Shown here piece by piece: positions 1 through 64,000 of a stretch of DNA of 64,000 nucleotides; the first letter of the stretch is position 1; each line of letters opens with the position of its first letter. Where the stretch lies: assembly GCA_963816145.1 (NCBI GenBank), contig CAWFJP010000005.1, positions 192,001 through 256,000 of the forward strand. The letters run 5' to 3'. This DNA is from an uncultured delta proteobacterium. Lineage in GTDB: Bacteria; Desulfobacterota; Binatia; UBA9968. The translations under genes and the position numbers were made by a program. The notes beneath the pieces are model-generated. The model saw nothing but the letters and a program-made list of their open reading frames with translations. It was not told the DNA's origin and did not search any database.

Positions 1-37
1 TTTCCGGCGAAGGTTCTAGTTTTTCTGCCTTGGACAT
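1..37 (-). CDS. 5' end of a gene running off the window (MSKAEKLEPSPE...)
   Basis: ATG at 37 on the minus strand preceded by a GGAGGAG RBS; frame open to the window edge; product unknown. Confidence 0.55.
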   Translation of the reverse strand, partial: MSKAEKLEPSPE

Positions 38-61
38 TTTCGCTCCTCCGGGTAACTGTTA

Positions 62-140
62 AAGGATGAAGTAAGAAGGATGAGGGATGAAGTGAATCGG
101 GATTTCTAAAATCATCCTTCCGCCTTCATTCTTCATCCTT
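62..140. repeat. Short-period tandem repeat arranged as an imperfect inverted repeat (AGGATGA units / TCATCCT units)
   Basis: aaggatgaagtaagaaggatgagggatgaag followed by tcatccttccgccttcattcttcatcctt. Confidence 0.75.
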
Positions 141-534
141 GATACGCTGCCAGCGCCACTTCGGCGCATTTCTGATCCTGATCGTCGGTACCGCCCGAGA
201 CCGCGATGGCGCCGACGACGTTGCCGCCTTCGACCACCGGGATGGCGCCGCCACCGGGCATGACCTTGCCGCTGCTCGATACCACCAGACTTTGAAACCA
301 GGCTTGATTGGCCACGCCGGCTAAATCCTTCGTCTGCTGTTGGAAACTTGCCGCGGTGTAAGCTTTGTTGAGGGCGATCTCGACCGTGATCGGCCGCGCT
401 TTGTCCATGCGTCCGAGAGCGATCATCCGTCCGCTCTGATCGACCACTGCTGCGGTCACGGCGATGTCCAACTGTGCTGCTTGGGTATGCGCATTGCGAA
501 CCATCTGAATCGCTTTTTCTCCAGGAATAGCCAT
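133..534 (-). CDS. GlcG/HbpS family heme-binding protein (DUF336)
   Basis: AVVDxxG, KAYTA and GAIAVSGGTxxQDxxCA motifs; GGAGG RBS. Confidence 0.9.
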   Translation of the reverse strand: MAIPGEKAIQMVRNAHTQAAQLDIAVTAAVVDQSGRMIALGRMDKARPITVEIALNKAYTAASFQQQTKDLAGVANQAWFQSLVVSSSGKVMPGGGAIPVVEGGNVVGAIAVSGGTDDQDQKCAEVALAAYQG

Positions 535-601
535 TTTGTCGGCGAACCTCCTCGTTGCTGAGCTATAGTCTACTTTAGCAGCAAATGGGTATTGCCAGTC
601 A

Positions 602-633
602 AGGGGTAAGAATGACAGGGGTAAGAATGACAG
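602..633. repeat. Perfect 15-bp direct repeat x2 (aggggtaagaatgac)
   Basis: Units at 602-616 and 617-631 in a divergent intergenic region. Confidence 0.8.
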
Positions 634-854
634 TCGGTCACCGACGTATCATGTTTTTGCGGTGGTTGAGGGGGACTCCGGAAGCAAATCGGCTGCCTGC
701 AGTCCCTGAGGCGGCGGGTGAGAGTGTAGCATGCTTAACGCCCGCGGAAGATTTAGACCCTTCGGTGCCTTTCTAATCCCTTGGCTGCGTCGAGTTGCGC
801 ATTTCAATCGATCTAGTTTAAGGTCGGTACCGTTGGACAAACGGAAATATTTGT

Positions 855-1589
855 ATGGGTAGACTCGACGGACAGGTTGCGATCGTCACCGGCGGTAGCC
901 GCGGCATTGGCCGGGCCGTGGCACTGGCTTTTGCGCAGGACGGGGCGCGGGTGGCGATTACGGCGGCGCACGACCGCGACGCGCTTGAGAAAGCCGAGCG
1001 AGAAATCGCCGCGCTGGGAAGCGGCTGTATCGCGATGATGGCTGACGTGGCGCGCCGCGGCGATATCGACAGGCTCGTGCAAGCGATTCTCGCCAGGTGG
1101 GGGCGCATCGATGTGTTGGTGAACAACGCCGGTATCCTACGTCTGGCGCCGCTGGAAGATATCACGGAAGAACGCTGGGACGAGACGCTGGGCGTGCATT
1201 TGAAAGGGACGTTTAACTGCACTCAAGCGGTGATCCCGATCATGAAACAGCAGAAGAAGGGTAAAATCATCAACATCGCGGCGCCTTCGGCCCTGCGTGG
1301 TTCTTACGGGGTCGCCGACTACGCGGCCGCCAAAGGCGGCATCGTCGCGCTGACCAAGAACGCCGCCAATGAACTTCAGTCTTTTAACATTCAAGTCAAC
1401 TGCATCTCGCCGGTGGCCGATACGCGCATGACCGAAGAGCTGACCAGATTTCGCCGCGAGCAGTTGGGCATCGCCCGGCGCGACCGCGAAGCGGTGCCGC
1501 CGGAAGCGATCGCGCCAGCCTTTTTGTTTTTTGCCAGCAGCGATTCCGATTATGTATCGGGGCAGTTGTTGGAAGTGGGGCGGACGTGA
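855..1589 (+). CDS. Classical SDR family oxidoreductase (FabG-like)
   Basis: TGGSRGIG, NNAG and YAAAK motifs. Confidence 0.95.
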   Translation: MGRLDGQVAIVTGGSRGIGRAVALAFAQDGARVAITAAHDRDALEKAEREIAALGSGCIAMMADVARRGDIDRLVQAILARWGRIDVLVNNAGILRLAPLEDITEERWDETLGVHLKGTFNCTQAVIPIMKQQKKGKIINIAAPSALRGSYGVADYAAAKGGIVALTKNAANELQSFNIQVNCISPVADTRMTEELTRFRREQLGIARRDREAVPPEAIAPAFLFFASSDSDYVSGQLLEVGRT

Positions 1590-1762
1590 AAATTGAGAAT
1601 TGAGAATGGATAATTTCGGACAACGTCGAAGACTCGATTGCAGAAAACATTCTAGTTTGGAGGAGCGTGGTAATGACTAGGTTAGGTGGCACGGTTGGTT
1701 CAAGAGTTCAAAAGTTCAAGATTCGCGCTTTGACGTAGCTTGATCAGGCTGTTGCCGCTGGC

Positions 1763-3016
1763 CTACTTCTTCACGCTCACCCGCCAGACTTTATTGCTAC
1801 CGTCGTCGCTGACCAGCAGCGAACCGTCGCTCCAGACGGCGACGCCGACCGGGCGGCCGTAGACTTCGTTGGATTTTGGGTTGGGTAAGAAGCCGGTGAG
1901 GAAGTCTTCCATGGCGCCGCTGGGTTTGCCGTCAGCGAACGGTAAAAATACAACCTTGTAACCGACCAGGCTCGATCGATTCCATGAGCCGTGCAGACCG
2001 ATGAAGGCGCCGCCGTGGTAGCGCGCCGGAAATGAGTTGCCGTTGTAAAATACCAGCCCCAACGGCGCGACATGGGAGCCTAAGGCGAAGTCGGGCTTGA
2101 TCGCTTTGGCGACGAGATCGGGGCGTTGGCCTTTCTTGCGCGGATCTTCGTTCTGGCCAAAGTATGAGTAGGGCCAGCCGTAAAAGGCGCCGTCTTTTAC
2201 GCTGGTGAGATAGTCGGGCACCAGCTCGTCGCCGAGCATGTCGCGTTCGTTGACGACGGTCCAGAGCTGTTTAGTTTTCGGCTGCCAATCCAATCCCACC
2301 GGGTTTCTCAGACCGCCGGCGAATACGCGCATGGCGCTGCCGTCGAGGTTGGTTTGCAAGATGGCGGCGCGGCGATTGTCCTTGGCGTCGGTCATATCTT
2401 CATCGATGTTGCTCGTCGAGCCGACGCTGACGTACAGCTTCTTTCCTTCAGCATCGAGTAAGATATTTCGCGTATAGTGGCCACCGCCGGGCAAGTCGAG
2501 AATCTTTTCGCCCTGGCGGAAGATCTTGGTGTCACCGTTGCGATAGGGAAAGACCACCACACCGTCGGTGTTGCCGACATAAAAGCGGTTGCCATGCAGC
2601 GCCATGCCGAAGGCGCCGTTCAAATTGTCGATGAATACTTCGCGGCGATCGGGTTTGCCATCTTTGTTGTCGTCGCGCAGCAGGATGATGCGGCTCGATC
2701 CCTGGCGGCGCTGGGATTCGATCACCAGGACATCGCCATTGGGTAATGGGTAAATCGTCCGCGGGTTTTCTAGCTCGTCGGCGAACAAATCGACTTCGAA
2801 GCCCGCTGGGGCGGTGGGCAGTTTCCCCCGGGGCCAGGCGACGATGCGTGACATATTGGCGACGCCCCGGGTGGCGTAGGGCGGCGGCAGGACGATCTTA
2901 TCGGCGGGGCCGCTTTCGATGACGCGCGCCGGCTCCGCGGCATTCGTTGCGGCGACGGATCTCAAGATTAGGGAAGCCGCAAAGAACGCAAAGTTCACGA
3001 AGCGAACAATGAACAT
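1763..3016 (-). CDS. Sorbosone dehydrogenase family (PQQ-dependent sugar dehydrogenase, beta-propeller), exported
   Basis: GLRNPVG, VNERDxLGDxLVPDY, HGSWNRS and GRPVGV motifs; N-terminal hydrophobic signal. Confidence 0.92.
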   Translation of the reverse strand: MFIVRFVNFAFFAASLILRSVAATNAAEPARVIESGPADKIVLPPPYATRGVANMSRIVAWPRGKLPTAPAGFEVDLFADELENPRTIYPLPNGDVLVIESQRRQGSSRIILLRDDNKDGKPDRREVFIDNLNGAFGMALHGNRFYVGNTDGVVVFPYRNGDTKIFRQGEKILDLPGGGHYTRNILLDAEGKKLYVSVGSTSNIDEDMTDAKDNRRAAILQTNLDGSAMRVFAGGLRNPVGLDWQPKTKQLWTVVNERDMLGDELVPDYLTSVKDGAFYGWPYSYFGQNEDPRKKGQRPDLVAKAIKPDFALGSHVAPLGLVFYNGNSFPARYHGGAFIGLHGSWNRSSLVGYKVVFLPFADGKPSGAMEDFLTGFLPNPKSNEVYGRPVGVAVWSDGSLLVSDDGSNKVWRVSVKK

Positions 3017-3093
3017 TTCCTTGCTCTGCGATCTCTGTATTACTATTGCTTACAATTTGCGCGGTATGCGCAAATGACCTGGAATTTGAAGCT

Positions 3094-3272
3094 ACTCGGA
3101 TTCGGAAACGTTTCCCGCCAAGGCGCAAAGACGCCAAGTTCGGATGAAAAAAATAATAATTCTTTCAAATTATTTTTATTCCTGTTCTCCGATCTTTGCG
3201 ACCTTGGCGTCTTTGCGGGAGATATTCCGAGCCTCGGTTGCGGCTTCGCCGCGCCGTGCACTCTGTGGTGAA
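3094..3272. repeat. Palindromic intergenic repeat cluster (cgccaaggcgcaaagacgccaag ... ctttgcgaccttggcgtctttgcg family)
   Basis: Inverted arms with about 9-nt periodicity; 3094-3138 matches the reverse complement of 50590-50633. Confidence 0.8.
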
Positions 3273-3290
3273 ATATCTTTCCCGCGTCGG

Positions 3291-4574
3291 TCATTTTTTC
3301 GCCGTGACGCGCCAGACTTTGCCGCCGCTGTCGTCAGCGACGAGTAGCGAACCGTCGGGCAAAACGGTGACGCCGACGGGCCGGCCGTAGGCTTCGAACT
3401 TGCTTTCGTCGGCGATGAAGCCGGTGAGGATATCTTCAATGGGTCCGGCCGGCTTGCCGTTGGCGAACGGAACGAAGGCGAGCTTGTAGCCGACCATCTT
3501 TGAGCGGTTCCACGAGCCGTGCATGCCGATGAAGGCGCCGCCGTGATAGCGTTCGGGAAACATTTTGCCGTTGTAGAAAGCCAAACCGAGTGACGCGGTG
3601 TGCGAGCCCAGGGCGTAATCGGGTTTGATCGCTTTGGCGACGAGATCGGAGCGTTGGCCTTTCTTGCGCGGGTCTTCGTTCTGGCCGAAGTAAGAGTATG
3701 GCCAGCCGTAAAAAGCGCCGTCTATTACGCTGGTGAGATAGTCCGGCACCAGATCGTCGCCGAGCAGGTCGCGCTCATTTACCACGGTCCAGAGAGTTTT
3801 GGTTGTAGGCTCCCAGTCCATGCCAACGGGATTGCGCAGCCCTCTGGCAAAGATACGCATGCCACTGCCGTCGGGATTGATTTCGATAATGCCGGCGCGC
3901 CGCTGGTCTTTCTCCCAAACATTTTCTTCATCGACGTTGGAGGCCGAGCCGATGGCGACATAAAGTTTTTTGCCGGACGGATCGGCGCTGAGCGTGCGGG
4001 TGTGATGGCCGCCGGCCGGCAGGTCGAGAATCTTTTCGCCCTTGCCGTCGATCTTGGTCTGGCCGGCGCGATAGGGATAGCGCATGACGCTGTCGGTGTT
4101 GCCGACATAGAACCAATTGCCGAGCAGCAGCATGCCCTCGGGCATGTTCAATCCTGTAAGAAAGGTCTCGCGCAGGTCCGGCGTGCCATCGTTGTTGGTG
4201 TCGCGGAACAGCGTGATCCGATTGGCCGATTTTTCCGGCCGATCAGCGCGGCCGGGCCACTCGCGAATGGATTCCACCACGAGGACGTCTTTATTTGGCA
4301 AGACATAGGTCTGCCGCGGATTGGCGAGCTTATCGGCGAACAGGCTGACCGCGAAGCCCGGCGCGGCTTTGGGCGTCTTGCCCTGGGGCCAGCCGATGAC
4401 TTTAGATTGGTTGCGCGCGGACGGCGTCGCGAAGGGCGCTGGCAGTTGGAGTTTGTCGGCGGGGCCAGTGCCGGGGGCATAGCGGTGCGAAACATCGTCG
4501 GTCACCGTGGCGCAGGAACATGCCAAGGCGACACCGGCGGCGATGGCAATGCGATTTATATTAAGATTCGACAT
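3291..4574 (-). CDS. Sorbosone dehydrogenase family protein, paralog 2, probable lipoprotein
   Basis: Same motifs as 1763..3016; signal peptide with Cys (ALACSC); GGAGG RBS. Confidence 0.92.
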   Translation of the reverse strand: MSNLNINRIAIAAGVALACSCATVTDDVSHRYAPGTGPADKLQLPAPFATPSARNQSKVIGWPQGKTPKAAPGFAVSLFADKLANPRQTYVLPNKDVLVVESIREWPGRADRPEKSANRITLFRDTNNDGTPDLRETFLTGLNMPEGMLLLGNWFYVGNTDSVMRYPYRAGQTKIDGKGEKILDLPAGGHHTRTLSADPSGKKLYVAIGSASNVDEENVWEKDQRRAGIIEINPDGSGMRIFARGLRNPVGMDWEPTTKTLWTVVNERDLLGDDLVPDYLTSVIDGAFYGWPYSYFGQNEDPRKKGQRSDLVAKAIKPDYALGSHTASLGLAFYNGKMFPERYHGGAFIGMHGSWNRSKMVGYKLAFVPFANGKPAGPIEDILTGFIADESKFEAYGRPVGVTVLPDGSLLVADDSGGKVWRVTAKK

Positions 4575-4727
4575 CGAATTGGGCCTCCGATGGTTTAGCT
4601 TTCCGGCTCTCCGCCAGCGATCGATGCTGCGACTATATACAAACTGCCCGCCGCGCGAAAGCCAGAATCTGCAGGTTGTGCGCAGGCATCGTCCGTTCTA
4701 AGATCGGCGCGTTCTGAAGGAGGTTGG

Positions 4728-6155
4728 ATGCATTATCGTGATCTGCGCGGGTGGCTTGAGGGCGTGGAGTCGTTTGGCGAGTTGCGCGTCGTCGAGGGGG
4801 CCGATTGGAATCAGGAGATCGGCGCGGTCGCCGAAGTGGCGGCGCAGTCCAATCCGCCGCCGGCGGTGCTGTTCGACAAGATCAAGGACTATCCTGCGGG
4901 CCGGCGGGTGCTCACCGGAATTCACAATCCGACGCTCAAGCGCCAGTGTCTGACCAATCATCTGCCGCTCGACTACAGCCGCGATCAGTTCATCGACGCT
5001 TGGAAAAAACGCCTCGATCATCCGGCCCTGTTGCCGCCTCGGGTCGTCGATAGCGGCCCTGTGCTCGAAAATGTTTTCGAAGGCAAGGATATCGATTTGT
5101 TGTCCCTGCCGGTGCCGTGGTGGCACGAAGGCGACGGCGGCCGCTATATCGGCTCCATGGATACGACGATCAGCCGCGACCCCGACGAAGGTTGGATCAA
5201 TGTCGGCTGCTACCGGGTCATGGTGCATGACAAAGACACGCTGGCGCTCTACATATCGCCGGGACATCATGGCCATATTCACCGGCAAAAATATTTCGAC
5301 AAGGGCCAGCCGTTTCCCGTCGCGATCAGCTTCGGCCCCGATCCGCTGCTGTGGTTCTTCGGCCAGATGGAGATCCCGGCGGGTGAGTCCGAATTCGACT
5401 ACGCCGGTGGCGTGCGCGGCGAGCCCTATGAAGTGATCTTGGGCAAACACACTGGACTGCCGATCCCGGCCTATTCGGAGATCGTCATCGAGGGCGAAGT
5501 GTTGCCCGGCACGAAGATTCCCGAAGGGCCGTTCGGCGAGTTCACCGGCTATTATGCCGGCGGACTGCGCTCCGAGCCGATGTTGAAAGTGAAGCGGCTC
5601 ATGTACCGCAACGATCCGATCATGACCGGTGCGCCGCCCTTCAAACCGGCACCAGGCGCGGAGAATAACTTGATCCGCGCCGCGTATATCTGGAACTACC
5701 TCGACAAGGCCGGCGTGCCGGATGTGCGTAGCGTGGCATATCACCAAACGAGATTGCTGGTAGCTCTGTCGATCAAGCAGCGCTATCCCGGCCACGCGCG
5801 CCAAGCGGCGTTGATCGCTTCGCAATGCCGCGCCGCGGCGTTGTTGACGCGCTACGTCATGGTGGTCGACGACGACATCGATATCTGGGACAGCAACGAA
5901 CTCCTGTGGGCGCTGTGCACGCGCACCGACCCGGCGAAAGATATCGACATCCTGCGGCGTTGCTGGAGCAATCCCATCGATCCAATTATCCCGCCGAGCG
6001 AGCGCGGCTTTCAGTCTCGCGGCATCATCGACGCCTGCCGGCCCTATGAATGGATCAATGAATTTCCCAAAGTCTCGGGCGCAAGCAAAGAATTGAAAGA
6101 AAAGGTGACGAAGAAGTTCGCCGCGAGCCTGGCGGGAAAGACCAAAGAGATTTAA
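4728..6155 (+). CDS. UbiD family (prFMN-dependent) decarboxylase
   Basis: EGPFGEFTGYY, DGGRYIG, VVDDDID and IDACRPYEW motifs; AGGAGG RBS. Confidence 0.95.
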   Translation: MHYRDLRGWLEGVESFGELRVVEGADWNQEIGAVAEVAAQSNPPPAVLFDKIKDYPAGRRVLTGIHNPTLKRQCLTNHLPLDYSRDQFIDAWKKRLDHPALLPPRVVDSGPVLENVFEGKDIDLLSLPVPWWHEGDGGRYIGSMDTTISRDPDEGWINVGCYRVMVHDKDTLALYISPGHHGHIHRQKYFDKGQPFPVAISFGPDPLLWFFGQMEIPAGESEFDYAGGVRGEPYEVILGKHTGLPIPAYSEIVIEGEVLPGTKIPEGPFGEFTGYYAGGLRSEPMLKVKRLMYRNDPIMTGAPPFKPAPGAENNLIRAAYIWNYLDKAGVPDVRSVAYHQTRLLVALSIKQRYPGHARQAALIASQCRAAALLTRYVMVVDDDIDIWDSNELLWALCTRTDPAKDIDILRRCWSNPIDPIIPPSERGFQSRGIIDACRPYEWINEFPKVSGASKELKEKVTKKFAASLAGKTKEI

Positions 6156-6287
6156 CCACAAAGAGACTAGGGCGGCACAAATGTTAAGAAGGCCGGAAGC
6201 GGATGATTAACTGCAAAGTAATTCATGTACCAATCGGTACAACACAGCAAATGAAAATGAGCTGCCCACGTTCAAAGCAACGACGGA

Positions 6288-6343
6288 AAATCCCCCAATG
6301 GCCCCCTTTGCCAAAGGGGGCGGGCCGAAGGACCGGGGGATTT
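6288..6343. repeat. GC-rich cruciform palindrome (aaatccccc...ccccctttgccaaaggggg...gggggattt)
   Basis: Nested inverted repeats seen directly. Confidence 0.75.
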
Positions 6344-6411
6344 CTGCCTCTAATCGGCATTTGCATAAGAGAACGCAAAGGGCGCAAAATATTCCAAGTG
6401 AAATTCCGGAC

Positions 6412-6536
6412 GTAGGGGCAACCCCCCGTGGTTGCCCTTTCCGATAACGGATGTACTGGCAGTGACCTCATAGCTGATGGGAATGTAATTATGATTATCA
6501 GTGGCAGGCATGTAGGGGCGACCGGCTGGTCGCCCT
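6412..6536 (+). repeat. Two GTAG-type REP-like hairpins (6412-6438 and 6512-6536)
   Basis: gtaggggcaaccccccgtggttgccct and gtaggggcgaccggctggtcgccct: GTAG tetranucleotide plus palindrome. Confidence 0.75.
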
Positions 6537-6549
6537 CAGATTCGGCAAA

Positions 6550-7510
6550 ATGCGCATCGGTATCGTTGCTGTTGGTTCTTCTGCTCGGCCTCACACCACA
6601 ACTGCATGCCCAGCAGGACAAGAAGCCGTCTCGAAAAAGTCCGGCTGGCGGTGGCGGCGAAGGCGTTGACGTTGTTGCCGTACTATTTTGGCAAGTCGAA
6701 GGGATTGTTCGAGCGGGACGGGATCGATTTGGAAATTATCGCCATGCGGCCGCCGGTGGGCGTTACGGCGCTGCAAGCGGGCGAAGTCGATTACGGCGGA
6801 TCTACTGGAGTAGCGCTGCGCGGCGCGATCAAAGGATTACCGCTCAAGGCCTATATGTTCATCCAGACGCGCTTGAGCTTCACGCTGGTGGGCCAGCCGG
6901 GCATGACGCCGGCGCGCATGCGCAACATCGCCGTTAGCGGCATCGGCTCGCTGGCGCATACGGCGGCGATCACTGTGGCGCGGCGGCTGGGCCGGGACGG
7001 GCCCAACGACAGGATCGTTTACCTCGCCACCAACACGACGCCGAGCAGTTTCCAATCGCTCATGGCGAAAGCCGTCGACGCGGCGATCTTGACGCCGCCA
7101 TACACCTCGATGGCGACCTTGGCGGGTTACGTCGATCTCGGCGATACCTTCGATGTGCGCGACTTGCAGGGCGGCATCGTCGGGCGAGTGAGTCATGTGC
7201 AAAATCACCGCGAGCAGATGAAAGGGATGATCCGCGCCGTCTTGCGCAGCACCGAGCTGATTCAAAAAAACGAAGCTGAGGTCGTCGCTTACATTCAAAA
7301 AGATTTCAGCCTGGAACAGAAAGTGGCCGTCGATAGCTACAAGATCCTGCTCAAGGTTCTTAACCCCGACGGCGACATCGACGACGCGACTTTGAAATCG
7401 ATCATCGATAAGATTCGCCAGGAGTCCGGTCTTGCGGCGGAGATTCCGTTGGATCGCTTGGTCGATCTAACTTGTTGCGTGAAGTCAAAGCGGAGTTGAG
7501 AAAGAGATAA
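6550..7510 (+). CDS. NitT/TauT (SsuA/NMT1-like) ABC substrate-binding protein with apparent single-base frameshifts
   Basis: Core ORF 6606..7499 (GLFERDGIDLE, ALQAGEVD); signal peptide LLLVLLLGLTPQLHAQQ is in another frame; natural C-terminus LLREVKAELRKR needs one extra base near 7471. Confidence 0.8.
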
Positions 7511-7582
7511 CCGCCAAGTTGCGAGAAGGGCAATCGCCTAGTAAGCTCGCGGCGTTAAATACCAATCTAAGGGAGGTCCCTA

Positions 7583-8050
7583 ATGATACGTTTTTTTCGA
7601 GTTGCAGCCATGATGGTTGTCTTGGGCCTTTGGCAGTCGGTCGGGTTTGCCGATATGCCCGAACCGAAAGGGAAAACGGAAAATCCCAACGTCGTCGCGG
7701 CGCGCAAGGCGATCGATGCGAAGGATTACAAAGGCGCAGTAGGACATTTGACCAAGGCGGTGCAAGAACTGCCCAACGACGCCGACGCTCACAGCATGCT
7801 CGGCTATGCCTACCGCAAGACCGGCGCCTTCGACAAATCCATGGAGCATTATCAACGCGCGCTCAAGCTCGACTCGAACCATCGCTGGGCGCATGAATAC
7901 TTGGGTGAGCTCTATCTCGACATGAATCAGCCGGATAACGCCGAGAAGCAGTTGGCGGCGCTGAAGAAAGCCTGTCCGTTTTTGGGCAAGTGCGAGGAGT
8001 ACGATGATCTGAAGAAGGCGATCGATTCTTATAAAGCGAAAAAGAAGTAG
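7583..8050 (+). CDS. Exported tetratricopeptide repeat protein
   Basis: Signal peptide; TPR motifs DAHSMLGYAYRK and AHEYLGELY; GGAGG RBS. Confidence 0.9.
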   Translation: MIRFFRVAAMMVVLGLWQSVGFADMPEPKGKTENPNVVAARKAIDAKDYKGAVGHLTKAVQELPNDADAHSMLGYAYRKTGAFDKSMEHYQRALKLDSNHRWAHEYLGELYLDMNQPDNAEKQLAALKKACPFLGKCEEYDDLKKAIDSYKAKKK

Positions 8051-8072
8051 CATCCCAGCTCAACAGGGATTG

Positions 8073-8120
8073 CCCCCACCTCTGTCCTCCCCCGCTGGCG
8101 GGGGAGGATGAAGGAGGGGG
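8073..8120. repeat. Palindrome cccccacc...cctccccc(gctggc)gggggagg...ggaggggg
   Basis: Nested inverted repeat; a relative lies at about 45802-45877. Confidence 0.75.
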
Positions 8121-8163
8121 AAGCCCTCTCGACAATAATAACTACAATATTGGAGATTCCCCA

Positions 8164-8886
8164 ATGGCAGAGCAAATCAAGGTAAAAGTTGGATTCGTCA
8201 GCGGTGGGTCGAGTAACATGCCGCATTACCATAGCTTCACACCCATGGTGCCGAAGGATGTCGAGCTCGACTTCCAGGGCCTGAATCTTTACGGCAAGTC
8301 ACTTTATGAAATCTCGGACAAGAAGGACGTCATCCTCAGCCGCGTGAAGGGCTATATCGCCGAGCGTAAATGGGATGGTCTGATTGTCACCGCCGCGCCG
8401 ACTGAAGTGTTGAATCCTGGACTGTTCGACGATCTCAAAGCGGCGGTGTCGATACCGTTCACGACCGCGCTCAACGCTTGTGTCGCGGCGCTACGAACTT
8501 ACTCCGCGCCGAAGGTGCTCTTGCTCACGCCTTTCGATGCCAAGTTGAATGACCTGATCGTCGCTCATCTGGCCAAAGCCGGCGTCACCGCGATCTCGCC
8601 GAATTCCTTCGCCGAACTGGCCGTGCCCAAACGCATGACGCCCGAGGAGGTCTTCGATCTGACGAAGAAAAACCTTGCCGTCGCAGGTAAAGTCGACGCG
8701 ATCTATTTTCAAGGCGCCGTGCTCGATCCGATCAAATGTTTGGAGAGAATAGAGGCCGAACTCAACGCCACCGTGATCGCCAGCAACCCGGCGATGCTTT
8801 GGTACGTGCTTTCCAAGCTTGGGTATAAGTATCCGACCAGCGGTTACGGCAGGCTGCTGCGCGAGTGGCCGGCGCTCGGAAATTAG
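8164..8886 (+). CDS. Maleate isomerase / arylmalonate decarboxylase-like (Asp/Glu racemase superfamily) protein
   Basis: KVLLLTPF, DAIYFQG, VIASNPAMLW and GYGRLL segments typical of the family; catalytic Cys not evident. Confidence 0.75.
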   Translation: MAEQIKVKVGFVSGGSSNMPHYHSFTPMVPKDVELDFQGLNLYGKSLYEISDKKDVILSRVKGYIAERKWDGLIVTAAPTEVLNPGLFDDLKAAVSIPFTTALNACVAALRTYSAPKVLLLTPFDAKLNDLIVAHLAKAGVTAISPNSFAELAVPKRMTPEEVFDLTKKNLAVAGKVDAIYFQGAVLDPIKCLERIEAELNATVIASNPAMLWYVLSKLGYKYPTSGYGRLLREWPALGN

Positions 8887-8939
8887 CGTTCAAGGTTCCA
8901 GGTTCAAAAGTTCAAGATTTGGACCGCCGGCAGTCGCCC

Positions 8940-9223
8940 TTCCGCGCGCTATGACCAAAGCGATTCACATCCATAAAACCGAGAAGGAATGGACCAGGCG
9001 CGTTATCGACAAATACCTGCGTACCAACGATGGGGAAAAACTTGAACGTACCTACAATAGCTTCCGCCCGTTGTTCTCCGAAGTGCCTCGCCCGACTGCA
9101 GACGGTGTAAAGACGTTACTCGACGATCTTGCTGGAAAACCCCCTAAGGCAGCCGAGGCGATTCCGAAATAGTTTGTCGATGGGAGTTTTGTCGATGAGA
9201 TGGAGCGTCGGGGTTTATCATGA
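8940..9223 (+). pseudogene. C-terminal remnant of a NitT/TauT-type binding protein
   Basis: RAMTKAIH...PRPTADGVKTLLD...PK*FVDGSFVDEMERRG parallels the C-terminus of 24093..25082; internal TAG at 9170-9172; no N-terminal half. Confidence 0.7.
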
Positions 9224-9393
9224 AGCTCTACGAGAGATAGCCCTGGCCTCGCCGATTGGTGAAGCCGAACTACCGTTGACCACACGATTAAAGTTCGTAT
9301 TTTTATCAATACGACTCCAAATCCGGACTTGTCTCGCGAGAGTAAACCGAAGACCATTGTAAGATAGTACTAGCTAAGTGAGGGGGGCTTTAA

Positions 9394-12240
9394 ATGGCAG
9401 ACCTTCAAAAACAGGCTAGCGTGTTATCCTTACAACGAGAGGGCCAGTCGGTTACCGCGCAACTTTTCGAAGCGTATTTGTTGTGTCCCACCAAGTGTTT
9501 TCTTCAGTCTGTCGGTGAGGTGCCGCAAGAGAACGAGTTCGCGAGCTGGAAGGAATCTCGGCGTGTGACGTATCGTTTCGAAGGCACTCAAAAGTTATTA
9601 TCCGGACACCCTTCCTGGTTGGTTGACGAATCTCCTGAACTCGGTCGTTGGAGAAACGTGTCTTGGGATTTTGCCATCAACCCTGTTGCGCGTGCCGAGG
9701 GCTTAGAGGCGCGACTTCACGTCGTACAGCGCATCTCCGCGAGAAGGACGAAAAACCTAGCCTCTTTCGTACCATTTCGTTTTGTCCCCGACATCAAACT
9801 TTCGCGCTCCGACAAACTGATTGCTGCATTCGATGCGTTCGCGCTCTCGACGGCGTTGGGAGTGAAGATCCCTGTTACGAGAGTCATTCACGGGGATAAG
9901 GCATCCGTTTATAAAGCAAATGTCAAATCTCTGTCACGTGCAGTCCATAAAACCATTGGCAAAGTCACTGCCTTGTTAGTTGCCAACGCTCCACCAGATC
10001 TAATCCTAAACCGCCATTGCCCCGAATGTGTGTTCCAGAATCGATGCCGAAAAATAGCGGTTGAGAAAGACGATCTCAGCCTATTAGCCAATCTCCCTAA
10101 CAAGGAACGATTCCGGCTGAATAACAAAGGAATTTTTGCTGTTAACCAACTCTCCTATACGTTTCGCCCGCGTCGTCGCATCAAACGGATCGCGGCTAGA
10201 CCCGAAAAGTATCATCACTCATTGAAAGCCCTCGCGATTCGAGAACGAAAAATACACGTCGTGGGTTCACCAACGCTACGAATCGTGGGAACACCGATCT
10301 TTTTCGATGTCGAGGGGCTGCCGGATCGAGATTTCTATTACTTGATCGGTATGCGTCTGGAGGGCGATGCAAGTCCAACGCGCCATGCTCTGTGGGCCGA
10401 CGCCGCGGTCGATGAAGAGCACATATGGAACGCCTTCCTCACAGTATTGTCGAGCATCGAGAACCCTGTCTTGATTCATTTTGGCAATTTCGAAAATAGA
10501 TTTCTGAAGCGGATGTGCCAACGATACGGTAGCCTGCCGCGAAGATTCGCCAGCGGCTAAGGCGATCGTGTCTTCGATTAATCTATTGTCTGTGATTTTC
10601 GCCCAGGTTTACTTCCCTACATATTCTAATGGGCTTAAGGAAATTGCCCGATTTCTGGGTTTTGAATGGTCAGACCCCTCGGTTTCTGGCCTTCAATCCA
10701 TCGCTTTGCGATACCGATGGGAAGAATTCGGAGATCCCACGGTTCGCGAGAAGCTGATCACCTACAATGCTGACGATTGTGACGCGTTGAGCCTTGTCGG
10801 TCATAATCTCAGGCGACTCTTAGAGCCTGATATCGACGCAGACAAAACCTCAAGTTCTGTTTTCGAGATCGTTCATGCTGAAGCGCTGGCAAAAAACCTG
10901 AACTCTAAATGGCGTACCTTCAAGAGTCCTCTAGCCGATTTGGAGCATGTTAACCGTGCCGCTCATTGGAGCTACCAAAGGGACCGTGTTTTCGTTAGGT
11001 CGGGGGTGGACAAGCGGCTGTCGATACGACGATTCAGGCGACGCGGGTCTGTCAAGAAAGCGGAGACTGCTGGTTTTTCTCAAGGCTAGGATATCCTGCC
11101 CGGACTGTGGCAAAAAGGGACGGCGAAAATGTCGGCTCGTCTCGACGGACTGTGCAAGATTTGGTTTTCGGGCGGGCAAGCGTGAAAGGCAGACGTGTGA
11201 ACTACATGTTTCAGACCTACCGGTGTCGGAGTTGCGGACACGAGTATAACGTCCACGAATGGTATTGCGGTCGTGGCGCGGTGAAATGGGGTTGGAATCT
11301 GGTTGCCTACTTCGTCTACCACGTTGTAGGCCTCCGCGTTCCACAACTAACGGTGCAACGCGGTCTTCACGGCCTGTTCGGGGTCGATGTGGCTCCGGAG
11401 TTCTTTAAACGACATTAAAATCAGAGCGTCTGATTATTATTTGGTCAACCAAACGAAAGATCTTGCGCCGGATCGTCCAAGGAGAATTGATTCATGTCGA
11501 CGAGACCAGGGCTAACATAAAAGGTCATCTGGCTTACGTGTGGGTTCTCACAAACCTGCGGGAGGTGGTCTACATTCTAGCTGAGAGTCGCGAGGGGGAG
11601 TTTGTTCAGACGTTATTGCAAGATTTTAAAGGTGTTCTTGTGTCGGATTTCTATGCAGCTTACGACGGAATTGCTTGCCCCCAACAAAAATGTCTTATTC
11701 ACCTCATGCGCGATCTGAACGACGATATTTTGAATAATCCGTTTGATGAAGAAATGAAATCGATCGCCGTCGGTTTTGCTCGCTTGTTGAAACTTATCGT
11801 GGAATACTATCGATCGGCACGGACTGAAGACATATTTCTTGCGGAAACATTTGGTCGACGTACATCGCTTCTACCGATTTCTTGACTCGTCGGAAGTCAA
11901 AAGCGAAGTCGCATCCAAATGTAAACAGCGCTTTGAGAAAAACCGCGACAAACTGTTTACGTTCTTACGTTATGACGGGGTCCCATGGAACAATAACAAC
12001 GCCGAACACGCGATCAAAGCTTTTGCGAGGCTTCGGGACGTTATTGGCGGATCGTCTACAAAGAAGGGTGTAGACGAATATCTCACTCTCTTAAGCGTGG
12101 CTCAGACGTGCGAATATCAAGGGATCGATTTTCTGAGCTTTCTGCGATCTGAAGAGAAGGATGTCGACACCTACTGGGCAGCTTTCGTAAGCGTCCAAGG
12201 CGTCGCTGATTTTGTGTCGGCAGCTATCGGAACTCGCTAA
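9394..12240 (+). mobile_element. TM0106-type (RecB/Cas4-like + RNase H-like) nuclease fused to an IS66-family DDE transposase, multiply frameshifted
   Basis: Consecutive frames give YLLCPTKCF, RHCPECVFQNRC, FFDVEG, FPTYSNGLK, YNADDC, CPDC/CRSC, IHVDET, LVSDFYAAY, QKCLIHLMR and NNNAEHAIK; visibly lower GC than flanks. Confidence 0.85.
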
Positions 12241-12304
12241 TGGCATCGAGACTTTAGCGGAAAGGTGACATGCTTTCTCCGTTAAGAACGGTTGGGGTTG
12301 CTAA

Positions 12305-12542
12305 ATGCCGACGATTCTGCGAGTTAGGTCCTTTTCGTTTCTTTTTCTACGCTGGGGATCGAGAGGAACCGCGGCATGTTCACGTCGAGCGTGACGATCG
12401 GATCGCGAAGTTTTGGCTTGATCCGATTCGGCTTCAAAGCAGCGGCGGTTTTTCGCGACTGGAAATTGCGCGCATCGAAAGATTGGTGAGCAATCACCGA
12501 GAAGAGCTTATGGAGGCTTGGGATGAATACTTCGGCGGTTGA
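12305..12542 (+). CDS. DUF4160 family protein (putative toxin), 1-nt frameshift near 12326
   Basis: MPTILRV then GPFRFFFYAGDREEPRHVHVER...AKFWL after removing one base. Confidence 0.85.
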
Positions 12543-12873
12543 AATCGCGATTCCGTACGTTGAAGACGTGACCGTGTCTCAAGACACGCTTACCGTGGAA
12601 CTTGGCGATGGCCGAACTCTTTCGGTTCCTCTGGCGTGGTTTCCTCGCTTGGCGCATGCGTCATCGGCCGAGCGTAAGCGTTGGCGTCTGATCGGCAGAG
12701 GCGTCGGAATTCATTGGGAGGATATCGACGAGGATATCAGCGTCGAAGGGCTATTAGCAGGGAAGGCGTCAGGGGAAAGCCAGGCGTCATTCAGCAAATG
12801 GCTTGCGAAGCGTTCGTCGCGGCCAACATCACGCTCAACAAAGACACGCTCAAAGGTGAGTCGGTCGGGTTAG
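12523..12873 (+). CDS. DUF2442 family protein (putative antitoxin)
   Basis: LxDGRTLSVPLAWFPRL and GIHWEDIDEDISVEGLLAG; overlaps the DUF4160 stop. Confidence 0.9.
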   Translation: MNTSAVEIAIPYVEDVTVSQDTLTVELGDGRTLSVPLAWFPRLAHASSAERKRWRLIGRGVGIHWEDIDEDISVEGLLAGKASGESQASFSKWLAKRSSRPTSRSTKTRSKVSRSG

Positions 12874-12875
12874 CG
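12821..12875 (+). other. Degenerate attC-like site
   Basis: GGCCAAC (R''), CGCTCAAC (L'') and GTTAGCG (L', complementary with one extra base); no intact R' box. Confidence 0.4.
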
Positions 12876-12925
12876 CAGTGGAGCGGGAACTAGGATCACG
12901 CTTGCATGCGGGTGGTCCGCAAATC

Positions 12926-13747
12926 CTACCGCAAAGTCTTTTTCAACCACTCCGTCACAATCTTCGAAACTTTATCCTCTGCGCCGACATAGAAGTGGTC
13001 GCAGTCGGGGATGATTGCGACTTCGCAGTGGCCGGGGCAATTTTTCGCGAACTCTTCGGCGGGGTAGTTTTCTTTGGGCTCCTGGTCGCCGCGGATGAAG
13101 AGGACGGGGCAGGTGATTTTCTTGGCGTTCTCCAGCAGGTCGGGGGCGTTGGTCAGGCGGTCGAGGAATGTTCTCGCCGAGATCACCCACCACCAGGCGG
13201 GGATGAGCATGAGTTGTCTGGGCTTGCCGGCGGCGACCAGGGCTTCGGCTTCTTTTCTCTGCTTTTCGACATCGCCGGCGAGGGAGTAGTTGCGCGCGGC
13301 GCGCTGGTGGACCATGCGGTTGCCGCCGGTGTGGGCTGATAGCAAAATCAAGGCTTTGGTTTCCGGGTGATGCGCGACATGTTCGGCGGCGAGAACGCCG
13401 CCGTTGCTGTGGCCGATCACGATGGGATTGGGAAATCCTCTACCGGCTAAATATTTCGCCACCAGATTGTTGTCTTCGACGCCTTCAGCGACGGTTTGAT
13501 AGGCGCCGCCGACGCATTCACGGCTGTCGTAGGTGCTCACCGAGTCGTGGCCGCGGCGGTTGAAGGCCAAGTATTCAAAACCTAATCCAGTGATGTGCGG
13601 CGCCAGAAAGCGCGCGGCGCAGACGTAGAAATTCATCTGATTGCCGTGGCAATACATCGCCGCGCCTTTGCTCGGTCCGTCGGGTGTGTAGTAGGCCCCG
13701 TCAAGCGGATGCGTTGGCGTGGCAATGCTGATAAGTTCGGTGCGCAT
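12926..13747 (-). CDS. Alpha/beta hydrolase
   Basis: HG oxyanion segment, GHSNGG nucleophile elbow, C-terminal DHFY His. Confidence 0.9.
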   Translation of the reverse strand: MRTELISIATPTHPLDGAYYTPDGPSKGAAMYCHGNQMNFYVCAARFLAPHITGLGFEYLAFNRRGHDSVSTYDSRECVGGAYQTVAEGVEDNNLVAKYLAGRGFPNPIVIGHSNGGVLAAEHVAHHPETKALILLSAHTGGNRMVHQRAARNYSLAGDVEKQRKEAEALVAAGKPRQLMLIPAWWWVISARTFLDRLTNAPDLLENAKKITCPVLFIRGDQEPKENYPAEEFAKNCPGHCEVAIIPDCDHFYVGAEDKVSKIVTEWLKKTLR

Positions 13748-13842
13748 TTTGGTTTCCTCGGCACTGCTGCTGATGTTTGCGACAATATGGCGTAATGTGT
13801 TTCAAATTCAAAGTGTGCTGGAGCAGATTGGGGGAGAGTTCC

Positions 13843-14973
13843 ATGGTTGAGCAAAAAAAACCGCCGTTTCGCGCCGATCATGTCGGCAGCTTGTTAAGAC
13901 CGCCGGTGCTGTTGGAGGCGCGGGATCAACGGGAACGCGGCGAGATCGATGATGTCCAACTGCGCGCGGTCGAAGACCGCTGCATTCGCGATGTCGTAAA
14001 GATGCAGGAAGATATCGGCCTGCAGGCGGTGACCGATGGCGAGTATCGGCGCAAGCTCTGGAATGTCGACTTCGTCAGAAAATTCGCCGGTGTCGTGGTC
14101 AAGGAAGGGCTCGCCGCGGAGGCCGACAAATCGTTTCAAGGCGGCGATGCCAACTTGCAGCGCTCGCCGACGCGATTTGACGTCACCGGCAAACTGAAGC
14201 GGGTGCGCGAGCATGAGGTCGAGAACTTCAAGTTCACCCAGTCGGTGACGAACGTAACGGCGAAGCTGTCGATCCCATCGCCTTCGGTCTTGCACTTCCG
14301 CGGCGGGCGCGGCGGCGTGAGCCAGGAAGCCTACCCCGATATGGCGGAATTCTTCACCGACCTGGCGCGCGTCTATCGCGAAGAAATCCACGCGCTCGGC
14401 GCTGCGGGCTGCACTTACCTGCAGATCGACGACACCAACCTGGCTTACCTCTGCGATCCCAAGATGCGCGAGGGCGCCAAGAAAATCGGCGAAGACCCCG
14501 ACCGCTTGCCGTCGCTCTACGCCAACTTGATCAACGAGTGCATCAAAGACCGTCCGGCCAACATGGTGGTTTGCACGCATCTATGCCGCGGCAACTTCGC
14601 CAGCGCTTGGGTCGCCGAAGGCGGCTACGATCCGGTGGCGGAAGTGTTATTCAACGAATTGAAGGTCGACGGTTACTTTTTGGAATTCGATTCCCCGCGC
14701 GCCGGCAATTTCGCGCCGCTGCGCTATCTGCCGGAGGGCAAACGTCTGATGCTCGGCTTGGTCACGACCAAGACCGGCCAATTGGAAAATCCCGACGATC
14801 TTAAGCGTCGCATTGACGAGGCCGCCAAGGTGGCGCCTTTCGATCAGCTCGGCATCGCGCCGCAGTGCGGCTTTTCCAGCACGGTGCTGGGAAATAAACT
14901 GACCGTCGAAGACCAGATTGCGAAATTACGATTGATCGTCCAGGTGGCCCGCGACGTTTGGGGCGGGGTCTGA
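13843..14973 (+). CDS. Cobalamin-independent methionine synthase II family protein (single catalytic barrel, MetE-like)
   Basis: RADHVGSLLRP, TDGEYRR, HLCRGN and PQCGFSS Zn ligands; ATG 13843 follows GGGGAG. Confidence 0.93.
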   Translation: MVEQKKPPFRADHVGSLLRPPVLLEARDQRERGEIDDVQLRAVEDRCIRDVVKMQEDIGLQAVTDGEYRRKLWNVDFVRKFAGVVVKEGLAAEADKSFQGGDANLQRSPTRFDVTGKLKRVREHEVENFKFTQSVTNVTAKLSIPSPSVLHFRGGRGGVSQEAYPDMAEFFTDLARVYREEIHALGAAGCTYLQIDDTNLAYLCDPKMREGAKKIGEDPDRLPSLYANLINECIKDRPANMVVCTHLCRGNFASAWVAEGGYDPVAEVLFNELKVDGYFLEFDSPRAGNFAPLRYLPEGKRLMLGLVTTKTGQLENPDDLKRRIDEAAKVAPFDQLGIAPQCGFSSTVLGNKLTVEDQIAKLRLIVQVARDVWGGV

Positions 14974-14976
14974 TCG

Positions 14977-16041
14977 ATGACGGGCTTTCGCGGCGAGCTT
15001 GCGCTCAAATTCGCGTTGCAAAGCGCAACTCAATACGGGACTCCCGACGTGGTTCGCCTGGCACGGCTCGCTCTCGGGCAAGGCTTCAAGCAGATCTGGG
15101 TCAACGACAATCTGGGTCAGCGCAACATTTTCGTTGTCTTGGCGGCGATAGCGGCGCAGGTGCCGATCAAGTTAGGCACCGCGATTGTCGTGCCGTATTT
15201 TCGTAATCCGGTGGACATTGCCGATAGTTTGGCTGCCCTCTCTGAGTTGACCGAGGGGCGCGAGGTGAGTGTCGGCATCGCTCGCGGTGAATCGGCTCGC
15301 GCCGGCCAGCAGGTCGAGATGCCGAACCCCGTCGCCATGGTGCGCGAGACAACCTTAGCGATCAAGGCTTTGCTGGCAGGAGACAGCGTCAAGTTTCGCG
15401 ACTACCCGACAGCTTGTGCCTATCATCATATCCATCCCGAACAAGAGTTTCGTTTAGCCTTTTCCCCCGGCGCGCCGATGCGATTCTATTGCGGCGGGCA
15501 CGGAAAGCGCATTCTCAAAGTCGCCGGCGAGGTGATGGATGGGATTTATTTCGGCGATCATGCCATTCCCGTGATGCGCGCCGGTCGTCTCGACGCGTTC
15601 CTGGCCGTTGCACGTGCGGCCAGTGCCACGCGTAGCCAGGGCCGGTTCGACATTTGCGAGTTAGATATTTCGCTGTCGCGTGATCGCGCGAGCGCATTCG
15701 CGTATGCCCGTCCCTTCGCTGCCCATGTTCTAGTGCATCTTGAAGGCATGGGTTTTACCGCGGACGATTTTCAGTCGTTGGCGATAGAGCCGAGGTTGGT
15801 GGATTCGCTGATCGAAGCTTGCCGCGGCGGTGCAACGATTCAGGCCGCTTCAGCTCTGCTCTCGGATGACGTGGTAAAAAGCTGCTTTGTCGTCGGCAGT
15901 CCTGAGGAATGCCGCGATCAGCTCGCGGCATTGATGGACGAAGCGGAGCGGCTCAAGCTCAGCCAAATGGCTTTTGCTAAGCTAGGACCGGATTATCATG
16001 AGGCGATTAGCTTACTCGGAGATACCTGCGGCCGCTCCTAA
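14977..16041 (+). CDS. LLM-class flavin/F420-dependent oxidoreductase (Mer-like)
   Basis: GFKQIWVND, KLGTAIVVPYFRNP, AGEVMDG and VVGSPEEC motifs. Confidence 0.88.
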   Translation: MTGFRGELALKFALQSATQYGTPDVVRLARLALGQGFKQIWVNDNLGQRNIFVVLAAIAAQVPIKLGTAIVVPYFRNPVDIADSLAALSELTEGREVSVGIARGESARAGQQVEMPNPVAMVRETTLAIKALLAGDSVKFRDYPTACAYHHIHPEQEFRLAFSPGAPMRFYCGGHGKRILKVAGEVMDGIYFGDHAIPVMRAGRLDAFLAVARAASATRSQGRFDICELDISLSRDRASAFAYARPFAAHVLVHLEGMGFTADDFQSLAIEPRLVDSLIEACRGGATIQAASALLSDDVVKSCFVVGSPEECRDQLAALMDEAERLKLSQMAFAKLGPDYHEAISLLGDTCGRS

Positions 16042-19000
16042 TGGGACATCGCTTGCCAAATCTCATGGGCCAGCGACTCGATGCTTTTGCTTCCCAGGAT
16101 CTTTGTGGCGGAGATTGCGCAGTCGAAGTCGAGGCGGATCTGGTTCGATAAAACCATGGCGACCATAGAGTCCAGCCCCAAGGCCATGAAGCCGCTCTCT
16201 GCCGTGATCGTCGATTCGGGAAATCCCGATAGTTCGGCGCATTGTGTCTGCAGATAGCGCATCATACTTTGCACACTGGAGATCGCCGTAAGCGGCTCAA
16301 CAATGCGGTGCGAGCCGGTCTGCACCCTGCGTTCGCCGGCGCCGAGGGTTGTTTGATCTCTGGGCGCCGCCACGGCGTCGCGCGTGATCGGCCGCAAACG
16401 GAACCCTGCTAGTTTTGCCACCAGCTGGCCGGCGCTATTCAAAATCGACAGGTCGGCAACAACGTCGTCCGCGCTATGATCGCGCAATCGCGCATGGCAC
16501 CAAGCTTCATGGTGGGTCGACGGCACATCGAACAACATGAATGTATCGACTGAAAACGGCACAAACGTAGCGCCGGTTTTGTCCATGACCTCTGCGGTCT
16601 CGATAGTCGCGCAGCAGTGCAGCACCTGGCAGGCGGCTTCGATCAGGCCGGGATGGAGCCGATAGCGCGAAACATCGATCATCTCGTTCGGGCAGACGGC
16701 GCGGCATAGCGCTTCGCGATCGCCCTGCCAGATTGAGTCGATCCAGCGGAACGCCGATCCGGTGCCACCCTGGTTCGCCCAAATCTTCGAGTAAAATTCC
16801 ACGCCCGACAATGGTTTGCGACAGCGGGCTTTGATAGCGGCCAAAGGCAAAGTCTCCTCGTCAAGGCGCCGATCGCTTGATGGCTGCGAGCGCCCCAGCC
16901 CAATCATATGGGGCGTCCACGCCGCATTGTTCCTCGTTGGCTTCTTGACTGTCGGCGCTGGTGAGTTCCAAGTTCCATCGTTGCTGTTCGGGCCTGAAGA
17001 TGAGCTGAACATCACGCTGACAGCCGTCCGGAAGCAACAGGGGACGCAGCATGTAGAGATCTTCGAATTGAAAAGCCGGGTCTAGTGCGCCGCCAAGGTG
17101 CTCAGCTGCTTGGGCGAGCATCGCAAAATGCGAAGCGGCGGGCGGCAGTGATATACCAAACAGGCGGTGGTCGGTGAGAAAGTGAGGCGAGGTCTGGGTG
17201 AAACGCGATTCAAAACGAATTTCGTTCGAGCCGGGCAAGCGGAGTCGCCTTCCCAGCAAAGGATGATCGGTTGGCTCAGCCGAAGGAGTGGTCGCGAGCG
17301 GCGCGGCGGACGCCAGCGCGCCTTGATACCAATGACGCGAACGTTGGAATGGGTAGCTCGGCAGAGGGACGGGCGACCGGCGCTGGCCGCCTTGAAAAAC
17401 GGCCCAGTCTGCCGGCGCTCCGCGAACGTAGAGACGCGCCAGGGTCTCGAGTAGCGCGATCCAGTCGTTTTCGCCGCGGCGCAGGGTTGGAATTGTTTCG
17501 CTGCCAGGCTTTGACGCACCGTCTTGGTTTGAGTGAGACGAAATACCGTTGGGGCCGACTTCGACAATGATGTCGCACTGTTTTTCGAACTCGGCCCGCA
17601 TCGCGCCTGGGAACTGTCTTGGGTGCCGCATACCTTCGCCGCTGTACTGCTGAACGAGAAACTCGTTCGTCAACGTCTGATCAGATGCTTGGCCGATCGG
17701 TTGCAAAGTGGGATGATGCCCTGGGATTTTGCCGCGGAGATGTTGTCGCGGTTTGCCGGCCGCCAAGGCGATGCCATCCTCCAGGCTCAGAACTCCGGCG
17801 ATGCAGCCGGCCGCAAACTCACCGACGCCCTGGCCGATGAGGCACCGGGGCTCGATCCCGTACCAGCGAAGCAGTTCGGCTAGCGAGTATTGCAAGGCAA
17901 ACAGGGCGGGCTGCGCATACTCGGCGCGCTGCAGCAGATCTCCCGACGCGGCGAACATCACATCGACCAAGGGGCGCTCAAGATGACTGCGCAGGGTTCG
18001 ATCGCAGTCATCGAGCAAGCTGCGGAATTTTCTGCTGGCGCGATAAAGCTCTTGCCCCATGCCCGGATATTGCTCCCCATGCCCGGAAAATGAAAAACCA
18101 ATCGCTAGCTCGCTAGCGGCTTTAGCCCGCCAACGGCCGGACGCACCGTTCGAGCGTTCGCCGCGCGCCAAGCGCTCGCGCATTTGCTCGACGGTGTTGC
18201 CGACGACGGCGGTACGATACCTATAGCGAGACCGACTGCGCTGGCTTGTCGCTGCGATACTGCCGATGTCGGTGCTGGAGTTTGCCGCAAGAAAATCCTG
18301 GTAGCTCGCCTCCAATTGAGCGAGCGCTGGCGCAGATGCCGCTGAGAGCGTCAGCAGGGAAGCGGGCAACTCATCCGCGGTAAAATCATCAACCGCCGGA
18401 GGCGCTTCCTGTAGGACTACGTGACAGTTGGTGCCGCCGACGCCGAATGAGGAAACCCCGGCGATGCGATGCGCACGCCGATAGTCGGTCGGCCACGGCA
18501 GCAAGCGGGTGGAGATCCGAAAGGGACTGGTGTCGAGGGCGATCTCCGGATTGGCTGTCTGGAAATGCAGCGTTGGCGGGATCTCGCGGTTTTTGAGCAC
18601 CAGGACGGTTTTGATCAGGCCGGTGATGCCGGCGGCGGTGTCGAGGTGGCCAATATTGGTCTTGACCGCACCCAGAGCGCAAAAGCCGCGTTCGGTGGCG
18701 GTGCGCCGAAAGGCGCGCTCGAGAGCGGCGAACTCGATGGGATCGCCGATCGGCGTGCCGGTACCATGGGCTTCGACATAGCCGATCTCAAGGGCCTTAA
18801 CCTGCGCGTGCTCCTGCGCCCGCAGGATCACCGCAGTTTGACCGTTGACGCTCGGCGCGGCAAAGCTCGCCTTGTTCGAGCCATCGTTGTTGATCGCCCA
18901 ACCGCGAATCACCGCGTCGATGCGGTCATTGTCTCCGATCGCGTCTGTTAGCCGTTTGAGCACGACGGCGCCGACGCCGTCGCTGAAAACCGTACCAGAG

Positions 19001-21654
19001 GCGTCGATATCGAAGGCCCGGCAATGGCCATCGCGGGAGTGCATGCCGTCCTGGCTAAAGGTAGCGCTGTGGGTTTGCGGAAACGTCAGCGCCACGCCTC
19101 CGGCGATGGCCATATCGCACTGGCCGCTGACCAGTGCTTGGCAGGCTTGCGCGACGGCGACCAGCGAGGTGGAACAGGCGGTCTGAACGTTGATGCTGGG
19201 ACCGCTAAGATTGAGCAGATAAGACGTGCGCGTGGCGATGGAATCGCTGTCGTTACAGATCATGAGTTGGCGGGCTTCATCGGTCGCGCGTTGCAGCAGC
19301 GCATCCACGGCAGCGCGATCGCCGCCGACGAGGTGCCACAGATAGGTGCTTTCCCGTCCGCCCGCGAAAACGCCGATATTATTATTTTCACCGGCAAATC
19401 CCGCTTCGCTCAGCGGCAATCCGGCATCTTCCAGGGCTCGATGCACGCATTCCAACCAGATACGTTGCTGGGGGTCGAGCCGCTGGGCTTCCCTTGGCGT
19501 TAGCCGGAACAGCGCGGCATCGAATTCATCGACATGGGAAAGCACGCCGCGCGCCGCGACGAGGACAGGGGTGTCGTCCGGCGCCGTGCCTTCGTCGGTT
19601 AAAGTAATACTCTCACGCCCGGCGCGCAGATTGTCCCAGAACTGTTCTAAATTGTCGGCGCCAGGAACGCGTCCGGCCATGCCGATGATGGCGATACTGT
19701 GATCGGGCCAAGGGCTCTTATCATGGGCGGTTGTGCTTGGGTGCTTCTGGTCCTTGGGCGGCTGCGGCAGGCCGCCTATGAAGTTGGCCAGCGCACGAAT
19801 CGTGCGGTGTTCAAAAAGACTGGCCACAGCCATTTCCTTGCCGTTCTGCTCCCTGAAGCGAGTGACGAATCGAGCCGCGCGCAACGAGTCGCCGCCGAGA
19901 TCGAAGAAGGAATCGAGCACACCGACATCGTCGATCTCCAGGATTTCCGACCAGAGGCTCGCAATCTGCTTCTCGATCGTGGTTTGAGGCGCGACAGGAT
20001 CATTCGACAGCGGCGGGCGCTGTCGACCCGGCAGCGGCAAGCGCTGGTAATCGATTTTGAGATCGTTGGTCAGCGGCAATGCATTTACAAAGACGAAGGC
20101 GCTCGGCACCAGCGACTGCGCAAGGCGTTCAGTTAGCGCTTGGCGCAGCTGCGTGACCGTCACGCTGGTCTGGGCAACCAGATAGGCGCACAGCCTGCGC
20201 TCGCCGACACGATCTTCGAAGTCGCGGACCGCGCACTGGGAAACTCCCGCAATCCTGAGCAAGTGGCCTTCGATCTCGGCCGCGTCGACAAACTCGCCGG
20301 CGACACGGATGCGCTGATCGACTCGACCGCGGTGAGTCAAGCAACCGTCATCGCTCATGCTGCCCAAATCGCCGGTGCGGTAGCGGCGCATACCGTTATC
20401 AAGCGCGGCAAAGCGTTCGATGCTCAGTTCCGGATTGCGCCAGTAACCGGTTGCAAGATATTCGCTTTCGACGACAATCTCGCCGGTAGCTTCAGGCGGC
20501 AGCTCGTCGCCGCGCTGATCAACGATGCGCACCGTCATGTCCGGCACCGCGTAGCCGATTGGCACTGATTCGGTTTGATTCAACCGAGTCTGCGCGTTGA
20601 TGAAGAACTGACGCACCAGCCCGCACTCGGTTGCGCCCAGACCGTTGACCAGCGTGCAATGATCCTGAAAGTTTGTCTGAAAATGCGCTATATCCAGCGC
20701 CGATGCGCGGTCGCCTTCAAGTCGCACTAGCCGAACGTCTGGAAATCTCGTGACCGGATCCGAGAGTTGGCGGAAGATCGACGGAACCGAGTGAAAGACA
20801 GTTACCCGAGTCCGCCGAAGCCATTCCGAGAGAGCCGAGAAACCATCGCGTTGTAGATCGAAAGGGGCAATCACCGCGCCATTTAAGAGCGCCCCAAACA
20901 GGCTCGAGACCGTACCGCTGAAGCTCGGGTTTTGCACCAGACTTAGAATATCTCCCGGGGCAAACTTGAGTGTGTTGGTGTAGCGCAGGATGTTGTGCAA
21001 GACGTTGCGATGGCAGTCAGCAACGCCCTTGGGCGTGCCAGTGGATCCCGACGTATAGAAAATATAGGCGATGCTTTCAGTGGCAACCAGCCGGTCCAGG
21101 TTCTCGCTGGAAAAGCGATTCAGATCTGCATCAGACGGGATCACAGGAAATCGGCCGGCAGCCAGTTTTCGAGCAAGATCGAATTGATGTCCAGCGCTGA
21201 TTATTGCGCCTGGGCGAAGTTTATCGACCATGTTACGTAGGACGGGGTCGGGAAGGCGCTGGTCGAGGGGTGCGTAACTACTGCCCGCCTTGAGAATAGC
21301 CAAGGTCCAGACAATCGATTCGTCGCTTTGATCGATCAACATCGCGACCGGCCGAGTTTCGCTGGTCATCTTGGCGAGTAGCAGGTGCGCAGCTTGATTC
21401 GCGGCGCTATTCAATTCTGCATAGGTGACGTCGCCTGATGAGCGGCGAATCGCTAGCGCAGCCCCGTCACGAATCACTTGCTGCTCAAAAAGCCGATGGA
21501 TAGGTTGGTGGCATTGATCGGCGGAAAATTCCGAGAAGGCCTCAGGAAAACATAGGTTGTTGCGCGCGTCCAGGTCCCTCATGACAGTTTCGATGGTGGC
21601 TAGGTTGAGTCCCTCACGACCGGTGAATCCGTAAGCATTGCCCGATGCAGCCAA
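16038..21654 (-). CDS. Hybrid NRPS/type I PKS: A-PCP-KS-AT(degenerate)-DH-ACP, frameshift near 16930
   Basis: YTSGSTGTPKG, YRTGDLG, FFDLGGDSL, DPQQR, TACSTS, HGTGT, NIGHL, HRLFGISLPP and LGLDSM; ORFs 16861..21654 and 16038..17015 overlap inside the DH domain; start may be ATG 21582. Confidence 0.9.
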
Positions 21655-21975
21655 ACGGCGACAAATGTCTCAGGAATAGGCGAGAAAAGTGTTTTGTAAG
21701 TGTGCCATGGTAATTTTGCCCATACCCTAGCTGGCTAAGAATTCTTCCGAGGCGCAAGATATCCACGGGGTCGAATGAAATCAACATCGGGTTGGTAACA
21801 TGATTAATTATGTCTCATGATACCAGAAGCCGTGGTAAAACTCGCGACTTCCATCGAATCGAACTACAAGCCGGCCGTAGCGGTCGATATTACCGCAGCG
21901 CGGCAATTTCGCGGCATCGAAACTGTGGGAATGGTCATCTAAAGGTAGGACCATTGGCGTTAGGAGGGGACGAAC

Positions 21976-23184
21976 TTGACGATAGTTCCGAGCGGCCTTG
22001 AAGGATCAATGATCTCAAAAAGCGCCGGTGGCTTGATCATTTCGCGAGCCGAGCTTAGCGGGCGATTGGCAGATCGTGCGTTGGTGATCGTTAACGTGAT
22101 GCCGGTGGAGTCGTTCAAAGCGGGGCATATTCCCGGTTCCGTGAATCTTCCCATCGCGGACATACCAAGCAAAGCGCGCCAGGTGCTCTCCGATCTCCAT
22201 CAGGAGATCGCCGTGTACTGTGCCGGGCCTACCTGACCGTTGGGCAAGCAAGCGGTCGGCTTGCTCGAAGGCCTGGGTTACACCAACTTGCGCTATTATG
22301 TCGGCGGAATGGCGGAGTGGTCGGAAACTGGCGGACCGGTGGCAGGCCAGAATCAAGCCGCTGCGCCGTCATCGAACAGTTCTAGTTTGGCTCCACGTGC
22401 GTATCGCTTATCTTGGCTGGAAAGGGTTGCCGGTCTTTCACTTGAAAGGCTAGTCGTCCTCTGGCTCTCCATGATCGTTGTTTTCGGCGTGATCTATTGG
22501 GTTGCCGGGGTCGGTATGGGAATGGGACTTCAGGCAGGTGGTAATCTGGTCAGAGCCGATGGCCAGGGTTTCGTCACGGCAATTTATTTTAGTTTCGTCA
22601 CCGCGCTCTCAATCGGTTACGGCGATGTCGTGCCGCTCGGCTTGTTTCGCATCGTCGCGATCGTCGAGGGTGCGGCCGGCTTGCTGATCTTTGGCTGTGT
22701 AATTTCAAAATTGGTGTCGCGGCGCCAAGAGGAACTTACCGAAGAGATCCATCAGACGACTTTCGAAGACCGGCTCGATCGGGTGCGGACCAATCTGCAT
22801 CTAGTCTTCACCGATATTGGCTCGGTGCAGCAGTTGCAAGCGGAACAGGGGGTTCTGCCGGAGCTCGTCCTGCGAAGATTGGAGAGTACGGTGCGGGTAT
22901 TTCGCGGCGAGCTGCGGGCAGTGCATGACTTGCTCTACCGTTGCCGGGTGATGCCCGACGAAGAAACAATGGACTCGCTGCTTGCCAATTTGATCATTTG
23001 CCTACAGGGTTTGACCGATATCGATAATGCTTTGCCGATCCGGTCCTCGAACTTGAACCTGGGACTCCGCTCCATTGGCAACCTCGCCAATGAGATCTGC
23101 GGCGAATGCGTGCCCCACGCTTATGCGCCGGTATTGAAAGATTCGATGGATCAAATCCAAGAACTGGCGCGCAAGATTGCATGA
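21976..23184 (+). CDS. Rhodanese domain / two-TM potassium channel fusion, probable selenoprotein (UGA at 22234-22236), 402 aa
   Basis: GHIPGSVNLP...VYCAGPT*PLGKQAVGLLEGLGYTNLRYYVGGMAEW is one continuous rhodanese domain across the TGA; AIYFSFVTALSIGYGDVVP pore; AGGAGG RBS before TTG 21976. Confidence 0.82.
22237..22266 (+). promoter_or_regulatory. Candidate bacterial SECIS hairpin
   Basis: Stem agcaagc (22247-22253) / gcttgct (22259-22265) with loop GGTCG, 17 nt downstream of the in-frame TGA. Confidence 0.7.
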
Positions 23185-23269
23185 CCATTCCCGCCCGCCT
23201 CATGTGAATTCTTGTTTGCTATCCATTGCCGTGCTATTCGTTGCGACACCAATTGCGGAGGGACCTCCT

Positions 23270-23582
23270 GGCTTCGGCTTAGATTGATTAATCCCATACT
23301 GTCGTTGATCGCTCTGGTCTTGATGCTTGGCGGTTGCCAAGCTTTGACTGGCGAAACGGTCGGCGAAAGTGTCGACGACACGGGAATCATTACCCGCGTC
23401 AAAGCCGCGCTGGCCGCAGACAAGGGATTTTCACTGACTCGTGGAGGCGTTGAAACCACGCGCGGCGTCGTCCATTTGACCGGTGTCGTCCAGTTGGCGT
23501 CGGATCGCAGCCGCGCAGAACAGGTAACGCGCACAGTGACCGGGGTAAGAGGCTGACCGACAATCTACAAGTTGGGCCGTAG
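23270..23582 (+). CDS. BON domain lipoprotein (start uncertain; 1-nt deletion near 23553)
   Basis: LGGC lipobox, VDDTGIITRVKAAL, GVVHLTG; VTDNLQVGP* continues in a shifted frame. Confidence 0.7.
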
Positions 23583-23730
23583 CCCAGCCAAGGAGAGCTG
23601 ATTTGGCTGGATTTGGCGGCGGCTGAAGTTTGCATACCTGTTTTTTTGGGCGCCGCTTCCCCATCTTCTAACTTTTGGGTGAAAGGAATTTTTTCTGAAA
23701 GGTTCTAAGTTTCCTGTCGCCGTTGCGGTT

Positions 23731-24006
23731 TTGTTATTGAGTTTGGCGTTCGGCAGTTGCCAGACGATTCGCGATAAAGCTTCCGGGCCGGAGTTCGAGG
23801 ACGCCAAACTGATCGCTGTTATCAAGGCACAGCTGGCGCTGGAAGATCGGGCGACCGTTCAGGGCATCGATGTGGATGTCGACGATGGCGTGGCCAAGCT
23901 CAAAGGTACCGTCGATACGGTCGAGAAGAAAAACAAAGCCGGCGAGATCGCGCGCAAGGTGAGCGGCGTCAAGAGCGTCGTGAACAATATTCAGGTCAAG
24001 CCCTGA
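23731..24006 (+). CDS. BON domain lipoprotein (start uncertain)
   Basis: FGSC lipobox-like, IDVDVDDGVAKLKGTV, GVKSVVNNIQVK. Confidence 0.85.
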   Translation: MLLSLAFGSCQTIRDKASGPEFEDAKLIAVIKAQLALEDRATVQGIDVDVDDGVAKLKGTVDTVEKKNKAGEIARKVSGVKSVVNNIQVKP

Positions 24007-24092
24007 ACGGTGAGAATGTCCCGCCCATGTTGCGAAATTCCGTTGTCATTGGATCATCCAAAAGATTGCATAACGATCGCCGAGCCTCATCC

Positions 24093-25082
24093 TCATTTCG
24101 CAATCGAATCGATGAAGCCGCTTTTTTCCAACTGATCGACGATCGATAGATCGACGAACTGTTCGGGTTTCGGCAGCGGTTTTTTCCCCGGATATTGGTT
24201 TTCAATCATGAACTGGATCGCCTTGAGCGACGGGCGCGGGCTTTTTTGCAGTGTCGGCGCGTAGTCTTGCCAGGTGCCTTCGAGGATTTCTTCGTCGTTT
24301 AACTTGCCGTATTTGGCGAGGATTTTTTTGCTGAACTCCTTGTCGGTGCGATAGCGCTGCATGCCGCGGGTGAAAGCGCGCATGAAGCGCAAGGCGGTGT
24401 CGCGCTGCTGGGTCAGAAACGTGCGGGTGGTGATCACCGTGCCATTAATATCCTCGACGCCCAAATCGGCGAAGTTGACCAGCTCGCGCATGCCCATCTT
24501 CTGCGCCTTGGGGTACAGCGGGTAGCTCAGCGCCGCCACTTGAACCACGCCGTTGGCCAGAGCCGCGAACGCTTCCGGCTGCGCGCCGAAGGTGAGGATC
24601 GCCACATCTTTGTTCGCTTCGAGGTTGAAATGCTTGAGGGCGATGCGCACGAGCTGGTCCGAGGTGGAGCCGAAGGTGGTAATGCCGGCCTTCTTGCCTT
24701 TCAAGTCCGCCGGCAGTTTGATTTCGGGACGGGCGATCAGACGAAACGGCGACACCGTGCCGGTGGAGCCGATGATCACGACATCGCTGCCTGCGGTCGT
24801 CGCGGTTATGGCGGCGATGGCCCCTGCCTGGATGATCGGCGCGCTGCCGCCGAGCATCGCCGCGACCATCCGGCTGCTACCGCCGACGCGGATGAGCTCG
24901 ACATCGAGTCCTTCAGCGCTGAAGTATCCCGCCTCTTTGGCGATCCATGCGGTCGCCCAGCTGCCCGCAAAACTAGGATAGAGCAGGCGCATGGGTGTCT
25001 GGGTGGTCGCGCAAAATGCCGCGTTCGATAGGCCGCTGATGGTTACTAGCAAGGCGAGCAGCGCGATTTTTCTGCCGAACAT
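24093..25082 (-). CDS. NitT/TauT family ABC substrate-binding protein
   Basis: Signal peptide; AKEAGYFxxEGLDVEL, DLKGKKAG and FVDLSIVDQLEKSGFI. Confidence 0.92.
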   Translation of the reverse strand: MFGRKIALLALLVTISGLSNAAFCATTQTPMRLLYPSFAGSWATAWIAKEAGYFSAEGLDVELIRVGGSSRMVAAMLGGSAPIIQAGAIAAITATTAGSDVVIIGSTGTVSPFRLIARPEIKLPADLKGKKAGITTFGSTSDQLVRIALKHFNLEANKDVAILTFGAQPEAFAALANGVVQVAALSYPLYPKAQKMGMRELVNFADLGVEDINGTVITTRTFLTQQRDTALRFMRAFTRGMQRYRTDKEFSKKILAKYGKLNDEEILEGTWQDYAPTLQKSPRPSLKAIQFMIENQYPGKKPLPKPEQFVDLSIVDQLEKSGFIDSIAK

Positions 25083-25152
25083 AATTCCTCCGGGCGGGCG
25101 CTAGGGCATTGGCTTCTTTTTTGTGCGCGTTGTAGACATTGGGTGTTAGCGA

Positions 25153-26412
25153 TTGGTTATGCAACGCGAAGATACCTCAAAGCTGCCATCGAAGAAAAGC
25201 GCCGCGGCGGAAATTGCTCAAGCCGCCGGTGCGCCAGCCGGTTCCTTTTGGCCCCAGGCTGCGCCGGTATTTTTCTTGGTGGCGATCTTTCTGCTCAACT
25301 TTATTGCTCGGGTTATTTTCTCGCCGCTCTTGCCGACCATCGAGAAGGAAATGGAGATCGGCCACGGCCAGGCCGGGTTCTTTTTCTTTCTCATCTCCGC
25401 CGGTTATTTGAGCGGCTTACTGGGCTCGGGATTTTTGTCGTCGCGCACGACCCACCGCCTGACTATCCTAGTTTCCGGCAGCGGGGTTGGCGCGGCGCTC
25501 TTGCTGCTGTCGGCTTCGAGCAGCCTTGGGTCGATGCGCGCCGGTTTGTACGTCTTGGGACTGGCCGCCGGGCTTTACATGCCGTCAGCGATCGCTACGA
25601 TCACCGCGCTGGTCGATCAACGCCATTGGGGCAAAGCAATTGCGATTCACGAGTTGGCACCTAATCTAGCATTTTTCATCGGTCCGTTTGTCGCCGAATT
25701 GTTTCTCAATCATTCGACTTGGCGCGCGGCGTTGGCGATGTTGGGAATGACTTCCGTACTTATCACCATCGCTTACTCCCGCTATGGAAAGGGCGGCCGT
25801 TTCGTCGGTGAATCGCCGGCGTCGAATGCCGTCGGTGTGCTCGTGCGCACATCGGCATTCTGGATCATGTTGATTCTCTTCGGCATGGGTGTGAGTGCGA
25901 CGGTGGGGATTTACGCCATGCTGCCGCTCTATCTGGTGACTGATCGCCATGTCGAGGCGACCTGGGCGAACACGGTTACCGCATTTTCACGTTCCTATGG
26001 ACCGGTATTCGGCATGCTCGGCGGCTGGGCCTCAGATCGGCTTGGGCCAAAACGGACCATGATGGTCAGTTTGATCGTTACCGGTGCGCTGACTTCGCTT
26101 TTGGGGTTGGTCGCCGACGATTGGATCGGTGCGTTGGTGATTGTCCAACCGGCTCTGGCGGTATGGTTTTTCCCGGCTGGATTCGCTGCCCTCGCGGTGA
26201 TCGCGCCGCCGCAAGCGCGCAACCTCGCGGTGGGCTTCACCATCCCCTTTGGCTATTTGATCGGCGGCGGCGCGATCCCGACGTTTATCGGCATCATGGG
26301 CGACGCTAAACTTTTCGCTCTAGGCTTCACGATCACCGGGCTGTTGATCACCGCCGCCGGTTTGCTGGCGATTTCGCTCAAGCTGCCCGGCTATGCCAAA
26401 GTCGGTCACTAG
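25153..26412 (+). CDS. MFS transporter
   Basis: About 12 hydrophobic segments; GWASDRLGPKR motif. Confidence 0.92.
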   Translation: MVMQREDTSKLPSKKSAAAEIAQAAGAPAGSFWPQAAPVFFLVAIFLLNFIARVIFSPLLPTIEKEMEIGHGQAGFFFFLISAGYLSGLLGSGFLSSRTTHRLTILVSGSGVGAALLLLSASSSLGSMRAGLYVLGLAAGLYMPSAIATITALVDQRHWGKAIAIHELAPNLAFFIGPFVAELFLNHSTWRAALAMLGMTSVLITIAYSRYGKGGRFVGESPASNAVGVLVRTSAFWIMLILFGMGVSATVGIYAMLPLYLVTDRHVEATWANTVTAFSRSYGPVFGMLGGWASDRLGPKRTMMVSLIVTGALTSLLGLVADDWIGALVIVQPALAVWFFPAGFAALAVIAPPQARNLAVGFTIPFGYLIGGGAIPTFIGIMGDAKLFALGFTITGLLITAAGLLAISLKLPGYAKVGH

Positions 26413-26459
26413 TTTTCGGTTGTCAGCGGCGCGCCGGCTGTTCTATAAGTAATCTTATT

Positions 26460-27212
26460 ATGAAGCTCGAAGATTTCGCTGCGAGAATTCGTCAGAGTGA
26501 CGAAATCGTGGTTTTCACCGGCGCGGGAATCAGTACCGAATCCGGCATCCCGGACTTCCGCAGTCCCGGCGGCATCTGGACCCGCTATCGCCCGGTGACG
26601 TTTCAAGAATACATGACCAGCGAGGCGGCGCGCATCGAAGCATGGAAGCGACGCCTTGACGGCTGGGAGCAGTATCGCAAGGCCCAGCCCAACGTCGGCC
26701 ATTATTTCGTCCAAACGCTGAGCGCTAAAGAAAAATTAATCGGGCTGATCACGCAGAATGTCGACGGCCTGCACAGCAGAGCTGGGTTGCCGGACGACAA
26801 GGTTGTTGAGCTGCATGGTTCGAATCGCAAGATTCTTTGCATGAGCTGCACCAAGGAGTTCGAGCCGGAGCCGATTATCAATCGTTTAGTCGGTGACTTC
26901 GCCTCGCCGAGGTGCGACAGCTGTGGCGGCATTCTCAAGTCGGCGACAGTGTCCTTCGGCCAGGCCATGCCCGAGCAGGCGATGTGCGTAGCGCAAGAGT
27001 GGACAGAACAGGCGAAAGTATTCATCGTCATGGGCTCGTCTTTGCAGGTGCAACCGGCGGCGTCGTTCCCGGTCATGGCGAAACGTAACGGTGCGCTGCT
27101 GGCGATTATCAACCGCGAAGAAGGGCCATTGGATGACATGGCGGACTTTGTTCATCATGGTGCCATCGGTGAGTTTTGCGGCAAGTTCGGCGAAATGATC
27201 GCCGACGGGTGA
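26460..27212 (+). CDS. cobB: Sir2-family NAD-dependent protein deacylase
   Basis: GAGISTESGIPDFR, TQNVDGLH, ELHG, CxxC...CxxC, GSSLQVQPAA. Confidence 0.93.
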   Translation: MKLEDFAARIRQSDEIVVFTGAGISTESGIPDFRSPGGIWTRYRPVTFQEYMTSEAARIEAWKRRLDGWEQYRKAQPNVGHYFVQTLSAKEKLIGLITQNVDGLHSRAGLPDDKVVELHGSNRKILCMSCTKEFEPEPIINRLVGDFASPRCDSCGGILKSATVSFGQAMPEQAMCVAQEWTEQAKVFIVMGSSLQVQPAASFPVMAKRNGALLAIINREEGPLDDMADFVHHGAIGEFCGKFGEMIADG

Positions 27213-27224
27213 GTCGGAAGTATT

Positions 27225-27346
27225 GGCCGCAAAGTACGCAAAGGACTCAAAATTATTCGGACGACGCATTCACCACGAAGGCACGAAGGACACGAAGGTT
27301 TCGGGAAAATGTCAGAACTTGGCGCTCTTCGTGCCTTCGTGGTGAA
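27225..27346. repeat. Palindromic repeat cluster (gccgcaaagtacgcaaag; caccacgaaggcacgaag ... cttcgtgccttcgtggtg)
   Basis: Inverted arms; related copies at 42943-43022 and 60200-60277. Confidence 0.85.
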
Positions 27347-27384
27347 AACCATTGAATCAGTTCTGCAGATGAAAGGGCAATGAC

Positions 27385-28389
27385 ATGGCTGACTGGAAGA
27401 TGATCGATGCCGACGGACATATTCGCGAGGTCGAGAGCGATGTGTTCGAGTATCTGCCGGATTACTACAAGGCGCGGCGCGAGGCTGTCATGTATTTCCC
27501 GCTGCTGCCGCATCATGGCTGGCATCGGCAGGCCGGGAGAGAGGGGATTGGCCGGTCATTTTTGATTCCGTCGCTGCAGGATTGGCAGCAGGCGCTGGAC
27601 CTCGGCAAGCTCGAGGCAGCGGTGATTTATCCGACTCGCTTCATGCATATCGGTCAGGTCGGTATGACCGACTTCGCCGTGGATTTAAGCAAAGCCTACA
27701 ACGATTATCTGCACGATCGCTTTTTGCGCCATGAACCGCGCATGAAAGGCATGGCGATTTTGCCGATGCAAGATGTGCCGGCGGCGGTCGCCGAGCTGCG
27801 CCGCGTGGTCAAGGATTTGGGCATGGTCGGCGCGGTGCTGCCCGCGGACGGCTTGCCGCGGCCGTTGGGCCATCCGGAGTTTCATCCGGTCTACGAGGAG
27901 GCTAATCGCCTCGGTTGCATGCTCGCGGTGCACTCGCAGAATTCATTGCGCAACAATGATCTGTTCATGTGGCGCGGCGAGGCGGCGACGCTGGCCCATG
28001 TCTGGCCGCAGATGCGCCAGTTTACCAACTTCATGTTTTCAGGAATTCTCGGTCGCTTGCCGGATTTGAAAATAGCCTTTCTTGAAGCCGGCTGCGGTTG
28101 GGTGCCCTATCTCATGAGCAAGATGGGCAACCGCATGGGCGAGGCGCTGCCGCCGGCAAAATTGATTGAACGCGGGCAGATTTATTTCCAATGCGGCGAG
28201 GAGATGACCACCAGCCGTGACTTGGAATTGCTCGGCGACGAGTGTTTGTTCTGGGCGTCCGATTTTCCCCACGAGGGGATTGTCAGCATGAAAAAAGCGG
28301 TCGATGAGTTTGTCGAGCGGGAGGATATTCCCGAGGCAGCGAAACGCAAAATCAGTTACGACAATCCGAAGCGACTTTACGCGCTCTAA
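27385..28389 (+). CDS. Amidohydrolase family protein (Amidohydro_2)
   Basis: IDADGH, LAVH, FLEAGCGWVP and WASDFPH motifs. Confidence 0.92.
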   Translation: MADWKMIDADGHIREVESDVFEYLPDYYKARREAVMYFPLLPHHGWHRQAGREGIGRSFLIPSLQDWQQALDLGKLEAAVIYPTRFMHIGQVGMTDFAVDLSKAYNDYLHDRFLRHEPRMKGMAILPMQDVPAAVAELRRVVKDLGMVGAVLPADGLPRPLGHPEFHPVYEEANRLGCMLAVHSQNSLRNNDLFMWRGEAATLAHVWPQMRQFTNFMFSGILGRLPDLKIAFLEAGCGWVPYLMSKMGNRMGEALPPAKLIERGQIYFQCGEEMTTSRDLELLGDECLFWASDFPHEGIVSMKKAVDEFVEREDIPEAAKRKISYDNPKRLYAL

Positions 28390-28397
28390 CGAGCGCG

Positions 28398-28492
28398 GTT
28401 CCAATCGTTCCAGCCGTTTCAACGGTTCCAATAACGGACGATCCGCATGTCCGATCGATTGGAACCGCTGGAACCTTTGGAACGATTGAAAC
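28398..28492. repeat. 9-nt-period tandem repeat (gttccaNNN) with inverted copy
   Basis: gttccaatcgttccagccgtttcaacggttccaa / ttggaaccgctggaacctttggaacgattgaaac. Confidence 0.85.
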
Positions 28493-28503
28493 CGGCGGCG
28501 TTC

Positions 28504-28893
28504 TTACGCCTTGGCGAACTTTTCCTGAACCTTTTGCCTGGTATCTTTGCGCGTGACGTAGTCGATAATTTGAATATCTTCCGACGGGCCGGAGCGGTTA
28601 CCCATCATGATCATCGGTTGGTCGCTGGCATTTTCCAGCTGGTAGAACGAGCCTCCGGTGATGGTCGCGGCCATGCCCGGTTTGAGCACGGCTTTGCCGC
28701 CGTCGGGGAAATGCATGGTGCACTCGCCGTCGATGACGTAGAACGTCTGATCGGCATTATGGCAGTGCATGTCGTCTTTGTGGCCGGGTTTGTAATAATG
28801 CATCCAGGCGTGAAAACGCTTGGTATTAAAAATTTCCTTGCGTCGTTTCTCCTTGTGGGCGAAATCGACCATGTCGATGACTTCGATGGGCAT
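28504..28893 (-). CDS. Cupin domain protein
   Basis: MHCHNADQTFYVIDGE cupin motif 1; GAGGAGG RBS. Confidence 0.88.
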   Translation of the reverse strand: MPIEVIDMVDFAHKEKRRKEIFNTKRFHAWMHYYKPGHKDDMHCHNADQTFYVIDGECTMHFPDGGKAVLKPGMAATITGGSFYQLENASDQPMIMMGNRSGPSEDIQIIDYVTRKDTRQKVQEKFAKA

Positions 28894-28969
28894 AATTTAT
28901 CCTCCTCATATGTTCTCAAAATTCTGAAAATGTTCTGGTTTGGAGTCATTTTCTTTCATTTACCATTTT

Positions 28970-29057
28970 GTTCCAATCGTTCCACTAGTTCCAGTGGTTT
29001 GCGGATTCGCCCGTTGCCGACGGTTGGAACGGCTGGAACGATTGGAACTATTGGAAC
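28970..29057. repeat. 9-nt-period gttcca / tggaac inverted repeat, second copy
   Basis: gttccaatcgttccactagttccagtg / ttggaacggctggaacgattggaactattggaac. Confidence 0.85.
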
Positions 29058-29074
29058 GACGCGCGCCTCGCGCG

Positions 29075-29455
29075 TCATAATACCGCGATCACTTCGATCT
29101 GAAACAGCACTTTGCCGCGCAAGTCAACTTTGAGCGCGTGGCGCGCCGGGCGATCATGGGGATCGGGAAACATCTTCTCCCACGGCCCGTTGACATTGTC
29201 GCGGTACTTTTCATCTTTCAAATAGACCTTCATGTGGGCGATGTTGTCGACCGTGCCGCCGACGCTGTCCATGAAAAGCCTCAAGTTGCGGAACATCGCT
29301 TCGGCCTGTTCGTCGGGATTGTCCGAGAGCACGCCGGTCTTGGCGTCCTTGCCGCCGATCGCCGAGGAGAAAACCATGTTGCCCATAACCACGCCGTTGG
29401 GGATAGGCGCGCCATGTTCCATGCCGGGGATGTGAATGCTCTTACGTTTTGCCAT
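29075..29455 (-). CDS. RidA/YjgF family protein
   Basis: HGAPIP, VFSSAIGG, FPDPHDRPARH and QIEVIA motifs. Confidence 0.9.
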   Translation of the reverse strand: MAKRKSIHIPGMEHGAPIPNGVVMGNMVFSSAIGGKDAKTGVLSDNPDEQAEAMFRNLRLFMDSVGGTVDNIAHMKVYLKDEKYRDNVNGPWEKMFPDPHDRPARHALKVDLRGKVLFQIEVIAVL

Positions 29456-29514
29456 TTGTTATACCTGCCTCGATTTGAGTTTTTGGAGTCATATCACGAT
29501 CATCGAACCCTAGT

Positions 29515-31011
29515 CTAGCTTGCCGATGTCGACCATTTTGCCAGCGCTTGATCGACATGCCACATCGCCAGGCAGTCGTCTTCGTTGTAGGTCAACGCGC
29601 GGTCGATGGCGAATAGATCGGTGTTGTCGAGATAATCCCAGTAGCAGACCATCGACTGGTAGGCGCCGATGTCTTTTTGCCGCCAGTGAAAGCCCAGGGC
29701 CGGGGCGACGGATTTGATCGAGAAAGTCGGCACCGGCAGATAGACGGCGGTTTGGATCGCCTCTTTCAGGTCGACGCACTTGGTGACGATCTGTTCGATC
29801 GACCCGGACAGCGTCGGCCAGCGGCGCGCGACGCGGCGCATTTGCTGAATCTCGAAGTCGGTCCAGTGGTACAGGCAAACGTCGCGCGGATCACCGACAT
29901 AATCGAAGAACTCGGTGAAGATGCGCGCTTCGTCTTCGGCGCCGCGGGCGAGAAACTTGACGAACTGATCGCGGGCGCCGTCGTAACAGCCGATCAGGTA
30001 GGTGTGCGGCGGCTCGCTCGGATGGACCGAGTCGGAAGTTTCAAAATCGAAATAGAGCAAGCGCTTGCTTCGCGGTATTGTCAGCTGCTGCCCAGGCTTC
30101 AAAACCGGTCCGCTGACTTTATACGCTTGGCTCACAAGAAAGGCGATCGCACCAAAGTGTTCGCCGAGTATCTCGATCAGCTCTTCCTGGCGCAAGTTCC
30201 AAACTTGATCGACTCTGTGAATGCCGGCGCGGCGCAGCTTTTCCCGTTCGCGCTTGGTGATACCTGCCAATAGGACCAAGTCGCGTTGGTCAAGAGCCCG
30301 TTGGTTGGCGTAAATTCGCCAAGGCGAACTCGCCGCATTGGGCGGCCGGTTGGTCTCGGGCACGACGTTGCCATCGCGCAACTCTCTCCAAAACTCGCGT
30401 GCCGCGGCGATTTCTTGCGCCTTATCGGCAAAGCTAACAGTTTCTTCGCTATCTTTCAGGACGATCGTGAACTGATTGGGCACGAAACCTTGGAGCTTGC
30501 CGATATTCTCATTGTAGAAAGCGCCTTGCAGCGCGTGGGAGGTTTGCAGCGACTGCGATCTTTTGATCTCGATGACGCGATAGTGGAAAGGCCCGAGATC
30601 CGATGGTGCTGAATCGTCGCGCACAAGCAAATCGCCTTTGCCGTAGGTCGCTTGCGCTAAATCCCAAAGCTGCGGTTGATAGATTGCCGGCGCACCTGCG
30701 AGCAGGGTATCGCAGGTGTTTTTTAGCGCCGCGAAGCCGAAGCCGGGTTTGATTTCCACGCCGTTGGGGTAGTGGCTCTTGACCCAGCGCTGCTCGTATT
30801 CGACGCCCTGCTGCATGCGCAGTTTTTCATAGCGGGTGGTTTCATCGACGGCGGCATTCTTGGGCGCGTGATGCTGACACCAGAGCCAGAACGGGTCCTT
30901 GAGCAGGTAGTAGCTGAGCGAAGGGCGAAACAAATTGTGACGGTTGAACTTTTGCCCGGCTATGGCGCGTTGGAGCAGTGTTTCGAGGTTGACTTTTGCA
31001 ACTGCTGACAT
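29515..31011 (-). CDS. TM0106 family RecB-like nuclease (PD-(D/E)XK plus RNase H-like domain)
   Basis: GKGDLLVR...VIEIKRS, YFDFET, VDLKEAI, FSIKSVAPALGFHW and YNEDDC. Confidence 0.9.
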   Translation of the reverse strand: MSAVAKVNLETLLQRAIAGQKFNRHNLFRPSLSYYLLKDPFWLWCQHHAPKNAAVDETTRYEKLRMQQGVEYEQRWVKSHYPNGVEIKPGFGFAALKNTCDTLLAGAPAIYQPQLWDLAQATYGKGDLLVRDDSAPSDLGPFHYRVIEIKRSQSLQTSHALQGAFYNENIGKLQGFVPNQFTIVLKDSEETVSFADKAQEIAAAREFWRELRDGNVVPETNRPPNAASSPWRIYANQRALDQRDLVLLAGITKREREKLRRAGIHRVDQVWNLRQEELIEILGEHFGAIAFLVSQAYKVSGPVLKPGQQLTIPRSKRLLYFDFETSDSVHPSEPPHTYLIGCYDGARDQFVKFLARGAEDEARIFTEFFDYVGDPRDVCLYHWTDFEIQQMRRVARRWPTLSGSIEQIVTKCVDLKEAIQTAVYLPVPTFSIKSVAPALGFHWRQKDIGAYQSMVCYWDYLDNTDLFAIDRALTYNEDDCLAMWHVDQALAKWSTSAS

Positions 31012-31013
31012 AG

Positions 31014-31283
31014 CTAGTTCGAGCCGCCCATGGAGTGGCCGATCAGATGGGCGTGATCGATTTTCTCACTCGCGAAAAACTCCCGCAGATCGTCCGCCAT
31101 GGCGGGGTAACCCATGGCTCGATTATGCGGCGACGCGCCGTGATTTCTTAGATCGAGACAATAGACTTTGAAATGGGCGGCGAAGCGCTTGCTCATGGCG
31201 CGCCAATTATCGGACGAGCCGAGAAAGCCGTGGAGGATGATTATCGGGACACCCGCCCCTTGGACATGGAAATTGAGGCGCAT
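31014..31283 (-). pseudogene. Truncated YbfF-like alpha/beta hydrolase (N-terminal third)
   Basis: LHGFLGSSDNW, DLRNHGASPH, GHSMGG then a stop two codons later. Confidence 0.8.
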
Positions 31284-31452
31284 AGTTTCGAGTTGCCGCG
31301 CAAGGCTTACGGAACTCTGACAAGATCACGGAGAAAAGGAAAGGGTCGTGCGTGCGCTGCAGCGAACTGAACCGGAGTTTGGGTTTGGGGGGCAGCTATG
31401 GCAAAGGCTGGCGCCGCCGGTGGGGAGCGGCGGGGATGAATCGATAATTCGA

Positions 31453-33033
31453 TCAGCCGCCGACTCGCGCCACTGCGTCGCTGCGGATAAATCCTGGCGG
31501 CCGGCCATGCTTGGAGTGAATCTCTAGCCAGCCATCGCGGGCGTTTACCACGTTCACTTTTAGGCCGGGTTCGATCTCGCCGACCTGCTGGGCAAATTCA
31601 GTGGGCGCGGCAAAGACTCTAGTGCCGCGAGTGACTTCGTAGGTGCCGGCGCCCGCTGATGACGCAGGCTGGGCTTTGGGTTGTCTTGCCGGTTCTTTCT
31701 GAACCGCCGGCGCATTGGTGTCTTTGTTGATCGGTGTGGCTAAGGTTACCGTTTCGGTGCTAGGCGCTGGATTTTGCTTGGTGGGCGCAGCTTCTTTCCG
31801 CGGCGCCGTTGCCTGCAGGGGTTTGGCTGCGTGTGTCACCGGCTGATCGCCGCTCTGGCTCCAGAATAGCGCGGTTAGCGCTCCGCCAACGACCAAGGCG
31901 ATCACGGCGTGAAAGACACCGAAGCCGCGCTTGGCCTTGGGTGCGGTCTCGACATCGCCGTTTACTTGACCGGCGCTTGCCGCTTCCGGAGTACGCGTCA
32001 TGTTGCTGCCGTTGCCCGCCGCCATCGGTGAGACCAATAACTGCGCTGGCACTGTCACTTCCTGGCCGGCTTGTGGGTCGAAATAGATGGGTGGCGCAAT
32101 GGTGCCGTCATGGGATGCCGAGAGAAATTGCGCGAAGGATTTTAACTCTCCGTGATACTCCCGCTGATGTTCGATGAGGGAGTTATATTTGGCGACCAAT
32201 TGATCGTAAACTGGTTGCAAGGCTAGTAAGCGATTTTTGATCTCATCGCTGGTGGCGAGCCGCTCTTGCCACTGCGGTAGTTCTTCTTCGCGCCGGCGCA
32301 GGGTGGCGCGTAGTTCTTGTTCGAGCTTTTCCGATTCCCGGACGCGCTGCTGCAAGCTATCAATCTGGTGCTCGCTGTCGGCGCTGGCGCTCAAGCGGTT
32401 TTCCAATTCGGCTATTCTTGCCTCGAGTTTTTGAGTCTCCTCGCAGTGCTTCGCTTCGATGGTGCTCAGGTCGACCATTGGTGTAGCTGAGCTCTCGAGT
32501 TCGCGAATTCTTGCCTGGCTTTTTTCTAGTTGCTGTTTTAGGTCGATGAGCGAGTTCTCTAACTGAGTCTGGCGTTCGTTGGCACCGCCGTCCGGTGCAC
32601 CGGCATTCTGCAGTTTCGCTTCGCTGGCTTGCAGCTGGCGGCGCAGCTCTTCGACCTGAGAGTCGAGTTGGATGTTGGCGCCGCGAAGTTGTTGGATCTC
32701 AGCGAGCGACGCACCGTTTTCGGCCGCCGGTTTCGCGGCGCGCAGTTCGTCGATGGCCCGGTGGGCGGCGTTTAAGTCATCTTGCAGCGCGGCCATTTCT
32801 TTTTGCAGCTCTTGATTCTTCGCGCGCAGGCCGGTGATTTCGGCGCCGTTGACCGCGGCCTCCACGCCTGGCGCGGTGCCCGAAGCCGTCGAGGCCCCTT
32901 CCAGACGGTCCAAAAGATTGTTGATCTCATTGCGTTTTTTCTTGAGCTCTTTCTCCGAAGCGATCAAGAATGCGCCCAGTAAAAGCACCGCGGCGCCGGA
33001 TAACAGTACGATCCAAATGAACATGCTTTCCAT
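31453..33033 (-). CDS. Membrane-anchored coiled-coil protein with second TM, Pro/Ala linker and C-terminal SH3b-like domain
   Basis: N-terminal TM, long heptad region, TM near residue 375-395, VNVVNARDGWLEIHSKHGRPPGFI. Confidence 0.8.
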   Translation of the reverse strand: MESMFIWIVLLSGAAVLLLGAFLIASEKELKKKRNEINNLLDRLEGASTASGTAPGVEAAVNGAEITGLRAKNQELQKEMAALQDDLNAAHRAIDELRAAKPAAENGASLAEIQQLRGANIQLDSQVEELRRQLQASEAKLQNAGAPDGGANERQTQLENSLIDLKQQLEKSQARIRELESSATPMVDLSTIEAKHCEETQKLEARIAELENRLSASADSEHQIDSLQQRVRESEKLEQELRATLRRREEELPQWQERLATSDEIKNRLLALQPVYDQLVAKYNSLIEHQREYHGELKSFAQFLSASHDGTIAPPIYFDPQAGQEVTVPAQLLVSPMAAGNGSNMTRTPEAASAGQVNGDVETAPKAKRGFGVFHAVIALVVGGALTALFWSQSGDQPVTHAAKPLQATAPRKEAAPTKQNPAPSTETVTLATPINKDTNAPAVQKEPARQPKAQPASSAGAGTYEVTRGTRVFAAPTEFAQQVGEIEPGLKVNVVNARDGWLEIHSKHGRPPGFIRSDAVARVGG

Positions 33034-33348
33034 AGCGATCTCCCATCGAATATTGGCTGGTTTCGATCATCCAGCAACGCTAAACCCATGCCAGATGGAG
33101 AAAGGCCGGTGCAGACCGACAAGCATGGGAGTTCTAAAGATAATTTTACCCTTGGCTGGACACTGGTCGGCGCAGTGAGGCTGAACAGAGCCGCACAAAT
33201 TGGTGAATGGCTGCGAAAACTGTAAGCCGTTGCCGCGGCGCTGACCGAAGCGGCAACTGTTTTCCCAACAAAACTTCGTCTTGAGTCGCAGTTCGCTAGC
33301 GATATCGCTGGAGTTAGGCTAAGAAAAATTACCCCAAGATGTTCTTAC

Positions 33349-34782
33349 ATGATCCCGCAAAGTCAAACCGCCGCGCCGCCAACCAGCCTATCGATCGCCG
33401 AAGAACGGGCGATCCTCACGGTCACCTGCTTGGCGGCATTTCTGTTCTTCAACAGCTTCGGCAGCATCAGCGTTGCTTTACCGACGATCCAAAAACAGTT
33501 CGGCAATAGTTTGTCGGAGATCCAATGGATCACGCTGATGGGCGTGGTGACGATCTCCAGTTTATCGTTTTGTTTCGGCCGCGCCGGTGGCATTCTCGGC
33601 CAGCGTCGACTCTACAAAATCGGCGTGGCGCTTTATGCCGCCGGTGCGGGCTTGGGCGCGCTGGCGGGTTCCTTTTCGCAACTGTTAATAGCCCGAGCGG
33701 TGATGGCGGTGGGGTTGGCGATGGCGTTGCCGATGTCGACGGCGTTGTTGGCTAGTAGTTTCGCCGTCGAGCGGCGCGGTCAGGTGCTTGGCACCTTCGC
33801 TTCGGCTATCGCGGTTGGACGCATGACCGGACCGACTGTCGGTGGTTTTCTTTTGCAGCTGGGCGGCTGGACCTGGATCTTCTGGATGAATTTCATCGTC
33901 GGCTTCGCCGTCACCTTGGCGGTGGTGAAAATTTTTCGCGGCGCAGGCGAGCAGCGGCCGGAGAAATTCGACATCTGGGGTTCTTTAGCATTGCTGATTG
34001 GCTATCCATCCTTGTTGATCGGCTTGAGCTTCGGCGCCCGGCTCGGTTGGAATTCGTCATGGGTAATCGCCTGGTTTGCCGCGGCTGCGATCGGGCTGGC
34101 GAGTTTCGTGAGAATCGAGCTGCGTACGGCAAAGCCGCTCATCGATGTGACAATTTTTCGCAATAAAGCGTTGTCCGCCGCGATCGTCGCATTGATCCTC
34201 AGTCACATGCTCTACAATCCGATCGCCTTGGCTTCGCCGCTTTATTTGCAAAACGTACTTGGCGCCAGCGCGGTTAGCGCTGGATTCCTGCTAGCGATTT
34301 TGCCGCTGTCGACAGCGTTGGCTTCGCCGCTAAGCGGTCGTTGGGCCGACCGCGTAGATGCCTCGGCGGTGACGGCGGTTGGAATCGGACTGATCGTCGC
34401 AGGTATCGCTTGTTACGCCTGCTTGGGTGTCGATTCGCATTTCGCCTTGGTCGGCGCGGTGCTGGCAGTGCTCGGTACTGGCATTGGATTCTTCACACCT
34501 GCCAATCAGAAGGTTGCATTCGCTTCAGTGGCGAAGGAAGACTACGGCGTGCTGGCGGCGATGCTAAGTTCCTTCGGCACGGCCGCCGGAACTATCGGCA
34601 CCACTATTGCCGTGGCGCTGATGGAGATGTCCGGCGGCGGCGCACTCTGGAAATCTCAAGTGGTGTTTGCTGGAGCGCAGCAATTTGCATTTGCCTGGTT
34701 GGTGCCGATTGGGCTAGTAGCCATAGTAATTTCATTGCGCGCTAGGCTGCTGCAGGTGCCAGACGCCGCCGGTAAAAATTAG
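33349..34782 (+). CDS. MFS transporter, DHA2 (EmrB/QacA-like) type
   Basis: VALPTI, GPTVGG, WIFWMN and PLIDV motifs; about 14 TM. Confidence 0.9.
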   Translation: MIPQSQTAAPPTSLSIAEERAILTVTCLAAFLFFNSFGSISVALPTIQKQFGNSLSEIQWITLMGVVTISSLSFCFGRAGGILGQRRLYKIGVALYAAGAGLGALAGSFSQLLIARAVMAVGLAMALPMSTALLASSFAVERRGQVLGTFASAIAVGRMTGPTVGGFLLQLGGWTWIFWMNFIVGFAVTLAVVKIFRGAGEQRPEKFDIWGSLALLIGYPSLLIGLSFGARLGWNSSWVIAWFAAAAIGLASFVRIELRTAKPLIDVTIFRNKALSAAIVALILSHMLYNPIALASPLYLQNVLGASAVSAGFLLAILPLSTALASPLSGRWADRVDASAVTAVGIGLIVAGIACYACLGVDSHFALVGAVLAVLGTGIGFFTPANQKVAFASVAKEDYGVLAAMLSSFGTAAGTIGTTIAVALMEMSGGGALWKSQVVFAGAQQFAFAWLVPIGLVAIVISLRARLLQVPDAAGKN

Positions 34783-34824
34783 CGCGCTGGAAAGTTTACT
34801 CTGAAAAACGAAGGGAGAGCTGAC

Positions 34825-35793
34825 ATGGTTGTCGATTTTCAACATCACTATATTCCGGTGGAGTTGGCAAAGAAGCGCGGGCTCTATTCGGATACGGGCA
34901 GCACTCTGCTCCAGGAAGGCGGGCTGCCGGCGACCACTATGCACCGGCGGCTTTACGACTTGGAGTTGCAACTCAAAGACATGGACGAGGCGGGCGTGGA
35001 TGTCTCGGTATTGTCTTGCCTGCTTGGCTGGTCGGCGCCGATGGAAGAATGCCGCTTTATCAACGACGATTTGTCTGTGATTCAGAAAAAATATCCACGC
35101 CGTTTCGTCGGCTTGGCCCAGGCGCCGATTTTGGAGGGGAAACCGGCCATTACCGAACTGCGCCGGGCGATCGTTGACTTGGGCCTGCGTGGTGTGACGA
35201 TCACCTCGCAGGTGAACGGCCTTTCGCTCGACTCGCCGAAGCTTTATGAATTGTATGAGTTGGCCTGCGAGCTTGATGCACCGGTGTTTGTCCATCCGGC
35301 CTTGGTGCCGACCGGCTACGAGCATTTGAAGGATTACGATCTGCCGCGTGTGCTTGGCCGCGAAGTCGATTTGACCGTGGCGACGACGCGTCTGATCGCT
35401 GGTGGGATTTACGATCGGTTTCCCAATTTAAAGATCGTCATGGCCCACTTCGGCGGCGGCATCGCCGCGGTAAAGGACCGCCTAGTCGGCAAGGGCTACC
35501 GTTTTGGCACGCTCAAAAAGCCGTTCGGCGAATACTATGACATGGTCTACTTCGACATGGCCGGCTTCGAAGGCGGCATTACCGCGCTTCACTGCGCCCT
35601 CGAAGGCATTCGGCCCGAGCGTTTAGTATTCGCCAGTGACTATCCGCAGGACTTCACCGGCGTGAACACCGATACGGGCAAGGGGATGACCGAACTGCGC
35701 AACTACGTCGAAGCCGTGCGTAAATTGCCGCTCGGCGAGAAGGATCGGGACGACATGCTCGGGGGTACGGCGGCGCGGTTGTTAAAGCTCTAG
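34825..35793 (+). CDS. Amidohydrolase family protein (ACMSD-like decarboxylase/hydratase)
   Basis: DFQHH, VFVHP, AHFGG and FASDYP motifs. Confidence 0.9.
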   Translation: MVVDFQHHYIPVELAKKRGLYSDTGSTLLQEGGLPATTMHRRLYDLELQLKDMDEAGVDVSVLSCLLGWSAPMEECRFINDDLSVIQKKYPRRFVGLAQAPILEGKPAITELRRAIVDLGLRGVTITSQVNGLSLDSPKLYELYELACELDAPVFVHPALVPTGYEHLKDYDLPRVLGREVDLTVATTRLIAGGIYDRFPNLKIVMAHFGGGIAAVKDRLVGKGYRFGTLKKPFGEYYDMVYFDMAGFEGGITALHCALEGIRPERLVFASDYPQDFTGVNTDTGKGMTELRNYVEAVRKLPLGEKDRDDMLGGTAARLLKL

Positions 35794-35814
35794 CGGTGAC
35801 GAGCGTTTTTAGCG

Positions 35815-36354
35815 CTACTTTTCGTTCAATGGTTTGGCCAGACTCGCTTCGACGTAGCCGGGTTTGTTGCCGCGTTTGGATTCGACTTTTAACCAGCCCT
35901 TTTCTTCATCGACGACGTTGAGCTTGGTGCCTTTGGCGATGTCGGCGAGCGACGGGTAATGCAATCCAGGACCGCTGCGCACCTGTGTGTCGGCAACCGC
36001 TTCGTATTTACCTTCGACCAGGCTAGGTTCGCCGAATTCCGGTTTTTCGGTTTCGCCTTCGCCGGGCTTGATCGCCGCCAGTTCGATAAATCCCGGTGCG
36101 TTGCCCTTTTTCGAGACGATCAGCGCCCAATCGCCGTCGCGGCCGACGACATGGATCTTGGCATTGGCCGGGATGTCGGCTATGCCACGAAACTGCGGTC
36201 CCGGGCCGCTGCGAACCTTGGTGTTCTCGACGGTGACGTAAGGGCGGATTTGCTTGTTGAGGTCGGGAAGATCGTCGGGGCTCGCGGCTTTCTCAGCTTT
36301 CTTGCATGCCGGGATTAGTAAGAAGAGCGCTAACGTTATCCTCCAGCGGTTCAT
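35815..36354 (-). CDS. Lipoprotein with two tandem SH3b domains (start uncertain, up to 36405)
   Basis: LIPAC lipobox; two VRSGPG...W...G(F/Y)(I/V) repeats. Confidence 0.85.
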   Translation of the reverse strand: MNRWRITLALFLLIPACKKAEKAASPDDLPDLNKQIRPYVTVENTKVRSGPGPQFRGIADIPANAKIHVVGRDGDWALIVSKKGNAPGFIELAAIKPGEGETEKPEFGEPSLVEGKYEAVADTQVRSGPGLHYPSLADIAKGTKLNVVDEEKGWLKVESKRGNKPGYVEASLAKPLNEK

Positions 36355-36471
36355 GTTCCTGCCTGAAAGTGCCATGGAATTCCTCCCAAATCTGTTCTCT
36401 TGCATGATTATAGCATGCTGGGAAAACCTGGGTCGAAATTTCCCGGCTGACGATGTCGTGGGATACCCTGG

Positions 36472-36891
36472 CTAGTGAATTTCTTTCCAAACCTTGGCAA
36501 GGCTCTCGCCGTAGACGCTCAAGTCCCACTCACAAAAATAACCGAACGGCGTGGTCCAGACTTGGTAGCCGGTTTCGCTCAGGCGTTGCTGCAATGTGGT
36601 AATGAGCGAGTCGGCCAACTCCGGTGGAGCGGTTAGGCCGCCCAAATGGGTGAAGGAATGGAGCACGATATTATTTAAATCACGTTTGTTGGCGAGCCAC
36701 TTGATATGCTTGAGGGTCTGACGCAGGACGGATGCGTTTCTCTCGCAGTCGCCGTCAGCCGCCTCGGCCTGGAGAAAGATGACGACTGTATCAGAGACTT
36801 CCTGGTCGATGTCTTGGTCGGCCACGTCGGGAAGCGTCTTCGAATGAGTCTTCCAGCGAAAGCGTTTGGCTTGGAAGCACAAGAGCTTCAT
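36472..36891 (-). CDS. Stand-alone archaeal-type threonyl-tRNA synthetase editing domain protein
   Basis: MKLLxF, IVLHSFTHL, TPFGY and SVYGESLAK pattern of the tRNA-Thr_ED fold. Confidence 0.75.
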   Translation of the reverse strand: MKLLCFQAKRFRWKTHSKTLPDVADQDIDQEVSDTVVIFLQAEAADGDCERNASVLRQTLKHIKWLANKRDLNNIVLHSFTHLGGLTAPPELADSLITTLQQRLSETGYQVWTTPFGYFCEWDLSVYGESLAKVWKEIH

Positions 36892-36894
36892 CGT

Positions 36895-37461
36895 TTAGTA
36901 GTTATCCAGGAAGTTTTTCAGCAGTTTCTTGCCTTCCTCGGCGAGGATCGATTCCGGATGAAACTGCACGCCTTCGACCGGGTAAATCTGATGGCGCACA
37001 CCCATGATCACGCCATCATCGGTCCGAGCGCTGACGAGGAGTTCCGCAGGCAAGCTCTTCGGGTCGATCACCAGCGAATGATAGCGCATGGCGGCGAAGG
37101 GGTTTTTCAAGCCGCGAAAAATAGTTTTGCCGTCGTGGTTTACGTCCGATAGCTTGCCATGCATGATCGAGGGTGCGCGGATAATCCTGCCGCCGTAGGC
37201 GGCGCCGATCGATTGGTGGCCCAGGCAGACGCCAAGAATCGGCGTGTGCGCGCCGCAGCGCTTGATCGCTTCGCAGGATATGCCGGCTTCTTTCGGCGTG
37301 CACGGCCCCGGCGAGATAACGATCTTTTCCGGCCGCAGCGCGGCGATTTCGTCGAGATCGATTTTGTCGTTGTATACGACGCGAACTTCCGCGCCAAGCT
37401 CGCCCAAATAATGATACAGGTTGTACGTGAAGGAGTCGTAGTTATCGATGAGCAGGATCAT
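36895..37461 (-). CDS. trpG: Anthranilate synthase component II (glutamine amidotransferase)
   Basis: IDNYDSFTYN, SPGP, GVCLGHQ, RYHSL and QFHPES; ATGA overlap with trpE. Confidence 0.95.
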   Translation of the reverse strand: MILLIDNYDSFTYNLYHYLGELGAEVRVVYNDKIDLDEIAALRPEKIVISPGPCTPKEAGISCEAIKRCGAHTPILGVCLGHQSIGAAYGGRIIRAPSIMHGKLSDVNHDGKTIFRGLKNPFAAMRYHSLVIDPKSLPAELLVSARTDDGVIMGVRHQIYPVEGVQFHPESILAEEGKKLLKNFLDNY

Positions 37462-38945
37462 CGCTTCCTCCACTGTTCGGCGAGTTCCACCGCGCGCAAC
37501 ATGGCGCGGGCTTTGCTCAAGGTCTCCTGGTATTCCAGCGCCGGATCGGAGTCGGCGACGATGCCGGCGCCGGCATTGATATAAACTTTCTTGCCCTTCA
37601 TGACGATCGTGCGGATAACGATGCAGGTGTCCAAATTGCCGTTATAGCCGAAGTAGCCGATGGCGCCGGCGTAGAGGCTGCGCTTTTGCGGTTCCAGCTC
37701 GGCGATGATCTGCATTGCGCGGATTTTCGGCGCGCCGGAAACGGTGCCGGCGGGAAAGGCCGAGACGAAAAGATCGAAGGGCGTCTTGTCCGGGGCCAGC
37801 TTGCCGCGCACGTTGGAGACGATATGGATTACGTGCGAATAGCGTTCGATGGCCATCAGCTCGTTGACTTCGACGCTGCCGATGGCGGCGACCCGGCCGA
37901 CATCATTGCGGCCAAGATCGACCAGCATGATATGTTCGGCGCGTTCCTTCGGGTCCGCCAGCAGTTCGGCTTCCAGCTCGCGTTCTTCATCCGGCGTGGC
38001 GCCGCGCCGGCGGGTGCCGGCGATGGGGCGAAGTTCGATGGTATCGCCGGTGAGGCGCACCATGGTTTCGGGCGACGAACCGATGACCCGTAGATCCTCC
38101 AACTCCAGGTAATACATGTACGGCGATGGATTGACGAATCTCAGCGCGCGATAGATCTCGAAGGGATCGCTCTCGGTTTCGGTTTCCAGTCTTTGGCACA
38201 GCACGGTCTGAATGATGTCGCCGGCTTTGATATATTCCTTGGCCCGGTTGACCGCCTGTTGAAATGCTTGTGGGCTCAAGTTGGAGCGGAATTTGCGCTT
38301 GCCGCTGGCTGGGCTCAAGTCGCGCGGTTCGATGCCGCGCGGTTTTTTTTGCAGCGTCGAGATGACTTTATGAATTCGCTTAACCGCGTCGTCATAGGCC
38401 CGGCGTAAATTCGTGCCAGGGTCGACCTGGATGTTATCGATCACTTTGATGGTGTGCTTGAGATTGTCGAAGGCGATCAAGGTTTGCACAAACAAGAAAA
38501 ATATCTCGGGCATGCCGAGGGGATCTTTCCTGGCATTGACGATGCCGTGGAATTGCTCGACGGCATCGTAGGAGACGTACCCGAGTGCGCCGCCGAAAAA
38601 CGGTGGAACGCCCGGCACCGCCACGGGCCGGTAATCCTTGAGCAGTTCTTCCAGCGCTTTCAATGGCGCGTCGGTTTGCCATTTCTTCACTATGCCGTTG
38701 TCGGTCAATTCGATTTGGTTGCCGCGCGCTTTGAAAACCCGCTGCGGTCGGGTGCCGAGAAACGAGTAGCGCGCCCAGCGCTCGCTGCCTTCGACGCTCT
38801 CTAAAATAAACGCATAACGGTCGCGCTCGAGACGCTTGAAAAACGACAGCGGGGTTTCCAGGTCCATCAATAGCTCTTGATAGAGCGGCACGAGGTTGCC
38901 CTGCTTGGCAAGGCGGCTAAATTCTTTGAAGCTAGGTTGAATCAT
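37458..38945 (-). CDS. trpE: Anthranilate synthase component I
   Basis: ILESV, NPSPYMY, PIAGT, EHIMLVDLGRND and PAGTVSGAPK. Confidence 0.97.
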   Translation of the reverse strand: MIQPSFKEFSRLAKQGNLVPLYQELLMDLETPLSFFKRLERDRYAFILESVEGSERWARYSFLGTRPQRVFKARGNQIELTDNGIVKKWQTDAPLKALEELLKDYRPVAVPGVPPFFGGALGYVSYDAVEQFHGIVNARKDPLGMPEIFFLFVQTLIAFDNLKHTIKVIDNIQVDPGTNLRRAYDDAVKRIHKVISTLQKKPRGIEPRDLSPASGKRKFRSNLSPQAFQQAVNRAKEYIKAGDIIQTVLCQRLETETESDPFEIYRALRFVNPSPYMYYLELEDLRVIGSSPETMVRLTGDTIELRPIAGTRRRGATPDEERELEAELLADPKERAEHIMLVDLGRNDVGRVAAIGSVEVNELMAIERYSHVIHIVSNVRGKLAPDKTPFDLFVSAFPAGTVSGAPKIRAMQIIAELEPQKRSLYAGAIGYFGYNGNLDTCIVIRTIVMKGKKVYINAGAGIVADSDPALEYQETLSKARAMLRAVELAEQWRKR

Positions 38946-38951
38946 TGGTTG

Positions 38952-38992
38952 AAAATAAAAAGGGCCATAAGTTAATCACCTATGGCCCTTTT
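38952..38992 (-). terminator. Attenuator terminator hairpin upstream of trpE
   Basis: Minus strand aaaagggccata-ggtgattaact-tatggccctttt followed by tatttt. Confidence 0.88.
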
Positions 38993-39015
38993 GTCAGTTA
39001 AGTTGGTCGACGCAT

Positions 39016-39087
39016 TCAGCCATGGTGCTGCTGGTTCGAGTACCAGCGCCGCCAGCCACGCCAAATATATTTCACAAAACACGTCAT
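39016..39087 (-). CDS. trpL: trp leader peptide MTCFVKYIWRGWRRWYSNQQHHG (23 aa, 3 Trp)
   Basis: Translated by hand; three clustered TGG codons; ends 23 nt before the terminator hairpin. Confidence 0.88.
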   Translation of the reverse strand: MTCFVKYIWRGWRRWYSNQQHHG

Positions 39088-39465
39088 GACCGGCATACTG
39101 CCGCATTGATGATGATGCGTCAAGGGCGCTAGCTTTTGACTATTGATATCTCGGCTGTTTGCCGGAGGTTATTCCATCGGGACGGCGTTCTCTCGAAAGC
39201 GCGGAGACTTTTCTGTGCAGTCGTTAGTGCGCCTCGCCGGCGCCGGATTGTCGGGTTGGGTTGGGCCAGATTGCGACACTGGTTGATTCTAGCTTTTCAG
39301 CGTCCTTGGCAATGGGCTGGCACGGACCGCTTGCGCGGTTGCCCAATCGTAATTTTCCACGGTTTGACAAGCTCCTTGGCTTGGCTTAAAACGCCATTTC
39401 TGGCTGATTCGTAATTTGCTATGACGAGCGGCCGACGGCAGCCTTTGCCGCTTCATGGAGGAAAC

Positions 39466-40245
39466 ATGGTTCGGCGCGAGAAAGCTAATTATGTGATTCA
39501 GTCGGTATCCCATGCTCTAGATGTTTTGGAGCAGTTCAGCGGTAACGTCGACGAGATCGGTGTCACCGAACTGAGCAAGCGTTTGAAGCTCCACAAGAAT
39601 AACGTGTTTCGCTTGCTCGCCACCCTCGAAGCGCGCGGCTATATCGAGCAAAACAAGTCTTCGGAAAACTACCGGCTGGGGCTCAAGTGTCTGCAAATCG
39701 GCCAGACCTACATCCACCAGATGGGCTTGCTGATGCAGTCCCGCTCGATCTTGGAATCCCTGGCGAAATCGACTAGGGAAAGCGTTTATGTCGGTATCCG
39801 CAAGGGTGGGTTCGTTATGCCGCTCGATTTTGTCGAGCCGCAGCGCGCCGTGCGGGTAGTGTCGTTCTTGGGAACGGCGTTGCCGGCCCATTGCACAGCG
39901 GCGGGAAAGATTCACTTGGCCTTCGAAGCTGACGGGGGCCTGCGTCAGACCCTCGCCGAACGTCTCGAACGTTTCACCGACAAGACGATCGTCGAGCGCG
40001 GCGCCTTGGACGCGCATATCGGTCAGATCGCCACGACCGGTTATGCCGTCGAAAAAGGGGAGTTTACTGACGAGGTGAATTCGGTGGCGGTGCCGATTCG
40101 CGACTATACGCGGACACTTGTCGGCACGTTGGCGGTGGTGGGGCCCAGCCAGCGTTTGACCGACGAAGCGATCGACCGCGATATCGTGCCGAGCTTGTTG
40201 CGCGCCGGCGATGAGCTGTCGCGCCGCTTGGGGTTTGCCGCTTAG
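39466..40245 (+). CDS. IclR family transcriptional regulator
   Basis: QSVSHALDVLE HTH, PAHCTAAGK and SVAVPI motifs; GGAGG RBS. Confidence 0.95.
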   Translation: MVRREKANYVIQSVSHALDVLEQFSGNVDEIGVTELSKRLKLHKNNVFRLLATLEARGYIEQNKSSENYRLGLKCLQIGQTYIHQMGLLMQSRSILESLAKSTRESVYVGIRKGGFVMPLDFVEPQRAVRVVSFLGTALPAHCTAAGKIHLAFEADGGLRQTLAERLERFTDKTIVERGALDAHIGQIATTGYAVEKGEFTDEVNSVAVPIRDYTRTLVGTLAVVGPSQRLTDEAIDRDIVPSLLRAGDELSRRLGFAA

Positions 40246-40370
40246 CCGCCACAGTATCGCTTCGGCATGGCGCCGGCGCCGCAAGGGCGGTGCTCGGTTT
40301 GTATCGCATCAATGGAGTGGAGGGGCGGCGGGGGATTTGCCGCGCTAGTGATAATTTCTCGCCCAATATT

Positions 40371-40399
40371 TTGACAATCTCCGGCAGTCAACGTTAAGT
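40371..40399 (+). promoter_or_regulatory. Possible sigma70 promoter overlapped by a TTGAC-N11-GTCAA dyad
   Basis: TTGACA at 40371-40376, weak -10 17-18 nt downstream, inverted GTCAA at 40387-40391. Confidence 0.3.
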
Positions 40400-40430
40400 A
40401 GGAATTGAAACGGAGGGCGGTTACACCGCG

Positions 40431-42428
40431 ATGTTGACGACACTCGAAAAGATCTTGTTTGTTCTGCTTGCCGCCGGCTCGCTGTATTATGGCGGCGCGA
40501 GGCTTTACGACGTTTACCGGGCCATCGCCCGGGGTAAGCCGGATGTTCGCTTTGACCATCTGGCGGATCGGATTCGCCGCGCGCTGTGGATCGTCTTGAC
40601 CCAGCAGAGCGTGTTCAAGAAACGGCCGGTGGTGTCGTTTCTCCACGCGCTGATTTTTTACGGCTTCATTTTTTATTTCCTGGTTAATCTTGTCGATGTT
40701 CTCGAAGGTTTCTTCGGTCTGCATGCGCGAGACGGATTGTGGAACCTTTTCAATATCGCCGGCGATCTTTTGACTGCCTCCGTACTCACGGGCATTGTCG
40801 GCATGCTGATTCGCCGTTGGCTGGTCAAGCCGCAGGATTTCGCCTTCGCTGAGAATACTCCGGTGCAGCCGGAGGTCCGGGGCGGCATCTTTCGCGACTC
40901 GACTTTTGTCGCCTGTTTCATCCTATTCCATGTCGGTTGCCGGCTGCTGTTCAAGGCGACTCAACTTGCCCAGCAAGGCAGCGACGCATTTCAACCGGTG
41001 AGTTCGCTGTTTGCCGGACTCTTTGCCGGTCTTGCTCCCGGCGCGCTGGAGTTTCTTAATCATTTCTACTGGTGGGGTGCCCTCGGTTCGATCTTGCTAT
41101 TCATTCCGTACTTCCCGCGCTCGAAGCATATCCATATTTTTCTGGCGCCGGTGAATTTGGCTTTGAAAAAAGACCAGCCCGGCGTGCTGCAACCGATGGA
41201 CTTCGAGAAAGAGGAAACCTTCGGTGCGGCGAAGCTGGAGGATTTCACCTGGCCGCGTCTGTTGGATTCCTACAGCTGCATCATGTGCAACCGCTGCCAG
41301 GATGTCTGCCCGGCGTCCAATACCGGCAAGGCGCTCAGCCCGGCCGCGATTCTCATCAACGAGCGCTTTGAGCTCAACAAGATTTTCCCAAATTTCTCTC
41401 ACGGCCAGGAGAGTCCGCGGCCGCTGCTCGACTTCGCTCTCAATGAAGAATCGGCTTGGGCCTGCACCACCTGTAACGCCTGCATTGAAGTCTGTCCGGT
41501 GGGCAATGAGCAGATGCTGCATATCATCGACGTGCGCCGCGAGCGAGTTTTAGGCGCGGCGGAGTTTCCCAAAGGACTGCAAAACACGTTTAATCACATG
41601 GAACGCGCCGGCAACCCTTTTGGCATGGCTGCGGACGAGCGCGTCGCCTGGACCAAAGGGCTGCCGTTTGCCGTGCCGACGTTGGCCGACAAGCCCGACC
41701 CGGAAGTGCTCTACTGGGTCGGTTGCGCCGTGGCCTTCGATCCGCGGGCGCAGAAGATCGCCCAGAGTATGGCAATGATATTCAACGCCGCCGGACTGAA
41801 CTGGGCGGTGCTCGGCAAAGACGAAAAATGCACCGGCGATACGGCGCGGCGCGCCGGCAACGAATATTTATTCGTCCAAATGGCCGAAGAAAATATCGGC
41901 GCATTGAATCAGATCAAAGCCAAAACCATCGTCACCACTTGTCCGCATTGCTTTCACACAGTCGCCAACGAATATCCGCAGTTTGGCGGTAACTATGTAG
42001 TTAAGCATCACAGCGATTTCATCGATGAGCTGGTCAAAAGCGGCAAGCTGAAACTCTCGATCGATGGCAACGGTTCGGTGACGTACCACGATCCCTGTTA
42101 TCTCGGTCGGCACAACGGTATCTTCGATCAGCCGCGCGGTCTGATCGAGTCCACCGGCGCCAAGTTGACCGAGCCCAGCCGCAGCGGTAGCAACAGCTTT
42201 TGCTGCGGCGCCGGCGGCGGCCAGTTCTGGAAAGAAGAAGAAAAAGGCAGAGAGCGGGTCAGCACCAACCGCTATCGTGAGTTGAAACAGACCGGCGCCA
42301 AAACCGTTGCTACCGGTTGCCCGTTTTGCATGCGCATGCTCACCGAAGAGACTGCGAAGGAAGAGCCGGAAACCGCCATGGAGGTTTTGGATGTGGCCGA
42401 GATCGTCGCCCGCAGCCTGAGCAAGTAA
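40431..42428 (+). CDS. Membrane Fe-S oxidoreductase, HdrF/FadF-like (TM domain, two 4Fe-4S motifs, CCG domains)
   Basis: CIMCNRCQDVCP, CTTCNACIEVCP, YHDPCYLGR, CCGAGGG and CPFC. Confidence 0.93.
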   Translation: MLTTLEKILFVLLAAGSLYYGGARLYDVYRAIARGKPDVRFDHLADRIRRALWIVLTQQSVFKKRPVVSFLHALIFYGFIFYFLVNLVDVLEGFFGLHARDGLWNLFNIAGDLLTASVLTGIVGMLIRRWLVKPQDFAFAENTPVQPEVRGGIFRDSTFVACFILFHVGCRLLFKATQLAQQGSDAFQPVSSLFAGLFAGLAPGALEFLNHFYWWGALGSILLFIPYFPRSKHIHIFLAPVNLALKKDQPGVLQPMDFEKEETFGAAKLEDFTWPRLLDSYSCIMCNRCQDVCPASNTGKALSPAAILINERFELNKIFPNFSHGQESPRPLLDFALNEESAWACTTCNACIEVCPVGNEQMLHIIDVRRERVLGAAEFPKGLQNTFNHMERAGNPFGMAADERVAWTKGLPFAVPTLADKPDPEVLYWVGCAVAFDPRAQKIAQSMAMIFNAAGLNWAVLGKDEKCTGDTARRAGNEYLFVQMAEENIGALNQIKAKTIVTTCPHCFHTVANEYPQFGGNYVVKHHSDFIDELVKSGKLKLSIDGNGSVTYHDPCYLGRHNGIFDQPRGLIESTGAKLTEPSRSGSNSFCCGAGGGQFWKEEEKGRERVSTNRYRELKQTGAKTVATGCPFCMRMLTEETAKEEPETAMEVLDVAEIVARSLSK

Positions 42429-42429
42429 T

Positions 42430-42891
42430 ATGCGCAACTATGGCGGTGTCTTGGCGGTTTTTGTCTGGCTCTTGGTATTCGCAGTATCCGCCTGCGATGC
42501 CCAACCCAAAGTGACGATCACCACGAAAGACGGCCGCCAGGTCGGCTTTCAGGTGGAAGTTGCCGATACTCCGGGCAAGCGAGAGATGGGCTTGATGTAC
42601 CGTACTGAACTGGCCAACGATCGTGGCATGATCTTTCTTTTTCCCAGCGAGTCGCAGCAGTCGTTCTGGATGAAGAACACGCCGCGCTCGCTGGACATGA
42701 TCTTCATCGGCAGTGACCGCAAGATTGTCGGCATCGTCGAGCAAGCCACGCCATTTTCCCTTGACCCGCGATCCGTCGACGGGAAGAGTCGATTCGTTTT
42801 TGAGATCAACGGCGGTTTGTCGAAGCGGCATGGCTTTGCCGCCGGCGACTCGGTGCAGTTCGACGGCTTCAATGCCGCCGTCAGCCAATAA
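42430..42891 (+). CDS. DUF192 domain protein, exported
   Basis: VEVADT..R..GLMYR, GMIF, FWMKNT and LDMIF. Confidence 0.92.
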   Translation: MRNYGGVLAVFVWLLVFAVSACDAQPKVTITTKDGRQVGFQVEVADTPGKREMGLMYRTELANDRGMIFLFPSESQQSFWMKNTPRSLDMIFIGSDRKIVGIVEQATPFSLDPRSVDGKSRFVFEINGGLSKRHGFAAGDSVQFDGFNAAVSQ

Positions 42892-42942
42892 GTATATTCC
42901 GGCTCTTGTGTGGATTACTCCGCCGCTACGCTTTAATTCTAC

Positions 42943-43022
42943 TCACCACGAAGGCACGAAGAGCACGAAGCTCGGCTGGTAAATTGTCCGAACCCTTCGT
43001 GTCCTTCGCGTCTTCGTGGTGA
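42943..43022. repeat. caccacgaaggcacgaag / cttcgtggtg palindromic repeat
   Basis: Same family as 27269-27346. Confidence 0.85.
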
Positions 43023-43055
43023 ACAATCAGCCTCACGAAACTCACAAGAAGCAAC

Positions 43056-43093
43056 AAAAAAGGGACCGAAGGCCGCAGCCTTCGATCCCCTTT
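43056..43093 (-). terminator. Rho-independent terminator (possibly bidirectional)
   Basis: Minus strand aaaggggatcgaaggc-tgcg-gccttcggtccc-tttttt. Confidence 0.8.
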
Positions 43094-43113
43094 CGCTGCC
43101 AACAACTTTGCTC

Positions 43114-44181
43114 TTAGATCTCGCTAAAAAAGTACGGCCGCACCGGTGCCAATTTCTCCTCGTAGGAGTCGGGGTACAGAAACCACAATGAAGCGGCGAT
43201 ACTGCTCAACAGCGAATTGCCATCCTGCGGCGTGAAGCAGGTACCGATCACTTCCTTGTCGTTATGGATCGCCAGGCTCTGGGCGACGACCACCGTCTGG
43301 TTTAGAATCCGGCCGAACAGGCCATGGTCGCGGCCGAAGGAAAAGACCGAAGCCGACGACGCCTTGTTGGTCATCGCCACTCGGCGCACCGAGCGGAACC
43401 GGCGCATTAGTTCGTCCATGTCGATGGCGCGGCGCAGCCGCAAGTTAAAATGAATCGTGTGCATGTACTGGGTGTTGAGCTTCAAAGCCGAGGAGAAAAT
43501 ATTCAAATCCAACCCCATGGTCTTGAATAACGCGTGGGCGTCATGTCCCTGATGGGTGCCGAAGTGTGGATCGTCATGTTTGCCCGCTTCGGGCGCCGGA
43601 ATGAAATCGCCTTCTTGGCTTAAGTCGTTGGCGCGCCGCATGCACACGAAGCGGCTCTCGGCCAGGTTGTCTTCCTTCTCTGGTCCCAACGCGATGGTGT
43701 CGATTAGCACTGCTAAGTTGTGGGTATTGCAGCTAACGACCTGGATGAACTGGTCTTGGCCTTTGGCCAATGCCTTGTCGTTGATGCCGCGCGCGTATTT
43801 CTTGCCGAAGCCATCTTCGCTGCCCTGGGCGATAAAGCCGCGGCCATTGTTGGCGTACTTGTTATACAGTTTTTCCTTATTCTGATTCCCCACTGGGGTG
43901 CAATCGATAACCACACTGGCGCGCTCGATCGCTTCCTCCGCTTCGAGAGTCGGCGTCATGCCCATGTCGACAAATTTCTGCCAGCGATCCTTGTCGACAG
44001 CGAGTTTGGCGCCCTTGTCACACGACACCAATACTTTCGAACGGTCGGTCAGCAACGGTGTGCGTTTATGAAAGGTCACTTCGTCGATGCCAAATTGCTC
44101 CTTAAAGGTGGAGAGAATGCAGATCAGCGGTTCGCCAATGGTGCCGGTGCCGACGATGTGAACGATTTTTTTCTGTGCCAT
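43114..44181 (-). CDS. Type II (archaeal-like) glyceraldehyde-3-phosphate dehydrogenase-like protein
   Basis: GTGTIG, VIDCTP, FIAQG, VVSCNTH catalytic Cys motif, RRAND. Confidence 0.7.
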   Translation of the reverse strand: MAQKKIVHIVGTGTIGEPLICILSTFKEQFGIDEVTFHKRTPLLTDRSKVLVSCDKGAKLAVDKDRWQKFVDMGMTPTLEAEEAIERASVVIDCTPVGNQNKEKLYNKYANNGRGFIAQGSEDGFGKKYARGINDKALAKGQDQFIQVVSCNTHNLAVLIDTIALGPEKEDNLAESRFVCMRRANDLSQEGDFIPAPEAGKHDDPHFGTHQGHDAHALFKTMGLDLNIFSSALKLNTQYMHTIHFNLRLRRAIDMDELMRRFRSVRRVAMTNKASSASVFSFGRDHGLFGRILNQTVVVAQSLAIHNDKEVIGTCFTPQDGNSLLSSIAASLWFLYPDSYEEKLAPVRPYFFSEI

Positions 44182-44310
44182 GGTTCTCCACCTGTAATTT
44201 CGGATGGGCAGATACTAGCCCAACGGCGCGATGCGATCAACAGATTATTAGATGCAAGACGCTGGTTTTTAGCGGTAAATCCTCTATCTTGTGAAGTGTA
44301 AGCGAGGTGA

Positions 44311-45766
44311 ATGGCGATGGCAGACGCACCGGTTCCAGCCCGATCCTTCTTCGATCGTAACTTCGGCATCCGCAACCGTGACTTGGAGAAGGTCCTTGAT
44401 GCGGCCATGGGCAAAAAGGCCGACTATGCCGATCTGTTTTTCGAGTACCGCCGCAACGAAGGTATCAGCCTGGAAGAGGGGATGGTCAAAAACTGTTCCC
44501 AGTCGACTTCCAACGGGGTTGGCGTGCGTGTGCTTGCGGAAACAAAAACCGGTTACGCCTACACCGATGACATAACCATTGAAAATCTCGAAGTCGCCGC
44601 CCGCACGGCGCAGTACATTGCTCAGAACCGGCCGGCGCAGGTACCGGCTCAAATAGGCCAGCCGCCCGCTGCGGCCCATGATCTCTACGCCATCGCGACC
44701 CCGGTCAACGATGTTCCTTTGGACCGGAAAGTTGCGCTGCTTTACGAGATCGATAAGTTTACCCGCGGTCTCGACCCACGGGTGAAAAATGTTTTCGCTT
44801 CCATCGGCGCTGAGTACAAAGTGATTCTTGTCGCGTCATCGCAAGGCATGGTGGTCGGTGATATTCAGCCGCTGACGCGCCTGAATGTCACTTGCATTGT
44901 CGAAGAAAACGGCAACCGGCAAGTCGGCAGTTTCGGCGGCGGCGGGCGGGTGGAGTTCGGCTTCTTTGTCGACGGCTGCGATTATGAGCGCTACGCCCGC
45001 GAAGCGGTGCGCCAAGCGGTGTTGAACCTGAGCGCCGAAGACGCACCGGCGGGAACCATGGACGTGGTGCTCGGCCCCGGCTGGCCGGGGATCCTGCTGC
45101 ACGAAGCCATCGGCCATGGTCTTGAGGGCGATTTCAACCGCAAAAAAACTTCCGCTTTCAGCGACCGCATCGGCGAAAAGGTCGCGTCCGAACTTTGCAC
45201 CGTGGTGGACGACGGTACGATTCCGTCGCGCCGCGGTTCGATCAACGTCGACGACGAGGGCACGCCGACCAGCCGAACCACGCTGATCGAAAAGGGCATC
45301 CTCAAAGGCTATTTGCAGGACAAGCTCAATGCCAGCTTGATGAAGATGGCGCTCACCGGCAATGGCCGGCGCGAAAGCTACGCGCATATTCCCATGCCGC
45401 GCATGACCAACACCTTTATGCTCGCCGGCGAGTCGGTACCGGAGGATATCCTGAAAGTCAGTTAAGAAAGGCCTCTATGCGGTTTCCTTCGGCGGCGGCC
45501 AAGTTGATATTACCAGCGGCAAATTCGTTTTCTCCGCCAGCGAGGCTTACTTGATCGAAGACGGTAAGGTCACCAAGCCGGTGAAAGGCGCAACTCTGAT
45601 CGGCAACGGCCCTGACGTGTTGACCCGGGTGTCGATGGTCGGCGCGGATTTGAAGCTCGACGAAGGCGTCGGCACCTGCGGTAAGGACGGTCAGTCGGTG
45701 CCCGTCGGCGTCGGTATGCCGACGATCAAGATCGATGGATTAACAGTCGGGGGAACAAGAGCGTAA
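44311..45766 (+). CDS. tldD: TldD metalloprotease, +1 frameshift near 45455
   Basis: [25 protein letters not shown] and [15 protein letters not shown]; removing one A from ctgaaagtca restores a single ORF. Confidence 0.93.
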
Positions 45767-45768
45767 GA

Positions 45769-45918
45769 GTTCAAAACGTTCAAGCCGTTCAAATCGTTCA
45801 ACCCCCCACCTTTCTTCGAAGCCGATCCGGCAAGCCTTTCCTCCCCCGCGTCGCGGGGGAGGATTAAGGAGGGGGCTAGAACGGAGCGTAGCGGTTGAAC
45901 GGCTTGAACTGTTTGAAC
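45769..45918. repeat. Composite palindrome: gttcaa 9-mer arms enclosing a cctcccccgcgtcgcgggggagg hairpin
   Basis: Nested inverted repeats seen directly between tldD and pmbA. Confidence 0.85.
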
Positions 45919-45932
45919 GATCTGGAGAGTTC

Positions 45933-47288
45933 ATGGATAGATGTGAATTAAACCAAGATCTCGGTCGCGAGATACTCGATACCGCCAAGAAGAAGGGCGC
46001 TTCGTCCGGCGATGTCGTGATGGTCGAGGGCGATTCGTTTTTCGTCACCGTGCGCATGGGCGAGGTCGAGAAGATCAGCCAGGCCGGCGAGAAGCGGCTC
46101 GGGCTGCGCTTGTTTCTGGGCAACAGCTCGGCGTCGGCGTCGACCTCGGATATCTCGAAGAAATCGATTGAAAAACTGGTCGACGACACGGTGCAGATGG
46201 CCCGCGCCACGGCCCAGGATCCCAGCGGCGGCCTACCCGCGCCGGAGATGTTAGCGCGGGAGATTCCCGATCTCGATCTGATCGATAGCGGCGCGCGCAG
46301 TATCGCCGTCGATGACAAGATTCAGATTGCCTTGGACACCGAGAAAGCCGCGCTCTCATTCGATGCGCGCATTACCAACTCCGAAGGCGCTGAGTTTTCC
46401 AATCACTTCGGCCGCGTCATCTATGTCAGCAGTCACGGCTTTGCCGGCGAATATTCCGGCTCGACCTTCGGCCATTCGGTGGCGCCGGTGGCGAAGCAAG
46501 ATGGTTCGATGCAGCGCGATTACTGGTATTCATCCACCCGAAAGTTCGCCAATCTAGAGTCGTCCAAGCATGTTGGCGAGAAGGCTGCCCAGCGCGTGCT
46601 GCGCCGGCTCGGCGGGCGCAAGGTGAAAACCTGCGAGGTGCCGGTGGTATTCGATCCGGAAATGGCGGCTTCGCTCATCCGCAGCCTGGCGTCGGCGCTG
46701 TCCGGTTACGCGCTTTACAAAGGCGCGTCGTTCCTGGTCGGCAAGCTCGGTGAAAAGATCGGTTCGGATTTATTGACGGTGATTGACGACGGCACCATCG
46801 TCGGCGCCCATGGCTCACGACCCTTCGATGCCGAAGGGTTGCCGATCAAAAAGAAAATCGTCGTCGAAATGGGTGAGCTCAAGAGCTATCTGCTCGACAC
46901 TTACAGCGGCAAGAAGCTGGGCATGCCGTCCACCGGCAACGCCTCGCGCTCGGTGGGCGAACCCCCGGGTGTATCGCCGGCAAATTTTTATTTAACGCCC
47001 GGCAAGCAGACACCGGAACAGATCATCGGTTCAGTCAAGTCCGGTCTGTATGTCACCGAAATGATCGGTTCCGGCGTCAACATGATCACCGGCGACTATT
47101 CCCGCGGCGCTGCCGGGATGTGGATCGAAAACGGCGAACTCGCCTATCCCGTCGAGGAAATTACCGTCGCCGGCAACCTCAAAGAAATGCTGCACAACAT
47201 CGAAATGGTCGGCAACGACCTTGAATTGCGCGGACGCATCGCCGCCCCGACGATGAAGCTAGCCAAGATGACAGTGGCAGGCGAATGA
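45933..47288 (+). CDS. pmbA: PmbA/TldE partner protein
   Basis: MQRDYWY, SRPFDAEG, TGDYSRGAAG and EEITVAGNL; follows tldD. Confidence 0.93.
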   Translation: MDRCELNQDLGREILDTAKKKGASSGDVVMVEGDSFFVTVRMGEVEKISQAGEKRLGLRLFLGNSSASASTSDISKKSIEKLVDDTVQMARATAQDPSGGLPAPEMLAREIPDLDLIDSGARSIAVDDKIQIALDTEKAALSFDARITNSEGAEFSNHFGRVIYVSSHGFAGEYSGSTFGHSVAPVAKQDGSMQRDYWYSSTRKFANLESSKHVGEKAAQRVLRRLGGRKVKTCEVPVVFDPEMAASLIRSLASALSGYALYKGASFLVGKLGEKIGSDLLTVIDDGTIVGAHGSRPFDAEGLPIKKKIVVEMGELKSYLLDTYSGKKLGMPSTGNASRSVGEPPGVSPANFYLTPGKQTPEQIIGSVKSGLYVTEMIGSGVNMITGDYSRGAAGMWIENGELAYPVEEITVAGNLKEMLHNIEMVGNDLELRGRIAAPTMKLAKMTVAGE

Positions 47289-47332
47289 GGGGGGATAATC
47301 CTCAATGCAGATTTCAAAATGAAAAGTGCAAA

Positions 47333-47901
47333 ATGCAAAGTGACGGACCGGACTTGACGGAGCGATTGCTAGAGTTCAGTGCTAATGTCGTTAGGTTCAC
47401 GGCTACACTGAATAGATCAGCCACCGGTCGTCATATCGGGAATCAACTGAATGACCCTCGGCTCCAAGCCGAGGGTTTCTGTACTCGTCGACTAGAAGTC
47501 GACTCTTCCTTTCGTCATTCCGGCGTAGGCCGGAATCCAGGTTTTCTTTGGCCTGCCAACGAAACCGAAGATGGATGCCAGCCTTCGCCGGCATGACAAA
47601 TCCTCTCCTCGACTGAAGGCGAGGGATTTCAACTATCCCCGAAAGGGACATTAATGCGGGCCAGCACCTCTTGTGCGGGGCGGATTACGAGGAGGCGTGT
47701 GCGGCCGAGAGCCGCGCGGATTTTGTTCATAAAATGCAGATTGTCTTGAAGGAAATGCGTGAGTCCCGTTATTGGCTAAGGCTGATCGAAAAAGTCAGCG
47801 TATTCTCGGAAAACAACTTGCCTAGCCTGCTTCGCGTATCCGATGAGCTGGTAAAAATATTTACCAAGTCGGTTATCACCGCAAAGCGTCCCATCCGATA
47901 A
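47333..47901 (+). pseudogene. Four-helix-bundle (23S rRNA IVS / S23-like) protein interrupted by an insertion
   Basis: DLTERLLEFS...HIGNQ [insert] LMRASTS..GADYEEACAAESRADFVHKMQIVLKEMRESRYWL; flanked by inverted heptamer-like repeats 47309-47341 and 47901-47932. Confidence 0.85.
47447..47650. mobile_element. About 204-bp non-autonomous IS200/IS605-like element containing an internal REP-like doublet
   Basis: Subterminal hairpins accctcggct-cca-agccgagggt and cctcg-actgaagg-cgagg; no target duplication or terminal IR; removal joins NQ to LMRAS in frame. Confidence 0.7.
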
Positions 47902-48006
47902 TTTTGCATTTTGCACTCTGCACTTGCAATCTATATTGTGAGTTGAGACTCCCGACTCCCCTGGTTCCCACTGCTCCGCGTACCTTTTTCATTTTGAAGT
48001 TTGCCT

Positions 48007-48990
48007 TTACCGAATCACCCGGTCCGCCCGCGCAAGTACATTCGGCGGAATCGTCAGGTTGATCTGCTTGGCGGCTTTCAGATTGACGATAAACTCAAAC
48101 TTCTTCGGCTGCTCGACCGGGAGATCGGCGGGCTTGGCGCCTTTTAGAATCTTGTCGACATAGATAGCAGCACGCCGGAACAAGTCGGGAGTGTTCGTGC
48201 CGTAGTACATGAGGCCGCCGGCTTCCATATATTCCGTTTGTGCGTAAATTGCCGGGAGCCGGTGTTTTTCCGCGAGGTCGATCACCAATTTTCGCTGAGA
48301 ACTCATGACCGCGCTCTGCAGCACGAGGGCTGCCTCGGCGCGTCCTTTGATTGCAGTTTGGAATGCGGCTTCAATGTCCTTCGGATCGAGCACGTCTAGG
48401 TATTGAAACTTCACTTTCAACGCTCCTGCGGCGGCTTCCACCTCTCTTAACATTTGTACTTGGCCCAGCATAGTTGACGCGCCGAAGACCGCCACGCGGG
48501 AGAGTTTGGGAATGATCTCCTTCAAAAGCTCCAGTCGTTTTCCACTTATCTCCGGGGCGAGGGTCGACAACCCGGTAATGTTTCCGCCAGGGCGTGCTAG
48601 GCTGGCGATCACCCCGGTGGCAACTGGATCGTTATCCTGCGCCATAACAATGGGAATCGTCGAAGTTGCTTCCTTGGCGGGCCGGGTTGTTGCCGGACCC
48701 ACTGAGACGATGATGTCGACCTTGAGACGCACTAGCTCGGCCGCGAGCGAGGGCAGACGATCGAGCTTTCCTTCCGCATGTCGAACCTCAATGACAATAT
48801 TATTTCCCTCCACGTATCCAAGTTCGCGCAGACCCTGCCGGAACGCCTCGATGCGGGCGGGGCTAGTGGAAGGGGAAGTAGCATTTAGGTATCCGATTCT
48901 GGGGATCTTTGTTGGCTGTTGCGCCTCGGCGGAAGAGACAGTTACCAGCAAGACAATTGTCAGTAACAAAAATGGAAATTTACTTTTCAA
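48007..48990 (-). CDS. ABC_sub_bind family substrate-binding protein
   Basis: FRQGLRELGYVEG, SLARPGGNITG, KRLELLKE and DLPVEQPKKFE. Confidence 0.93.
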   Translation of the reverse strand: MKSKFPFLLLTIVLLVTVSSAEAQQPTKIPRIGYLNATSPSTSPARIEAFRQGLRELGYVEGNNIVIEVRHAEGKLDRLPSLAAELVRLKVDIIVSVGPATTRPAKEATSTIPIVMAQDNDPVATGVIASLARPGGNITGLSTLAPEISGKRLELLKEIIPKLSRVAVFGASTMLGQVQMLREVEAAAGALKVKFQYLDVLDPKDIEAAFQTAIKGRAEAALVLQSAVMSSQRKLVIDLAEKHRLPAIYAQTEYMEAGGLMYYGTNTPDLFRRAAIYVDKILKGAKPADLPVEQPKKFEFIVNLKAAKQINLTIPPNVLARADRVIR

Positions 48991-49021
48991 CGCCTTCCCC
49001 CTTTTAATTTTTGCTTCTGCC

Positions 49022-50008
49022 TTATCTGATCACGCGATCCGCCCGCGCCAGCACATTCGGCGGTATCGTTAGGCCGAGCTGGTTGGCGGTCTTGAGGTTG
49101 ACGAGGAATTCGAACTTCGTCGGCTGTTCGATGGGCAGATCGCTGGGGCTGGTGCCTTTAAGAATCTTGTCGACATGGTGCAGGGCGCGCTCCAGGGTTT
49201 CCGCCTGACTCGGCCCGTAGGCCATGAGCCCGCCATCTTCCACATACGGGGCATTTTCATACATTGCCGGCAAGCGATGTTTTGCCGCCAATTCGACAAC
49301 ATGTTTGCGATTGAGCTGGGTCAATGGGTCGGTGATGACAAACAGCGCATCGGGCCGCTTGCGCAACATCTCGGAAAAGACACCTTCGAAATCCTTGGGC
49401 TCGCGGATCGCCGAAGCTTGCACCGTTACCCGCAATCCCTGCGCCGCGCGTTCCAGTTCCCGGTATTTAAGGGTCATGCCAAAATCCGCGGCGTTCCAGA
49501 GTAGCGCCACCCGGGTCAACTTGGGGAAGGCTTCCTTCAATAGTTCGAGACGTTTGCCGCTCAGCTCCTCTTCGAACGCACTCACCCCGGTGATGTTGCC
49601 GCCCGGCCGGGCAAAGCTCGCGACGAGACCGGTAGCCACGGGATCCCCGGCGCCGGTAATTACGATGGGAATGGTTGTGGTTGCTTGCTTGGCCGCGATA
49701 GCGGCCGGATAGGACTGCGCGACAATCACGTCTAGAGGCTGGCGCACGAGGTCGGCGGCGAGTTCGCTCAGGCGGCCGATTTGGCCGTTCGAATAGCGAG
49801 CTTCGATGGCGATGTTTTGACCTTCCACGTAGCCCAACTTGCGCAAGCCTAGGTCAAGCGCTGTCGGCGACCCAGCCGGGGGCGAACCGCCCCCCGACAG
49901 TAGGCCTATCCGGAAAAACTTCTTCGGCTGCTGTGCCGTGGCTACGACTCCAAGTCCCAATAACGTCACAGTGATGACGATCAATCTAATGATGCCTTTC
50001 ATCGCCAC
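49022..50008 (-). CDS. ABC_sub_bind family substrate-binding protein, tandem paralog
   Basis: Same motifs; identical C-terminus LTIPPNVLARADRVIR. Confidence 0.93.
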   Translation of the reverse strand: MAMKGIIRLIVITVTLLGLGVVATAQQPKKFFRIGLLSGGGSPPAGSPTALDLGLRKLGYVEGQNIAIEARYSNGQIGRLSELAADLVRQPLDVIVAQSYPAAIAAKQATTTIPIVITGAGDPVATGLVASFARPGGNITGVSAFEEELSGKRLELLKEAFPKLTRVALLWNAADFGMTLKYRELERAAQGLRVTVQASAIREPKDFEGVFSEMLRKRPDALFVITDPLTQLNRKHVVELAAKHRLPAMYENAPYVEDGGLMAYGPSQAETLERALHHVDKILKGTSPSDLPIEQPTKFEFLVNLKTANQLGLTIPPNVLARADRVIR

Positions 50009-50475
50009 TCCTCTAAAACTTTTGACTGCGCGTAAAACTGAACTCGACTCTAATCTAAAGTCCGCGAATCTGCCGCAAAAAAAACCGCGAGGCGTGAAAC
50101 CGTTCGGGCGTGAAAAAAACGCATCGAGATTGACGCCGGAGCGGAGTCAGCCGAATCGCTTCAGTTGATCGATGCTATTTGCCGCTATGCTACCCGATCC
50201 GTAACGTTCAGGTGGCGCCGGCACGCCAGTAGTCTCACCTCCGACGGGTTCGTCCTGCCGAAATAATGATTACGCTATATGCTCGCAATAACGCAATGGT
50301 GAGGCCATCTGGCGCATGCCAGGGAGAAGAATCAGTCGCTTGATTTCATTGAGAAATCTCGCTGAGTCGAGTGCGACCGGCGGCGCTGAGTAAGGCGCCC
50401 GAGTAGCAATCTTGCTACACCGAGTAGTCGTTTTGCGACACCTGGGCGGGGCATTGTCGACGTTAAATCCGGATG

Positions 50476-50634
50476 TCTCCCGCAAAGGCGCAAAGGCGCT
50501 AAGTGACGGGCGGAGCCCGTCATCAGAAGCCGGGACGAGGGGATCTGAAAAAGATTTCTCCCATCGGTCGAAATGACATTTTAACTTCCCTTTGCGTCTT
50601 TGCGCCGTTGCGGGAGAAAATTCCGAATCCGAGA
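50476..50634. repeat. Composite palindrome: cgcaaaggcgcaaag arms enclosing a gtcat...agatttctc...gaaatgac element
   Basis: Outer arms related to 3094-3221; inner part related to 59098-59124. Confidence 0.8.
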
Positions 50635-50654
50635 ATCTTCGACTGCCGCCAATG

Positions 50655-50864
50655 CTAGAGGACTTGGAAGCCGGCTTTCAGCACGGCGCGCAAGAAGTCG
50701 TCGATATGAGCAAGGGCAGGGTCGAATTCGAGCACAGCGACGCTGCGCTCCAAGCTAAAGTCGATCTTGCTGACGCCCGGGACGGCTTGGAACGCTGTGC
50801 GCAGGGTCGGGAGATTTTCGGCGGTGAGATTGCCGATGGAGAGGATCGCGGTTTTTGTGCTCAT
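50655..50864 (-). CDS. Small HMA-like (ferredoxin-fold) protein lacking CxxC
   Basis: 69 aa; VPGVSKIDFSLE...AVLKAGFQV resembles the CopZ fold; no Cys. Confidence 0.6.
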   Translation of the reverse strand: MSTKTAILSIGNLTAENLPTLRTAFQAVPGVSKIDFSLERSVAVLEFDPALAHIDDFLRAVLKAGFQVL

Positions 50865-51091
50865 CGGAGTTTTCTTGTCGAAACTTTGACAAATCTGACA
50901 TGATTGCGCAATCACGCTGCTGCGTTTGGTGCGGCAAAATCGCTGTGAAATTTTCCGCTGCGGCAAAAATTTCTTGACGGATTGAATGAGGGTATGTGAA
51001 ACTATTTCCATCCAAACAATCTAACGTGCTTGTCATGCGCCGGGCTACTATTCGCCAGCCCCGGTGCAGATCTTCAGCTCAGGAGTAGATC

Positions 51092-51523
51092 ATGCCTTAC
51101 GATGTGGCCAAGCTGCTGACGCTTTCACAAGCCGAACTCGATAAGTTGTTCACCAACAGTCCGGTCGGGAACATTCCCAACGGTGAAGCCGAAGGCACTG
51201 CCATCGTCGCACCGGGCACGACCTATAGCGCCAACATTGCGAGCTTCATCAGTCACTTTGCCTGGCAGGGAAAAGTCTTCGACAACAATAAGGGCGTATT
51301 GAAGAATAAAATCCTGCCGTTCGGCCTCAACGCGATTCTCGCCAGGGTCTACAAAGGACCGAGTTGGCTCGACGGCAAAGAGTGCATCGTGCTCGACTAT
51401 TCGGATACGTCGATCGTCGCCCAGTGGATTCGCGACGAGATCCGCGAAATCGAACCGGGTCTTTATTTGGGGAAAGTCTACTGGAACAAGAGCCGGCTCA
51501 TCGATTTTGCGCTGAAATTTTAG
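51092..51523 (+). CDS. Hypothetical protein (143 aa), first gene of the cytochrome cluster
   Basis: AGGAG RBS; WQGKVF, SWLDGKECIVLDY, IRDEIRE and GLYLG segments; no signal peptide. Confidence 0.8.
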   Translation: MPYDVAKLLTLSQAELDKLFTNSPVGNIPNGEAEGTAIVAPGTTYSANIASFISHFAWQGKVFDNNKGVLKNKILPFGLNAILARVYKGPSWLDGKECIVLDYSDTSIVAQWIRDEIREIEPGLYLGKVYWNKSRLIDFALKF

Positions 51524-51645
51524 GTGCAGCGCGACAACCTGCCGGTTGCCGAACAGATGCAGTCGCTTTGCAGCAAGGCTGTGCCGCTGAAGCGAGTCAT
51601 CATTGGGGTGTGGTTGTGGATGGATACATTGGAGGCTGACGGCTC

Positions 51646-53166
51646 ATGGACAATAACCACTTGATGCCGGCGTCCCAACGGTTTTTTTACCGCCTCGGAA
51701 TCTTCGCTGTTATCTTATTCATTGCGGCGCTACTTACCGGCGCGCTTTTTCTCGGTCGTTTCGGCGCCGATACGCCGGTGGCGTACCGCGACGATGTCGA
51801 GCACTTCAAGTATGGCTCCCTTGGCAGTGAGCATGAGTTCGGCATCCCCTACTGGATCTGGCGCGCCCTGCCCGAGTTGTTTAACGACAAATTGCCGGGA
51901 AATAAGAATGGCTGGCGGTCGGTCGGCTTTGTCTTCGAAAAAGGTAAAACCCTGCCGGTTGGCATGTCGCAGCGCCGTTACCTCGGCTTCGACGTCGTTT
52001 GGCTCAATTGCGCTTTCTGTCACGCCGGCACGGTGCGCGAGACGCCGCAAAGCGAGCCGACAGTCTATGCCGCCATGCCGGCCAATACTTTCGACTTTCG
52101 CGGCTTCACGCGATTTCTTTTCGCCATCGGCGAAGATCGGCGCTTCACGCCGCAAGATATTTTGCGCCAGATCGACGTTATTCGAAAGCGCGAAGGGCTG
52201 GAACGGTTGCCGCTGGTCGACCGCCTGGTGCTGCGTTTTTACGGCATTTATTACATGCGCGAGCGGCTGTTGGCGCTGCGCGATCGCCTGGATTTCATCA
52301 AGCAACAGCCGGAATGGGGGCCGGGCCGGGTCGACACATTCAATCCGCTAAAAGCGTACTTTAACTTTCCGCCCGAGAAGCTTTCGCCGCGGGAAGTCAT
52401 CGGCACCACCGATTTCCCGTCGATCTGGAACCAAGGCCAGCGGGAAAACCTGAAAATGAATCTGCACTGGGACGGCAACAACGTCTCTCTTGAAGAGCGC
52501 AATCGCAGCGCGGCGATGGGCACCGGCATCACGCCGCCGACCGGCGATCGGCAGAGCTTGAAAAGGGTGGCTGATTGGTTGCGCAATCTCGCCGCGCCGC
52601 CCTATCCGTTCAAGATCGACAAAGAGCTCGCCGGGCAGGGCGCGCCGGTTTACAAAAACTACTGCGCCGGTTGCCACGGCGCCAGTGGCAAGGATTTCCG
52701 CGGCGAATATGCCGGGAAGGTCGTGCCGATCGGCGAGATCGGTACCGACGAGCACCGGCTCGACTCGTATACCTATGATGTCGCGGTCAATCAGAACATG
52801 ATTTTCGCCGGTTACGAGAACGAGCGATTTCGCCACTTTCGCAAAACCTTCGGCTATGCCAACAGCCCTCTCGACGGGCTGTGGCTGCGCGCGCCGTATT
52901 TGCACAATGGTTCGCTGCCGACGTTGCGCGACCTGCTCGAACCCAGCGACAAGCGGCCCAAGAGTTTTTATCGCGGATATGACGTCTACGATCAGAAGAA
53001 AGTCGGCTTTGTCGCCGATGTCGCCGAAGAGCGGGGCCGCCCCTATTTTCTTTACAAGACTGACGAGCCGGGTAATTCGAACAAAGGTCATGAGGGCAAG
53101 TCGTATGGCACCGAACTTTCGCCGGCGGAAAAAGACGCTTTGGTGGAGTATCTCAAGACCTTCTAG
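51646..53166 (+). CDS. Membrane-anchored di-heme cytochrome c, RoxA/MauG-motif type, paralog 1
   Basis: N-terminal TM; CAFCH, CAGCH, APYLHNGSLPTL and NKGHE. Confidence 0.88.
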   Translation: MDNNHLMPASQRFFYRLGIFAVILFIAALLTGALFLGRFGADTPVAYRDDVEHFKYGSLGSEHEFGIPYWIWRALPELFNDKLPGNKNGWRSVGFVFEKGKTLPVGMSQRRYLGFDVVWLNCAFCHAGTVRETPQSEPTVYAAMPANTFDFRGFTRFLFAIGEDRRFTPQDILRQIDVIRKREGLERLPLVDRLVLRFYGIYYMRERLLALRDRLDFIKQQPEWGPGRVDTFNPLKAYFNFPPEKLSPREVIGTTDFPSIWNQGQRENLKMNLHWDGNNVSLEERNRSAAMGTGITPPTGDRQSLKRVADWLRNLAAPPYPFKIDKELAGQGAPVYKNYCAGCHGASGKDFRGEYAGKVVPIGEIGTDEHRLDSYTYDVAVNQNMIFAGYENERFRHFRKTFGYANSPLDGLWLRAPYLHNGSLPTLRDLLEPSDKRPKSFYRGYDVYDQKKVGFVADVAEERGRPYFLYKTDEPGNSNKGHEGKSYGTELSPAEKDALVEYLKTF

Positions 53167-53206
53167 CGGCTTGTCCTATGGCGTGCCCGCGAAGTAGGGA
53201 GAAACT

Positions 53207-54670
53207 ATGGCTGATGCAGCGAAGATAAAGTCGTCTTGGAAGATCTGCGCGGCGGTGCTTGTCGTGCTGGCGGGTCTTGGCGCGGCGATTGGCTGGTACA
53301 AGTTTTTCCGCGAAGAGCCGCAGCCCGACTGGGTGACGGCGACTCCCGACATGCGTTTCAAGTATGGTTCCATCGGCGCGGAGAATGACGCCGGCATCCC
53401 GTATTGGATTTTCTTCGTGCTGCCGCGCATGTTTCCCGAAAAACTGCCGGGGCCGGGCGGTTACGCTTCTTTGGGAGTGGCATGGGAGCAGGGGCAAGAG
53501 TTGCCGATCGGCTTCACCAAGAAGGTCATCGGCTTCCCGCGAGTGGCCAACAACTGTGCCTCTTGCCACACCGCGAGTTATCGCAAGAGCGCCAATGAGA
53601 ATCCGATTTTTGTGCCCACCGGACCGAACCACACGCTGAATCTGCAGGCGTTCTTTCGCTTCGTCGTCGATTGCGCCAAAGACCCGCGCTTCAACGCCAA
53701 GGAGATCATGCGCGAAATCGCACTGGTCTACGATTTGCCGTTCCTGGATCGCCTGATGTACCGCTACATTCTCATTCCGATCACCAAGAAACGCTTGCTC
53801 GAACGGGAAGCGCAGTTCCAGTGGGTCTATCATAAGGATTTTCCCCAGTGGGGCCGGGGTCGCGACGACGCGATGAACCTGACCAAATATTTCCTGCTTA
53901 AAGCGCCGATGGACAACAGCATTGGCCCGACCGACATGCCGTCGGTGTGGAATCTCAAAAAATATCAGCCGGAAAAGGGCATGCTGATGAATCTGGCCGG
54001 CGACAGCCACGACGCGCGCTCGGTGATCATCGATTCCGCACTCGGTCTGCTCAGTGCCGCGCCGAAAAACCGTGACGAGTTTCTTAAGCAAGTGGATTGG
54101 TTGGTCAGCTATCTAAGTGAAATACAGGCACCGAAATATCCCTTTCCGATCAAGCAAGAACTGGTCGACGCCGGCAAGGCGGTCTTCGATCAGAACTGTG
54201 CAGCCTGCCACCGCAGCGAGCGCACCGGGAAGCGGGTGCCGGTGGAAGAAGTCGGCACCGACAAGGAACGGCTAGCCACCTGGAGCAAGCAGGCGGCGAT
54301 CGATTCGAACAAAATGGTGAAGAGTTTTGGCATCGAGAGAAAAGGTCTCGTCGAGGCCGAGCCGAGTGGTTACATTGCAGCTTTTCTCGACGGCATTTGG
54401 CTCCGTGCGCCTTATCTGCACAATGGTTCGGTGCCGACCCTGCGCGATATGCTCAAGCCGGCGGTCGAACGGCCCAAAGTTTTCTATCGCGGCTACAATG
54501 TTTACGATCCGGTAGATGTCGGTTTTGTCACCCAGGGAGCCGAAGCACAAAGGGTTGGGACTAAATACGATGTCAACGAGCGGGCCAGCAGTAATCAGGG
54601 TCATGAATATGGCACAGTCCTTTCGGTTAAGGACAAGGACGCTTTGATCGAATATTTGAAGACGCTGTGA
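53207..54670 (+). CDS. Membrane-anchored di-heme cytochrome c, RoxA/MauG-motif type, paralog 2
   Basis: N-terminal TM; CASCH, CAACH, APYLHNGSVPTL and NQGHEYG. Confidence 0.88.
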   Translation: MADAAKIKSSWKICAAVLVVLAGLGAAIGWYKFFREEPQPDWVTATPDMRFKYGSIGAENDAGIPYWIFFVLPRMFPEKLPGPGGYASLGVAWEQGQELPIGFTKKVIGFPRVANNCASCHTASYRKSANENPIFVPTGPNHTLNLQAFFRFVVDCAKDPRFNAKEIMREIALVYDLPFLDRLMYRYILIPITKKRLLEREAQFQWVYHKDFPQWGRGRDDAMNLTKYFLLKAPMDNSIGPTDMPSVWNLKKYQPEKGMLMNLAGDSHDARSVIIDSALGLLSAAPKNRDEFLKQVDWLVSYLSEIQAPKYPFPIKQELVDAGKAVFDQNCAACHRSERTGKRVPVEEVGTDKERLATWSKQAAIDSNKMVKSFGIERKGLVEAEPSGYIAAFLDGIWLRAPYLHNGSVPTLRDMLKPAVERPKVFYRGYNVYDPVDVGFVTQGAEAQRVGTKYDVNERASSNQGHEYGTVLSVKDKDALIEYLKTL

Positions 54671-54764
54671 CGCCGCGTGGCCGCAAAACCGCGCAGCGCT
54701 CGATCCCCGGTGATTAAAAACCGGTTGCGGTGGACCATCGAGATTTGACGAAGGAGCTCGGAGA

Positions 54765-57158
54765 ATGAAGTTACGATCGCCGGCCACTTTGATTATTTTA
54801 CTGGCCATTTTGGCTTTCACTGCGTGCAGCAAGAAAAAACCGGAGCCCGGTACGGTGAAGGACGAAGCGTTGTTGGCGGGACGCGATGCGAAAAGCTTTG
54901 CCGCCGCCGACGAAGATTATTTCAAACAGATGGATGGCGGTATCGACCTGACCGCCGATGAAGTCAAGGGCCGCAACAACTGGCTGGTCTGGAGCGGCGG
55001 CAATGACCGTTTCTGGGATCATCTGGTCAACAAAAGTTTCGGCGTGGTCGATCTACTGAAAATTATTTCCTCGCACCCCAAGTTGCCGCATCTGACGCGC
55101 GACAAGCGCTGGGAATATCTCGGTGTGATCAACGAGCCCTGCTTCGAAAAGGCCAAGGGACCGAACCCCGATCGTTTCGGCCTGTGGCTCGACGTTCGCA
55201 CTAAGGATTGCCCGGCGGACCCATTCGAAAACGAGCAAAAATATCCCGGTGTAAAAATCGGCGCGCGCGGCAAAGACATGCCGGTGGGTTCTTATTACGG
55301 GTACGCGACCGGGATTCTGGGCTTGCGTCTGTTTCCCAACCCGGATTTCGACGAAGCGGCGGCGAAGAAATGGGATCCGGAAAGATTTTACACCGACCCG
55401 AAATACTACAACGACAAGAATTTAGTGCGTCCGTACCGCGTCGGCATGTCGTGCGGCTTTTGCCATGTGGGCCCGAGCCCGGTCAAACCGCCGGAAGATC
55501 CGGAGAATCCCAAGTGGGAGAATATCAATTCCAATCCCGGCTCGCAGTATTTCTGGGTCGACCGGGTGCTGTTCTGGGAAAAAGACTCGAAGAATTTCAT
55601 TTATCAGTTGATTCACACCTCACTGCCGGGGACCCTCGATACGTCGTTTATCTCCTCCGATTACATCAACAACCCGCGCACCATGAACGCAGTCTATAAC
55701 GTCGGCGCGCGGTTGAAAATTGCCGAGCGTTGGGGAGAGGAGAAACTGGCCGGCGGCGGCCTCGATAACAAACAGTTCCAGCAATTCCAGCGCACTGCCG
55801 TGCTGCCGCAGTATTACAAAGAGCCGGACAAAGTCTGGACTACTCATGTGTTGAAAGACGGCGCCGATTCCGTCGGCATACTCGGAGCGTTGAACCGCGT
55901 CTATATTAATATCGGACTGTTCAGCGAGGAGTGGCTGCTCCATTTCAACGCGCTGGTGGGCGGTCAAAAGGTGTCGCCGATCAAAATCGCCGACGCCAAC
56001 AAGAACTCTAGTTACTGGAACGCCACTCAGGCGCAAACGCCGGATGTCGCGCTGTTCTTTCTCAAAACCGCCAGGCCGGACTTGCTGAAGGACGCGCCGG
56101 GCGGAGAACAGTATTTATCCAAGGATAAAGCGACACTTAATCGAGGCAAGGTCGTCTTCGCCGAGAACTGCGCGCGCTGCCATTCTAGCAAAATTCCCGA
56201 AGCGCCCGCGGGCGTCAACGATAAAATTTGGGATCAATACTGGGCCTGGACCAAGACTGACGATTTCAAAAAAAAGATGACCGAGATTGTATTGGCCGAC
56301 GATTTTCTCACCGACAACTATCTCTCCACCGAGCGGCGCATTCCGGTGACGCTGTTGCAGACCAACGCCTGCAGCCCGCTGGCGACTAATGCGCTCGGCG
56401 GCAATATCTGGGACAACTTCTCCTCGCAGAGTTATAAAGATCTGCCGTCGGTGGGCAAGATGACCGTGCACAATCCCATCGACGGCAGTCCCTGGCAGTA
56501 CGATATGCCGGCGGGCGGGCGCGGCTATACGCGGGTGCCGTCATTGATCAGCTTGTGGTCGACGGCGCCGTTTCTGCTGAACAATTCGGTGGGCAAGTTT
56601 AACCCCAGTCCATCGGTCGAAGGGCGCATGGATTCGTTCAACGATTCCATCGAAAAAATGCTCTGGCCCGAAAAGCGCGACAAGGATCCGATTCTCGGCG
56701 ACAAAGTGCCGGGCTTTATTTATCGCACCACGGAGACGAGCTACATCAAGATCGCGCCGGGATTTGTCTCGCCGCTATTAGAGAAAATGCTCAGCTGGGG
56801 CGGCTGGCTTAATCGTTGGTTCCCCTGGCTTTTCAGTGAAGAGGGCATCGAGATCGGTCCGATCCCGAAAGGGACACCGGTGAGTCTATTGACCAACATC
56901 GATCTCGATAGCAGCAAGCTCGACATCGCCAAGTTGCTGCTGAAGATCAAGGCCGATCTGAAAGCGGTCGAGGGCAAGAGTGAACAAGAAGCTGCGGAAG
57001 TATTCAAGGGATTGGCGCCGGACTTGTTGAAAGTCAGCAAGTGCCCCGACTTCGTGGTCAATAAGGGCCACTATTTTGGCACGGCGATGTCGAAAGAAGG
57101 GTCGGCGTTGAGCAACGACGACAAGCGCGCGCTAATCGAATTCTTGAAAACCTTTTAA
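54765..57158 (+). CDS. Large di-heme cytochrome c lipoprotein, divergent paralog 3
   Basis: LAFTAC lipobox; CGFCH, CARCH, APFLLNNSVG, NKGHYFG; ends ALIEFLKTF like paralogs 1 and 2. Confidence 0.85.
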   Translation: MKLRSPATLIILLAILAFTACSKKKPEPGTVKDEALLAGRDAKSFAAADEDYFKQMDGGIDLTADEVKGRNNWLVWSGGNDRFWDHLVNKSFGVVDLLKIISSHPKLPHLTRDKRWEYLGVINEPCFEKAKGPNPDRFGLWLDVRTKDCPADPFENEQKYPGVKIGARGKDMPVGSYYGYATGILGLRLFPNPDFDEAAAKKWDPERFYTDPKYYNDKNLVRPYRVGMSCGFCHVGPSPVKPPEDPENPKWENINSNPGSQYFWVDRVLFWEKDSKNFIYQLIHTSLPGTLDTSFISSDYINNPRTMNAVYNVGARLKIAERWGEEKLAGGGLDNKQFQQFQRTAVLPQYYKEPDKVWTTHVLKDGADSVGILGALNRVYINIGLFSEEWLLHFNALVGGQKVSPIKIADANKNSSYWNATQAQTPDVALFFLKTARPDLLKDAPGGEQYLSKDKATLNRGKVVFAENCARCHSSKIPEAPAGVNDKIWDQYWAWTKTDDFKKKMTEIVLADDFLTDNYLSTERRIPVTLLQTNACSPLATNALGGNIWDNFSSQSYKDLPSVGKMTVHNPIDGSPWQYDMPAGGRGYTRVPSLISLWSTAPFLLNNSVGKFNPSPSVEGRMDSFNDSIEKMLWPEKRDKDPILGDKVPGFIYRTTETSYIKIAPGFVSPLLEKMLSWGGWLNRWFPWLFSEEGIEIGPIPKGTPVSLLTNIDLDSSKLDIAKLLLKIKADLKAVEGKSEQEAAEVFKGLAPDLLKVSKCPDFVVNKGHYFGTAMSKEGSALSNDDKRALIEFLKTF

Positions 57159-57184
57159 CCGCTCTCTCGCGCACCTCCGTTCCC

Positions 57185-59038
57185 ATGTCCGAAGCCGCTG
57201 CCCCGCAACCCCAGTACGAATATATCGTCGTGGGTTCGGGAGCGGGCGGCGGCACGGTGGCGGCGCGCTTGGCCGAAGCGGGCCGCTCCGTGCTGCTGCT
57301 CGAAGCCGGCGGCGATCCTTGCGAGCTCACCGATTCGCGCTTGCCCGAAGACTACCAGGTTCCCGCGTTTCACGCTTTCGCCTCGGAGAATCCGGCGATA
57401 CGCTGGGATTTCTTCGTGCGTCATTACGCCGATGAGCAGCGCCAACAGAAAGATCGCAAGTACAGCCCTGACCGGGGCGGCGTTCTCTACCCGCGCGCCG
57501 GTACGCTCGGCGGTTGTACGGCGCACAACGCCATGATCTTCGTCTATCCGCAAAACCAGGACTGGGACGACATCGCGTCATTGACCGGCGACTCGTCGTG
57601 GCGGGCGGGCAACATGCGCCGCTACTTCGAGGTGCTTGAAGACTGCCGGCATCGGCCGTTGAAACGTTGGATCGCCCGTTGGACCGGCTTCAATCCAGCG
57701 CGTCATGGGTTCTCCGGTTGGCTCACCACCGAAGTACCGATGCCGATGGAATCTTTGGGCAACCGCCGCCTGCGCCAGGTATTGGAAGAACTGGTGATGG
57801 ATGCCTCGTTGCAGATCGGCGATCGATTGAAAAGATTGCGCAGCTTTTTCAAAACCCGTGGCGATCCTAACGATTGGCGCCAGGTTACGGCCCATCGGTC
57901 AGGGCTGCGTCTTGTGCCGCTGACGACCCGCGACCATATGCGGATCGGCAGCCGTGAGCGGGTATTGAGTGTGGCGAAAAAATTTCCCGATCGTCTCCAC
58001 GTCGAGTGTCACGCGCTGGCGACCCGGGTGCTGCTTGACGGTGACCTGCGGGCAACCGGGGTTGAATATCTCAAGGGCGAGCGGCTCTACCGGGCCCACG
58101 CCAATATCAGCGAAGCCGCAGGTGAAATCCACCAGGCGCGAGCAGGTCGTGAAGTGATTCTTTGCGGCGGCGCGTTTAACACGCCGCAATTGCTGATGCT
58201 TTCCGGCATCGGTCCGCGCGAGGAACTGGTTCGCCATCGCATCCCAACTCGCGTCGACCTCGCTGGCGTCGGCAAAAATCTCCAGGACCGTTACGAGGTC
58301 AGTGTCGTCAATCGCATGAAAGAGGACTGGCCGATGTTGACCGGCGCCAAATTCGCCAAAGGCGATGCCCAGTTTCAACAATGGCTAACGCGTAAGGAAG
58401 GCGTTTACACGACCAACGGCGACGTTCTGGCGCTGGTCAAGCAGTCGAAGCAGGACCGAATTCCCGACCTATTCTGCGCCGGACTGGTGGGCAATTTTCG
58501 CGGCTACTTCCCCGGCTACTCAAAATTGCTCGCCGAGCGGCAGAACTACTTGAGCTGGATTGTTCTTAAGGCGCGCACGCGCAATCTTGCCGGCACGGTG
58601 ACTTTGCAATCTGCCGATCCGCGCCAGCCGCCAAAGATCGATTTCCACTATTTCGACGAAGGCAGTGATGGCGAAGGCAAGGATTTGGCCGCCGTCGTCG
58701 AGGGGGTGCAATTTGTCCGAGCGATGACTCGGGATCTAAAGGAGCAAGGCTTGATTGCAGCCGAGGAGTTGCCCGGCGAGCAATATCAAACCGACGATCA
58801 GTTGCGAGAATTCGTGCGCGACAATGCCTGGGGCCATCATGCCTCGTGCAGCTGCGCCATCGGTCCGAGAGAAAAGGACGGCGTCCTGACCAGCGATTTC
58901 CTTGTGCATGGCACTCGGGGATTGCGCGTTGTCGACGCTTCGGTGTTTCCGCGCATTCCCGGGTTTTTTATCGTTAGTGCAATTTACATGATCGGCGAGA
59001 AGGCAGCGGAGGTGATCCTCGCCGGCGATAGGAATTGA
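57185..59038 (+). CDS. GMC family FAD oxidoreductase
   Basis: VGSGAGG, LGGCTAHNAM, GVGKNLQD, HHASCSC and GLRVVDASVFP. Confidence 0.93.
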   Translation: MSEAAAPQPQYEYIVVGSGAGGGTVAARLAEAGRSVLLLEAGGDPCELTDSRLPEDYQVPAFHAFASENPAIRWDFFVRHYADEQRQQKDRKYSPDRGGVLYPRAGTLGGCTAHNAMIFVYPQNQDWDDIASLTGDSSWRAGNMRRYFEVLEDCRHRPLKRWIARWTGFNPARHGFSGWLTTEVPMPMESLGNRRLRQVLEELVMDASLQIGDRLKRLRSFFKTRGDPNDWRQVTAHRSGLRLVPLTTRDHMRIGSRERVLSVAKKFPDRLHVECHALATRVLLDGDLRATGVEYLKGERLYRAHANISEAAGEIHQARAGREVILCGGAFNTPQLLMLSGIGPREELVRHRIPTRVDLAGVGKNLQDRYEVSVVNRMKEDWPMLTGAKFAKGDAQFQQWLTRKEGVYTTNGDVLALVKQSKQDRIPDLFCAGLVGNFRGYFPGYSKLLAERQNYLSWIVLKARTRNLAGTVTLQSADPRQPPKIDFHYFDEGSDGEGKDLAAVVEGVQFVRAMTRDLKEQGLIAAEELPGEQYQTDDQLREFVRDNAWGHHASCSCAIGPREKDGVLTSDFLVHGTRGLRVVDASVFPRIPGFFIVSAIYMIGEKAAEVILAGDRN

Positions 59039-59307
59039 TAGTTTCCCCGGTGTGCGTTTGGATTCGGGTCTGCTTCCGATTGCGCCCGCCAGTCGAAGAG
59101 ATTTCTCGCTTTGCTCGAAATGACATAGCCGGCGCAGCCGTCGAGCCGAACCCTTCGGCCGCGCTGACGATCGGCTTCGAGATGGAGCTGCCAGCGACCG
59201 CGACCTAACTTGACCGTTAGTTGTGAATTCTGTCTCGAGCCTGTATAGCTCGATTCAGAACTTCTACAGGCAGCGAATCAACGCACCATCGATTTCACTT
59301 CACCGTC

Positions 59308-60186
59308 ATGACTTCCATCCCCGCTGAGTTTTACGCCCTCGCTAATGCGTTCTTGTTTGCGGTGCACAACATCTTTACGAAAAAGGCGTTGCGCCATTCC
59401 AACCCGGCCACCGGCGTGATCAGCAGCTTGATGATCAACATCGTTTTTCTCTGGACCATGTCGATTTTGTTCGTGCCGATGGCTAACGTGACGATGGCTT
59501 CACTGCTGATTTTTGTCGCCGTCGGCTTCTTTCAACCCGGCCTGACGCGCTTGCTCACTTATAAGGGCATCGATGCGCTGGGGGTGGCGATTACCGATCC
59601 GATCCGCGCGAGCACGCCGCTGTTTAGCGCGGCCATGGCGATTGCCTTCCTTGGCGAGGAGATCACCCTGCCGATCGTGCTTGCGACGATCATGATCATC
59701 GCCGGCATCACGCTATTATCGTGGCGCCATGGGGCGATGAAGCTTGCCGGCTCGGCCCTCTTTCTCTGGTATCCCATTGCCGCATCAGTGCTGGCCGGCG
59801 CCTCCCAGGTGGTGCGCAAGTTCGGCATGGCCGCGGTGCCTCATCCGTTTCTCGCTGCGGCGGTGACCGCCAGTTCGTCGTTGGTCGTGTCGGTTGTGGT
59901 GATGTGGTACTTCGAGAAAACTGAAGTGACCTGGAAAATGAACCGCCAATGCTTTTGGTGGTTTCTCGCCGCGGGCATCACCGTCAGCTTCGGTATGACC
60001 TCGATTTACCATGCATTGGATCTCGGCAAAGTCTCGGTGGTGATTCCGCTCAGCAGCACCGCGCCGTTATTTTCGCTGATTCTCACGGCGTTATTCTTGC
60101 GCGACGTCGAACGGGTGACCTTGCGAATCATCATCAGCGCATGCATGATCGTCGGCGGGGTAGTGTTGATCAGTTGGTGGAAGTAG
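59308..60186 (+). CDS. DMT/EamA family transporter
   Basis: About 10 TM in two repeats; STPLFS..A.AFLGE and STAPLFSL..LFLRD.ERVT. Confidence 0.9.
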   Translation: MTSIPAEFYALANAFLFAVHNIFTKKALRHSNPATGVISSLMINIVFLWTMSILFVPMANVTMASLLIFVAVGFFQPGLTRLLTYKGIDALGVAITDPIRASTPLFSAAMAIAFLGEEITLPIVLATIMIIAGITLLSWRHGAMKLAGSALFLWYPIAASVLAGASQVVRKFGMAAVPHPFLAAAVTASSSLVVSVVVMWYFEKTEVTWKMNRQCFWWFLAAGITVSFGMTSIYHALDLGKVSVVIPLSSTAPLFSLILTALFLRDVERVTLRIIISACMIVGGVVLISWWK

Positions 60187-60199
60187 GGGTTAGGAAATT

Positions 60200-60277
60200 G
60201 GCCGCAAAGAACGCATAGGACACAAAATACGGATGATCAAAACTCCGACCTTCGTGTCCTTCGTGCCTTCGCGGTGA
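60200..60277. repeat. gccgcaaagaacgca / cttcgtgccttcgcggtg palindromic repeat
   Basis: Same family as 27225-27346. Confidence 0.75.
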
Positions 60278-60376
60278 TAATGTATTTGTTGACCTCAGCA
60301 GAACTTGTTTCATTAAATCTTTGCCGTCGTGTGCCATAGGGGCTCGCTTCAGCGCGGCAAGATCGTAACCGATTGG

Positions 60377-60889
60377 CTACGGTTGCTTGGGCATATTTTT
60401 CATCATGTCGTTCATATTGATATTGGGCATCCCGGGCATGGAGATGTCGCCGGGTTTCTGCCCTGGTTTACATGCTCCCACCCATTTGGCATCAACTGTC
60501 GTGGCGGACTCTTTGATGCCGTGTAGCGGCGGATTATAAGTCGATTTAATGTCGCCTTTGTAATTCGAGTCGAATTGGCCGGTGAAAACGCCCTTAGTAG
60601 TTGTCGTAGTCCCGCTCATCTTACACACCGATTCGGTGACAATTTTATTGCCTTCGCGGCGCATTTCATTTTTAGAGCAGGCTTGCTTTTCGGTTCCAGC
60701 CATATTGTTTTTCGTCAGATCGTCGGTCTTTTCGTCGATGCATTGCTGCATGGCCTGGCTGCCTTTGGTGCCGCTGTTCGACACGGTAATCTCCCATAAG
60801 CCGGATTTACGTTTGGGCATGTCGGAGCCAGCAGCGAAAGTTGTGCTCGCCGTGACAAGGAGTGTGGCGAACAACGTGGAAAGTTTCAT
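60377..60889 (-). CDS. DUF3617 family exported protein
   Basis: Signal peptide; PKRKSGLWEI, QCID and KWVGACKPGQKPGD. Confidence 0.85.
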   Translation of the reverse strand: MKLSTLFATLLVTASTTFAAGSDMPKRKSGLWEITVSNSGTKGSQAMQQCIDEKTDDLTKNNMAGTEKQACSKNEMRREGNKIVTESVCKMSGTTTTTKGVFTGQFDSNYKGDIKSTYNPPLHGIKESATTVDAKWVGACKPGQKPGDISMPGMPNINMNDMMKNMPKQP

Positions 60890-60992
60890 GGGGGGTTCTC
60901 CTAACGTAGATTTGGAGTTTTGTTGGCGGTGATCAAAGCGCGGATTTACTTACGCGACCCAGACAGTCGCAAGTGTCAAAAATCGTCGGGCG

Positions 60993-61973
60993 CTAGATTG
61001 CCGCCGGCTGATCGAGTTCGAATCCAAGATCGCGGATCATCTGGTGCGCGTCGGTGGCATCTTGGCCGGGCGTGGTGAGATAGCCATTGACGAACATCGA
61101 GTTGGCTGGATAGAGGCTCAGTGGTTGCAAAGAGCGCAAGTTCACTTCACGGCCGCCGGCGACGCGCAGTTCTTTAGTCGGATTGACGAAGCGAAACAGG
61201 CAGAGCGTTTTTAGGCAGCGCTGCGGCGTCAGTTCGCGTTTCTGCTCGAAGGGCGTCTTGGGAATCGAGTTCAAAAAATTCACCGGGATCGAGTCGATGT
61301 CCATGGCGCGCAGGGTCATCGCCAGGTTGATGATGTCGTCGTCGCTTTCGCCCATGCCGATGATGCCGCCGGAGCATGTGCCGATGCCGGCGCTCTTGAC
61401 GCTCTCGATGGTCGCGACCCGGTCGTCGTAGCTGTGGGTCGTGACGATGTCGGCGTGATGCTCGCGGCTGGTGTTCAAGTTATGATTGACCCGGCCGACG
61501 CCGGCGGCGGCGAGTTTCTGGGTCTTATCTTCGTTCATCAAACCGAGCGAACAGCAGACGTTCATACCGGTTTGGGCGCGGATCTCGCGCACCGCCGCGG
61601 TGATGTCGTCGATCTCTTTGTTGGTCGGGCCGCGGCCGCTGTTGACGATACAAAAGCGCACGGCGCCGGCTTCTTTGGCTTTGCGCGCGCTTTCGACGAG
61701 CTTGTCCTTGGACATGAAGGTATACTTGTCGACGGGTGCTTCGGAGACGGAAGATTGCGAACAGTAGTGGCAGTCTTCCGGGCACAGGCCGCTCTTGGCG
61801 TTCTGCAAGACATGGATCTGCACGCGCTTGCCATAATAATGGTGGCGCACTTTGAAGGCGGCGCTCAAGATCTCCGGCAATTGCTCGTCCGGCGCGTTCA
61901 ATATCTCTCGCAGTTCCTCGCGCTCGGGAAGGATGCCTTGCAGTGCTTTGTCCGCCAGTCGCTGAAAATCCAT
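60993..61973 (-). CDS. bioB: Biotin synthase
   Basis: CPEDCHYCSQS radical SAM motif, NHNLNTS, CSGGIIGMGE, SIPVNFL and GYLTT. Confidence 0.96.
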   Translation of the reverse strand: MDFQRLADKALQGILPEREELREILNAPDEQLPEILSAAFKVRHHYYGKRVQIHVLQNAKSGLCPEDCHYCSQSSVSEAPVDKYTFMSKDKLVESARKAKEAGAVRFCIVNSGRGPTNKEIDDITAAVREIRAQTGMNVCCSLGLMNEDKTQKLAAAGVGRVNHNLNTSREHHADIVTTHSYDDRVATIESVKSAGIGTCSGGIIGMGESDDDIINLAMTLRAMDIDSIPVNFLNSIPKTPFEQKRELTPQRCLKTLCLFRFVNPTKELRVAGGREVNLRSLQPLSLYPANSMFVNGYLTTPGQDATDAHQMIRDLGFELDQPAAI

Positions 61974-62199
61974 TCTCTGCCCTCCAAAACTAGCAAGTTT
62001 TTAACACGCGAGGTGTGGCCATGCAATCAACGAGCGGTTGGAAGCCACTAATATCTCTGTAGATTTCGCAACTCAGGTGCAATCTTCCGAATCCGCTCAA
62101 GTGGCGCGGTGAATCCACCGCAAGCGAGGCGTTCTACCCGGTAAATAGCGATTGGCGGCTGGCGAATTTACCAGTGCCAATGACGACTAAGGTAGACTT

Positions 62200-62643
62200 T
62201 CACGCGTCGGTCAGCACCCGGTGATAGCGGCCGAGGACGAAAATGAATCCCGCCAAAACGAAGTGAAAAATAATCGGGATAATGTCGCCGAACCAGCGCA
62301 TTTCGGGATGGAGAATCATGGTCAGGATATAGCGAACGACCATGAGACTGGCGTAGACGGCGCTAAATTTCATCAGGATGCCGGACCAGTGCGGTCGCAC
62401 GACGGCGAAGGCGCCTTTGCCGCGCCAGATCGCAGCAGTGATTTTAATCATCAGCATCAACATGAGAAGTTGGATGATCAGTAGCGGCGGATACGGAATC
62501 ATGCCGGAAAACCATTGTTCCATCGGCGGCAGCCAAGGCACGCCGACGAAAGCGACCAGGGCTTGGCCCAAGACACGGCCGGCAAATAAGACGGTGATGA
62601 ACGCTAACAAGGGTCCGTGAATGGGTGGTTTCTTGCTATTCAC
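62200..62643 (-). CDS. Hypothetical 4-TM membrane protein
   Basis: Four hydrophobic segments; starts 4 nt after the GH3 stop. Confidence 0.7.
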   Translation of the reverse strand: MNSKKPPIHGPLLAFITVLFAGRVLGQALVAFVGVPWLPPMEQWFSGMIPYPPLLIIQLLMLMLMIKITAAIWRGKGAFAVVRPHWSGILMKFSAVYASLMVVRYILTMILHPEMRWFGDIIPIIFHFVLAGFIFVLGRYHRVLTDA

Positions 62644-62647
62644 ATGG

Positions 62648-64000
62648 TCAAATATGGATGGTCAGCCGGGTTTCGCCAGCTTCTTCCGGCGTCGTGCTCA
62701 GCAGTTGCGCTTTGAACTGGGTATCGCGGTTGCTGCGTTGGATTGCTGCGGCAGCTTTACGGTCGAACCAACCGGCATGCATCACGCAGAGGACCGGCGC
62801 TTTGAGGCGCTGCGATTGGCGCTTCTGGCCGTATTCCAAATTCAGCATGCTTAAGTTTACATCGAGCGCGCTGAGCAGTTGCTTGAGAGCGATCTCAGTC
62901 GGTTGGGTTCCAACGAACTCGACCATGAAGGCGTAGCGCGATTGCGCCACGTCGGCAAAAGCGCGGTAATGCTGGACTGTGATGCCGGCCGTGGTTTGCG
63001 CCTCGATCATTGCATGAATCACTTGATTGACGTGGAGCTTCTCGCCGGTGATGCTGGTGACATCGCGGCCTTTACGGACAAATTCGATCAGCGGTGTGCG
63101 CTTGTAGAAACCCGCCACGCGCACCACGTCGTTGATATCGTAGCGGTACAAACCGCCGGGTGTGGTCAGGATCACACAATAATGATCGCCTTCTCTGAGT
63201 TCCGCGCAGGTGAGTGGGGCGGGCTGAGCGCTGTCGATTTCGCTTTCCGGAATGAATTCATAAAAGTTGGCGCCGACGTCGAGGATGCCGGCGGAGCCCG
63301 CATCGGAGATCGGCAAGGTCATTTGTGCTTCGCTGGCCATATATCCCAGATCTCGCACGGGAATCGAATCGCCGAACCAGCGGTGAAATTCACGCAAACG
63401 CACGCCGACGCTGCCGCCTTTCCAGCAGCCGATCATTTGCAGCTCCGGCCAATAGTCCCTGGGGCGCAGCTCGCCGTAATGGTTCACCATGCGTTCCAGC
63501 TCGGCGGCGCGGCCGGGATTTTTCTTCAATCGGGATTGCAGCGCTTGGCGGATCGAGGAGGTAAGATTACAGCCGTCGGAAATTGTGCCGTCGCGAATGT
63601 CTCTGATGATTTCGTCTTTGGCGCGGTCGGCGCTTTCGACTAGCCGCAGGATCGTGCTCGGATTAGGCGTGCCGAAAAATGAGATGCGCTGTGCCAAGGC
63701 CAGACGCATGATGAGGTAATACTTGGCGGCGAAGTCTTTGACTTCGGCGATTTCATAGGGCAGGGCGAAAGCGTTTTGGATCCAGCGCGGGCTGCTCTGA
63801 TAGATCAAGCCGGAGGCGGCGCCGAAGGGAATGTTGCCGGCAGTTTTGCCTTCGTGCGCAGCGCTGACGACGCCGAGCAGTTTGCCGTTGAACAGGCCGG
63901 GATGATCGAGGTTGGCGCGGTAATACCACAAACGCGTGAGTTGGCGATGGTTGACGCGGCTGGTCGCGGTTACCGGGATCAATTTTGGCGCGCCGGTGCT
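62648..64000 (-). CDS. GH3 family acyl-adenylate/amido synthetase-like protein (5' end outside window)
   Basis: STGAPKLIPVT at window edge, GYMASEA, FYEFIP, GGLYRYDINDVV and GEKL. Confidence 0.9.
   Translation of the reverse strand, partial: STGAPKLIPVTATSRVNHRQLTRLWYYRANLDHPGLFNGKLLGVVSAAHEGKTAGNIPFGAASGLIYQSSPRWIQNAFALPYEIAEVKDFAAKYYLIMRLALAQRISFFGTPNPSTILRLVESADRAKDEIIRDIRDGTISDGCNLTSSIRQALQSRLKKNPGRAAELERMVNHYGELRPRDYWPELQMIGCWKGGSVGVRLREFHRWFGDSIPVRDLGYMASEAQMTLPISDAGSAGILDVGANFYEFIPESEIDSAQPAPLTCAELREGDHYCVILTTPGGLYRYDINDVVRVAGFYKRTPLIEFVRKGRDVTSITGEKLHVNQVIHAMIEAQTTAGITVQHYRAFADVAQSRYAFMVEFVGTQPTEIALKQLLSALDVNLSMLNLEYGQKRQSQRLKAPVLCVMHAGWFDRKAAAAIQRSNRDTQFKAQLLSTTPEEAGETRLTIHI

What the first reader, a model, noticed from the sequence alone, without database searches (positions are those of the whole stretch)
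21976..23184. Probable selenocysteine-containing rhodanese fused to a potassium channel
Seen: ORFs 21976..22236 and 22240..23184 are in the same frame, separated by one TGA inside the rhodanese active-site region (VYCAGPT-UGA-PLGK); the rest of the domain (GLGYTNLRYYVGGMAEW) follows. A 7-bp hairpin agcaagc/gcttgct with loop GGTCG has its loop 17 nt after the UGA. Downstream is a KcsA-like TM-pore-TM unit with filter SIGYGD and a helical tail with several Cys (EICGEC). A strong AGGAGG RBS precedes only the first ORF. Established: bacterial SECIS elements are hairpins just 3' of UGA with a G at the start of the apical loop; CxxxxC rhodaneses and Sec-containing rhodanese-like proteins are known. 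Inference: a C-x4-U redox or sulfane-sulfur sensor gating a K+ channel, whose synthesis would also depend on selenium supply. I know of no described selenoprotein ion channel. Standard gene callers would split and miss it.
Basis: partly seen in the sequence, partly recalled or inferred. Interest (0 to 1): 0.88.

Follow-up and report, generated by a model that had tools for sequence, protein, structure and literature searches.

The report
Selenocysteine rhodanese fused to potassium channel
One gene, split in two by ordinary gene callers, encodes a potassium-channel-like membrane protein whose cytoplasmic rhodanese domain carries a selenocysteine, apparently an undescribed and widespread family of soil-bacterial selenoproteins.

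Summary
Read through, it gives a 402-aa protein: a rhodanese domain (Cys82-x4-Sec87), a KcsA-like pore with two membrane helices (SIGYGD), and a helical tail with a CxxC motif.

- The genome has selA, selB, selD (itself with a TGA) and tRNA-Sec.
- The TGA sits at the same column in 29 of 29 distinct genome-derived sequences from several phyla, and in 74 of 78 parsed metagenome loci. The other 4 have TGC or TGT.
- Of the 14 full-length relatives read at this site, 12 have Cys, 1 Ser and 1 Gly.
- Independent assemblies keep the TGA.

A hairpin 13 nt after the UGA is kept in the Sec forms (90-96% of cells paired) but not in the 4 Cys forms.

Public gene calls are truncated. All 120 listed best database hits are 231-321 aa, and all 54 short forms I examined start inside the rhodanese domain.

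I found no curated NCBIfam model and no paper describing a selenoprotein ion channel. That it is a selenoprotein fusion is well supported. Redox or sulfane-sulfur gating of K+ flux remains inference.

The parts
21962..21967 (+). Shine-Dalgarno-like AGGAGG, 8 nt before the TTG start
   Evidence: Read directly. No comparable site precedes TTG 22240.
21976..23184 (+). Whole selenoprotein gene (402 codons plus terminal TGA 23182-23184). The start could instead be ATG 22009.
   Evidence: Orthologues match residues 19-22 to 402 as one frame with exactly 1 TGA.
22045..22326 (+). Rhodanese homology domain (residues 24-117), spanning the TGA
   Evidence: Pfam PF00581, 55.5 bits against a cut-off of 22.2. 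The AF2 model has a rhodanese fold, with Foldseek TMt 0.64-0.80 to single-domain rhodaneses.
22219..22221 (+). Cys82 codon, at the position of the catalytic Cys of rhodaneses
   Evidence: The phmmer alignment to PDB 6mxv places C82 on the Cys of the 6mxv loop, printed as ycgggfrs. Invariant in A1.
22234..22236 (+). In-frame UGA read as selenocysteine (Sec87), five residues after Cys82
   Evidence: TGA at the same column in 29/29 distinct genome sequences and 74/78 parsed metagenome loci. Cys in 12 of the 14 full-length representatives read at this site. No other letter here in the independent contigs that cover it.
22247..22265 (+). SECIS-like hairpin: 7-bp stem with 5-nt loop GGUCG, 13 nt after the UGA
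   Evidence: 95.6% of 203 cells paired and 90.5% of 504 cells, against 24-45% when the register is slid. At least 6 of 7 pairs in 70/74 Sec forms, against 4, 4, 2 and 1 in the 4 Cys forms. The second loop base is G in 74/74.
22327..22410 (+). Low-complexity linker (about residues 118-145), predicted disordered
   Evidence: AF2 pLDDT below 50 for residues 116-145. Variable in length in A1.
22441..22725 (+). Pore module with two membrane helices: TM1 (about 156-181), pore helix (196-212), filter S-I-G-Y-G-D (212-217), TM2 (from 224)
   Evidence: Pfam PF07885, 49.6 bits against a cut-off of 22.5. KcsA and KirBac hits in PDB sequences at E about 1e-4. AF2 helices.
22726..23181 (+). Cytoplasmic helical tail (residues 251-402), with no Pfam family, carrying the C375-G-E-C378 motif
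   Evidence: No Pfam hit. AF2 helices at 224-289, 295-322, 329-352, 358-376 and 385-401. The two Cys are invariant in 65 of 65 aligned family members.

Best explanation
Window 21976-23184 is a single gene for a 402-residue selenoprotein. The UGA at 22234-22236 is decoded as selenocysteine by the organism's SelA/SelB/SelD/tRNA-Sec system, directed by a hairpin that starts 13 nt downstream (22247-22265). The product has four parts. First, a cytoplasmic N-terminal rhodanese domain that keeps the catalytic-position Cys82 and has Sec87 five residues later, where ordinary rhodaneses have the loop Arg. Second, a flexible linker. Third, a KcsA-like pore with two membrane helices and a near-canonical K+ filter (SIGYGD). 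Fourth, a helical cytoplasmic tail with an invariant CxxC. These points are shown or strongly supported, and my confidence figure refers to them. Inferred: the Cys82/Sec87 pair undergoes reversible chemistry, either a selenenylsulfide or acceptance of sulfane sulfur. That state, possibly relayed to the CxxC of the tail, would set the open probability of a tetrameric K+ channel. Synthesis of the channel would also depend on selenium supply, because without Sec insertion translation stops after 86 residues, before the pore. I put K+ selectivity at about 0.7 and redox or sulfane-sulfur gating at about 0.4.
For: Sec machinery in the genome: selA (616 bits), selB (417 bits), selD (380 bits, with its own in-frame TGA) and tRNA-Sec (74 bits). 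Conservation in relatives: 11 of 60 related genomes hold a match with exactly one TGA; 9 are near-full-length at 56-79% identity and 2 are cut by contig ends. The TGA column is identical in all 12 sequences examined. Across record-labelled Binatia, Methylomirabilota, Acidobacteriota, Gemmatimonadota, Eisenbacteria, Planctomycetia, Polarisedimenticolia and Latescibacterota, 29 of 29 distinct sequences covering the site have TGA. Of 80 metagenome loci fetched with a Cys form as query and with patterns that lie outside the Sec site, 74 have TGA, 3 TGC, 1 TGT and 2 were unparsed. Cys homologues: of the 14 full-length representatives read at this site, 12 have Cys, 1 Ser and 1 Gly. Hairpin: 95.6% and 90.5% of cells paired, against 24-45% in slid registers. 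Compensatory changes exceed shuffles: 3 of 500 shuffles reach the observed values, and 0 of 500 reach the covariation score. The hairpin is missing in the 4 Cys forms. Synonymous variation in codons +4 to +10 is low (0.594 against a gene mean of 0.757; 6 of 171 windows are as low). The rhodanese domain spans the TGA, and all 54 short public gene calls examined begin 2-25 columns after the Sec column, inside the rhodanese domain. Of 10 distant genomes with the TGA form, 8 have selB over the cut-off, and the other 2 have selA and tRNA-Sec. Contigs from runs of two different studies cover the TGA unchanged. Redox link: Cys-form relatives P0146 and P0142 carry a C-terminal AhpC/TSA domain, and the CxxC of the tail is invariant in 65/65.
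Against: There is no direct evidence of selenium incorporation, ion conduction or gating. The hairpin is unremarkable by folding energy (z 0.06), and no Rfam family matches it. Covariation is modest because the stem lies in conserved codons (2 pairs with double changes). The filter has Ser where KcsA-type filters have Thr. One Cys-form branch has a degenerate filter (S-A/S-S-Y-G-D), so not every member need conduct K+. One relative has Ser and one has Gly at the Sec column, so the second chalcogen is not indispensable to the fold. The AF2 inter-domain geometry is uncertain (pTM 0.39). No neighbour conserved across phyla hints at a pathway. selB was not found over the cut-off in G009, one of the 11 relatives with the gene (93% complete, 670 contigs).
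Confidence: 0.88

Rival explanations
1. The rhodanese domain is a working enzyme, not a sensor. It would be a membrane-tethered sulfurtransferase or reductase acting on thiosulfate, polysulfide, selenite or an arsenic species, using Cys82 and Sec87 as a catalytic and resolving pair. The channel-derived part would serve mainly as a tetrameric membrane anchor, or conduct something other than K+.
For: C82 sits at the catalytic Cys position, and the closest structures are active single-domain sulfurtransferases such as TSTD1. The same C-x4-C rhodanese type occurs as free single domains, in tandem arrays and fused to AhpC/TSA-type domains. One Cys-form branch has lost the GYG glycine but keeps the rest. 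TsoB, the nearest curated selenoprotein, is a rhodanese fused to a DsbD-like membrane electron-transfer module.
Against: In Sec forms the filter and pore helix are very strongly conserved (invariant F205-S-x-V-T-A-L-S-I-G-Y-G-D-V in A1), which argues for selection on conduction. There are no conserved neighbouring sulfur, selenium or arsenic genes across phyla.
Confidence: 0.25
2. Cys82, Sec87 and the tail CxxC form a binding site for a soft metal or metalloid (for example Hg, Cu, Zn or As). The protein would be a metal-regulated channel, or the CxxC would simply hold the tetramer together with a structural metal.
For: The tail CxxC is invariant in 65/65, including in the relatives that have Ser or Gly at the Sec column, so it has a role of its own. 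[quoted passage not shown]
Against: No metal-resistance genes are conserved next to the gene. The AhpC/TSA fusions point to peroxide or thiol chemistry instead. No model places the four residues together, because the tool returns no coordinates.
Confidence: 0.15
3. The TGA is a genuine stop. The locus would be two genes (an 86-aa rhodanese fragment and a 314-aa channel) or a pseudogene.
For: This is how public pipelines annotate it. The hairpin is not exceptional by energy.
Against: An 86-residue fragment lacks the last strand and helices of the rhodanese fold, whose remainder follows the TGA in frame. The TGA column is conserved across phyla while both flanks stay under purifying selection. 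Cys replaces it in relatives. No ribosome-binding site precedes the second ORF. The Sec machinery is present.
Confidence: 0.03

Closest known systems
TsoB, rhodanese/DsbD fusion-like selenoprotein (NCBIfam NF045694; 'rhodanese form 5', motif UxxxxU in review PMC13188914)
   Same: A rhodanese domain with Sec at the same +5 spacing from the catalytic position, fused to a membrane module. It is the second-best NCBIfam match (E 7.4e-8, residues 21-140; a MoeB model ranks first at E 5.3e-8).
   Different: TsoB has Sec at both positions, and its partner is DsbD-like, not a K+ pore. The score is 30.9 bits against a cut-off of 805. No TsoB was found in this genome.
Previously listed Sec-containing rhodaneses, forms 1-4 (motifs UxxS, UxxG, CxU/NF041203, UxxG; PMC13188914 table, passages seen)
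   Same: A rhodanese fold with a selenocysteine in or next to the active-site loop.
   Different: They are listed only as PF00581 or sulfurtransferase proteins, and the words 'channel', 'potassium' and 'transmembrane' do not occur in the review's main text. The UxxG and UxxS motifs fit Sec at the catalytic Cys position of the usual C-R-x-G-x-R loop; this is my reading, from recall of that loop. Here the catalytic Cys is kept and Sec is at +5. Because U-P-L-G also reads 'UxxG', I cannot exclude that form 2 or form 4 contains the same rhodanese type. I could not fetch their example sequences, and the supplements are closed.
KcsA-type prokaryotic K+ channels with two membrane helices (Pfam Ion_trans_2) and their sensor-domain relatives such as RCK-gated MthK (the latter recalled)
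   Same: TM1, pore helix, GYGD filter and TM2, with sequence matches to KcsA and KirBac3.1. A cytoplasmic domain is attached to the pore.
   Different: The attached domain is an N-terminal rhodanese carrying Sec. The tail is a helical domain with CxxC and no Pfam family. The filter has Ser where KcsA has Thr.
Cys-form homologues of the same architecture (for example P0129, P0137, P0163, P0165, P0180; unnamed database proteins)
   Same: The same rhodanese, pore and CxxC-tail architecture, with Cys at the Sec column.
   Different: They have Cys instead of Sec and no hairpin after the codon (tested on the 4 metagenome Cys forms). The helix after the loop is not QAVGLL. They are a minority: 4 of 78 parsed metagenome loci.
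E. coli YgaP, a membrane-anchored rhodanese (recalled, not tested here)
   Same: A cytoplasmic rhodanese domain tethered to two membrane helices.
   Different: No pore helix or filter, no Sec, and no C-x4-C/U motif, as far as I recall.

Membership tests
Bacterial selenoprotein (SelB/SECIS-dependent UGA decoding) | In-frame UGA conserved at one column among orthologues, with conserved coding sequence on both sides | tested here: met
   29/29 distinct genome sequences and 74/78 parsed metagenome loci. Flanks are conserved.
Bacterial selenoprotein (SelB/SECIS-dependent UGA decoding) | Homologues with Cys at the Sec position | tested here: met
   12 of the 14 full-length representatives read at this site have Cys. 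There are 4 TGC/TGT forms among the metagenome loci.
Bacterial selenoprotein (SelB/SECIS-dependent UGA decoding) | Stem-loop shortly 3' of the UGA with G in the apical loop (the criteria of bSECISearch are recalled; the program was not available) | tested here: met
   The hairpin starts 13 nt after the UGA and the loop starts after 17 nt. 90-96% of cells are paired. The second loop base is G in 74/74, and the hairpin is absent in Cys forms. Caveats: folding-energy z 0.06 and no Rfam match.
Bacterial selenoprotein (SelB/SECIS-dependent UGA decoding) | selA, selB, selD and tRNA-Sec in the same genome | tested here: met
   all are over the cut-off on contig 30. In distant carriers, selB is found in 8/10, and the other 2 have selA and tRNA-Sec.
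Bacterial selenoprotein (SelB/SECIS-dependent UGA decoding) | Selenium actually incorporated in the protein | not testable with these tools
   Needs 75Se labelling or mass spectrometry.
Rhodanese homology domain (Pfam PF00581) | Profile match over the gathering score, and a rhodanese fold | tested here: met
   55.5 bits against 22.2. Foldseek hits to 6mxv, 6bev, 3o3w and 3gk5, with probability 1.00 and TMt up to 0.80.
Rhodanese homology domain (Pfam PF00581) | Cys at the first position of the active-site loop | tested here: met
   C82 aligns to the loop Cys of 6mxv and is invariant in A1.
Rhodanese homology domain (Pfam PF00581) | Canonical six-residue loop ending in Arg/Thr (C-R-x-G-x-R; motif recalled) | tested here: not met
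   The loop is C-A-G-P-T-U. Sec87 aligns with the Arg of 6mxv, and two extra residues follow it (alignment).
K+ channel pore (Pfam Ion_trans_2 PF07885, KcsA-like) | Profile match, plus TM1, pore helix and TM2 | tested here: met
   49.6 bits against 22.5. KcsA and KirBac matches. AF2 helices at 156-181, 196-212 and from 224.
K+ channel pore (Pfam Ion_trans_2 PF07885, KcsA-like) | Selectivity filter T-[VI]-G-[YF]-G-D (signature recalled) | tested here: inconclusive
   The filter is S-I-G-Y-G-D, or S-V-G-F-G-D in other members. Ser keeps the hydroxyl but is not the canonical Thr.
K+ channel pore (Pfam Ion_trans_2 PF07885, KcsA-like) | Tetramer that conducts K+ selectively | not testable with these tools
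   Needs flux assays or electrophysiology. Four copies exceed the size limit of the complex tool.
TsoB (NCBIfam NF045694) | Score over the curated cut-off; a DsbD-like membrane part; UxxxxU | tested here: not met
   30.9 bits against 805, and only the rhodanese part matches. The motif here is CxxxxU.
rhodanese_LYCAU (NCBIfam NF041203) | Score over the curated cut-off; C-A-U motif | tested here: not met
   18.2 bits against 115. Sec is at +5 here, not +2.

The most novel reading that the evidence does not exclude
This is the first selenoprotein ion channel. It would be a family spread across soil, wetland and sediment bacteria of many phyla that almost always uses Sec (74 of 78 parsed metagenome loci). 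A Cys-x4-Sec rhodanese switch would couple cellular redox or sulfane-sulfur state, and selenium availability itself, to K+ conductance and so to membrane potential. The C-x4-U rhodanese would be a portable selenium-based sensor module, also attached to CBS domains in related genomes.
Probability: 0.35. Interest if true: 0.9.

Novelty: new variant of a known kind. Interest (0 to 1): 0.8.

Why it matters
Nearly all known selenoproteins are soluble oxidoreductases or enzyme subunits. The 2026 review of prokaryotic selenoproteomes lists several transporter-associated families but no ion channel. If this family is real, three things follow.

First, selenium biology would extend to ion channels, and the K+ channel field would gain a new type of cytoplasmic control domain.

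Second, the family offers a natural Sec/Cys pair, with Ser and Gly variants, for asking what Sec contributes that Cys does not. The family chooses Sec about 19 times out of 20, which is unusual (recalled: Cys forms usually outnumber Sec forms in bacterial families).

Third, there is a practical annotation problem. All 54 short public gene calls I examined are truncated, so the family is invisible to domain-architecture surveys, and its rhodanese half is lost or called as a separate fragment.

The gene is common in wetland, soil and sediment metagenomes: 19 runs hold at least half of this stretch's sampled words, in 18 coded studies. The best holder may be the window's own source.

Tried and rejected
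Folding energy of the hairpin region against shuffles gave z 0.06, so energy alone is uninformative.

Rfam, with E-values up to 10, gave no match around the site.

ARAGORN found no tRNA in the window; tRNA-Sec lies on another contig.

Co-occurrence with selB among the 60 relatives does not discriminate, because selB is in 54 of 61 genomes whether or not the channel gene is present.

Gene neighbourhood: the only ORF clusters shared across phyla were antisense or overlapping ORFs of the gene itself. Real shared neighbours (BON-domain ORFs, an NMT1-like binding protein, an MFS transporter) occur only among close relatives.

The word-index search with residues 1-150 found no protein carrying both PF00581 and PF07885. 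I first took that to mean there were no Cys forms. The exhaustive profile search then found them, so I dropped that reading.

Foldseek against the PDB with the whole model returned only rhodanese hits. The helical tail stays without a structural relative.

Phylogeny: only the quick tree finished. Sec and Cys forms interleave (5 changes), deep nodes are unsupported, and one origin is not ruled out. I make no claim about the direction of change.

Complex prediction, with the rhodanese domain against the tail of Cys form P0129 and alignment A3, returned 'no answer' (score 0.00). I do not use it as evidence either way.

Read laying: all four runs are Logan contigs, so they give no information on expression level or transcript ends. 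The RNA run X20 has contigs on parts of the gene (22311-22501 and 23012-23250), which is only a weak hint of transcription. Run X1 covered just 4 of 30 bins.

I looked for TsoB in this genome for a motif comparison and found none over the cut-off.

Literature searches for a Sec-containing channel or a rhodanese-K+ channel fusion returned no relevant paper. Haft & Tolstoy 2025 was not held.
Full report
THE OBSERVATION

ORF 21976..22236 ends in TGA at 22234-22236. CCG follows, and then the TTG at 22240 that opens the second ORF, which runs to 23184 in the same frame. Reading TGA as U gives 402 residues with ...EIAVYCAGPT-U-PLGKQAVGLLEGLGYTNLRYYVGGMAEW.... After a Ser/Ala/Pro-rich linker come two hydrophobic helices around FVTALSIGYGD, and then a long helical tail containing EICGECVP.

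AGGAGG lies 8 nt before the TTG at 21976, and nothing similar precedes 22240. The 7-bp hairpin agcaagc/gcttgct with loop GGTCG occupies 22247-22265, leaving 17 nt between the UGA and the loop.

Pfam places a rhodanese domain on residues 24-117, across the stop (55.5 bits, cut-off 22.2). It places Ion_trans_2 on residues 164-248 (49.6 bits, cut-off 22.5).

IS THE UGA READ AS SELENOCYSTEINE?

(a) Machinery. The window's genome is 7.8 Mb in 31 contigs, and the window is on contig 5. Contig 30 carries selA (616 bits), selB (417 bits) and selD (380 bits), all over their curated cut-offs, with tRNA-Sec (74 bits) about 10 kb further on. selD itself has an in-frame TGA, so this organism already depends on Sec decoding.

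(b) Orthologues. A six-frame search of 60 related genomes found 11 with a match containing exactly one TGA. Nine were near-full-length at 56-79% identity, and two were cut by contig ends. In all 12 sequences, including the window's, the TGA is in the same column of the motif Y-C-[AG]-x-x-T-U-P-L-G.

A pattern scan of one genome per species returned 33 loci:
- 28, plus the window's own sequence, cover the site and are distinct, and all 29 have TGA there. One of them, L070, changes frame elsewhere.
- 2 are cut off by contig ends.
- 3, from record-labelled Peribacteria, are pore-plus-tail proteins without a rhodanese domain.

By their record titles, the loci come from Binatia and 'Deltaproteobacteria', Methylomirabilota, Acidobacteriota, Gemmatimonadota, Eisenbacteria, Planctomycetia, Polarisedimenticolia and Latescibacterota.

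A separate scan of metagenome contigs used a Cys form as first query. Its search patterns were taken from the filter and the tail CxxC, so they were blind to the Sec site. The 80 loci it kept gave 74 TGA, 3 TGC, 1 TGT and 2 that my parser missed.

(c) Cys homologues. An exhaustive profile search of 1.84 billion cluster representatives found 141 proteins at E <= 1e-30. I fetched the full-length hits. At the Sec column, 12 have Cys, one has Ser and one has Gly. Where I scanned them, Pfam confirms rhodanese plus Ion_trans_2.

(d) Reads. Contigs from public runs of two different coded studies span the TGA, and no differing letter is listed at 22234-22236 (X7 record 13, 21900-22342; X19 record 3, 22035-22852). 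Differences are listed at other places in the same contigs.

(e) Carriers elsewhere. Of 10 distant genomes with the TGA form, 8 have selB over the cut-off. The other two have selA and tRNA-Sec.

THE HAIRPIN

By folding energy it is ordinary (z 0.06), and Rfam has nothing for it. Its case rests on comparison.

On 29 distinct genome sequences, 95.6% of 203 cells form standard pairs, against 24.6-44.3% when the 3' arm is slid by 1-3 columns. On 75 sequences (72 distinct), made up of the window plus the metagenome Sec forms, 90.5% of 504 cells pair, against 24-45% when slid. Most of the loss is in the outermost pair.

Compensatory change is limited because the stem is built from the codons of K/E-Q-A and G-L-L. 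It is present all the same, as CAA/UUG against CAG/CUG. Five cells show double changes, and 0 of 500 shuffles reach the covariation score.

The second loop base is G in 74 of 74 Sec forms and the third is U in 71 of 74. In 70 of 74, at least 6 of the 7 pairs are kept. Variants with Ala for Gly keep a hairpin in a shifted register. The four Cys forms pair at only 4, 4, 2 and 1 of the 7 positions, and they have a different peptide there. That suggests the conserved Q-A-V-G-L-L of the Sec forms is partly an RNA constraint.

Synonymous-site entropy in codons +4 to +10 is 0.594, against a gene mean of 0.757. Six of 171 windows are as low. This is supportive but not strong.

The spacing and the G in the loop fit what I recall of the bacterial SECIS consensus. 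bSECISearch itself was not available.

THE PROTEIN

The AlphaFold2 model, built on a 10-row alignment, has mean pLDDT 72.9 and pTM 0.39. It shows:
- a rhodanese alpha/beta domain at residues 20-115;
- a disordered linker at 116-145;
- TM1 at 156-181, a pore helix at 196-212, and TM2 from 224, which continues as one long helix to 289;
- four more helices running to residue 401.

Foldseek finds only single-domain rhodaneses (6mxv, TSTD1 6bev, BH2092 3o3w, 3gk5; TMt 0.64-0.80) and no relative for the tail.

The phmmer alignment to 6mxv puts Cys82 on the active-site Cys and Sec87 on the loop Arg, followed by a two-residue insertion. This is therefore not one of the selenoprotein rhodaneses in which Sec replaces the catalytic Cys. 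The Cys stays, and a Sec is added at +5. By the geometry of rhodanese loops (recalled, not measured, since the tool returns no coordinates), that position lies next to the Cys sulfur.

The tail's CxxC (C375 and C378 here) is invariant in 65 of 65 aligned family members. It is missing from the three rhodanese-less Peribacteria proteins.

The same C-x4-C rhodanese type also occurs as free single domains, in tandem arrays, and fused to AhpC/TSA-type domains. Two Cys-form relatives of the channel carry a C-terminal AhpC/TSA domain. These associations point to thiol, peroxide or persulfide chemistry.

MECHANISM

Shown or strongly supported: this is one gene, with Sec at residue 87, combining a rhodanese domain, a K+-type pore and a CxxC tail.

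Inferred: both termini are cytoplasmic, as in KcsA (recalled). Four rhodanese domains would hang under a tetrameric pore. Cys82 and Sec87 would switch between a selenol/thiol state and either a selenenylsulfide or a sulfane-loaded state. That change, possibly passed to the CxxC of the tail, would bias gating.

A built-in consequence follows. Without selenium, translation would stop at codon 87, before the pore, so channel abundance would follow selenium supply.

The rivals are (i) a membrane-tethered enzyme, not a sensor; (ii) a metal or metalloid site formed by Cys, Sec and CxxC; and (iii) a true stop. The comparative data all but exclude the third.

COMPARISON WITH WHAT IS KNOWN

NCBIfam release 20.0 has no model that this protein reaches. 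Among curated selenoprotein models, the best hits are seleno_TsoB (30.9 bits, cut-off 805) and rhodanese_LYCAU (18.2 bits, cut-off 115).

The 2026 review of prokaryotic selenoproteomes (PMC13188914; passages and table text seen) lists five Sec-rhodanese forms: UxxS, UxxG, CxU, UxxG, and UxxxxU for TsoB. It also lists several Sec-containing transporter proteins. The words 'channel', 'potassium', 'transmembrane' and 'CxxxxU' do not occur in its main text.

Five full-text searches found no paper on a Sec-containing ion channel or on a rhodanese-K+ channel fusion.

Two caveats apply. U-P-L-G also fits 'UxxG', and I could not fetch the review's example accessions. Supplements were closed, and Haft & Tolstoy 2025 was not held.

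TsoB is the nearest described relative. It has a rhodanese with Sec at the same spacing, fused to a membrane module, but with Sec at both positions and a DsbD-like partner.

ANNOTATION

All 120 listed best hits in the 5.8-billion-protein collection are 231-321 aa, cover 57-78% of the query, and carry only PF07885. Their source names are 'hypothetical protein', 'ion channel', 'potassium channel LctB' or 'potassium channel family protein'.

All 54 short forms I aligned begin 2-25 columns after the Sec column, inside the rhodanese domain. Most still carry its G-Y...G-G...W remainder.

VERDICT

I rate it a new variant of known kinds: a new selenoprotein family, and a new control domain on a K+ channel pore. 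The decoding mechanism itself is standard, so it is not categorically new. Interest is high because of what the family is, how widespread it is, and how strongly it prefers Sec (74 of 78). The functional model remains to be tested.

Noticed in passing
L037 (coded genome G033, contig 764, minus strand), plus further rows: A second apparent C-x4-U rhodanese selenoprotein: a frame of about 235 aa with one TGA, reading VYCYDFQ-U-DLSPRAAW, followed by sequence that looks like a CBS pair. One search lists similar 230-240-aa frames with 1 TGA in several related genomes (G028, G029, G002, G004, G018). This suggests the C-x4-U rhodanese is a reusable module.
   Followed up: partly
Own genome, contig 30: 562492-566803 and 576761-576851 (L001, L002, L010, L013): A selA-selB-selD cluster with tRNA-Sec about 10 kb downstream. 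selD itself has an in-frame TGA near its N-terminus (…VKAAG-U-AAKLGPGDL…), so the Sec machinery includes a selenoprotein.
   Followed up: partly
window 16861-21654 (-): A 1597-aa ORF directly upstream. Its sequence looks like a hybrid NRPS adenylation/carrier and PKS ketosynthase-acyltransferase protein. I judged this from the translation only and did not scan it against Pfam.
   Followed up: no
window 23212-23556 (+) and 23731-24006 (+): Two small BON-domain ORFs (Pfam E 4e-11 and 3e-17) just downstream, the first with a lipoprotein-like N-terminus. They are found next to the channel gene only in close relatives (L041, L043, L045, L046).
   Followed up: partly
window 24093-25082 (-) and 25153-26412 (+): An NMT1/THI5-like substrate-binding protein and an MFS transporter. 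They are syntenic with the channel gene within the genus but not beyond it.
   Followed up: partly
Proteins P0146 and P0142 (library representatives): Cys-form relatives with a C-terminal AhpC/TSA (peroxiredoxin-type) domain and a degenerate filter (SSSYGD / SASYGD). This may be a branch that has given up K+ selectivity while keeping the redox parts.
   Followed up: partly
L071-L073 (records labelled Candidatus Peribacteria): Homologues of the pore plus the helical tail, but without a rhodanese domain and without the tail CxxC. In this sample the rhodanese and the CxxC occur together or not at all.
   Followed up: partly
L070 (record labelled Latescibacterota) and L063 (record labelled Acidobacteriota): L070 has the TGA and the hairpin, but the frame changes elsewhere in the gene, from either a frameshift or an assembly error. 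L063 has an unusually long Pro/Arg-rich stretch in place of TM1. These may be decaying copies or assembly artefacts.
   Followed up: no
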